33,009 nucleotides of DNA from a virus (lineage: Duplodnaviria; Caudoviricetes). A program made the position numbers and the translations under genes. Below are positions 1 to 33,009 of this stretch, in pieces. The first letter of the stretch is position 1. Each line of letters starts with the position of its first letter. Where the stretch lies: the IMG/VR virus record IMGVR_UViG_3300037782_000064, positions 1 to 33,009 of that record; one strand, given 5' to 3'. The notes below the pieces were generated by a model. It saw only the letters and a list, made by a program, of their open reading frames with translations. It was not told the DNA's origin and did not search any database.

Positions 1-598
1 TGGAGTTACCGCCTTTGTTGTTGTCCCTATGGCAAGAAAATCCATAACGTTCATCAATCCAAACAATCCTTTTGTCTCGAAGGACCTGAAGCGAATAATC
101 AGCATCTACCTTCAGTTTGTTCTCTTCCGTAAATCTGTGCTCCCTTCCAATGATCCCGACTATGGTTCCTACCCATGAAGTCAATTTGAATGGCTCCGTG
201 TGTTGGTACTTTCTAACGTCGCCTTTCTGGGAAAATGAGAACAATGTGAGCCCGGCATCCAAAGCGCAAACTGCTGCGTTCAATATTATCTGTTCGATAA
301 GTTCTGGCCTCTTGACTATCTGCGGGGACTTTCTCAACAATAAGATAAATTGTCGAATGTCATCATCGAGCATGACTATTATTTCTTCCTTGAAATGATC
401 AAGGACCCAATTCCTTACCGATCCAAGGCCATGAATTTCGTCTGGTATAGTAACTACTTCATTCTTTCCAAAATCATTCTTTTCCAGATAGTCGGATTTC
501 TCGCTCTTTGGGACTACAATGGTGTATTCCTTCAGGATCTTGTGCGTAATGATGTTTTCGGATCTTCCGCGCGACAATATCACTTTTCGTATTTTCAT
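1..598 (-). CDS. TAGT/GREB1-like (GT-A fold) glycosyltransferase, truncated at window edge; absent from ORF track
   Basis: Manual translation from ATG at 598: MKIRKVILSRGRSENIITHK...GLGSVRNWVLDHFKEEIIVMLDDDI...KVDADYSLQVLRDKRIV...NKGGNS; SxGR, RN, DDD, KxDxD and GGN motifs typical of TET-associated glycosyltransferases. Confidence 0.75.
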   Translation of the reverse strand, partial: MKIRKVILSRGRSENIITHKILKEYTIVVPKSEKSDYLEKNDFGKNEVVTIPDEIHGLGSVRNWVLDHFKEEIIVMLDDDIRQFILLLRKSPQIVKRPELIEQIILNAAVCALDAGLTLFSFSQKGDVRKYQHTEPFKLTSWVGTIVGIIGREHRFTEENKLKVDADYSLQVLRDKRIVWIDERYGFSCHRDNNKGGNS

Positions 599-621
599 GG
601 CCTCTGACGGTGTTTTATGGG

Positions 622-873
622 TTAAGGTATGGTTTGTATCGAGACTTCCCCGTTCCTTCCTAATTTATAGACCTTTCGTCTTCTCCTTAGCCATTTGAGG
701 ACCATCGACTGCTCCTTTTGGCGTTTTTTGTAGTCTTTGAACGATTCTCCTTCCTTTCTTGCAGGATCGTAGGAGTTGAGAAAAGCGGTGGCATTGTCCA
801 CTTTCAGCATTGTTCTCGAAGTCTTTTCAGACTTCTTTCTTGGGTTGATAAGGTTCTTCAGTTTTTCAAACAT
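622..873 (-). CDS. Small basic hypothetical phage protein
   Basis: 83-aa ORF coupled to ParB-like gene (1-bp overlap); RKEGESFKDYKKRQ segment. Confidence 0.7.
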   Translation of the reverse strand: MFEKLKNLINPRKKSEKTSRTMLKVDNATAFLNSYDPARKEGESFKDYKKRQKEQSMVLKWLRRRRKVYKLGRNGEVSIQTIP

Positions 874-1511
874 TATTTCTGTGGTTTTAAAAGGTTCAAC
901 AATTTCTTTCCATCAACGACTCTTCCGAGTCCAAGGGTCTTTGTTTTTGGCGACAAAGATGTAGGGACCTTCTTCAGTCCCAATTCACTTATCACCTTCA
1001 GGTAATCGTTTGCATTATCAAAGAGGAATACAACATAATCGTGGTGCTCATTAAACTGTACTTCCATGGCATCGATTTTTTTCTGGTTCTCTTCGATTTC
1101 CTTGTTCTTTTCGTCTTCATCGACGTAACCAGTGGTGTCGGCACCCCACTTTATCAATCGATCTTCGCCAAATCTCAATATCGCTGCTCCCCACTTGAAT
1201 TGTCCAGAATGAAGATTGTCCTTAACGATAAACTCGTCGATCTTATCTTGGCTCCAATCCGAAACATCAACGGCGGGCACTTCCTTCCATCCGAGTTCCT
1301 TGCAAGCAGCAAGCCTTTGGTTCCCACCTATAACGACTCGGTTTTTATCGAAGGCCAAAGGACGAACTTCCATCATTTCCTTGAAGCCGTCAACTGATTT
1401 CCTCAATTCTTCCATATCCCTTTTCGATATTTCGCGAGGGTTTTCTGGGTCTGGTTTCAGGGAGTCTATTGGCACGTACTGTGCTACGAATTTCATTTTC
1501 TTTTTTGCCAT
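873..1511 (-). CDS. ParB/Srx N-terminal domain protein
   Basis: VPIDSLKPDPENPR...RPLAFDKNRVVIGGNQRLAACKELGWKEVP...KDN, canonical ParBc motifs. Confidence 0.9.
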   Translation of the reverse strand: MAKKKMKFVAQYVPIDSLKPDPENPREISKRDMEELRKSVDGFKEMMEVRPLAFDKNRVVIGGNQRLAACKELGWKEVPAVDVSDWSQDKIDEFIVKDNLHSGQFKWGAAILRFGEDRLIKWGADTTGYVDEDEKNKEIEENQKKIDAMEVQFNEHHDYVVFLFDNANDYLKVISELGLKKVPTSLSPKTKTLGLGRVVDGKKLLNLLKPQK

Positions 1512-1846
1512 TACAAAGAGGTGTTTAAGCCAGTTACTCTGGTAAAGATTTCCTGAAGTTGATCATTATAAATATTCTCGAAATACTCAACGGTGTCGTT
1601 GTTCATTTCCTTGGTCTTGGCGCTTATCCAAAATCGATAAAAATGGACGTTATAAGTGTCCATGGCGTTCAACGTTATCTGAAGCCTGTTTGCCTTGGAT
1701 TTGTTCTTTCGCAAGTGCATCCTTAAAAACTCCTGTCCTTCATCCTTTCCAGATAAGAAATTGTAAGATCCCGTCATGGCTACAAATTTGTTTCCCCCAA
1801 GTTGGTTCAGGATCTCTACTGCGGTTCTGTTGTTCTTCAAGTCCAT
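1511..1846 (-). CDS. Conserved hypothetical phage protein (ILNQLGGNKFVAMTG type)
   Basis: Recognisable phage motif QLGGxxFxAMTG...DTY...IYNDQLQEIFTRVTGL; start set at MDLK. Confidence 0.75.
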   Translation of the reverse strand: MDLKNNRTAVEILNQLGGNKFVAMTGSYNFLSGKDEGQEFLRMHLRKNKSKANRLQITLNAMDTYNVHFYRFWISAKTKEMNNDTVEYFENIYNDQLQEIFTRVTGLNTSL

Positions 1847-1867
1847 AATCATTGCAAGATATTAAAA

Positions 1868-2086
1868 TTAAACCTGTTTTCCTTCAGGGTACTTTGTGGC
1901 CAAAGGTCTGTAATCTTTGGATGCGGTCTTTCCGCATTTTTGACATTCCATTTCTGGAATTACATTGTTGTGGAAATTCGCGTCGTCATATCCATAAGCA
2001 TCCTTCTTGATGTGGCCACAATGCTCACATTCGTAATCTGCCCTAAAGTCTCTTCTGTGCTGACTGTTAATTTTCTTGATTCTCAT
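1868..2086 (-). CDS. Zinc-ribbon phage protein
   Basis: CEHC and CQKC pairs in 72 aa. Confidence 0.8.
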   Translation of the reverse strand: MRIKKINSQHRRDFRADYECEHCGHIKKDAYGYDDANFHNNVIPEMECQKCGKTASKDYRPLATKYPEGKQV

Positions 2087-2181
2087 TTTGTTTTGATTAA
2101 ATAGATTATTACTACGGTTACTATGGCTGCTATCCAGATGATAACGAACCAGTCTTTTACAAATCGGTCAAATTTTCTCAT
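2083..2181 (-). CDS. 32-aa single-pass membrane peptide (not in ORF track)
   Basis: MRKFDRFVKDWFVIIWIAAIVTVVIIYLIKTK*; ATGA overlap with the next gene. Confidence 0.7.
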   Translation of the reverse strand: MRKFDRFVKDWFVIIWIAAIVTVVIIYLIKTK

Positions 2182-2198
2182 TTTCTTAGGTTCTAAAT

Positions 2199-2264
2199 AA
2201 AGGGCCGAAGATGTTCCGATTTTGCTCACTAACCAATTAAATTTTTGGAAGTCAACGGCCCTTT
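2199..2264. repeat. Intergenic inverted repeat, 9-bp arms around a 48-nt AT-rich loop
   Basis: AAAGGGCCG (2199-2207) / CGGCCCTTT (2256-2264). Confidence 0.75.
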
Positions 2265-2268
2265 TCTA

Positions 2269-2712
2269 TTAAAAGTTGTAGTCGTAAAAACGCTCTGGCT
2301 TGTCCGACATTCTAAATCTTCTGTATTTGCCTTTTGCCCAAAAACCTCTCTTGCTCCATCGTATGCGTATGATCGGGTTTTCTGGGTTACTGGTGTATTC
2401 GTATTCCTGTCCGCTCCGATTGTCGTGGAAATGGCCTAAGAATCCGCCCGGACTGAAATTCTTTGGCGCCTTGATCTGTTTGTAATCCATTGCGCGTATT
2501 TCAACGGTCTGGTCTGAAACGACCCTAACAACTTCAAAGGGAACAATGTCAGTGTACAGTTTTTCGTTGCAATACTTCTTGACTTTTTTCCTTTCGGCCA
2601 GTTCGATTTCCATTTTTTGCTTCTGTTCCATTCTTGAAAATTCAATCCTTTTTTCGATTGGAACCTGGATCCTTTCCTTGTAAGGAAGTGAAATAAATTT
2701 TGCGTAGTCCAT
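2269..2712 (-). CDS. Hypothetical phage protein
   Basis: 147-aa ORF with tight operon spacing; ends ERFYDYNF. Confidence 0.8.
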   Translation of the reverse strand: MDYAKFISLPYKERIQVPIEKRIEFSRMEQKQKMEIELAERKKVKKYCNEKLYTDIVPFEVVRVVSDQTVEIRAMDYKQIKAPKNFSPGGFLGHFHDNRSGQEYEYTSNPENPIIRIRWSKRGFWAKGKYRRFRMSDKPERFYDYNF

Positions 2713-2714
2713 GA

Positions 2715-3080
2715 TTATTTGATATTAAAGTATTTCTTTGCTTTGCTTGCGGGTATTTCAAAAGCGACTTGCTCTTTAGGGTAGTCGTGTTTTTTGTTCC
2801 ACTCACCATTGAGCGATAAAAGCCTAAATTTTGATTTTGGATATTCAACACAAAGGTTTCTGATGTTTTCGTCGTTTTCAAGCAAATCCATCAAATCGTT
2901 TACTGCTCTTTTGTAAGATGTTGCAAAAGTCTTTCCAGTAGAAGCAGAAGTTCCACTTGGATCGTCAATTTCAAAATCTTTGTAAATTATTGGAGTCCAT
3001 TCGATAAACCCGATGTAGTCATTGTACAATCTAAAAATTGGATTTTCTTTGTTAGGCTTGATAATTGCTTTTGTTTCCAT
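2715..3080 (-). CDS. Hypothetical protein, first gene behind the promoter at 3108-3141
   Basis: 121-aa ORF with A-rich leader. Confidence 0.8.
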   Translation of the reverse strand: METKAIIKPNKENPIFRLYNDYIGFIEWTPIIYKDFEIDDPSGTSASTGKTFATSYKRAVNDLMDLLENDENIRNLCVEYPKSKFRLLSLNGEWNKKHDYPKEQVAFEIPASKAKKYFNIK

Positions 3081-3107
3081 GATATTCTTATTTGTTGTTT
3101 TGATATT

Positions 3108-3141
3108 TCAAAGATAGTAAAAATTTTGGAAGGTTCGACAA
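3108..3141 (-). promoter_or_regulatory. Bacteroidota sigma-A type early promoter, copy 1 of a 34-bp repeat
   Basis: Minus strand TTG-N22-TATCTTTG; identical to 5128-5161. Confidence 0.8.
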
Positions 3142-3181
3142 GACAATACTAATATTTTGGAAATATTTTGACCGACTTAAA

Positions 3182-3211
3182 TAGATAGGGGCCCCAAACT
3201 TATGAGGCCCC
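3182..3211 (-). terminator. Putative intrinsic terminator hairpin
   Basis: GGGGCCTCA-TAAGTT-TGGGGCCCC followed by TATCTATTT (weak U tract). Confidence 0.6.
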
Positions 3212-3348
3212 GTTCAATCAAAAAACAAATAAATACCGAATATCAATCGGGTTTTATAATTTAAGAAGATTTTGCTCTGGAAACTTTTTATTTCAATAAA
3301 GGTCTTCCAGTATGTCCTTTACTTTAAAAGCGCGTAAAATCGAACCTT

Positions 3349-3912
3349 TCAGTCTTCAGGTATTTCATAATCGTAATCTACCCACTGTATCAATTGAAGG
3401 GTCTGTGATTCGTCGAACCACTTCAGGAATTTCTTTGTGTCCCCAAATCCGTCGTTTTTAGCAAACTCGATAAGTACGGGACTTACCCAGACAACCATGC
3501 CAGAAATCATGTCAGCAGCCCTGAATTCTTTCTTCCCTATCTTCAGGTGCAAAACTTTTCTGCCGTTCGTCTCTGGGGACCAAGTGAACTTAACGTCCAC
3601 AAGTTTCTTGATCTTAAACTCTGGTGCAAATTGATATTGGTTCTCTGACCTTACGTTTACGCTCGCGTGTACCAAACTTCCGACTTTTCGCTTTGTGTTC
3701 TTTTTCCTCAAAGTGTGGATCTTTGGAGAAGTGGTTTCCATAGCCCTGACATTGTAAGCCTCTGGATGGGCTTCCATCATTTTTATCATTTCTTCCCTTG
3801 GAACTACATTGTAATCCAAAAGGCTCTTGACGACTTTTTCAACGAAGTTTGTTCTGCCTTCGTTTATATCGACCTTTTTCGGGTAATTCGTTGTGAATCC
3901 TATTACTGCCAT
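3349..3912 (-). CDS. ASCH/PUA-like domain protein
   Basis: KIHTLR...GSLVH...R...QFAP...FAKNDGF...FLKWF...LIQW pattern of phage ASCH proteins. Confidence 0.7.
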   Translation of the reverse strand: MAVIGFTTNYPKKVDINEGRTNFVEKVVKSLLDYNVVPREEMIKMMEAHPEAYNVRAMETTSPKIHTLRKKNTKRKVGSLVHASVNVRSENQYQFAPEFKIKKLVDVKFTWSPETNGRKVLHLKIGKKEFRAADMISGMVVWVSPVLIEFAKNDGFGDTKKFLKWFDESQTLQLIQWVDYDYEIPED

Positions 3913-3913
3913 T

Positions 3914-4060
3914 TTATACTGGTTTGAGGTTAGATAATTCTTCTTTTTTGTACTTTGTGTTCAGATCAACTGAATCGACATATCCGCCTTCCCTGTGCTT
4001 GTAAACCTTCACTTCTTTTCCTGTGGCCTTTAGTACGGCCTTAAATTCATTTACTGACAT
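3914..4060 (-). CDS. 48-aa hypothetical protein (not in ORF track)
   Basis: MSVNEFKAVLKATGKEVKVYKHREGGYVDSVDLNTKYKKEELSNLKPV*; fills the gap behind a promoter. Confidence 0.75.
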   Translation of the reverse strand: MSVNEFKAVLKATGKEVKVYKHREGGYVDSVDLNTKYKKEELSNLKPV

Positions 4061-4076
4061 TGTTTTGGTATTTGTT

Positions 4077-4103
4077 CAAATATACTAATTACTTAATTAT
4101 CAA
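4077..4103 (-). promoter_or_regulatory. Putative sigma-A promoter
   Basis: TATATTTG -7 element at 4077-4084; TTG only 16 nt upstream (short spacer). Confidence 0.5.
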
Positions 4104-4318
4104 GATCTGGCCGTCAATTCGTCTGCTTCCGAGTCCATCCCGAAATTTCTTAACAACTTGCACAAATCAGATCTGTCGTGATCTCCTGCCGAGGTTCTTG
4201 GAAGGGTTTCCCATTTGTCACATACCAACTGGAATATGATTGCCCTGTCCTTTGTTCCGATCAATACCGTCCTTCTCAATTTTTCCGAAACGGTCTTTGG
4301 TTCCAATACGCTACACAT
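4100..4318 (-). CDS. Hypothetical protein
   Basis: 72-aa ORF overlapping its neighbour by 8 bp. Confidence 0.7.
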   Translation of the reverse strand: MCSVLEPKTVSEKLRRTVLIGTKDRAIIFQLVCDKWETLPRTSAGDHDRSDLCKLLRNFGMDSEADELTARS

Positions 4319-4622
4319 AATGCTCGATTACAAGTTCGACTCTAAGCCTGTCCTCAAAATGATCCCTATCGAAAATAGCGTCCTCTTCAGTCGCGTACCT
4401 TCCTATCAAAAAATCGCCACGGTGATTGTTCCTGTCCCAAAGTTCGTAGGGAAGTTCATAATACAGTTTTTTGGCCTCTTCCTCAAAGTGGTGCCAATAA
4501 ATACCCGTAAGGTCTAAAGGAAATTGATCTTGCGCTGCCATTTTTACCATCTTTGGCTTGATAAGTTTCTCGAAAACTTCCCGTGCTTCTGCAATGGAAA
4601 TTCCTGCTTTACTTGTTGTCAT
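4311..4622 (-). CDS. Hypothetical protein
   Basis: 103-aa ORF, coupled overlap. Confidence 0.75.
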   Translation of the reverse strand: MTTSKAGISIAEAREVFEKLIKPKMVKMAAQDQFPLDLTGIYWHHFEEEAKKLYYELPYELWDRNNHRGDFLIGRYATEEDAIFDRDHFEDRLRVELVIEHYV

Positions 4623-4833
4623 CTGTTTTGATTTTTGTTACTCTGAATATTCCGACAGTATGTTCAGTTATCATGTCTCTTTTTAGTTGTCCGTTGAAGT
4701 CTTCCAAACGGTTTATAAAGAGTGAATAATGATTACTTTCAACAACTCCATCTGTTCTGTGGTAATTGTCCTGAATTATGATCAACGGAACAAAATTGGA
4801 ATTTGTTATTGCGTGTTTTACTACTATCTTCAT
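4609..4833 (-). CDS. Hypothetical protein
   Basis: 74-aa ORF, coupled. Confidence 0.7.
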   Translation of the reverse strand: MKIVVKHAITNSNFVPLIIIQDNYHRTDGVVESNHYSLFINRLEDFNGQLKRDMITEHTVGIFRVTKIKTDDNK

Positions 4834-5106
4834 TTATCTGGAAATAAAGGTTATTTCATAAAGGCCACGTATCTTGAAGGTAATCCTGTCCTGTCCAGAC
4901 TCCATGGCCTTGGTAAAATGTTTGTCCCTGTATTTCTTACCGAATTTTTCAGCATACTTTCCTGCCGAAATAAGGTTTGAATAGCCGGGCGCTTCGTCTG
5001 CGGTTCTCCATCTGATAAGGAAATTCTTGTTGATCTCAGATCTTGAAGGAACGTCCATTTTTGGAAATTGAAAATTTGTTCTGCTTGTTCTGATTGCTAC
5101 TTCCAT
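4834..5106 (-). CDS. Hypothetical protein, first gene behind the promoter at 5128-5161
   Basis: 90-aa ORF with A-rich leader. Confidence 0.8.
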   Translation of the reverse strand: MEVAIRTSRTNFQFPKMDVPSRSEINKNFLIRWRTADEAPGYSNLISAGKYAEKFGKKYRDKHFTKAMESGQDRITFKIRGLYEITFISR

Positions 5107-5127
5107 GATATTTATTGTTTTGATGTC

Positions 5128-5161
5128 TCAAAGATAGTAAAAATTTTGGAAGGTTCGACAA
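5128..5161 (-). promoter_or_regulatory. Sigma-A type early promoter, copy 2 of the 34-bp repeat
   Basis: TTTG-N22-TATCTTTG; identical to 3108-3141. Confidence 0.8.
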
Positions 5162-5182
5162 ACAGTTGCTAAAAAAATAGCA

Positions 5183-5668
5183 TCAAAACGGAAGGTCGTC
5201 GTCTTCTTCCTCTTCATCAAAGGGACGTGGACTTTTATTGTCCGAGTTCAAAAAATCATTTCCCGCGTTTTCTGGTTTACTGTTCTTTTTGCCGTTTCCA
5301 GTGATTTCAGTCCTTGGTTGTTCGACATTAGATGAACCCTTTGCGGGATCTAAGAACTGGACTGTAACTGCCCTTATTTCAGTGGTGTAAACGTCCTTTC
5401 CGTCATCACCTTGGAATTTCCTGTATGAAATACTTCCCTTTACAAAGACTTTAGATCCCTTGCTTAGATATTTTTCGCAATTCTCCGCAATTTTGTTACG
5501 GACCACTATGTTGTGCCAAGATGTTTCCGTCTGCTTTTCGCCAGTGTCCTTTTTAGTCCATGATTTTGACGTTGCCAATGGAAATCTACCTATGCAGTCA
5601 CCGCTTTCAAAATAATGCAACTTTACTTCGTCGCCCAAATTTCCGATTAAGATTACTTCGTTTACCAT
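5183..5668 (-). CDS. ssb: Single-stranded DNA-binding protein
   Basis: VNEVILIGNLG...TSWHNIVV...YLSKGSKVFVKG; acidic tail ending DDDLPF. Confidence 0.97.
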   Translation of the reverse strand: MVNEVILIGNLGDEVKLHYFESGDCIGRFPLATSKSWTKKDTGEKQTETSWHNIVVRNKIAENCEKYLSKGSKVFVKGSISYRKFQGDDGKDVYTTEIRAVTVQFLDPAKGSSNVEQPRTEITGNGKKNSKPENAGNDFLNSDNKSPRPFDEEEEDDDLPF

Positions 5669-5669
5669 T

Positions 5670-5855
5670 TTACTCTGTTGATTTGAAGGAATGAAATCCT
5701 TGTTGATAAATTAAAAATGACCATCCTTTTTTTTTAGGAAGGTTTTTTGCCTCAAATAAAGTCATCGTTTTGACTCTAATTCGATTTTTATTGATTGCCA
5801 CTACGTCCACTTTAGTCTCTGGCGGTAATTCAATATGTTTCCTGTTCGACCTCAA
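5670..5855 (-). CDS. Hypothetical protein
   Basis: 61-aa ORF filling the gap, coupled. Confidence 0.6.
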   Translation of the reverse strand: MRSNRKHIELPPETKVDVVAINKNRIRVKTMTLFEAKNLPKKKGWSFLIYQQGFHSFKSTE

Positions 5856-6316
5856 ACTCTGTTAGATCTTCGTACCGAGTAGCCCATCGAATAGGCCCAC
5901 TCTGGATTGTTCTCGATTTGTTCATGTGCGCTCCTGCAAACTGGAAGAAAGAACCTTGTATCTACAAGCAAAGAAATCCCGTTTTCCTTGGCCCACTGAT
6001 CCGCATAACCTTCCCTTCCCATTTTGTGATGAATTTCAGTCGCCATGCAATTTCCATGCACACGGCAAGATCTGTTGATAGGGTCTTTGAAAAACTCCTT
6101 GCGAATTCTGGAATACTCTTGGTTCTTCCTTGACTGTTTTTCTGAAATCCTTTTGATTCTGGACCGCTTAATTTTTGTTTTCCTGACTTCTCCGGCATCC
6201 TTTTTGTTCTTTCGTGTACAATTATAGGAACAATACTTTTGCGTCGATAGGAATGGCGTGAATACATTCTGGCAATCTTTGTCCGCGCAAGTCCGTTCTT
6301 TTGTCCTTTTCTTCAT
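5852..6316 (-). CDS. Zn-finger plus HNH-like endonuclease (NinG-like architecture)
   Basis: N-terminal C-x4-C...QKYCSYNC; C-terminal C..C...EIHHKMGR...LPVCRSAHEQI. Confidence 0.75.
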   Translation of the reverse strand: MKKRTKERTCADKDCQNVFTPFLSTQKYCSYNCTRKNKKDAGEVRKTKIKRSRIKRISEKQSRKNQEYSRIRKEFFKDPINRSCRVHGNCMATEIHHKMGREGYADQWAKENGISLLVDTRFFLPVCRSAHEQIENNPEWAYSMGYSVRRSNRV

Positions 6317-6330
6317 GTTTTGATAAAAGT

Positions 6331-6396
6331 AGGACGGTGCTGTTTCTTAGAATTTTTAAAACAAACGATTTGACTTTTTTTGAAAGGCACCGTCCT
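6331..6396. repeat. Intergenic inverted repeat, 10-bp arms around a 46-nt AT-rich loop
   Basis: AGGACGGTGC (6331-6340) / GCACCGTCCT (6387-6396). Confidence 0.8.
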
Positions 6397-6406
6397 TGGT
6401 TAATCA

Positions 6407-6904
6407 CTAAACTGCTTCAAGGTGCTCTTCCTCTTCCTCGACTTCATCCTTTCCGTCGAACAATTTCAGTTGGGAACGCTTTCCTTCCGCTTCGTACTCG
6501 TAAACTTCATTTTCAAGGATGTCAAGAAGATCGAACAACTTTACGGCCTTTTGGAAGTTTTCCGAGTCCTTGGCGATACGTCCAGAATTTTTGACGGCCT
6601 TACCTGAAACAGATGTTTTGACGTGCGTAATGATACAAGTTTCAAGGTCTGGGAAGATGGTAACGCCAGTAACCTTAACTTCCGTTCCTTTCTTGTAGTC
6701 TTCATCATACATGACAATTTCATCGATAGCCTGTAAAGCATCCAAAAGATCTGGGTGTGGATCATCCTTGTACGTTTTGGTGACGTTGGCTTGGCTCTTT
6801 ACCCCGCCCGTCAACACAATTGTCTGACGATAACCCAACTGGATCCCTGCACTTGTCCTCTTGAATTTCTTCAGTTCAAAATGCTCTCTTTTTAAATCAC
6901 TCAT
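6407..6904 (-). CDS. Hypothetical phage protein with acidic tail
   Basis: Start moved to MSDLK (6904); PHPDL motif and VTGV strand. Confidence 0.75.
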   Translation of the reverse strand: MSDLKREHFELKKFKRTSAGIQLGYRQTIVLTGGVKSQANVTKTYKDDPHPDLLDALQAIDEIVMYDEDYKKGTEVKVTGVTIFPDLETCIITHVKTSVSGKAVKNSGRIAKDSENFQKAVKLFDLLDILENEVYEYEAEGKRSQLKLFDGKDEVEEEEEHLEAV

Positions 6905-7175
6905 TTGATTTCGGTTTATCTGAAGGCTTGCTATTATTCCCTTCAAGTTGCACCAAGCCTTCTTTCTGCAACTTTGAAAGTATCAATACGATTTGTTCGT
7001 TCCTTATGAAAAAACCGCAACGTCTCAATTCCAGATTTATCTGTGCGTTGGTTATCGGCTTCCCGTTGGACGCCTGTATGATCACAAGTAATGTTTCTGT
7101 AAGGGCAACGGCTACATTGGTATTTAGGATTTCCCCGTCGCGATCAAAAATTTGATCATCATTCAATATTATCAT
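6897..7175 (-). CDS. Possible winged-helix protein
   Basis: PITNAQINLEL...IVLILSKLQKEGLV pattern. Confidence 0.5.
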   Translation of the reverse strand: MIILNDDQIFDRDGEILNTNVAVALTETLLVIIQASNGKPITNAQINLELRRCGFFIRNEQIVLILSKLQKEGLVQLEGNNSKPSDKPKSNE

Positions 7176-7663
7176 CTTTTCGATATTAAAGAGTTCAACT
7201 GTTTTTCGGTTAGGTCTTTTGGACCGAGTATTTCATTTGGATAACTGGCAACGTAATCCAGATTTATCGCAAGGAACCTGATAATGTACTCAATAAAATA
7301 AATGAACTGTTTCATTGTGACTTCGGTTTCCGAGTCCTTCAGGGTGTGAGGTTCCTTTCTGTAACGCTGCTGTTCATCATCAAAAACATCTTTGTACAAC
7401 GCTTTCATCCTAAAGGTGTGGTCTATGGTGTCAAGGTCGTACTCATATCCCGCGTTCCAAAAGGCTATCTGGGCCTCTTTCAAAAGAACTCCAAAGTAAT
7501 ATTTCCTTAATTGGTGGGAAATGGTTCCAGACCTTGTATGCACTTCAATAATGACTTTTTGATTTGGACAATCGAATATCCTTTTCCCAAATCCATCCCT
7601 GTCATAAATGTACAGTTTTCCATTTTCGATTTCACCAAAATGTCTTACCAAAAGATTATCCAC
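7172..7663 (-). CDS. NinB/Orf-like recombination accessory protein
   Basis: SHQLRKYYFGVLL...HTF...VTMKQFIYFIEYI...YP pattern; recombination context. Confidence 0.55.
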   Translation of the reverse strand: MDNLLVRHFGEIENGKLYIYDRDGFGKRIFDCPNQKVIIEVHTRSGTISHQLRKYYFGVLLKEAQIAFWNAGYEYDLDTIDHTFRMKALYKDVFDDEQQRYRKEPHTLKDSETEVTMKQFIYFIEYIIRFLAINLDYVASYPNEILGPKDLTEKQLNSLISKR

Positions 7664-8018
7664 CGAGAATAGAGTTTTGAGTATCTGGGTCTGTAATGGT
7701 TCCAGATTTTACGGCCATGATCAATTTAATGGCGTCCTTTACTGGTATGGAACTATGGAATTCAAGTGTTTCTTCCTTAGATCCGGGCACGATAACTTCA
7801 GGGGTCTTCTTTTTATCCCTTCCAGAAAGTGCGTTCAGGAAATCTTTTTCAAATTCGGCCATATCGCCCAAAAAAAGGTAAATATTGCTCGGCTTCAGAA
7901 AAAAGAACAATTGCGACATTTTTTTTTGCGTACTCCTTACAACGTAAAATCCAGTTTCTTTAAAATCTTCTGACGAAGGATAATCTGGGATTTCGATTTC
8001 AAAAAAATATTCTTCCAT
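7656..8018 (-). CDS. Hypothetical protein
   Basis: Start moved to MEEYF (8018), just after the RuvC stop. Confidence 0.7.
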   Translation of the reverse strand: MEEYFFEIEIPDYPSSEDFKETGFYVVRSTQKKMSQLFFFLKPSNIYLFLGDMAEFEKDFLNALSGRDKKKTPEVIVPGSKEETLEFHSSIPVKDAIKLIMAVKSGTITDPDTQNSILGG

Positions 8019-8020
8019 GT

Positions 8021-8551
8021 CTAACTTGCTTTGAATAGAGTCAACGACTCTTTGTTGATTATATTTTGTTTTACCCATGTGCCGGACAATGTACAACGTA
8101 CTTTTCCAAATTGTACAAGGCAAAGGGCATCTGCCGTCTTTAAAGTAGGTTTTATCGTTGGGAATTCCTTGGCTGCAAATCTTTTATAGAGGTTCTTTCT
8201 TTGCTGCTTTTCCTTTTTCGGGAAATAAAGTCCGAGTTCCTTCTGCCAAGTTATCGGGGCAACCTCAACGATCGGGATCCTGTTCGCTTCGATCAACGCC
8301 AAAAGTGATTTGTACTGTCCTATCATCTTGGTAATACCGAATTTCTTTCCTTGGTTCCCTGTCGTGTCACCGTGCCACATCTGCACTCTTTCTATGAAGA
8401 CAATGAAGTTTCCATACGTTTCCTTCAGGTACTCCAAATAGTCCCAAATTTCCCTGTTGGTCTTTGGCATTGGAACGGCTGTAATGGTCTTATCGCAATA
8501 AAAAGCGATTCCACCGCCATAACCTGGATCTATTCCACAAATCGGTATCAT
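8021..8551 (-). CDS. ruvC: Phage RuvC-like Holliday junction resolvase
   Basis: GIDPG, VFIE, PITWQK and ADAL catalytic motifs. Confidence 0.88.
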   Translation of the reverse strand: MIPICGIDPGYGGGIAFYCDKTITAVPMPKTNREIWDYLEYLKETYGNFIVFIERVQMWHGDTTGNQGKKFGITKMIGQYKSLLALIEANRIPIVEVAPITWQKELGLYFPKKEKQQRKNLYKRFAAKEFPTIKPTLKTADALCLVQFGKVRCTLSGTWVKQNIINKESLTLFKAS

Positions 8552-8727
8552 ATTCCAAGTGAGGGTTTCAAAATATTTGCTGTCTCACGATCTACCTTTC
8601 TTTCAAGGTTCTTGGATTTCTCCAACTGTTGGATCTTGACTTCTGGGGCAACTCCCTTCAGCCTAAAATATTTTGTCTGTTCGATCCTCATTTGGTTCAC
8701 AAGGTTTGCGTATTGAATTAAGTCCAT
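8548..8727 (-). CDS. 59-aa hypothetical protein (not in ORF track)
   Basis: MDLIQYANLVNQMRIEQTKYFRLKGVAPEVKIQQLEKSKNLERKVDRETANILKPSLGI*; ATGA overlap with RuvC. Confidence 0.8.
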   Translation of the reverse strand: MDLIQYANLVNQMRIEQTKYFRLKGVAPEVKIQQLEKSKNLERKVDRETANILKPSLGI

Positions 8728-8729
8728 GA

Positions 8730-9722
8730 TTATTGTTTTGATTCTTCAGATGGCTCTAAATTAAGCATTTTCATTGTAATCTCGTCAAATTCTTTAGCCA
8801 CATTTGGTTGGTGAACTTCTGGTTTGATCTCTACAAGTCGGTCAACAAGTTTGCTGTACTCGTTCTCTGGGTCAAGTTCCTTCAGCCTATCGTTAAAAAT
8901 ATCCAGATAAAGAATGAGGTTCATATCTCGCCTGTAACGGCTTATTATGGTCACAAGTTGGTCTTTATCCATTTCAGCGCAATTCGCTCGTAGATATGCA
9001 CGAAATCCTTTGTCCGAGTTCAAAAACGTGCTTTCCTTCTTCCTTAAAATCTCTGGCTGCTCCTTTTTGTCCTCGCCCACTCCCTTGAACATAGCCTCGA
9101 ATACTTTTGGATCCATTTTGTCCCTTGAAAGATTGAAATGTTTTTCCTTATCGTTGGAAATGCTCATGGTATGGGCAACGCTGCACCTATCGGACCAATA
9201 AACCTCTGACCATTGGATAACTTTTTCTGGGGAAAGGGTTTCATAAAACTGGCCGTAAAATCCAGACTTCGCTTGCCTGAAGAACAAATAAAGATCCTCT
9301 GGCGTCCAAGAATGGTTCCTGTGAAGTTCTTCAGCAATAAAATCGATTTGGTGGGGCTGCAATTTATTCTTTGCGTTCACCGAGTTCAGAAAGTCGATTA
9401 TCCAAAGTTTGAACTGTCCGACAATCTGTACTCTGGGATAATGCTTCTTGATCAACGCATACTGGTCTTCCTTGGGAAGTTTCTTCAGTTCTTTTACATC
9501 GTACAACTCCATGCAGATCTTTATCGCTGCATCCTTACCTACCTTCCTGTACGATTGTTGAGGTTTCTCCAATAGGTTCTTTACAGTCCGTATTTCATCC
9601 TTCCTTATCGGATCCAGTTTAATTGGACTGACTTCCAAAAGACTCTTGGATAACTTGTCGAGTATAGTCGTTGATACGCTGCTGTTGCCCGTCGTCTGAA
9701 GTTCCATTTTTTGCTGCCCCAT
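8730..9722 (-). CDS. Putative replication accessory protein (DUF6633-like, lambda-P position)
   Basis: Follows the initiator; DLYLFFRQAKSGFYGQFYETLSPEKVIQW motif. Confidence 0.55.
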   Translation of the reverse strand: MGQQKMELQTTGNSSVSTTILDKLSKSLLEVSPIKLDPIRKDEIRTVKNLLEKPQQSYRKVGKDAAIKICMELYDVKELKKLPKEDQYALIKKHYPRVQIVGQFKLWIIDFLNSVNAKNKLQPHQIDFIAEELHRNHSWTPEDLYLFFRQAKSGFYGQFYETLSPEKVIQWSEVYWSDRCSVAHTMSISNDKEKHFNLSRDKMDPKVFEAMFKGVGEDKKEQPEILRKKESTFLNSDKGFRAYLRANCAEMDKDQLVTIISRYRRDMNLILYLDIFNDRLKELDPENEYSKLVDRLVEIKPEVHQPNVAKEFDEITMKMLNLEPSEESKQ

Positions 9723-10437
9723 GATTCTTGCTTTGAGTTATTAAGGTTGATATTTGTTTGCGTAGCTTGTTGGTGCTGAATATGTTCCCTTTCCAAAAGT
9801 CGGAAATTTTTAGGAAATCGTATGCAATCCTGAACTGTTGCACTGTAACATTGTCCCGTTCCATCATCAATCGGATTGGATCAACAAAGTTTTTCCAAGT
9901 CGCTTTGTCAAGGTCTGAAGTAGGAGCCCCACTGTCTTTCCTGTTTTTCCTGAAGAGTTTCCACCACATAAGGGCAATCTCGAAATATTTCCGATCCGCA
10001 GCATTTTCGATTTCATCGATTTTTATTTCTTCAACTCTTTTTTTGTAATAACTCTTTATTTGTAAGGAATCTTTATTTATAGTACGTTCAGGTTTTCTGA
10101 AGATGGGATTTTCTGAAGGTGGGATTTTCTGAATTTGGGCCTTGGTTCGATTTTCTGAATTAGGCTCGTTTTGTAGCCAATAAGTACCAGAACCGTCGTG
10201 ATGCTTTTCGTAGATTATCCATCCTGTTTCCTTCAGTTCATCCAATGCTGAAGTAATTCCGGCTCTTCCATCCTTCAGCGATTTTGACATCGATCTCAAA
10301 GTAAAGTTCCATCCTTCAGGTCTGCTCGCCATGTGTGCAAAAAGTCCCATGGCTTTAAGGGACAAATCACCGCTCTGAAGCAATTCATTGGGAATTTGTG
10401 TAAAGGGCACTACTGCCCGTTGCAATCTTTCTTTCAT
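9619..10437 (-). CDS. Phage replication initiator (N-terminal HTH, lambda-O-like C terminus)
   Basis: FTQIPNELL...LSLKAMGLF...PEGWNF...ALDELKETGWI; C-terminal FWKGNIFSTNKLRKQ; internal iterons. Confidence 0.85.
   Translation of the reverse strand: MKERLQRAVVPFTQIPNELLQSGDLSLKAMGLFAHMASRPEGWNFTLRSMSKSLKDGRAGITSALDELKETGWIIYEKHHDGSGTYWLQNEPNSENRTKAQIQKIPPSENPIFRKPERTINKDSLQIKSYYKKRVEEIKIDEIENAADRKYFEIALMWWKLFRKNRKDSGAPTSDLDKATWKNFVDPIRLMMERDNVTVQQFRIAYDFLKISDFWKGNIFSTNKLRKQISTLITQSKNHGAAKNGTSDDGQQQRINDYTRQVIQESFGSQSN
10041..10160. repeat. Putative replication origin: four iterons plus an AT-rich tract inside the initiator gene
   Basis: TTTTCTGAA at 10093, 10109, 10125 and 10151 (two as GGGATTTTCTGAA); AT-rich 10041-10082. 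Confidence 0.75.
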
Positions 10438-10460
10438 TTGTTTTGATTTTTTGTGGACAA

Positions 10461-10712
10461 TTAAGATAGCAAAATATCGAATATACTCTCCTTCTCATTG
10501 TAAGAATAAAGTGTTGCCCTGCACTCCATGTGCATCCTGCTCTCCCTTTCATCCTTCCTTTCGATTACCGAATACATTAAAACTCTGGAAAAAAACTTCT
10601 TCACATAGATTTCTTTATGTGGTTTTTCATTGTCTTCGATGAAGATACGCACCCTCACCTTTCGGGAAAAGGGTGCATAATCAACTTTTATCAAATACCT
10701 ACCTTCTTCCAT
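10461..10712 (-). CDS. Hypothetical protein
   Basis: 83-aa ORF in operon. Confidence 0.65.
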   Translation of the reverse strand: MEEGRYLIKVDYAPFSRKVRVRIFIEDNEKPHKEIYVKKFFSRVLMYSVIERKDERESRMHMECRATLYSYNEKESIFDILLS

Positions 10713-10903
10713 CCTTTGACCAAGTTATCGGTATGTGTTCTTGCTGCCGTGTAGTTTTGATAGTTCTCCCAATCGCCACCGCAATTGTAAACAACAAATA
10801 CATGGTTTTCGTCTGAATGGGACTTGACTATCCCGTTCTCCAATTTTCCGTGTTCAGGGACGTAACAAACTTTGTCGCCCGGCTCAAAAAATACTGCTGC
10901 CAT
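10691..10903 (-). CDS. Small SH3/KOW-like hypothetical protein
   Basis: FEPGDKVCY...ENGIVKS...VFVVY pattern. Confidence 0.65.
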   Translation of the reverse strand: MAAVFFEPGDKVCYVPEHGKLENGIVKSHSDENHVFVVYNCGGDWENYQNYTAARTHTDNLVKGWKKVGI

Positions 10904-11160
10904 TATAGTTCGTTTAGTTCCTGTTCCTTTTTTTCCAACTGCTTTTTCCAGTGTGATTCTTCGAGTTTCATCAAAATCTCAAAACTTGCAGGGCTTGGCT
11001 TTAAATAATGCTCATAGCCTTGGCCATAATCAAATTTAACCTTTGGAACTCCCGTGGTCTGGAATTTACTGTCGATCACTTTAAGCATATCTATTTTTCT
11101 CTTGATCAAATCAATTTCTGTTTTGATCTCGATTCCTTTTTGTAACTGCTCTGTTGTCAT
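10903..11160 (-). CDS. Hypothetical coiled-coil protein
   Basis: 85-aa ORF, 1-bp overlap. Confidence 0.75.
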   Translation of the reverse strand: MTTEQLQKGIEIKTEIDLIKRKIDMLKVIDSKFQTTGVPKVKFDYGQGYEHYLKPSPASFEILMKLEESHWKKQLEKKEQELNEL

Positions 11161-11177
11161 AATATTGGGTTTAAATT

Positions 11178-12143
11178 TTACATTCTTGGTTTGTAATAAG
11201 CGGGAACGTCCATGCTGAAATAACTCAACGCTTCATCCCTTACAAAATCATACGATTTGTGCCAAAGGTTATTTTCATGGCAATACTTGAAGGAAAGAAG
11301 AAGGTTCTGGATTTCTTCCTGTGCCCCTGTGATCATGTCCTGCGTCGCCCTGAATACGTTAACGTTGTAAGGTGGGCTCGTCTCAACAACGATATGTACA
11401 AAAGATGGGAATTTCCATTTGTATTTGTAGCCCATAGTATAGACTCCCGTTTGTCCATTGTACCAGAAATTGATCACTTGCCTTGGCCAATCAAGTTGGT
11501 GTCCCTTGTTGACTTGGACTGTTTTCAGGTCGGCTATGAAATATTCATGGTCGCGTGGTTCCTCTTCTGACTCCATATCGATAAAGCCCCGAAGGAAATA
11601 TCCAGTTTCCCTATGTTTGAACCTTAACGGTACCTGAAATCGCTTTGTCCGCTCCAAATAGAACCGCGAGTCATCGTTCTTCCATACAGATTCAGCAATC
11701 TCGTACCCTTTCTCGAAGGTTTCTTCATCAACTACCAAAAGACCTTGGTTAAGTTCCTCATAAAGTTCCTTGATCGCTTTTCCTTCATTCGATTTAGCAC
11801 TGACCTTCTCCGGCATTACGAATATCTTTTTGTGAAATCCCTTTTGATTGGTGACAATTTCATCTGCTACGCTTCCAAGGATCAAAGAAGGTGTTTTTGG
11901 TTTCTTTTCCCTTGTCAGGTATTCGATAAATGAAATGGGCGACTCCCTGAAGGATTTCAGGCTCGAATATGAAAGACCATCCTTGTCAAGTTTTTCCTGA
12001 ACAATCGATTTGAAAGTATCTGGATGCCTTGACTCTTTTACGATTTCGATTTTTATATCGATTTTTTTACGCTGCTCTTTTATCTTCTTCTTGACGTCCT
12101 TCAGATGCAACTTCTTGAATTCTTCTACTGATTTTACTGCCAT
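11178..12143 (-). CDS. PD-(D/E)XK exonuclease (DUF3799/RecE-like), RecT partner
   Basis: LSYSSLKSF...SP, LILGS, RGFID...IADLKT, YNGQTGVY, FVHIVVETSPPY. Confidence 0.85.
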   Translation of the reverse strand: MAVKSVEEFKKLHLKDVKKKIKEQRKKIDIKIEIVKESRHPDTFKSIVQEKLDKDGLSYSSLKSFRESPISFIEYLTREKKPKTPSLILGSVADEIVTNQKGFHKKIFVMPEKVSAKSNEGKAIKELYEELNQGLLVVDEETFEKGYEIAESVWKNDDSRFYLERTKRFQVPLRFKHRETGYFLRGFIDMESEEEPRDHEYFIADLKTVQVNKGHQLDWPRQVINFWYNGQTGVYTMGYKYKWKFPSFVHIVVETSPPYNVNVFRATQDMITGAQEEIQNLLLSFKYCHENNLWHKSYDFVRDEALSYFSMDVPAYYKPRM

Positions 12144-13003
12144 TACTTTTTGGTTTTTTGAGGTTTCTTTTCTTCAGGGTCGGCATCCTGTTCCAGTTCG
12201 ACTTTTTTCTTCGCGACTGCCGATCTGAAATCCTTGTCCTTGTGGTACAACGAATTTTCGTTTCCCGCTGCCCACGAAAGAAGTTCATCCAAGTCCGTGA
12301 AAGTATTGATATGATCCAGGATTGAATCTGGCGCCTTTACGTCATCCAATTTGGAAAGATCGTAGTTGTCATTGTCAATACTGTCCATGTGGCCTGTAAT
12401 GTCATCGAAATGCGATTTGCAGGCACGTTTGATTACCGACTTCCTTACCATCCGATCGTACCAAGCGTCCCAAACATTCTGGGTATTGGCTACTTTCTTC
12501 ATCTTCTCGATGTCGGCAGGACCTAAAAGTTCAAGGAATTCCCCCCTGTCATTCTTGATGATGCAATATGCTCCCGCAAGGTTTTCAGGGGTTATCTGTG
12601 AGAACGGGTTTACTATTTCGTGCGTGTAACGAATTCTTCCGTCCCTTTTTGAGAAACTGAATTCATCTTCCTTCTTCACAAGCTGAACATCAATCTGTGA
12701 CTCTGGATAAACCATTAGCATCTTGTTCTTGTATGCTTGGTAATCGTATTGAGCGGAAGGTTTTCCTTTGAAGGCAATCGTAATGTGATCCCCGTCGATG
12801 TACATTCCGTCCTTGGCCACTTTCTTGAAAAGGTTCACAACTGATTCTGCTGTCATCCTACTGAAATCATAGAACTTCAGTCCGTTGGTTCCCTTTTTCT
12901 TTTCGGTTCCAAGTTCATTCAGGTAATTGATGAAAACGTTCACGTTCTCCTTTGGGTAATCCTTCAGGGCTTTTTTGATCCCCGGCAAGTCATTTAATGT
13001 CAT
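12143..13003 (-). CDS. recT: RecT-family single-strand annealing protein
   Basis: DYQAY, QLVKKEDEFSF, GAYCII, WDAWYDRMVRKSVIKRACK. Confidence 0.9.
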   Translation of the reverse strand: MTLNDLPGIKKALKDYPKENVNVFINYLNELGTEKKKGTNGLKFYDFSRMTAESVVNLFKKVAKDGMYIDGDHITIAFKGKPSAQYDYQAYKNKMLMVYPESQIDVQLVKKEDEFSFSKRDGRIRYTHEIVNPFSQITPENLAGAYCIIKNDRGEFLELLGPADIEKMKKVANTQNVWDAWYDRMVRKSVIKRACKSHFDDITGHMDSIDNDNYDLSKLDDVKAPDSILDHINTFTDLDELLSWAAGNENSLYHKDKDFRSAVAKKKVELEQDADPEEKKPQKTKK

Positions 13004-13004
13004 G

Positions 13005-13223
13005 TTACTTCTTTTTTGTTTTGATAAGGTCTTTCATATCCACACCAAGAAACTCGGAAAGTTTCAATATGTGGTTAAGTGTCTTCAGGCTTTCACCGTT
13101 TTCCCAATTGGTCAACGTCTGTCTGGCGATTCCTGTTTCCTTTGCGAGTTGGTTCAACGACATATCATCGTTTTCCCGTTTGTTCCGTTTGGCCAAAGCC
13201 TCGGAAAGTGCGAGTTTGATCAT
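13005..13223 (-). CDS. XRE/Cro-like HTH regulator
   Basis: MSLNQLAKETGIARQTLTNWENG...ILKLSEFLGV; no S24 peptidase domain. Confidence 0.92.
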   Translation of the reverse strand: MIKLALSEALAKRNKRENDDMSLNQLAKETGIARQTLTNWENGESLKTLNHILKLSEFLGVDMKDLIKTKKK

Positions 13224-13286
13224 AAAATGATTTTTAGATTAAAAATGTAGGAAGATGGCTTGTCCACGATCCTGTTTTGATAATGC

Positions 13287-13318
13287 CAAAGATAGTAAAA
13301 ATATTGGAATGGTGTAAA
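13287..13318 (-). promoter_or_regulatory. Sigma-A type promoter of the HTH/RecT early operon
   Basis: TATCTTTG at 13287-13294; 22/23 identity with the core of the 34-bp repeat. Confidence 0.75.
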
Positions 13319-13326
13319 TTTTTTGG

Positions 13327-13357
13327 AAAAATAAAAGGGGCCAGAACAGCCCCTTTC
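13327..13357 (-). terminator. Intrinsic terminator ending the late operon / candidate sRNA
   Basis: AAAGGGGCT-GTTCT-GGCCCCTTT followed by TATTTTT. Confidence 0.85.
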
Positions 13358-13399
13358 GATTTATCAAAACAAATTTCATATCATGGACGACATGAAGTT
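13327..13399 (-). ncRNA. Candidate trans-acting antisense small RNA (~70 nt)
   Basis: Bounded by its own promoter and terminator; body CUUCAUGUCGUCCAUGAUAUGAAAUUUGUUUUGAUAAA is complementary to the leaders/start codons of several phage genes. Confidence 0.6.
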
Positions 13400-13402
13400 C
13401 AA

Positions 13403-13433
13403 CAAATGTACTACAAAAATACGATACCCCCAA
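13403..13433 (-). promoter_or_regulatory. Sigma-A type promoter for the candidate sRNA
   Basis: TTG (13431-13433)-N20-TACATTTG (13403-13410), consensus Bacteroidota spacing. Confidence 0.65.
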
Positions 13434-13824
13434 CAACGCATATAACAATACCTATCAGTGATCCGTCTCGAATTCCCTTGACGTATTTCTTCCTTCCCTG
13501 TATCACTTGCAACTCAACTTCGTTTTCGAGGTTCATGTTTATAGAGTCCTTCAACGGTATCAATACAGTTTCGTAATTGTTGATGACAGATTTGAATTTG
13601 TCGTTCGACCCCCTCAAAGTGCTGATTGCAAATCTCAACCTTGTGGTGTCCATTTTTAGAAGATCCAATTCTGCCTTAGATTGTTCATAACTCATGAAGA
13701 TGTTCCAGATTGAGTCCCTGTTTACCAAGATCATATCTTCACTGGTTTGCCCGTATGTACTCACGGATAAGAGAGTCACGGACAGAAGTAGGAAGATTTT
13801 TGAAATTATTTTTGCGCCTTTCAT
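13411..13824 (-). CDS. Spanin-like second component (signal peptide, coiled coil, C-terminal TM)
   Basis: Start MKGAK (13824); FLLLSVTLLSVSTYG|Q signal; C-terminal LIGIVICVVGGIVFL; overlaps the Rz-like gene by 86 bp. Confidence 0.6.
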   Translation of the reverse strand: MKGAKIISKIFLLLSVTLLSVSTYGQTSEDMILVNRDSIWNIFMSYEQSKAELDLLKMDTTRLRFAISTLRGSNDKFKSVINNYETVLIPLKDSINMNLENEVELQVIQGRKKYVKGIRDGSLIGIVICVVGGIVFL

Positions 13825-14098
13825 ACTCTTGTAATTTTTGTTGATAAGTTTCCCTGCTCTTTTCAAGTTCGACCATAATGCTATCGGCTTGAAATTCAAG
13901 ATACAGACCTTTCTGAAGCAAAGAGTCGTTCTTTGCCTTCTCCCTGTCGTATCGGTTCTCTAAATATTTGTTTTTTTGCCTTAGTTGCTCGATTTCAACC
14001 TGACCAGTGGTGTATATCCAATAAACCACGAAACAACCTAATAAGGCTACGAAAAACATTGTGGACAAAATCCATGGGTTGATCTTTGTCTTTTCCAT
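13739..14098 (-). CDS. Rz/i-spanin-like protein
   Basis: N-terminal TM then coiled coil; directly downstream of the lysin. Confidence 0.65.
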   Translation of the reverse strand: MEKTKINPWILSTMFFVALLGCFVVYWIYTTGQVEIEQLRQKNKYLENRYDREKAKNDSLLQKGLYLEFQADSIMVELEKSRETYQQKLQEYERRKNNFKNLPTSVRDSLIREYIRANQ

Positions 14099-14099
14099 T

Positions 14100-14531
14100 T
14101 CAGAATGAGTTCTTGATTACGATTTTTACTAACCCCGCATCTTGAAGACATCTATGGAGAAGTTCCAAGGTGTCCCGACTGTTTGTGACGTCAATATATC
14201 CGTCCTTGTCAATATCCTTCAGTTTAATACCGGGCGCAATGCAACCTTCTAATTGGTGCCAATTATTCGCTACGTGGATCTTGCACTCCGATCTGTTGGG
14301 TACGTTGTAAAGTTCCCATAGTTTCATTTTGAAAGCAGGGGAATATTCAAAGTACATCGGATAGGTTCCTTCAGGAACGCAACTTACCCTCGGTTCATTG
14401 TTTCTCCAACCGCGTTCAACGGTCGAGCAAGAGAACACTGGTTTTCCTTCAGGATCAAAAAGGACCATGTTACCAAAGGTCTGATTTTCGTCCTGCCAAT
14501 GTCGCCAAAGTTTTAATACATAATCTTTCAT
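14100..14531 (-). CDS. DUF5675-family putative endolysin
   Basis: TFG...TVERGWRNNEPRVSCVPEGTY...VPNRSECKIHVAN...EGCIAPG. Confidence 0.85.
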   Translation of the reverse strand: MKDYVLKLWRHWQDENQTFGNMVLFDPEGKPVFSCSTVERGWRNNEPRVSCVPEGTYPMYFEYSPAFKMKLWELYNVPNRSECKIHVANNWHQLEGCIAPGIKLKDIDKDGYIDVTNSRDTLELLHRCLQDAGLVKIVIKNSF

Positions 14532-14542
14532 TTGATCAAAAT

Positions 14543-14577
14543 AAAAAAAGGACCCGTCGTGAGGTGAACGGATCCTT
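14543..14577 (-). terminator. Intrinsic terminator just upstream of the lysin gene
   Basis: AAGGATCCGT-N10-ACGGGTCCTT followed by TTTTT. Confidence 0.8.
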
Positions 14578-14610
14578 CAGATTGGAAAATTGAGAAAGTG
14601 TAGGTTAAGA

Positions 14611-14874
14611 TTACTTAATTCCGACTTTGGCACTGAAACGTCCCCAAGCTGCCACTGCAAGTCCGATTACCTGAAGGATGCTCCCCCAAATGTCATCAAC
14701 TGCAAAAGCAATCTCTTCGCCAGAATTCAAAATTTCTTCAGCACCCGCCTGAACATCTACTTCAGGCCAGAACATCTGTACAAGAGTTCCTATTGCTGCA
14801 ATTATTACTCCGATAATGGTCTTGGATTTGTACCAAGCCTTAAAATTGTTCCATCCTTCTTTGATTTCTCCCAT
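14611..14874 (-). CDS. Two-TM holin-like protein
   Basis: Start MGEIK (14874); KAWYKSKTIIG...AAWGRFSA; two hydrophobic segments. Confidence 0.65.
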   Translation of the reverse strand: MGEIKEGWNNFKAWYKSKTIIGVIIAAIGTLVQMFWPEVDVQAGAEEILNSGEEIAFAVDDIWGSILQVIGLAVAAWGRFSAKVGIK

Positions 14875-14938
14875 GATAAATATTTTAGGTTCAACGGTTA
14901 ACGAGCGTAAGTTACTAAAAAACTCTAAACAAAATACT

Positions 14939-15565
14939 TCAGTCAAGGTACTTTTGGATTTCAGGAAGTATTATGCCGTCATAAGTCAACTTGAAAATTG
15001 TCCTGCATCTGTCAGTAAAAGGTTTCCCATGGGAAGCAACAGAAGAAAAAATAACAAGGTCGTTTTCTTCATTAATCGATTGTCTCAAAAGAAATCTAAC
15101 ATGGCTGTATTTTACTCCTTCAAACTCATAAAAATCCTTTAGAACACCATCTTTCATCTTATCTACATCGATTTCCAGATAGTCGTTAGACTCAACGCTT
15201 TTCAACATTTCCTTGTACTCTGGATCTGTCCTTATGTGATTGTACCTTTCGACCGCCCTGTAATTTCTTGGGTCTTCATGTTCCTCATGTATTGCCGAAA
15301 CAAACCTGAAGTCGGTCTTTCCATTAAAAGCTATCAATATCAAGAACCTATCCGCATTTGTGGAAGAGAACATTCTTTCGGCACTTTTTCGGATCAAATA
15401 CATTATCCTAAGATTGAGCATTGAGTCCAGAACCCTTGTCGCTTGAAAGTAAGTTTCTTTCTCCTTCTTCATTTTTTTCATTTCCCTTCGATGGACTAAA
15501 ATAGCGGGGATCAATACCCCTACAAGTGTTACAAAGGCTATTATTATTTCCTTGAATGGCTCCAT
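14939..15565 (-). CDS. Single-TM protein with GAF-like domain, T4 holin T-like architecture
   Basis: N-terminal TM; NADRFLILIAFNG GAF-type strand motif; 208 aa; lysis module. Confidence 0.5.
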   Translation of the reverse strand: MEPFKEIIIAFVTLVGVLIPAILVHRREMKKMKKEKETYFQATRVLDSMLNLRIMYLIRKSAERMFSSTNADRFLILIAFNGKTDFRFVSAIHEEHEDPRNYRAVERYNHIRTDPEYKEMLKSVESNDYLEIDVDKMKDGVLKDFYEFEGVKYSHVRFLLRQSINEENDLVIFSSVASHGKPFTDRCRTIFKLTYDGIILPEIQKYLD

Positions 15566-15570
15566 CTGGT

Positions 15571-15921
15571 TTACTCGTCTTTATCTGATATGTTCTTATT
15601 TGGCCTTATTCCGTTGGTTCCGCCGGACAATATCCAACCCAACCAGAAATGTCCCATCAAAGAGTTTTCCAGATCAAAAGAGAACAACGAAGAAATTACA
15701 GTTTTGGTTTCAGGAAGGACCTCAAACGAAATGGCTATCAAAAGATTTAGAACAATTACGGCTACAAGGTAATCTTTGTGGTTTTTCCAGAAAGAAGAAA
15801 GAGAAAAACCCAACTCCTTATTCAATGGGTTGAGTTTCTTCCAGATTTTATAAACGGTATAGATCAAGGCCCCTAAAAGTCCGAGTCCCCAATGCTCCAA
15901 AATGTTGAACATGATTTCCAT
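15571..15921 (-). CDS. 2-3 TM holin-like membrane protein
   Basis: Hydrophobic segments and a charged C-tail; first gene of the lysis module. Confidence 0.6.
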   Translation of the reverse strand: MEIMFNILEHWGLGLLGALIYTVYKIWKKLNPLNKELGFSLSSFWKNHKDYLVAVIVLNLLIAISFEVLPETKTVISSLFSFDLENSLMGHFWLGWILSGGTNGIRPNKNISDKDE

Positions 15922-15989
15922 GCAAACAAATATGCGGAAGAAATCACCTACAATCTAACAACTACTTTAAATTATTCGATAGTGAAAAA

Positions 15990-17867
15990 TCAAACATTCA
16001 CGACTTTGTTACCGAAATTCATCTGTTTGATGATATTGTTTCCTATTTGCCAGACCTTTGGCTCTACTGTTTGTATTTCTGGTTCTTCAAGTGTAACAAG
16101 AATTGCCCAATCTTCAGTGGTATTGTTTGGTGGTGGCCCCAACGATTCCGTTCCTGAAGAAACACTTGTTACCGAACCGTCTTGAAGTGGACCGCCATTC
16201 CTTGGGTCGTACCACTTAACATTGTAAGTCAGTCCGGATCCGCCTGTGGTTATGTTTGTAGTACCGCCATTTGGAAGATAAACTACATATTGTTTAGAGT
16301 CCCTTTTCATTGCCCAAGCACCAGAAAGGGAAACAATTGAGTCGTCTGGGTTCATCAACCAAAAGGGAAAGCTATTGAAGAAGTCAAGTGCCTTTTTAGC
16401 ATCCGCCCATTTGGTCGCCCTGGATCTATGATCTTCAGCGTTGAGGTCTGTTGTCCCTGTATTGTAGCCATAATAATACTCAACACCCCATCCACCACCC
16501 ATCAAAGTAGCCCACAAAGAGTTTTTTCTTGTTTCATCCCTGTTGTCCGCAACCGAACCACGTCCTAAATAATTCGAGTATGGATCATCTGCTGCAACAC
16601 CTACATTGGCAGGAACTTGTTCATCGTGTGCTATTGCCCATATCTTTCCATTTGCCTCTGAAGACGCCAGAAATGTCTCCAAACGGGATTTTATTCCATT
16701 AGTTCCAACCCCTTCAAAATCGCACTGGAAAGAACCCCCTGTATAGTCCGATTGATTTCCAACAAGGTCTGGGTAAACAGTAAGCAATTGGTCTGGAAAA
16801 GTATGCAATACCCTGTGGTGTTGGTAAGGGTCGTTGTCCTTGAAGAAGGTGGCCATTTCCTTTTGGAACGCTGTGCCCACGTTGCTTTCTTCCCCAAGGT
16901 TCCAGTTAATAGCAAGCAAATAGCCAAATCGAGCAATCATTTCACGGTAGTAAATTTTCCGTACCGTTGTCATACTGTTGCCGGTAACGTTAGAGTCGTT
17001 TTCGGTTTCATGTAATTTGAAATGAAGAAATATCCCTTTGGACTGTGCGTGGTCAAATACTATTTGCCATTGTGCCAACTTTGAGCAATCGTAAGTGGTT
17101 CGCGCTGCATCTGTTCCTGTCGAGGTAACAAGTTCAGAATATGTCCCAGAAGCCCAAGGCCAAACGTTATCACCATCACCGTCAACGTTCATCAATAGCA
17201 TGGATTGGGCATTTGCACCAACTGAATTCAAATAGTTCAATGCTCCTATAATTCCCCTTCCCTTATTGGTCTGCCATTCTGGATCTCCGCTTGACCAGTC
17301 TCCAACATGGGGCGTAAAATCCTTCAGTGGAGTGGAAGAACCTTGAACTGTATTATCGAACTCGTCATAAGCCAAAAAAGTCTCTGGCGAATCTGCTCCT
17401 GCCTTCAAGAAATATTCTCCTGACCCTTGGAACTGAAGATACCTCTGGTCAACGTATTGGAGCCTTCCCTTCGACCTAAAATCATTCGAGTCCTTATCCG
17501 TGTCCCCAACAGAAAAAGTACCAAACTCACCGTTAAATTCAGTGGCCGTTCCAGTTGATGGGCTTGCAGGATTTTCGGCTGCTATATCCGTTCCAGTCCT
17601 GAAACTTACGGAATAGTCCCAATTTCCAATCTCGTTTGGCGAAAAATCACAGAACCATTTGTTACCTGAAGTTGCACTTGTCTCTTCTGAATTTCCGTCT
17701 GCTGCAAAATAGCCGGGAACGACGAATATCTGGTTCGATGGACCCGTAAACGTCACGTTCATTCGATAGTCTTTGAAGGTACTCTCCTGTTCCGAAAACG
17801 ATGCTGTACTCGTACATTCGATCCTTACCTTGTGCCATATCTTCAATTCTCCTGTAACTGTTGCCAT
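15990..17867 (-). CDS. DUF5060 + TIM-barrel glycoside hydrolase-like + C-terminal beta-sandwich (Collagen_bind_2-like) protein
   Basis: GELKIWHK, PGYFAADG, KGRLQYV, FLKAGADSPE, YYREMIARF, NWNLGEE, HDEQ, GVEYYYGY, YVVYLPNGG, WYDPRNGG, DWAILV; no signal peptide. Confidence 0.85.
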   Translation of the reverse strand: MATVTGELKIWHKVRIECTSTASFSEQESTFKDYRMNVTFTGPSNQIFVVPGYFAADGNSEETSATSGNKWFCDFSPNEIGNWDYSVSFRTGTDIAAENPASPSTGTATEFNGEFGTFSVGDTDKDSNDFRSKGRLQYVDQRYLQFQGSGEYFLKAGADSPETFLAYDEFDNTVQGSSTPLKDFTPHVGDWSSGDPEWQTNKGRGIIGALNYLNSVGANAQSMLLMNVDGDGDNVWPWASGTYSELVTSTGTDAARTTYDCSKLAQWQIVFDHAQSKGIFLHFKLHETENDSNVTGNSMTTVRKIYYREMIARFGYLLAINWNLGEESNVGTAFQKEMATFFKDNDPYQHHRVLHTFPDQLLTVYPDLVGNQSDYTGGSFQCDFEGVGTNGIKSRLETFLASSEANGKIWAIAHDEQVPANVGVAADDPYSNYLGRGSVADNRDETRKNSLWATLMGGGWGVEYYYGYNTGTTDLNAEDHRSRATKWADAKKALDFFNSFPFWLMNPDDSIVSLSGAWAMKRDSKQYVVYLPNGGTTNITTGGSGLTYNVKWYDPRNGGPLQDGSVTSVSSGTESLGPPPNNTTEDWAILVTLEEPEIQTVEPKVWQIGNNIIKQMNFGNKVVNV

Positions 17868-18655
17868 TAATCCAAATTGTTAACTACTGTTGTGATTTCT
17901 GATAAAGTCAACTTCTTGCTAAAGTAAAGTACATGGGCGATTGAGCCCTCGAACTGAAAACCAATAGATGTGTCGTCTCCGTTCATCCTTGCACCAACTG
18001 AAATAGGGGCATCGTTTACTGATGTTCCAACCAATTCTCCGTTTGGGTGCTGTACTGTATTTGGGTCTTGCAATCCATCATCTTCATAGAAGTATTGCAA
18101 ATCATCGTAATAACCACTTCCATTTGCGGTGTTTCCTATGACAACTCCAAAGACTTTATTTGGCTCCAATGCTCCTGTACGGTCATATTGAGAATAGTGG
18201 TCAATACTGGAAACTGTACCAAAATTTCCTGCGATTATTCCGTCAGCAGTAATCTGTGCATTAAGCTGAAATTGCATATTGGTATTTCCAGAATAAGTCT
18301 TTGCAAAAACAGTTCCACTATCTCCTGCATCGTTACCAAGTTTTACAAGAATAGTAGCTTCATCGGATTGAGGCGTAAAATCAATTTCTGGGAACTCGCT
18401 TTCTGGAATAAAAAGTACGGAAGTTCCTGCAAATTGAACTTCCCTTTTGCCGCCCGTAATATCGAGCGTAGGTTGACCAACCTTACCATCAAAGACGTTT
18501 CCAGTAATCTTGCAAGTCCAAGAATTTACATTGTCGCCCTGCGTTGTGGCTGCTGCATCTATTCCGTCACGATCAAGCCACATTTCAAGATTTCCGATTG
18601 CTATTATCGGATCTGTAACTATTAACGCTTGTTGATCTTTTCGGAGTGTTTTCAT
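17867..18655 (-). CDS. LamG/concanavalin A-like lectin domain tail protein
   Basis: NLEMWLD...VNSW...PTL...VQF; ISVGAR...FEGSIAHVLYFSKKLTLSEI. Confidence 0.8.
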   Translation of the reverse strand: MKTLRKDQQALIVTDPIIAIGNLEMWLDRDGIDAAATTQGDNVNSWTCKITGNVFDGKVGQPTLDITGGKREVQFAGTSVLFIPESEFPEIDFTPQSDEATILVKLGNDAGDSGTVFAKTYSGNTNMQFQLNAQITADGIIAGNFGTVSSIDHYSQYDRTGALEPNKVFGVVIGNTANGSGYYDDLQYFYEDDGLQDPNTVQHPNGELVGTSVNDAPISVGARMNGDDTSIGFQFEGSIAHVLYFSKKLTLSEITTVVNNLD

Positions 18656-19440
18656 TATTGAGCCACGTATTTCTGAAGGTTTATCGCATCTACATAGATT
18701 TCACCAGAAGTGCTTTCAAACATTATTTCAACTCGAAGGTTCGATATGTCCTTTATAGTGTCCAAAACTACACTTTGCCAAGAAGACCCTGTTGAGTAAT
18801 TTTTTTCGATTGGGAAGGAACGGTAAACAATTCTTTCCTGTCCTTCAATTTCAACGAACAAAACTCTTCCAGAAGCAGAAGGACTTTTTGAAATATCCAT
18901 GGAAAAAAGATATATTCCAGATTCATTTACTGCTTCAAGTGATGAAAAAGCAAATCCGCCATTATTGCCAGGATCCAGTTCGAGGCCGTAATTTCCATCA
19001 GTTGATCTTCCAGTTACAGACAACCCAACTCCTTCTTCTGAAGACCAAGAAGTTGTTCCAGAGCCTTCATCACCTTTTTTTGATACATCTGGTATATTGT
19101 ATAGGTTTTCATCTAAAAGTACCAGAAATGACTTGTTTTCAACTGTGTCGGCCTGAATTGAGTCGATTATAGTATCGTTTTGAACCGAGTCCCTGTGTTG
19201 GATGATCGGATATGACCTTAGAACGTAATTGATGGAGTCCTTGTAAACACTTTCGCTCGTTTTTGAATTGTAATATTTAATCGAGTCGAATTTTTTCTGC
19301 CATTGAGAAGATACTTTGAGGTACAATTGCTCCATGTCCTCTGATTTCTGCCAAACATTGTTCGTTGATACTGTAAGGGCTATACACCCACCGATTGCAA
19401 CCAAAAGAGCTGCGATAAGAATTTTGGATAAATTGTTCAT
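18655..19440 (-). CDS. Membrane-anchored protein with a C-terminal CBM-like jelly roll
   Basis: N-terminal hydrophobic helix; GIYLFSMDI...WQSV...LRVEI...IYVDAINLQK. Confidence 0.55.
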   Translation of the reverse strand: MNNLSKILIAALLVAIGGCIALTVSTNNVWQKSEDMEQLYLKVSSQWQKKFDSIKYYNSKTSESVYKDSINYVLRSYPIIQHRDSVQNDTIIDSIQADTVENKSFLVLLDENLYNIPDVSKKGDEGSGTTSWSSEEGVGLSVTGRSTDGNYGLELDPGNNGGFAFSSLEAVNESGIYLFSMDISKSPSASGRVLFVEIEGQERIVYRSFPIEKNYSTGSSWQSVVLDTIKDISNLRVEIMFESTSGEIYVDAINLQKYVAQ

Positions 19441-19461
19441 GTCGTTTTGTTTTTACGCAAA

Positions 19462-21555
19462 TTACGTAATTCTTACGAACCAATAATCAACCGTTGATCC
19501 ATTGTATTCCAGTTCGAGGTACATATCTGTGTTCGCTTGAAAGTCTGGACAATAAAGTTTCCTTACCCCTGTGCCACCATCTATTGTAGGCTCGCTTGCT
19601 GCGTTGATCAAAACACGGGCTTTTCCACCAAGTTGTTTGTTAGCGGTCGTGTATGCAGTAGCACTGTTGGCTGAACCCATGTCCTTGTAGTTCATTCCAG
19701 TAGTGGAAAGGTCTATTACGGTTCCCCCTGAAGTAGCAACTGGTTCCGTTGGATTTACCGCGTCGGTTTTTATATACCAAACGTTGGCATCAACAGATCC
19801 GAGGGCATCAAATTGTGCAGTAGTACCTTTCCAGTAAGCCGTAATCAATTCAGGTGATCCGTCAATAGGTTTCAAAATTCCAGACTCCAAAGATTCAGCA
19901 GTAATAAAACCATCAGTATTTATGAGGGTTCTTATCGGTGTTTTGTCAAAATCTTGGTACTCCAACATAGGTTGGCTTCGAGCAATATCGGCTGTCTTTC
20001 TAATGACAATTTTCTTGGTATGCCTAAGCAACAATCTCAATCCTTCATCATCATCAGTAGCATATAAACTGCTCGCAAAGTCTATGGCAGAACCCGCGTC
20101 GTTTGATCCACCATGGATTACAGTGGTATGGTAACTTCTCATTACCGTACCATTGTTGAATTGGTTCTCGATGGTATTGTAAACATCACCAAAGGCCAAT
20201 CGAACACCCTCACCAACCGCGTTCATGTTTGTAAAACCGATAACCCTTGGGCTTCCCGCACTCGAACCGTTAACGCTAACTTCGAGGTTTCCAGTAAAAG
20301 GTACAGAACCGTCGCTCTTGACGTCCCCTGTCCCGGCAGAAACCCATTCGTAATTGTAATCGGTGTTATCGATTTTTGCAAGCACTTGTCCTGTTGTTCC
20401 GCCTGCGGGTGTCCCTATTCCGTCTGCTCCGTCATTTCCTGCGGGACCTTGCGGACCAACCAAGGAAGTTCCCGTTGGCCAAGAACCTGAAGCCTTCGGG
20501 CCAAATATTGTGTTTGTTGAGGTATTGATATAAAAATTTCCGTCGTTTCCTTCAGTTGTGGGATCTACTGAACCATAAAGAACTGCATTTCCATCTTGTC
20601 CGTCTGCTCCGTCGGCTCCGTCAGCCCCTATCAAAGAGGTTCCACTCCCCCAACTTCCTGAAGTTTTTGGACCAAAAATTTCATAGGAAGATACATTGAT
20701 GTAAAAATCACCGTCATTACCTTCAGTGGTCGGGTTTACTGAACCTGACAAAACACCGTTTCCGTCTGATCCATCCGCTCCATCCGCTCCAAGGTTGAAT
20801 ATCGCAGATCCCCAAGATCCTGAAGTCTTTGGGCCGTACATTTCTGAAGTGGCAGTGTTGATATAAAAATCACCGTCATTACCAATTCCGTTATCTGGAA
20901 CTGTTGTACCGTTCAATATTGTTTTTCCATCAGTTCCAGAAGCCCCCTGTGGACCAGTTGGACCCACTTCTCCCTGTGGGCCTTGCGCCCCTTCTGCTCC
21001 CTGTGGGCCTACCAAAGAGGTTCCAGATCCCCAAGAACCTGAAGTTTTTGGACCAAAAATCTCGTTGGAAGATGTATTTATGTAGAAATCACCATCTATG
21101 CCCTCTGTTGTTGGATTTACAGAACCATTTAGAACTGAATATCCCCTTGGGCCTTGTGTTCCCTGTGGGCCTTGTTCGCCTTGGATTCCCTGTTCGCCCT
21201 GTGGACCAGTCGGACCTATTGGGCCTTGTTCGCCCTGGATCCCTTGAATTCCCTGTTGTCCCTGTGGACCAGTGGCTCCCTGTGGACCCTGTGGACCTTG
21301 CGGACCAGTCGCGCCCTGCTCTCCCTGTAAAGGAAAAGGATTTCCCCAAAGACCATTTGTTTTTGGACCATACAAATTATGTGTATCGGTATCGATATAA
21401 AAATCGTTGTCCTGCCCTATGTTGGAAGCGGGTGCCCCCGTGCCGTTAAAAAGATCACCGTTTGATGGGTCTATTCCAGAACCAAAAGAGGCTCCCGACT
21501 CAAATATTTCAATGGTGATCACATCACCTTGCTCTGTAACTATTGTATTGGACAT
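19462..21555 (-). CDS. Collagen-like tail fibre protein
   Basis: Gly-X-Y tracts alternating with repeated knobs; [12 protein letters not shown] motif. Confidence 0.88.
20457..21460 (-). repeat. Five ~43-aa knob repeats separated by collagen tracts
   Basis: LxGxxxP...GxDxDFYIxT...xGPKxxGxW present five times. Confidence 0.85.
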
Positions 21556-21902
21556 TTCTCGATATTTTTAGGATATGAAACAACTGGAAAGTTTCCCCCG
21601 ATATAGGTTTTCACGTCCCCGTCTGAATAGGTGATCGTTATATACCAAACGTACATTGCGGGAGTTAAGGAAAGGTCTTTTATTTCAGGAACCTGAATAA
21701 CACATTCTTCCTTGTCGATTATGCTGCAATTTCTTTGTAGCCAAATCCTTTTTGAATTGGGCCTTGTAACATAAAAAACAACAGTGGCCCCATCGAGATC
21801 CTGAAGAACGTTGTTCACGGTTCTCTTTATTGCCATCACCCTTGGTTCAAAGGTGTCTCCTGCTACTTGTGGCTGAAAGTGATATACGGCTGTGCTTGAC
21901 AT
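21540..21902 (-). CDS. BppU N-terminal-like baseplate/fibre adaptor
   Basis: GDTF...DLDGATVVF...Y.WYITITYSDGDVKTYIGGNF; start MSST (21902). Confidence 0.7.
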   Translation of the reverse strand: MSSTAVYHFQPQVAGDTFEPRVMAIKRTVNNVLQDLDGATVVFYVTRPNSKRIWLQRNCSIIDKEECVIQVPEIKDLSLTPAMYVWYITITYSDGDVKTYIGGNFPVVSYPKNIEKCPIQ

Positions 21903-21941
21903 AAAAAAAGGACTTTTCACCAAAGTTGGAGAAAAATCCTT
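21903..21941 (-). terminator. Intrinsic terminator after the lipoprotein gene
   Basis: AAGGATTTTTC...GAAAAGTCCTT followed by TTTTT. Confidence 0.8.
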
Positions 21942-21965
21942 ATGCGTTCAGGTTTGTGCCTTCGT

Positions 21966-22250
21966 TTATTCCGTAGTAAAAATATCTGCCGGCATACGTT
22001 CCCAATAATAAATCGTGTAATCGACCTCACTTCCTTCATCCCTGACTCCCTGAACAATAGTTTGGGTTTCTGGATAGTCGCAAGATGGTTCCGTGTCTGG
22101 TTCTTCAGGAAACTTTTGCCATATCATAACACCGCTTTCCCATCTTTCTATTTTGGTGTTCACCATTTCATAATATTGGCAGTCTTCCTCTTCCTTGGTA
22201 CAACTGAAGATGATCAAGGAAATCCCGATAAGCAAAAATATCTTTTTCAT
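21966..22250 (-). CDS. Small acidic lipoprotein (moron)
   Basis: MKKIFLLIGISLIIFS|CTKEEED lipobox with K/E-rich export signal; start moved to 22250. Confidence 0.85.
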   Translation of the reverse strand: MKKIFLLIGISLIIFSCTKEEEDCQYYEMVNTKIERWESGVMIWQKFPEEPDTEPSCDYPETQTIVQGVRDEGSEVDYTIYYWERMPADIFTTE

Positions 22251-22270
22251 GTCTCTTTGTTTTGATGTTC

Positions 22271-22302
22271 CAAAATTATAGCATAGAAACGGATTTTCCA
22301 AA
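22271..22302 (-). promoter_or_regulatory. Sigma-A type promoter of the lipoprotein gene
   Basis: TTTG-N20-TAATTTTG. Confidence 0.75.
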
Positions 22303-22308
22303 CAGTCA

Positions 22309-25300
22309 TTATTTGTACATACCGAGTGCTTGCCAGTAAACTCCGTCCCAAATGAACATCATTGCCTCTCCAACACTTCCTATTCCTCTCGAAGAGGTCT
22401 TGCTTCCATTGTAGTTTATAGTAGATCCATTTCCTTGAACAAAAACGCCACCGCCTTCAGACCTTACAACTATCACTATCCTTCCTATGTTTTTTGGATT
22501 GGGAAGGTAGATGTTTACAGAACCGCCAGTAGCCGTGCAAATGTGGATCATCTGTTCCGTAATCGAAACGCTCCCATTGTTCCTTGAAAGGTGTCCAGTA
22601 AATTCCGTGGCATAAAGCCCATGAAAATATCCACCGTATGAAGGCGCTCCGTTTGATCCGTAAGTATTGGTCGCCCTTCCAAACACTCCGACTACTGCCG
22701 AAAGTGAAGAGTATGCCGAAGGTGATAAGTTCCCGCTTACATCGGCCATGTATGCAGCCTTTATAGTCGAAACTCCATTGTTCTTTGTTTCCCCCGCCCA
22801 ATCTGCCCTAAAGCCAAGTCCTGACATTCTGACGAATTGGTTCGGTTGGGTTCCTATCATATCAACTTCTGCCGTTATCTGTCCGTTGTCACCGTCAAAT
22901 TTCATCGTGGAAGTCCTTGTAACTGATCCACCTGAAGATGTATAAACAGTTACACCGTCCGTTACAGTTATGATTCCTGAAGAACCATCCATCACCATTT
23001 TATTGACTCCCCCGTATGTGTTTTGAGAGGAAATCTTTGAACTTTTGATTATCCAGTTTCCTATATTGGCATTTTCAGCGAGCAATAAGTCGGTAGCAAC
23101 ACTCTGGAATGTTCCACCAAAATTTTCCCAATACCCAGAAATGTAACTGAAGTTCGTTGATCCATCTGGACCCTTGTAGATCAAATAGGAAGATCCGTAT
23201 TTGATAACGTCCCGCCTTAATGAGTTGTTGAAAAAAGGGGTTGTTGACCAAGTAGTAAAATCGCCTCTAAAAACTATGCTCGGGCCAGTGTCTCCATCCT
23301 GTCCATCTGATCCTGCCGGGCCTTGCGGGCCTGTTGGGCCAGTGTCTCCTTTTTGAGCGATTAAAGTCCAATCGTTAGGCGATAAAGCAGGGTCGTCATT
23401 AAAAGTCTCCCTTTTGGCAATATAGGAAGATCCGTATCGATTAACTACGCTTCCTCTTGGGTATGTTATTGCGCTATTCCATGTTCCTCTTGGAATAGGG
23501 CTGAAATCGTTTACTTTCTTAATCTCAATGCTATGAATTAGGAATATTCCTGAATTATTATTGTAATTAGCAAGAAACATCGGAGCAATATATTTAACGT
23601 CTTGATGCAAGGTAGCGGGGTCTTCTGGGCTTTGGTGTTCCCCGCCATTTCCACTTGCTGCAATTCCTTGGAAATATCCAATGTAGGTGGTTTGAGCACC
23701 TATTGACGGCTGCTCTGCTTGCGCTGCCACGTAATACTGTGAGCTGAATATATTATCTCCATTGGCATTAACAAAGTTTCCATTAGCATCAAATCCTGCT
23801 ACACCTAAATAACAACTACCCCCACCCGAATCACGAACAACTTTAAATGTGATTTGGTACAAATCTTCTGGGTCGTAAGCCAACCTTTTTTTGGACGTTG
23901 CCCAAACTTGGTCATTTCCCGAATTGTTTCCGATAATAATAGACTGACCACCGACAATAGCATATCCACCACTATAAAGTTTCAGTGCGCTTTCTGTTCC
24001 TGCATTGAACTCCCAACTTGCCCAAAAATCGATAAGGTCTTCATACTCGGTAAAATCATCATAGAAATATCCTGCTTGGATTGCGTCCTGACCCTTTGCG
24101 CCAGACAAAAAAGAAAGAAATCCAGTAAGTCCCCCCGTTGTGTTCTTTGCTTCCACTGCACACAAGAATACATCACTGCTTCTCAAAGTGAGGTTATAGG
24201 TTTCTGTATTACCGTTTCCATGGATTTTCCATGAAGAACCGTCCCAGATTACGGGAGCAATGTTGCCCGGCTGAAACAATGCAGGCGATTGTCCCATTCT
24301 TGAAGTCCATTCTTCATCAGACCAAAGAAGATAAAAAATACCTGAAGTACCCTCGCCAAAAGGTGTGTTTATAGTTTGCCTATAAAGTGAATTTACTTTT
24401 ACATTTTGTTTGGAGTCAACAAGTTTTTTCATCCTTACAAAAACTTCTCCTGTATTTGATGCGGTTTCAGATGAAGCGTCAAGTAATATATCGGCATCTG
24501 AATATCCACCTATCGTAGCGGGGTTTACGGGGTATGGTATAGATCCAAATCCGTCAGATCCATCTTCACCGTTCAATCCATCAACTCCATCTATTCCGTC
24601 TGCTCCTGCGGGACCTTGGGGACCTATTGGGCCAACGGGACCATCTTCACCGTCAAGACCTTCTGCGCCATTTACAAAGCCAACATATCCAGTAAGTCCA
24701 GAATTTAATCCAGAAGCCTCTATAACGCACAAAAATACGTCTGTGGGAAGAAGTGTTACGTCAGTATCGTTGCCTGCATTGTCAAACGCTTCCCAAGTGT
24801 TCGAGTCTTTTGGCCTTACTGGAACAAAATAGTTGTTGTCACTGAAACTTAAAGAAGGAAATCTTGAAGATACCAACTCTTCAGAATACATGAGGTAAAA
24901 CTTCCCTATTGCTCCTTCACCGTATGGCGTGTAAACAGTATTGTCTTGGTATTGGGCAGAGAAGTTTATCAAGGTGCCATCTGGTTTTATAAATCTTGTC
25001 ACCTGAACCCTTACTTCCCCTGTATTCGTAGAACCGCCTTCCTGTGCGTCAAGTGTGAATGTAAAGTCTCCCTTACCACCAAACTGTGCCGGACTAATAT
25101 CGATTTCGATGGATCCAATTGCGCTCTTCCCATCAATACCGTCAATACCGTCTGCCCCTGCTGCTCCCTGTGGACCTATTTCGCCAGTTGGACCAGGATC
25201 TCCCTGTGGCCCTTGATCGCCTTGATTGGCAAAAATCTTCCAATTGTTGGTGTTCGTTGGATGGACTCCTTGCGTTGATCCTTGACCAATCCTAATGTAA

Positions 25301-27429
25301 GATGTCCCGTTTTCGTAAACTACATCACCTTCGTAATAAGTGGTGTTTGGGTTGTAGTCGCCCCTGAACAAAGGAGTTGGACCAATGAAACCAGAAGGTC
25401 TTTGGACTACTGAACCCCTTATCGTAAGCGTGTCTGGGTTGCTTACGTTCCAGTCAATTCCAGAATTTGAGTCTCCAAGACTGAACTGGTTGCTATCAAG
25501 ATCCATGTAGTTTGCTTGATCAACAGACTGGATCCTTCCTGTTGTTATGAAACGTCCGTTGATAAAGGTCTGTCCGTAAAGTTGTGATATTCCACGAACT
25601 CCATTTATCGGTGCGTGTATTATACCGACAAGAAATGTATAACTCGAAGGATTGTTGTCCACTTTTATTTGGTTCGTGCTGAAAAGCCAAGAACCGCTTG
25701 AAGTGGTACGGGAACATTGGACGTACAAATATCTGAAGCCATTGTCTGGAATCGTGTAGGATGCTGCGGGAATTACCCAATTTCTTATGGTTTCCTCAAT
25801 CGTAAAATGAACCAATTGAGACTCTGAAATCCTTACCCCGTTTTGGTCTGAAAGGTAATTCAATTCAATTTCAAGGCCGTTGAAGTTCATTGCCAAAGGC
25901 TTTGCTCCAACGGTCAAGTTGAGTGTGGAAATCGAAGAGGGGCGAAAATTTTCGTCACGGAAATAACCATCAGTCGGGTCAAAGATAAGATCTGGCAACT
26001 GACTAAGGTTTTCATAAGACCTTCTCAATCTTTCATTTCGTAATTGATTGCTGAACTTTTCCCTGTACAGCGTGTCATTGGTTCCAGTGATTTCGTTTTG
26101 AGTCCGAGTTACAAATCCGACAACGACTTCGCTTCCAACTCTTATACTGTACTGATACGGGTCCGCAAGCGATTGGTTAAGTTCGATTATCCTTGTCGTA
26201 ACATTTAAGCCAAAATCCGTGTCCTGTATTTCAATAATGTCGCCTGCCCTTAGTTCAATAAGGTTTTCCCTAAAATATGTCGGGTCTGGCGTTATGGTGT
26301 ACGTCACGTTTGGCACTGAATATTTGTCAAGATATTCTTGGGCCCTTGTTTGCAGTTCTGACTCGGCATTATCGATGTATGTCTGTGGCATCAAAATATC
26401 GTGGATCACATAAGAGTCCCCTGCCTGTGGTTTCCTTATCGAGTTGGGTAGCGTCTGGTTTTGTTCATCGGTCAAGGGAATGATCTTAAACTCGTAAGAT
26501 CCGGCATCATAAGATTGGAGTTCAAACTCGTAACCCGCTAAAAGTCCAGTGTTGAATGTAATCTTTGCAGGCTTTGAAATCAATTGATCATTAACGTCGA
26601 AATCCATATTCGAGTCATAAAACAATGTTTCATCACTTCCGTCAACTCCTGTTATAACGGCTTGCCTTCTCGGATAAATGTCTTCAAATATTGCTGAACC
26701 TTCGTTTGTGCCAAATTGAGCGATATTCTTCTCCATGGGAGAAATTCTCAAACGCCTATAACCGTAAGATGTTATATCGATGTTCCTTTCACCGCCATAA
26801 GCGTAAAGCCTTGTGACGAGCCTTCTGTCTGAAAGTTCCTGTCTTTCAATATCGCGAAGTCCCTGCTTGAACTGAAATACAAGATTGGTGACGTTTCCCG
26901 TGGATTGGGCCAGTGAAATTGTCTTCCCGTTTGCGGAAAAGGAGAATTCAAGGTCATACTCTTCTGCAACTTTGGTCAAGGCGTCGAGCGCAGTGATCTC
27001 TTGGAAGGTTATTGTACGGAAAGTTCCATCTGGAAAAGACCCAACCGAATAAACATTTGTTCCAAATACCCTGTTAAGATTATTGACTATGTGGGACAAA
27101 AAAGTCTCTGGTTTCCCGTTAAGGGAATAATCGGTAACACCGTCCAACAACATCATGGTTGTCCCAAGGTCGTACTCTGGACCAAAGAACTCCAAATTGT
27201 AATCGAATTGGTTAGCCTTTGACTTCTTGGCTTGTGGTGCCTTCTTGATTTCGTAGGAAGTCCCGCCCCATAAAACGTAGTCGCCAAGTTGGAAGTCTAT
27301 AAAAGAATCAAGGGAAAAAACGGCCTCAATCCTGTTTTCTCCCATCAACCTCTGCTTCAATTGGGTTTTGTTGTCAACTTTTATTTCTGCCACCTGCGTT
27401 GCGGGTGATCCTGGCCTCATTATAATCAT
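22309..27429 (-). CDS. Tail tip / host-specificity protein (1706 aa)
   Basis: N-terminal prophage-tail hub motifs (VTRLYAYGGERNI, FEDIYPRR, FNTGLLAGYEFE), collagen tracts, CBM5/12-like repeats; follows Dit. Confidence 0.9.
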   Translation of the reverse strand: MIIMRPGSPATQVAEIKVDNKTQLKQRLMGENRIEAVFSLDSFIDFQLGDYVLWGGTSYEIKKAPQAKKSKANQFDYNLEFFGPEYDLGTTMMLLDGVTDYSLNGKPETFLSHIVNNLNRVFGTNVYSVGSFPDGTFRTITFQEITALDALTKVAEEYDLEFSFSANGKTISLAQSTGNVTNLVFQFKQGLRDIERQELSDRRLVTRLYAYGGERNIDITSYGYRRLRISPMEKNIAQFGTNEGSAIFEDIYPRRQAVITGVDGSDETLFYDSNMDFDVNDQLISKPAKITFNTGLLAGYEFELQSYDAGSYEFKIIPLTDEQNQTLPNSIRKPQAGDSYVIHDILMPQTYIDNAESELQTRAQEYLDKYSVPNVTYTITPDPTYFRENLIELRAGDIIEIQDTDFGLNVTTRIIELNQSLADPYQYSIRVGSEVVVGFVTRTQNEITGTNDTLYREKFSNQLRNERLRRSYENLSQLPDLIFDPTDGYFRDENFRPSSISTLNLTVGAKPLAMNFNGLEIELNYLSDQNGVRISESQLVHFTIEETIRNWVIPAASYTIPDNGFRYLYVQCSRTTSSGSWLFSTNQIKVDNNPSSYTFLVGIIHAPINGVRGISQLYGQTFINGRFITTGRIQSVDQANYMDLDSNQFSLGDSNSGIDWNVSNPDTLTIRGSVVQRPSGFIGPTPLFRGDYNPNTTYYEGDVVYENGTSYIRIGQGSTQGVHPTNTNNWKIFANQGDQGPQGDPGPTGEIGPQGAAGADGIDGIDGKSAIGSIEIDISPAQFGGKGDFTFTLDAQEGGSTNTGEVRVQVTRFIKPDGTLINFSAQYQDNTVYTPYGEGAIGKFYLMYSEELVSSRFPSLSFSDNNYFVPVRPKDSNTWEAFDNAGNDTDVTLLPTDVFLCVIEASGLNSGLTGYVGFVNGAEGLDGEDGPVGPIGPQGPAGADGIDGVDGLNGEDGSDGFGSIPYPVNPATIGGYSDADILLDASSETASNTGEVFVRMKKLVDSKQNVKVNSLYRQTINTPFGEGTSGIFYLLWSDEEWTSRMGQSPALFQPGNIAPVIWDGSSWKIHGNGNTETYNLTLRSSDVFLCAVEAKNTTGGLTGFLSFLSGAKGQDAIQAGYFYDDFTEYEDLIDFWASWEFNAGTESALKLYSGGYAIVGGQSIIIGNNSGNDQVWATSKKRLAYDPEDLYQITFKVVRDSGGGSCYLGVAGFDANGNFVNANGDNIFSSQYYVAAQAEQPSIGAQTTYIGYFQGIAASGNGGEHQSPEDPATLHQDVKYIAPMFLANYNNNSGIFLIHSIEIKKVNDFSPIPRGTWNSAITYPRGSVVNRYGSSYIAKRETFNDDPALSPNDWTLIAQKGDTGPTGPQGPAGSDGQDGDTGPSIVFRGDFTTWSTTPFFNNSLRRDVIKYGSSYLIYKGPDGSTNFSYISGYWENFGGTFQSVATDLLLAENANIGNWIIKSSKISSQNTYGGVNKMVMDGSSGIITVTDGVTVYTSSGGSVTRTSTMKFDGDNGQITAEVDMIGTQPNQFVRMSGLGFRADWAGETKNNGVSTIKAAYMADVSGNLSPSAYSSLSAVVGVFGRATNTYGSNGAPSYGGYFHGLYATEFTGHLSRNNGSVSITEQMIHICTATGGSVNIYLPNPKNIGRIVIVVRSEGGGVFVQGNGSTINYNGSKTSSRGIGSVGEAMMFIWDGVYWQALGMYK

Positions 27430-28199
27430 GGTACGACGTTTAGATACATGGTAAATTTAAGAACTTTCGTGCCAACGGTTCTAACGTTGAAACCGTCCGA
27501 CAAGAATGTTTTGGGAAAGGTCTGTCCCATGTGAACAAATTCCTTCAGCCCTTCAGTGGAAAGCACGGTTTTGAAAGACTCCATCTTTTGGATCCTGTCC
27601 GAGTTTGAACTTCCTATCAAATAACAATCAAGGCCGACTCGTTTTAAAGCCCTGTATTGGCTCATGTGCCCGCCTTGAAGGTAAGTAGTCTTAGTGGATG
27701 ACTTTAGTGCGTTCAGGCTTGCGAAATCTTTCCTCAATGCGGGTTTTATACCAAACTGCGAGAAAGAATATCCGTCGAATGAAGAAGAACCGCCATTTTT
27801 GGATCCTGGAACTGCTGCGTTGAATGAAGGAACTCTGTTGTAGAAATTGATCTTTATCCTGTCAGCATTTGAATAGGGAACATGGTTGTTGATGGAAAGT
27901 ATCTGGCAATTGTGCTCCCCAATGTTACCCGTGGAACCACTTATCCCGACAACGACTTCTTCCATGGATTCCAATGTCGATATTGCCGAATATACGGTTC
28001 CGCCCCTTCTTGGGTCGTGAATACAGTCAACTGTGAACTGTTGGCCTTCCCAACCTATTTGGTCTGCGCTTACAAATGGTTCGATTTCATCACCCCAATC
28101 GTATGCCACTGGTTGGATCCTTGAAGGCATATTCAAAAATCCAGATTGAGAAATCACTACAAGTCCGTAGTTTTCAATATTGGTACCGTTTATTGTCAT
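27426..28199 (-). CDS. Distal tail (Dit-like) protein
   Basis: Position between TMP and tail tip; internal two-fold repeat (INGTNIENYGL / FDGYSFSQFGI). Confidence 0.7.
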   Translation of the reverse strand: MTINGTNIENYGLVVISQSGFLNMPSRIQPVAYDWGDEIEPFVSADQIGWEGQQFTVDCIHDPRRGGTVYSAISTLESMEEVVVGISGSTGNIGEHNCQILSINNHVPYSNADRIKINFYNRVPSFNAAVPGSKNGGSSSFDGYSFSQFGIKPALRKDFASLNALKSSTKTTYLQGGHMSQYRALKRVGLDCYLIGSSNSDRIQKMESFKTVLSTEGLKEFVHMGQTFPKTFLSDGFNVRTVGTKVLKFTMYLNVVP

Positions 28200-31100
28200 T
28201 AGGTCAAGTTTCTTTCTATGGCTTGCAGCCTTATGTTTGAGATTTTGTTCTCTTCCAACAACAACAAAAGAGTGTTGGACATTTCGGTCAAGATCAAGTT
28301 AGCCTGTTCCGCTACCTGAAGACCTTGGCTCACATCTACCCTTATTCCGTTCAAGGTTCCCGAAAGTATTGATGCAGTCTCTTCAGTTATCGTTGTAATC
28401 TCACCGCTCAAACCCTGCCTTTGTACATCTGAAGATACTCCGCCCTCTATTCCCGCTTCGTTCAGGATTTGGTTCAACGCATCCAACTCTTGGTTCGATT
28501 GATTGATCAGTTCAGCAAACTGTGATCTAAGATCCGCAATTTCCCCTGCATCAAGACCCCCGCCAGATTCAGCAAGGTCGGCAAAGTCCTTGAAGAAACT
28601 ATCTGCTGCCTTTTCCAAGAAGCGTATCTTCAGGGATTCCAGAACGGCCTGCTTCATCAAGTCTTCAAATGTCCCGGCAAAGTCTTCTGCGGATTTCTTC
28701 CCTTCAGCAAATCCATCGATAAGTGCGTTTACTATGCTGTCTGAAGTTGTTCCAGTGAAAAGTTCATCGATTTCGTTTTCCAACGCCAGAACTTCCCTTC
28801 TCGCGTCCTCTGCTGCTTCTTGCAATTCCCTTATCTTCTCGGGATCCGTTCCTGAACCCGCTCCTTTGTTTCCGATTGTAAGACCAAGGAACTTTACTTC
28901 CTTGCGAGCCTTCCTTTCAGCTTCCTCTGCAAGTTGGGCCTGTTCTTCGAGTTCCTTCAATTGATCAATTGCTGCAACTCTGTTTTGAAATCTGTCTTCC
29001 CCTATCGATTGGCTTATTGCATAATCAAGATCATCAACAGTCCTTCTCAATTCCTTTATGGCTTGTTCAAACTTTGCCGTATCGGAGTCGATTTCTATTG
29101 TGATTGCAGACTCCAAAATCTTTGCTGCACCGCTTATGATGTCCAATGGGTTTCCGCCCTTGGCCAATCCTGCTGCAAGTTGCCCCGCTCCTTCAGCAAC
29201 CCCCTGCAATTGATCCATCAATCCTGCAAGGTCTTCATTCCCAAATGTGGCAAACAAACTGGAAAGGTCTGAAAAAATCCTTCCGACTGTTTCGCCTACT
29301 TGGATTGCTTTGTTCGCAAGCGCCTCTTCCTCTGCTGAAATATCCTGCTTCAGTTTCCTTATTTCTTCAGCATTTTTCTCTTCATCCTTCAAAAGAAGTT
29401 TGAGCCTTCTACGATCTGCCTGAAGTTGATCTCGAATGTCCCGCGCTCTTAGGTCTGAAATTGAGTTGAAGAAATCCCTACGAATGTTCAGTTCCTCTGA
29501 AGACTCGTTTCTTGCTATACGGACCCACTCTTCATATTGCTTGATCCTTTCAGAAATCGCATCCCGTGTCTTTTGGTCTTCAGCGTTCTCATACAGTTCA
29601 TTCAATCTGGAAATTGTCCTTTCCGCTTCAGAAATGGACTTCGGGTTTACTTTTATGTCGATTTCCACTTCCTGCTTAACGCCTCTTGTGATTTCCTCTA
29701 CTTTGACCTCTGGGGTTCTTTCCAATTGTACTCCTGAAGTCGCTGCAATAAGAGCAATCTCGATTTTCTTTGCGGTGCTTTCCGTTTCATCGTACAATTT
29801 CTTCAGGTGGGTTGTCCAGTTCTCTTCTTTGACTCCCAACTTTTCCTTGAACTTCTGGGCCTCTTCCTCGCCAAGCGTGGATATGAGTTTTTCATAATCC
29901 CTGTAAGCCTGTTCCTGTGCCTTCAATCCATCGATATAAGACTTCCACTCTTCCTCGATTTGGGACTTTTGGTTCTTCAGTAATGTAATCCTTGCCTGTG
30001 CTGCCTGTTTAACGGATTCGTTTCCGTCCTGAAGGTACAATTCGAGTTGGGAAATATCGTTCAGTTTTTGGACCTCTGCAATCTTCTCCTTTATCGCCTT
30101 CGATAGTTCACCTTCTACGTTCTGGTTTGGAATGATGTCGTATTTAAGGGCAAACTCGTTTTTGTTGTTGATAAGTTTGTCAACCCTTTCCTGAACATTT
30201 TCAATTGACCCGGCAAGGTTGTCATATTCATTAGCAAGTTGGTTCAATCCAGAAGATGCTGCGGTATTCTGCTCTCGAACTCCCTGAAGGCTTTTCGCCT
30301 TATCAATTGCGTCGGCCAAGTTCCTTGCGGTTTCTGAAATTGTCGCTCCCTGTTTAACGGTGATGTTGAACTTCTCCGCTTCCTTGACAATCTGCTCCAT
30401 CAAGTCCCTTCGTTTTTCCTCTTGCTGAACCCTTAAATTAGCACCCCTTTCAGCCTCTTTCTCTATGTCCTCTTGCTGTAACTGAAGGGCTATTCTATTG
30501 AGTAGATTTTGGTTTACATTGTTCAAGGCCGTGTTGATCTCTTCCAAAGTGGACTTTTCCGAGTCAAGGTCTGACAAATAATCTGGGTACTGGTTCTTCA
30601 ACTGTTCCAGAATTGCCCTTCTTCTTTCCTCGCTCGTATTGGTGTTGTTCAGTTCCAACTGAAGGGAGCGCATCTGGATCCTGTTCTTCTCCATCGAGTC
30701 TGAAACCCTATTGAAATCCTTGATCATAAAGTTGAGCGTCCTCGCAAGTCCAGTGCTCGCTTCAAGTGTCAACTCACCAAGGTTTTTTGTCGCTGCCTTT
30801 ATCCTGTTGGAAAATATCTTCCATTGGTTGTCATTACTGTTCAACTGGATTCTGAAAGCACGTTCAACGGCTCCCCCTGCCTCTGCCAAATCTTCAAGAT
30901 CCTGGGCTGCTGTCTCTGCGTTCTTCCCTGTGGTTCCAAGTATAGCACCAACGGCCTCAACAGTTCCGACCATTTCCCGAAGTTTGATCTGTGAACCCCC
31001 TGCCTGTTCCTCAACGGCTGCAAACGCTTCCTGAAGAGTATAGGCTTCTGCCCATCCGTCCCCAAGGACTTCTCCAACTCCAATGAGCCCGGCCCTTATC

Positions 31101-31777
31101 TGGGTCATGGCTTGTGCCGTTGGGACCCCTTGTTTGGTCAAAGACGCTACTGCTGCAAGGACTTCTTCAAATCCTACTCCCATGGACGCTGCCAATGGCG
31201 CGACTTGTGAAATTGATGCAGCAATCTGGTCAAAGGTGGTCTTTCCGAGTTCTACTGTTTTGAACATACGGTCTGCAACAATGTCAACGTCTTCCATCGA
31301 AATCCTGAAGGCGTTCATTATCGTGGTGATTCCGTCTGCTGCCGTCTCTGTATCTGTCACACCTGCTACTGCTGCCTTTGCTGCCGTCTCCAAAAGCGCA
31401 AGTCCTTCTGCCCCGTCATATCCTGCCGATACGATTTGGTAATATGCCTCGGCCAAAGCCTTTGGTTCTTCAGGTGTTACTTCTGAAAGAGCAAATACCT
31501 CTGAAGCAATTCCCTTGAAGTCCGCCCGTGCTGCATTACTGATTGTCTGAACTTCCTTCATTGCAGTCTCAAATTCCTTCGCCAGATTGAAAGCTGCTCC
31601 CGCAATAGTCGCGAAGGCTGCAAGTGCGCCTACTGCCAATGCTGCAAAAGGATTGATCTTGGAAATTCTTGAAGAGAGTCCCCCGACAAGGCTCGCTGCT
31701 TCATCGATACCTTTTTCGAGTCCTGTATTATCCAACCCTGTCGCGAAGAACAAAGAGTTTTTACCACGTACTGCCAT
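28199..31777 (-). CDS. Tail tape measure protein (TP901 core)
   Basis: FETAMKEVQTIS, AEAYYQIVSAG, TVELGKTTF, long coiled coil; start MAVRG (31777). Confidence 0.95.
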   Translation of the reverse strand: MAVRGKNSLFFATGLDNTGLEKGIDEAASLVGGLSSRISKINPFAALAVGALAAFATIAGAAFNLAKEFETAMKEVQTISNAARADFKGIASEVFALSEVTPEEPKALAEAYYQIVSAGYDGAEGLALLETAAKAAVAGVTDTETAADGITTIMNAFRISMEDVDIVADRMFKTVELGKTTFDQIAASISQVAPLAASMGVGFEEVLAAVASLTKQGVPTAQAMTQIRAGLIGVGEVLGDGWAEAYTLQEAFAAVEEQAGGSQIKLREMVGTVEAVGAILGTTGKNAETAAQDLEDLAEAGGAVERAFRIQLNSNDNQWKIFSNRIKAATKNLGELTLEASTGLARTLNFMIKDFNRVSDSMEKNRIQMRSLQLELNNTNTSEERRRAILEQLKNQYPDYLSDLDSEKSTLEEINTALNNVNQNLLNRIALQLQQEDIEKEAERGANLRVQQEEKRRDLMEQIVKEAEKFNITVKQGATISETARNLADAIDKAKSLQGVREQNTAASSGLNQLANEYDNLAGSIENVQERVDKLINNKNEFALKYDIIPNQNVEGELSKAIKEKIAEVQKLNDISQLELYLQDGNESVKQAAQARITLLKNQKSQIEEEWKSYIDGLKAQEQAYRDYEKLISTLGEEEAQKFKEKLGVKEENWTTHLKKLYDETESTAKKIEIALIAATSGVQLERTPEVKVEEITRGVKQEVEIDIKVNPKSISEAERTISRLNELYENAEDQKTRDAISERIKQYEEWVRIARNESSEELNIRRDFFNSISDLRARDIRDQLQADRRRLKLLLKDEEKNAEEIRKLKQDISAEEEALANKAIQVGETVGRIFSDLSSLFATFGNEDLAGLMDQLQGVAEGAGQLAAGLAKGGNPLDIISGAAKILESAITIEIDSDTAKFEQAIKELRRTVDDLDYAISQSIGEDRFQNRVAAIDQLKELEEQAQLAEEAERKARKEVKFLGLTIGNKGAGSGTDPEKIRELQEAAEDARREVLALENEIDELFTGTTSDSIVNALIDGFAEGKKSAEDFAGTFEDLMKQAVLESLKIRFLEKAADSFFKDFADLAESGGGLDAGEIADLRSQFAELINQSNQELDALNQILNEAGIEGGVSSDVQRQGLSGEITTITEETASILSGTLNGIRVDVSQGLQVAEQANLILTEMSNTLLLLLEENKISNIRLQAIERNLT

Positions 31778-31923
31778 AATTGGGAATTTTGCTAAAAGTA
31801 CCAAGTATGCCCCGCAATATCCTTATCTTGCTGATAATTAATTCTGTCTTAAAAATGCACTATACATTTCCTTCAGGTCAGCAGATTATAAGATCTCCTT
31901 TCTTGTATTACAAAAGGGAAGGT

Positions 31924-32076
31924 TTAAATCGGTTCTTTTTCAAGAACAAATACTTCAGCTTTGACGTGGTTCTCCATGGAAGGGAACTTTATGAATTTGT
32001 GGACAAATATGATGTTGGTCAATACGTCACCTTTGACGTACAACGACCCCTTCCGTGTGGACCTGAAAAACATCAT
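31924..32076 (-). CDS. Possible 50-aa protein overlapping the upstream gene
   Basis: MMFFRSTRKGSLYVKGDVLTNIIFVHKFIKFPSMENHVKAEVFVLEKEPI*; partly fills the gap before TMP. Confidence 0.35.
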   Translation of the reverse strand: MMFFRSTRKGSLYVKGDVLTNIIFVHKFIKFPSMENHVKAEVFVLEKEPI

Positions 32077-32611
32077 CACTGATGATCAAATAGGAATATC
32101 CAGTTCCAGAAACATTGCATTGATCCCAAGCCTCTACCTTACCATACCCGTTCATCGTGATCGTGGAATTGTTGAAACCAAAAACCATACAGTCCTTTGC
32201 TGCAACTATCGAATGGTCATAAGAGGTGACGAAACATTGATCAAAGGCCCTTATCGAAGATTCCCCAAAACAGTACACCCTTGAATGTCCAGTAAAATAT
32301 CCAGAAGAGTTGAACAATATCGCGAAGTCGTTGTTGCCCTTGATGTCTTCCATGTTGCAATATATCTTCTGATTTGCAAGTTCTTCATCGGTAAACCAAG
32401 ATCTCAGATCCTTGAAGGTTATCTGTCTTTTGCCGAATACCCATGCAACATTTTCTCTTAGGAACTCGAATATGTCATTGTAGGCCGTTGGTTCACCGTT
32501 AAGGAACCTTTCCTGAAGAACCCTTAAATGGACCCAACCCTTTTCACAAATCTCATTCTGGTCAGCTAATTGGAACAATCTGGCTATCATTACTTCAAGT
32601 GCTCTTTCCAT
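32027..32611 (-). CDS. Hypothetical protein with C-terminal beta-helix-like octapeptide repeats
   Basis: VYCFGESS/IRAFDQCF/VTSYDHSI/VFGFNNST/VEAWDQCN. Confidence 0.75.
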   Translation of the reverse strand: MERALEVMIARLFQLADQNEICEKGWVHLRVLQERFLNGEPTAYNDIFEFLRENVAWVFGKRQITFKDLRSWFTDEELANQKIYCNMEDIKGNNDFAILFNSSGYFTGHSRVYCFGESSIRAFDQCFVTSYDHSIVAAKDCMVFGFNNSTITMNGYGKVEAWDQCNVSGTGYSYLIISDDVFQVHTEGVVVRQR

Positions 32612-32889
32612 TATTGAATTCTTTCGTTTAACATATCGAACAAATTGTTTGGGCCCTTCTTTTTCTTGTCCTTATCGGTAGATCTTTCAAACTTCGGAAC
32701 GCTTGCGTACAACATTATCAAGTTCTGGTATGGGACTTCGTACAAAATCTGGTTGTATGTCATCCCAAAGTGGCTCATTAGCCCACCTATGAACCCGAAC
32801 GGATTGAAGCCAACTTCTCCTTCTCTTGGTCGTTGATCATCATCATCGGATTGAGAACGTTTGCAGTCTGGAAACACGGCAAAAAAAAA
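32611..32889 (-). CDS. Tail assembly chaperone C-terminal (GT/T) part, -1 frame
   Basis: Frame opens at the T9 run; FGMTYNQILYEVPYQNLIMLYASVPKF; upstream of TMP. Confidence 0.75.
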   Translation of the reverse strand, partial: FFFAVFPDCKRSQSDDDDQRPREGEVGFNPFGFIGGLMSHFGMTYNQILYEVPYQNLIMLYASVPKFERSTDKDKKKKGPNNLFDMLNERIQ

Positions 32890-33009
32890 TCAGTCCTAAT
32901 TTTCATCGAACTTTCTTGGTACAATTTGAATAGATCTTCAGTATTGCAGTTCTTCATCAAAAAGGGAACATACCATTCCGGCATAGGTTTCTTGGAATTG
33001 CCATGGACC
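32787..33009 (-). CDS. Tail assembly chaperone (G part), 5'-truncated
   Basis: Open to the window edge: ..VHGNSKKPMPEWYVPFLMKN...RTDFFLP; overlaps the -1 frame ORF. Confidence 0.75.
   Translation of the reverse strand, partial: VHGNSKKPMPEWYVPFLMKNCNTEDLFKLYQESSMKIRTDFFLPCFQTANVLNPMMMINDQEKEKLASIRSGS
32881..32889 (-). promoter_or_regulatory. Candidate programmed -1 frameshift site
   Basis: GAT TTT TTT TTG (T TTT TTT heptamer). Confidence 0.65.

Follow-up and report, generated by a model that had tools for sequence, protein, structure and literature searches.

A candidate antisense RNA predicted to pair with many gene starts of its own phage

The 33,009-base stretch of DNA analysed here (hereafter the window), which is the entire record and a fragment of a tailed phage, holds what appears to be a real, conserved, and phage-specific antisense RNA, a candidate with many predicted targets and a putative variant of antisense control of phage development. 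On balance, we favor the reading that the locus is a phage small RNA (sRNA) gene whose product would pair with a tag in early messages, block their translation, and so serve as a delayed off-switch in lytic growth. That one antisense RNA is directed against many gene starts of its own phage had been proposed in an earlier note on this DNA, and the proposal is strongly supported by conservation of the unit, by strand-specific G·U covariation, and by preference for own over foreign starts.

The predicted small RNA unit and its surroundings

All 46 annotated ORFs of the window lie on the minus strand. From the high coordinates, the gene order runs through tail genes, a lysis region with a DUF5675 gene, a 72-aa HTH gene, and recT, followed by exonuclease, initiator-like, RuvC-like, HNH/NinG-like, and ssb genes; head and terminase-large genes are absent from the 46 annotated ORFs. 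The TAnnTTTG promoter boxes, the Shine–Dalgarno (SD)-free starts (an SD-like 4-mer is present in 0 of 47 window gene starts), and the tail-protein matches point to a Bacteroidota host. The best tail-protein matches in blastn and tblastn searches of cultured phages were to Riemerella, Bacteroides, and Porphyromonas phages at ~30% identity. Assembly of the locus is backed by a single contig of run X2, which covers 13111–13424 with zero differences.

Among three DNA runs, the best holder of the window was a pond metagenome, which is possibly where the DNA comes from. A minority variant in run X1 carries five differences each in 11406–11496 and 13657–13714, the latter also seen in X2, and none of these differences lies within the RNA unit. 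At 2–1511, a TET-associated glycosyltransferase gene (PF20691) adjoins a ParB-like gene, possibly as a DNA-modification module.

The unit runs from 13433 to 13327 on the minus strand in the order promoter, hairpin, single-stranded seed, and terminator. The promoter box of Bacteroidota lies at −12 to −5 (PMC9723704), and the predicted +1 of the sRNA is therefore 13398. The unit and the gene that precedes it are composed as follows.

13411–13824, minus strand: last lysis-region gene; its stop codon adjoins the sRNA −7 box
13403–13433, minus strand: predicted sigma-A-type (Bacteroidota) promoter; TTG at 13433–13431, a 20-nt spacer, and TACATTTG at 13410–13403
13327–13398, minus strand: small RNA, predicted 72 nt; a 41-nt body plus the terminator
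13375–13396, minus strand: predicted 5′ hairpin; 8-bp stem and loop GUCCAU (13388–13383), complementary to AUGGAC
13360–13373, minus strand: U-rich seed, complementary to the leader tag (T)TATCAAAACA(AA)
13327–13357, minus strand: predicted intrinsic terminator; hairpin 13357–13333 plus a U-run, where the lysis transcript would end too

The sRNA −7 box starts immediately 3′ of the stop codon of ORF 13411–13824, and the unit, which is codirectional with the HTH operon, lies 0 to 12 nt past the stop of the last lysis-region gene in the window and in six of the six relatives measured. This last gene gave no family match above noise, and its role in lysis is suggested by its position after the DUF5675 gene (14100–14531). 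The fold of 13325–13402 has a z value of −4.6, and the GACATGAA block is the opposite arm of the sRNA's own hairpin. With its own putative promoter, structured 5′ part, single-stranded seed, and intrinsic terminator, the unit has the makeup of a trans-encoded, multi-target sRNA gene, as judged from sequence. The promoter and the terminator are located where the earlier note had placed them, with the sequences it gave; its claim of a discrete unit also holds, with the body now 41 rather than ~45 nt and the RNA ~72 rather than 70 nt.

A search of the window with all Rfam families, including the C4 and P4 CI-type models, returned zero matches above the gathering threshold. The palindrome at 13375–13396 was also considered as a DNA operator and set aside, a second copy being unseen among window matches of at least 9 nt.

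Predicted targets at gene starts

The 9-mer ATCAAAACA, which is complementary to the sRNA, occurs in 11 copies on the coding strand versus 0.65 expected (Poisson p ~1e-10). An ATG lies within 24 nt of nine of these copies, and the remaining two are in the HTH leader and in the interior of gene 11160. Four copies begin at promoter +1 or +2 (13294, 5136, 3116, and 22278), and among promoter sites immediately 5′ of an early-type gene that has an exact copy, the tag stands at +1/+2 in four of four. Six copies are found just before internal starts, four of these within upstream coding sequence.

Matches of at least 9 nt to the 41-nt body were present in 12 of 47 window gene starts versus 29 of 1245 background starts, the latter taken from other phage loci. 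These 12 comprise nine of 31 early and three of 16 late starts (Fisher p 9e-8 for early versus background). The 9-mer ATCAAAACA is present in 0 of the 1245 background starts. Shuffled RNAs (n = 500) matched a mean of 1.0 and a maximum of 10 starts, and none reached the 12 observed. The plus strand also holds a lone ATCAAAACA at 19607, inside a tail-fibre gene, so that the 9-mer alone can be a chance product. The same 9-mer is found downstream of promoters in many unrelated phages, and the tag may therefore also act alone in transcription or ribosome loading.

The nearest and presumably primary target is the leader of the HTH–recT operon, for which the following features are relevant.

13287–13294, minus strand: −7 box of the first early promoter (HTH–recT operon); position kept in L325, L001, L002, L344, and L405
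13262–13283, minus strand: conserved primary target, the 5′-terminal part of the HTH-operon leader; the energy-optimised duplex is 22 bp long and free of mismatches, and it includes 3 G·U
13220–13267, minus strand: 15-codon upstream ORF (uORF) with a GUG start, presumably translated; its stop overlaps the HTH start (ATGA)
13005–13223, minus strand: HTH gene, Cro/C1-type, 72 aa (PF01381, E 3.6e-14)
12143–13027, minus strand: recT-like gene; 13-nt seed site at 13027–13015, within the end of the HTH gene

Of the 22 contiguous bases in the predicted HTH-leader duplex, 13 pair with the seed; the other 9 pair with the loop block, which covers the GUG of the uORF. The duplex has an energy of −24.5 kcal/mol, or −9.7 after opening costs, as the leader has its own hairpin. 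In the counterpart from the relative L325 (see below), there is only a 3-codon AUG uORF without overlap with the HTH start. A TTCCAAWAWTT repeat recurs on the minus strand at 13328, 13309, 5151, 3162, 3131, and 2250; the first five of these copies stand a short distance upstream of the three early promoters. It is a candidate operator for the HTH protein or an extended promoter element.

The other predicted sites, like the first, are all on the minus strand at places separate from the sRNA gene.

5102–5136, minus strand: gene 5106, early promoter and two-block target (10+10 nt); best net binding, −16.3
3076–3116, minus strand: gene 3080, early promoter and two-block target (11+10 nt); net −15.4
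8722–8742, minus strand: gene 8727, two-block target (10+9 nt); tag within upstream coding sequence
2707–2724, minus strand: gene 2712, target by sequence match (7+9 nt)
22246–22278, minus strand: lipoprotein-like gene 22250 in the tail region, own promoter and target; longest match 11
10436–10447, minus strand: replication-initiator-like gene 10437, seed site; 12-nt match
6316–6327, minus strand: HNH/NinG-like gene 6316, seed site; 12-nt match
4624–4632, minus strand: gene 4622, seed site; 9-nt match
2087–2097, minus strand: gene 2086, seed site; 11-nt match
19436–19453, minus strand: late gene 19440, weaker candidate site (8+10 nt); net −8.3

Net binding energies of the sites are modest (−8 to −16), and several sites are merely 9 to 13 nt of A-U pairs. 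The longest-match lengths quoted in the earlier note were reproduced in 11 of 11 cases, and the second blocks it described were seen as well. Its pairing with the HTH-operon leader is upheld, the 11-nt match given there being replaced by the 22-bp duplex. Many early starts are among the predicted targets, as it had proposed; they are not exclusively early, given that the mean duplex energy is −13.2 for early and −14.0 for late starts.

Several observations concern the neighborhoods of these sites. The segments 5102–5165 and 3076–3145 are near-identical promoter-plus-leader cassettes of ~60 nt that stand before unrelated genes. The gene at 21966–22278, which we take to encode a lipoprotein from its N-terminal sequence and motif, has an early-type promoter and the tag, is inserted among tail genes, and is possibly an exclusion moron; its L325 homolog (42%) lacks the tag. 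A strong hairpin at 3188–3211, with a TAnnTTTG box in its loop, lies within the 270-nt gap before the 3116 promoter. There are also two small ORFs of less than 50 aa. The one at 3914–4084 (49 codons from 4060) has a promoter and a one-mismatch tag, and the hydrophobic one at 2083–2181 (32 codons from 2181) has the tag encoded at its end.

Covariation and specificity among relatives

A metagenome profile search yielded the relative L325, of which 16.6 of 38.6 kb was examined and which shares 15 genes in order with the window at 35 to 68% identity. In the L325 unit, the loop is identical and the stem retains eight of eight pairs, two of them changed on both sides and three on one side via G·U. 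Because the three stem G·U pairs would be mismatches on the opposite strand, the RNA strand is fixed as minus. The terminator covaries between the two phages too. The L325 seed differs from that of the window, and the adjacent L325 leader differs along with it: the predicted duplex comprises 20 bp in two blocks (11+9 bp) with, as in the window, no mismatch on the leader side and an energy of −27.3, and the 2 G·U it contains, like the 3 in the window, are counted in energy-optimised duplexes, a procedure that favors G·U. Between the two intermolecular duplexes, one A-U pair is changed to G-C, which is a compensatory change. When RNAs and leaders of the two phages are swapped, the values of −24.5 and −27.3 drop to −15.4 and −16.8. 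The recT and initiator starts of L325 are predicted targets too, the initiator ortholog with a two-block site.

The exact subtype has two members only, the window and L325. No third was recovered by two IMG/VR pattern scans (one covering 21 of 64 parts) or one endolysin scan, and neither the 120 matches nor the 18 loci from the pattern scans included a case with promoter and terminator together. Close relatives were likewise absent from the results of a RecT single-protein scan and an exact 25-nt pattern search of IMG/VR, an endolysin alignment scan, and blastn and tblastn searches of cultured phages.

More distant relatives were collected through recT. From 137 recT loci with enough upstream DNA, we obtained 31 promoter pairs, six of which have a terminator between the promoters (the window, L325, L001, L002, L344, and L405). 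The number of shuffles, of 500, that matched or beat the pairing with the next leader was 0, 0, 0, 0, 2, and 1 for the six units. Two further units, in L329 and L054, were added by eye. A second seed is common to L001, L002, L344, L405, and L329 at the same lysis/HTH–recT junction, and the set therefore represents about three independent seed types, not eight. The TAnnTTTG box is located 5 to 12 nt past the upstream stop codon in six of six relatives measured. In a control set picked without regard to complementarity, 389 loci gave 24 promoter–terminator–promoter units, and the six units at the lysis/HTH–recT junction rank 1 to 6 of the 24, with at most 1 of 200 shuffles reaching their pairing versus at least 6 of 200 for the remaining 18.

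The relatives also repeat the arrangement of many forward sites and one reversed copy. In G001, a complete distant relative of 46.8 kb with the second seed, the complement of that seed follows five promoters and one reversed copy lies in the RNA; the remaining promoter boxes, including those of structural genes, are without it. Four forward sites were found in L329 (three at promoter-like boxes), two in L405, and seven in L054, with one reversed copy each, within the unit.

Own-versus-foreign specificity was scored by counting sites at −10 kcal/mol or better with opening costs included. The window RNA has such sites at eight of 48 own starts, 0 of 25 L325 starts, and 0 of 69 G001 starts, versus seven of 400 in the background. 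The G001 RNA has them at eight of 69 own starts, one of 48 window starts, and one of 25 L325 starts, and the L325 RNA at two of 25 own starts, 0 of 48 window starts, and 0 of 69 G001 starts. Each of the three predicted RNAs prefers the starts of its own phage, and seed and targets appear to covary across relatives. The covariation that the earlier note had named as a check is thus seen in L325 and in the phages with the second seed.

A consensus fold of five second-subtype RNAs recovered only the terminator, with the 5′ hairpins unaligned; folded singly (n = 4), each has a 5′ hairpin. An HTH gene follows the unit in the window and L325, and Pfam HTH matches were obtained in L002, L344, and L054. 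Rfam searches of seven related loci returned nothing at the unit, and their only two matches were DUF805b motifs (RF02914) between early genes of L054 (510–547 and 2712–2746). L405 (contig JALZUP010000026.1) has Bacteroidota-type promoters and is filed in a Robiginitomaculum MAG, where it is likely mis-binned.

Proposed action, alternatives, and known systems

Pairing between the sRNA and the tagged messages is very probable, and repression, given pairing, is a highly probable outcome. The host sigma-A polymerase would make the sRNA from infection onward, and pairing would be nucleated by the U-rich seed and the GUCCAU loop. The resulting duplex would mask the A-rich stretch and the AUG, which these ribosomes presumably require instead of a Shine–Dalgarno sequence. 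In Flavobacterium johnsoniae, adenines at −3, −6, −12, and −13 and low structure matter for initiation (PMC6847099), so that a duplex that hides these positions together with the AUG is expected to keep ribosomes from loading. In the case of the first leader, use of the uORF to which the HTH gene is coupled would be prevented. A short structured sRNA would accumulate as early mRNAs turn over, late lysis transcripts that stop at the sRNA terminator could contribute more RNA, and the combination of a constitutive promoter and a stable short RNA would produce a delayed common shut-off.

We regard such delayed shut-off in lytic growth as more likely than a replacement of CI. The latter is weakened by G001, in which six-frame searches gave no match to a tyrosine integrase (PF00589) or an S24 repressor (PF00717) and in which neither function was found among the 57 of 71 ORFs scanned, those left out being mostly structural; this inference on lifestyle draws on G001 as the one complete relative, the window and L325 being fragments. 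The earlier idea that the unit occupies the place of a CI gene and confers RNA-based immunity is not borne out, since it follows a lysis stop, is codirectional with the HTH operon, and has in G001 a relative without integrase or S24 repressor. Early shut-off, which the same note had offered as the other option, is the better fit. A broader proposal, which is possible if a little on the doubtful side, is that early mRNAs carry a private barcode by which one sRNA silences the whole early regulon in place of a protein repressor, in a widespread and undescribed arrangement with lock-and-key seeds.

In specific terms, the immunity idea of the earlier note would mean, as with C4 of P1 and P7, an antisense RNA that silences a resident, non-integrated phage (a carrier state) and excludes kin with the same tag, the seeds defining immunity groups. 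The constitutive host-type promoter, the position just upstream of the first early promoter, the phage-specific variation of the seeds, and a set of targets that includes the first early leader, the initiator, and recT are all compatible with this role. We consider it unlikely in view of the gene content of G001 noted above and because the ParB-like gene (873–1511) adjoins a DNA-modification glycosyltransferase, not parA. It is very unlikely that the active molecule is instead a 3′ end released by processing of the late lysis mRNA, by which late transcription would shut off early translation. In every case measured, the unit does serve as the 3′ UTR of the final lysis-region gene, and looser anti-leader tracts lacking a consensus promoter precede terminators elsewhere (e.g., L226, L203, L230, and L279). 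However, the window and six of six relatives keep the TAnnTTTG box in noncoding DNA at a suitable distance, a feature needless for a processed end; processing and primary transcription are in any case compatible routes to the RNA.

The two remaining alternatives deny that the RNA acts by pairing. In one, the HTH protein would bind ATCAAAACA as an asymmetric site in DNA (an operator or stoperator), or a protein would bind it as an RNA tag, with the reversed copy being one more such site. Its placement at promoter +1/+2 and between genes, always in one orientation, agrees with this, as do the single reversed copy 80 to 125 bp upstream of the first tag and the HTH genes that follow the unit in the window and L325 (with the Pfam HTH matches in L002, L344, and L054). 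This reading is highly improbable because it leaves unexplained the promoter, the strand-specific G·U stem, the invariant anti-AUG loop, and the wobble-only deviations, and TTCCAAWAWTT upstream of early promoters is a better operator candidate. The least probable reading takes the locus for a gene start left behind in inverted orientation, or for the leader of a plus-strand 20-codon ORF (13383–13445), that happens to adjoin an ordinary terminator and has no regulatory role. The plus strand does resemble a gene start, leaders of this kind are frequent among Bacteroidota phages, and the copy at 19607 is a chance occurrence of the 9-mer. Yet neutral sequence would not shift its seed together with its own leaders at 45% RecT identity, and this reading is largely refuted by the covariation. 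The ORF, which had been named as a rival from the outset, fails in that no TAnnTTTG box is found near the site on the plus strand, it is conserved in L325 only at its first residues, which are forced by the loop, and the hairpin pairs break.

The preferred reading, an sRNA that pairs with tagged early messages, has partial parallels among known antisense RNAs. C4 pairs at two sites around icd, which is coupled to ant, and sar, OOP, and aQ are encoded opposite their targets. For the P4 CI RNA, pairing involves two complementary sequences that lie apart in the leader of the phage's own early/replication operon (PMC4825925), and the window RNA is likewise predicted to use two blocks, seed and loop (13+9 bp), against the leader of an early operon. 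As described for P4, the CI RNA is processed from the transcript that it controls, between seqA and seqC, brings about premature termination, and maintains lysogeny (PMC4825925); in contrast, the window RNA would be made from a promoter of its own and end at its own terminator, both upstream of the target promoter, and would have about a dozen dispersed targets. The C4 RNAs of P1 and P7 are trans-acting antisense RNAs with a phage-specific pairing sequence and a target leader that has a small upstream ORF, and the account of them in PMC8201110 gives one target operon (icd-ant) in a temperate plasmid phage. Unlike C4, the window RNA is predicted to address many starts in an SD-free host, has no sequence or Rfam similarity to it, and comes from a phage in which no antirepressor or integrase was seen. 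P22 sar, lambda OOP, and aQ are antisense RNAs that lower the expression of regulatory genes of their own phage, sar by blocking translation initiation, and the relevant sections of PMC12197685 describe one target each (ant, cII, and Q). A block of initiation is proposed here as for sar, whereas the window RNA lies on the same strand as its targets and would pair in trans with a dispersed tag.

The literature covered, consisting of titles and abstract openings with few subscription papers, yielded no account of an RNA of this type from Bacteroidota phages, the table of 38 unassigned phage sRNAs in PMC12197685 lying outside the comparison. Against the single targets described there, a reader of a tag on a whole regulon would represent a different mode of timing. 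The setting is a phylum whose ribosomes ignore the Shine–Dalgarno sequence and in which phage gene control is little studied. The tag/anti-tag relationship offers a sequence rule for early regulons in uncultured phages, and the RNA suggests an orthogonal knock-down part for Bacteroidota.

A further parallel is the Start-Associated Sequence (SAS) of cluster K mycobacteriophages, a short asymmetric repeat with a 13-bp consensus and a Shine–Dalgarno core that stands in one orientation where many nonstructural genes start, whereas its only reversed copy lies away from any gene start (PMC3203893). In the parts of that report that concern SAS, its authors left undecided whether an RNA or a protein binds it, and no RNA partner is proposed (PMC3203893). 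The window tag is similar in having 11 copies in one orientation, nine of them near an ATG, with one reversed intergenic copy and one reversed copy in coding sequence; it differs in sequence and in that 0 of the 47 window starts have an SD-like 4-mer. The logic of a barcode plus an sRNA may account for the reversed SAS copy, and the question from 2011 of what binds SAS becomes testable, given the same pattern of many forward copies and one reversed copy. In phage Anaya (L556:26871–26883), the reversed SAS, present once, follows a hairpin in an intergenic gap of 385 nt and is a candidate antisense RNA.

Beyond this phage group, other phages, the four named above included, have anti-leader tracts ahead of terminators but no consensus promoter for them, and some of the tracts match half of their own phage's starts. 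Such tracts were noted at L279:12847–12892, L279:17049–17094, L230:15546, L230:13389, L017:11545–11590, L028:263–308, L226:12541, and L203:7582. Among 149 terminators from 53 SD-free phage groups, a set that was partly collected by motif and that includes the window, 12 match at least 15% of own starts and 0 do so on foreign starts, and a complement-only control gave five high scores versus the 12. Many high scores from the first terminator detector were opposite-strand genes, which were removed by an ORF filter. The notion that all terminators carry anti-leaders was rejected, as the overall own-versus-foreign difference is not significant (Wilcoxon p 0.30), and we treat a general pre-terminator pattern as a lead only. 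RAP44 has one weak anti-leader tract (six of 61 starts). On the minus strand at L039:11312, L074:4711, and L046:8388, anti-Shine–Dalgarno tracts precede terminators, two of them with an anti-AUG, which suggests that the design perhaps extends beyond SD-free hosts.
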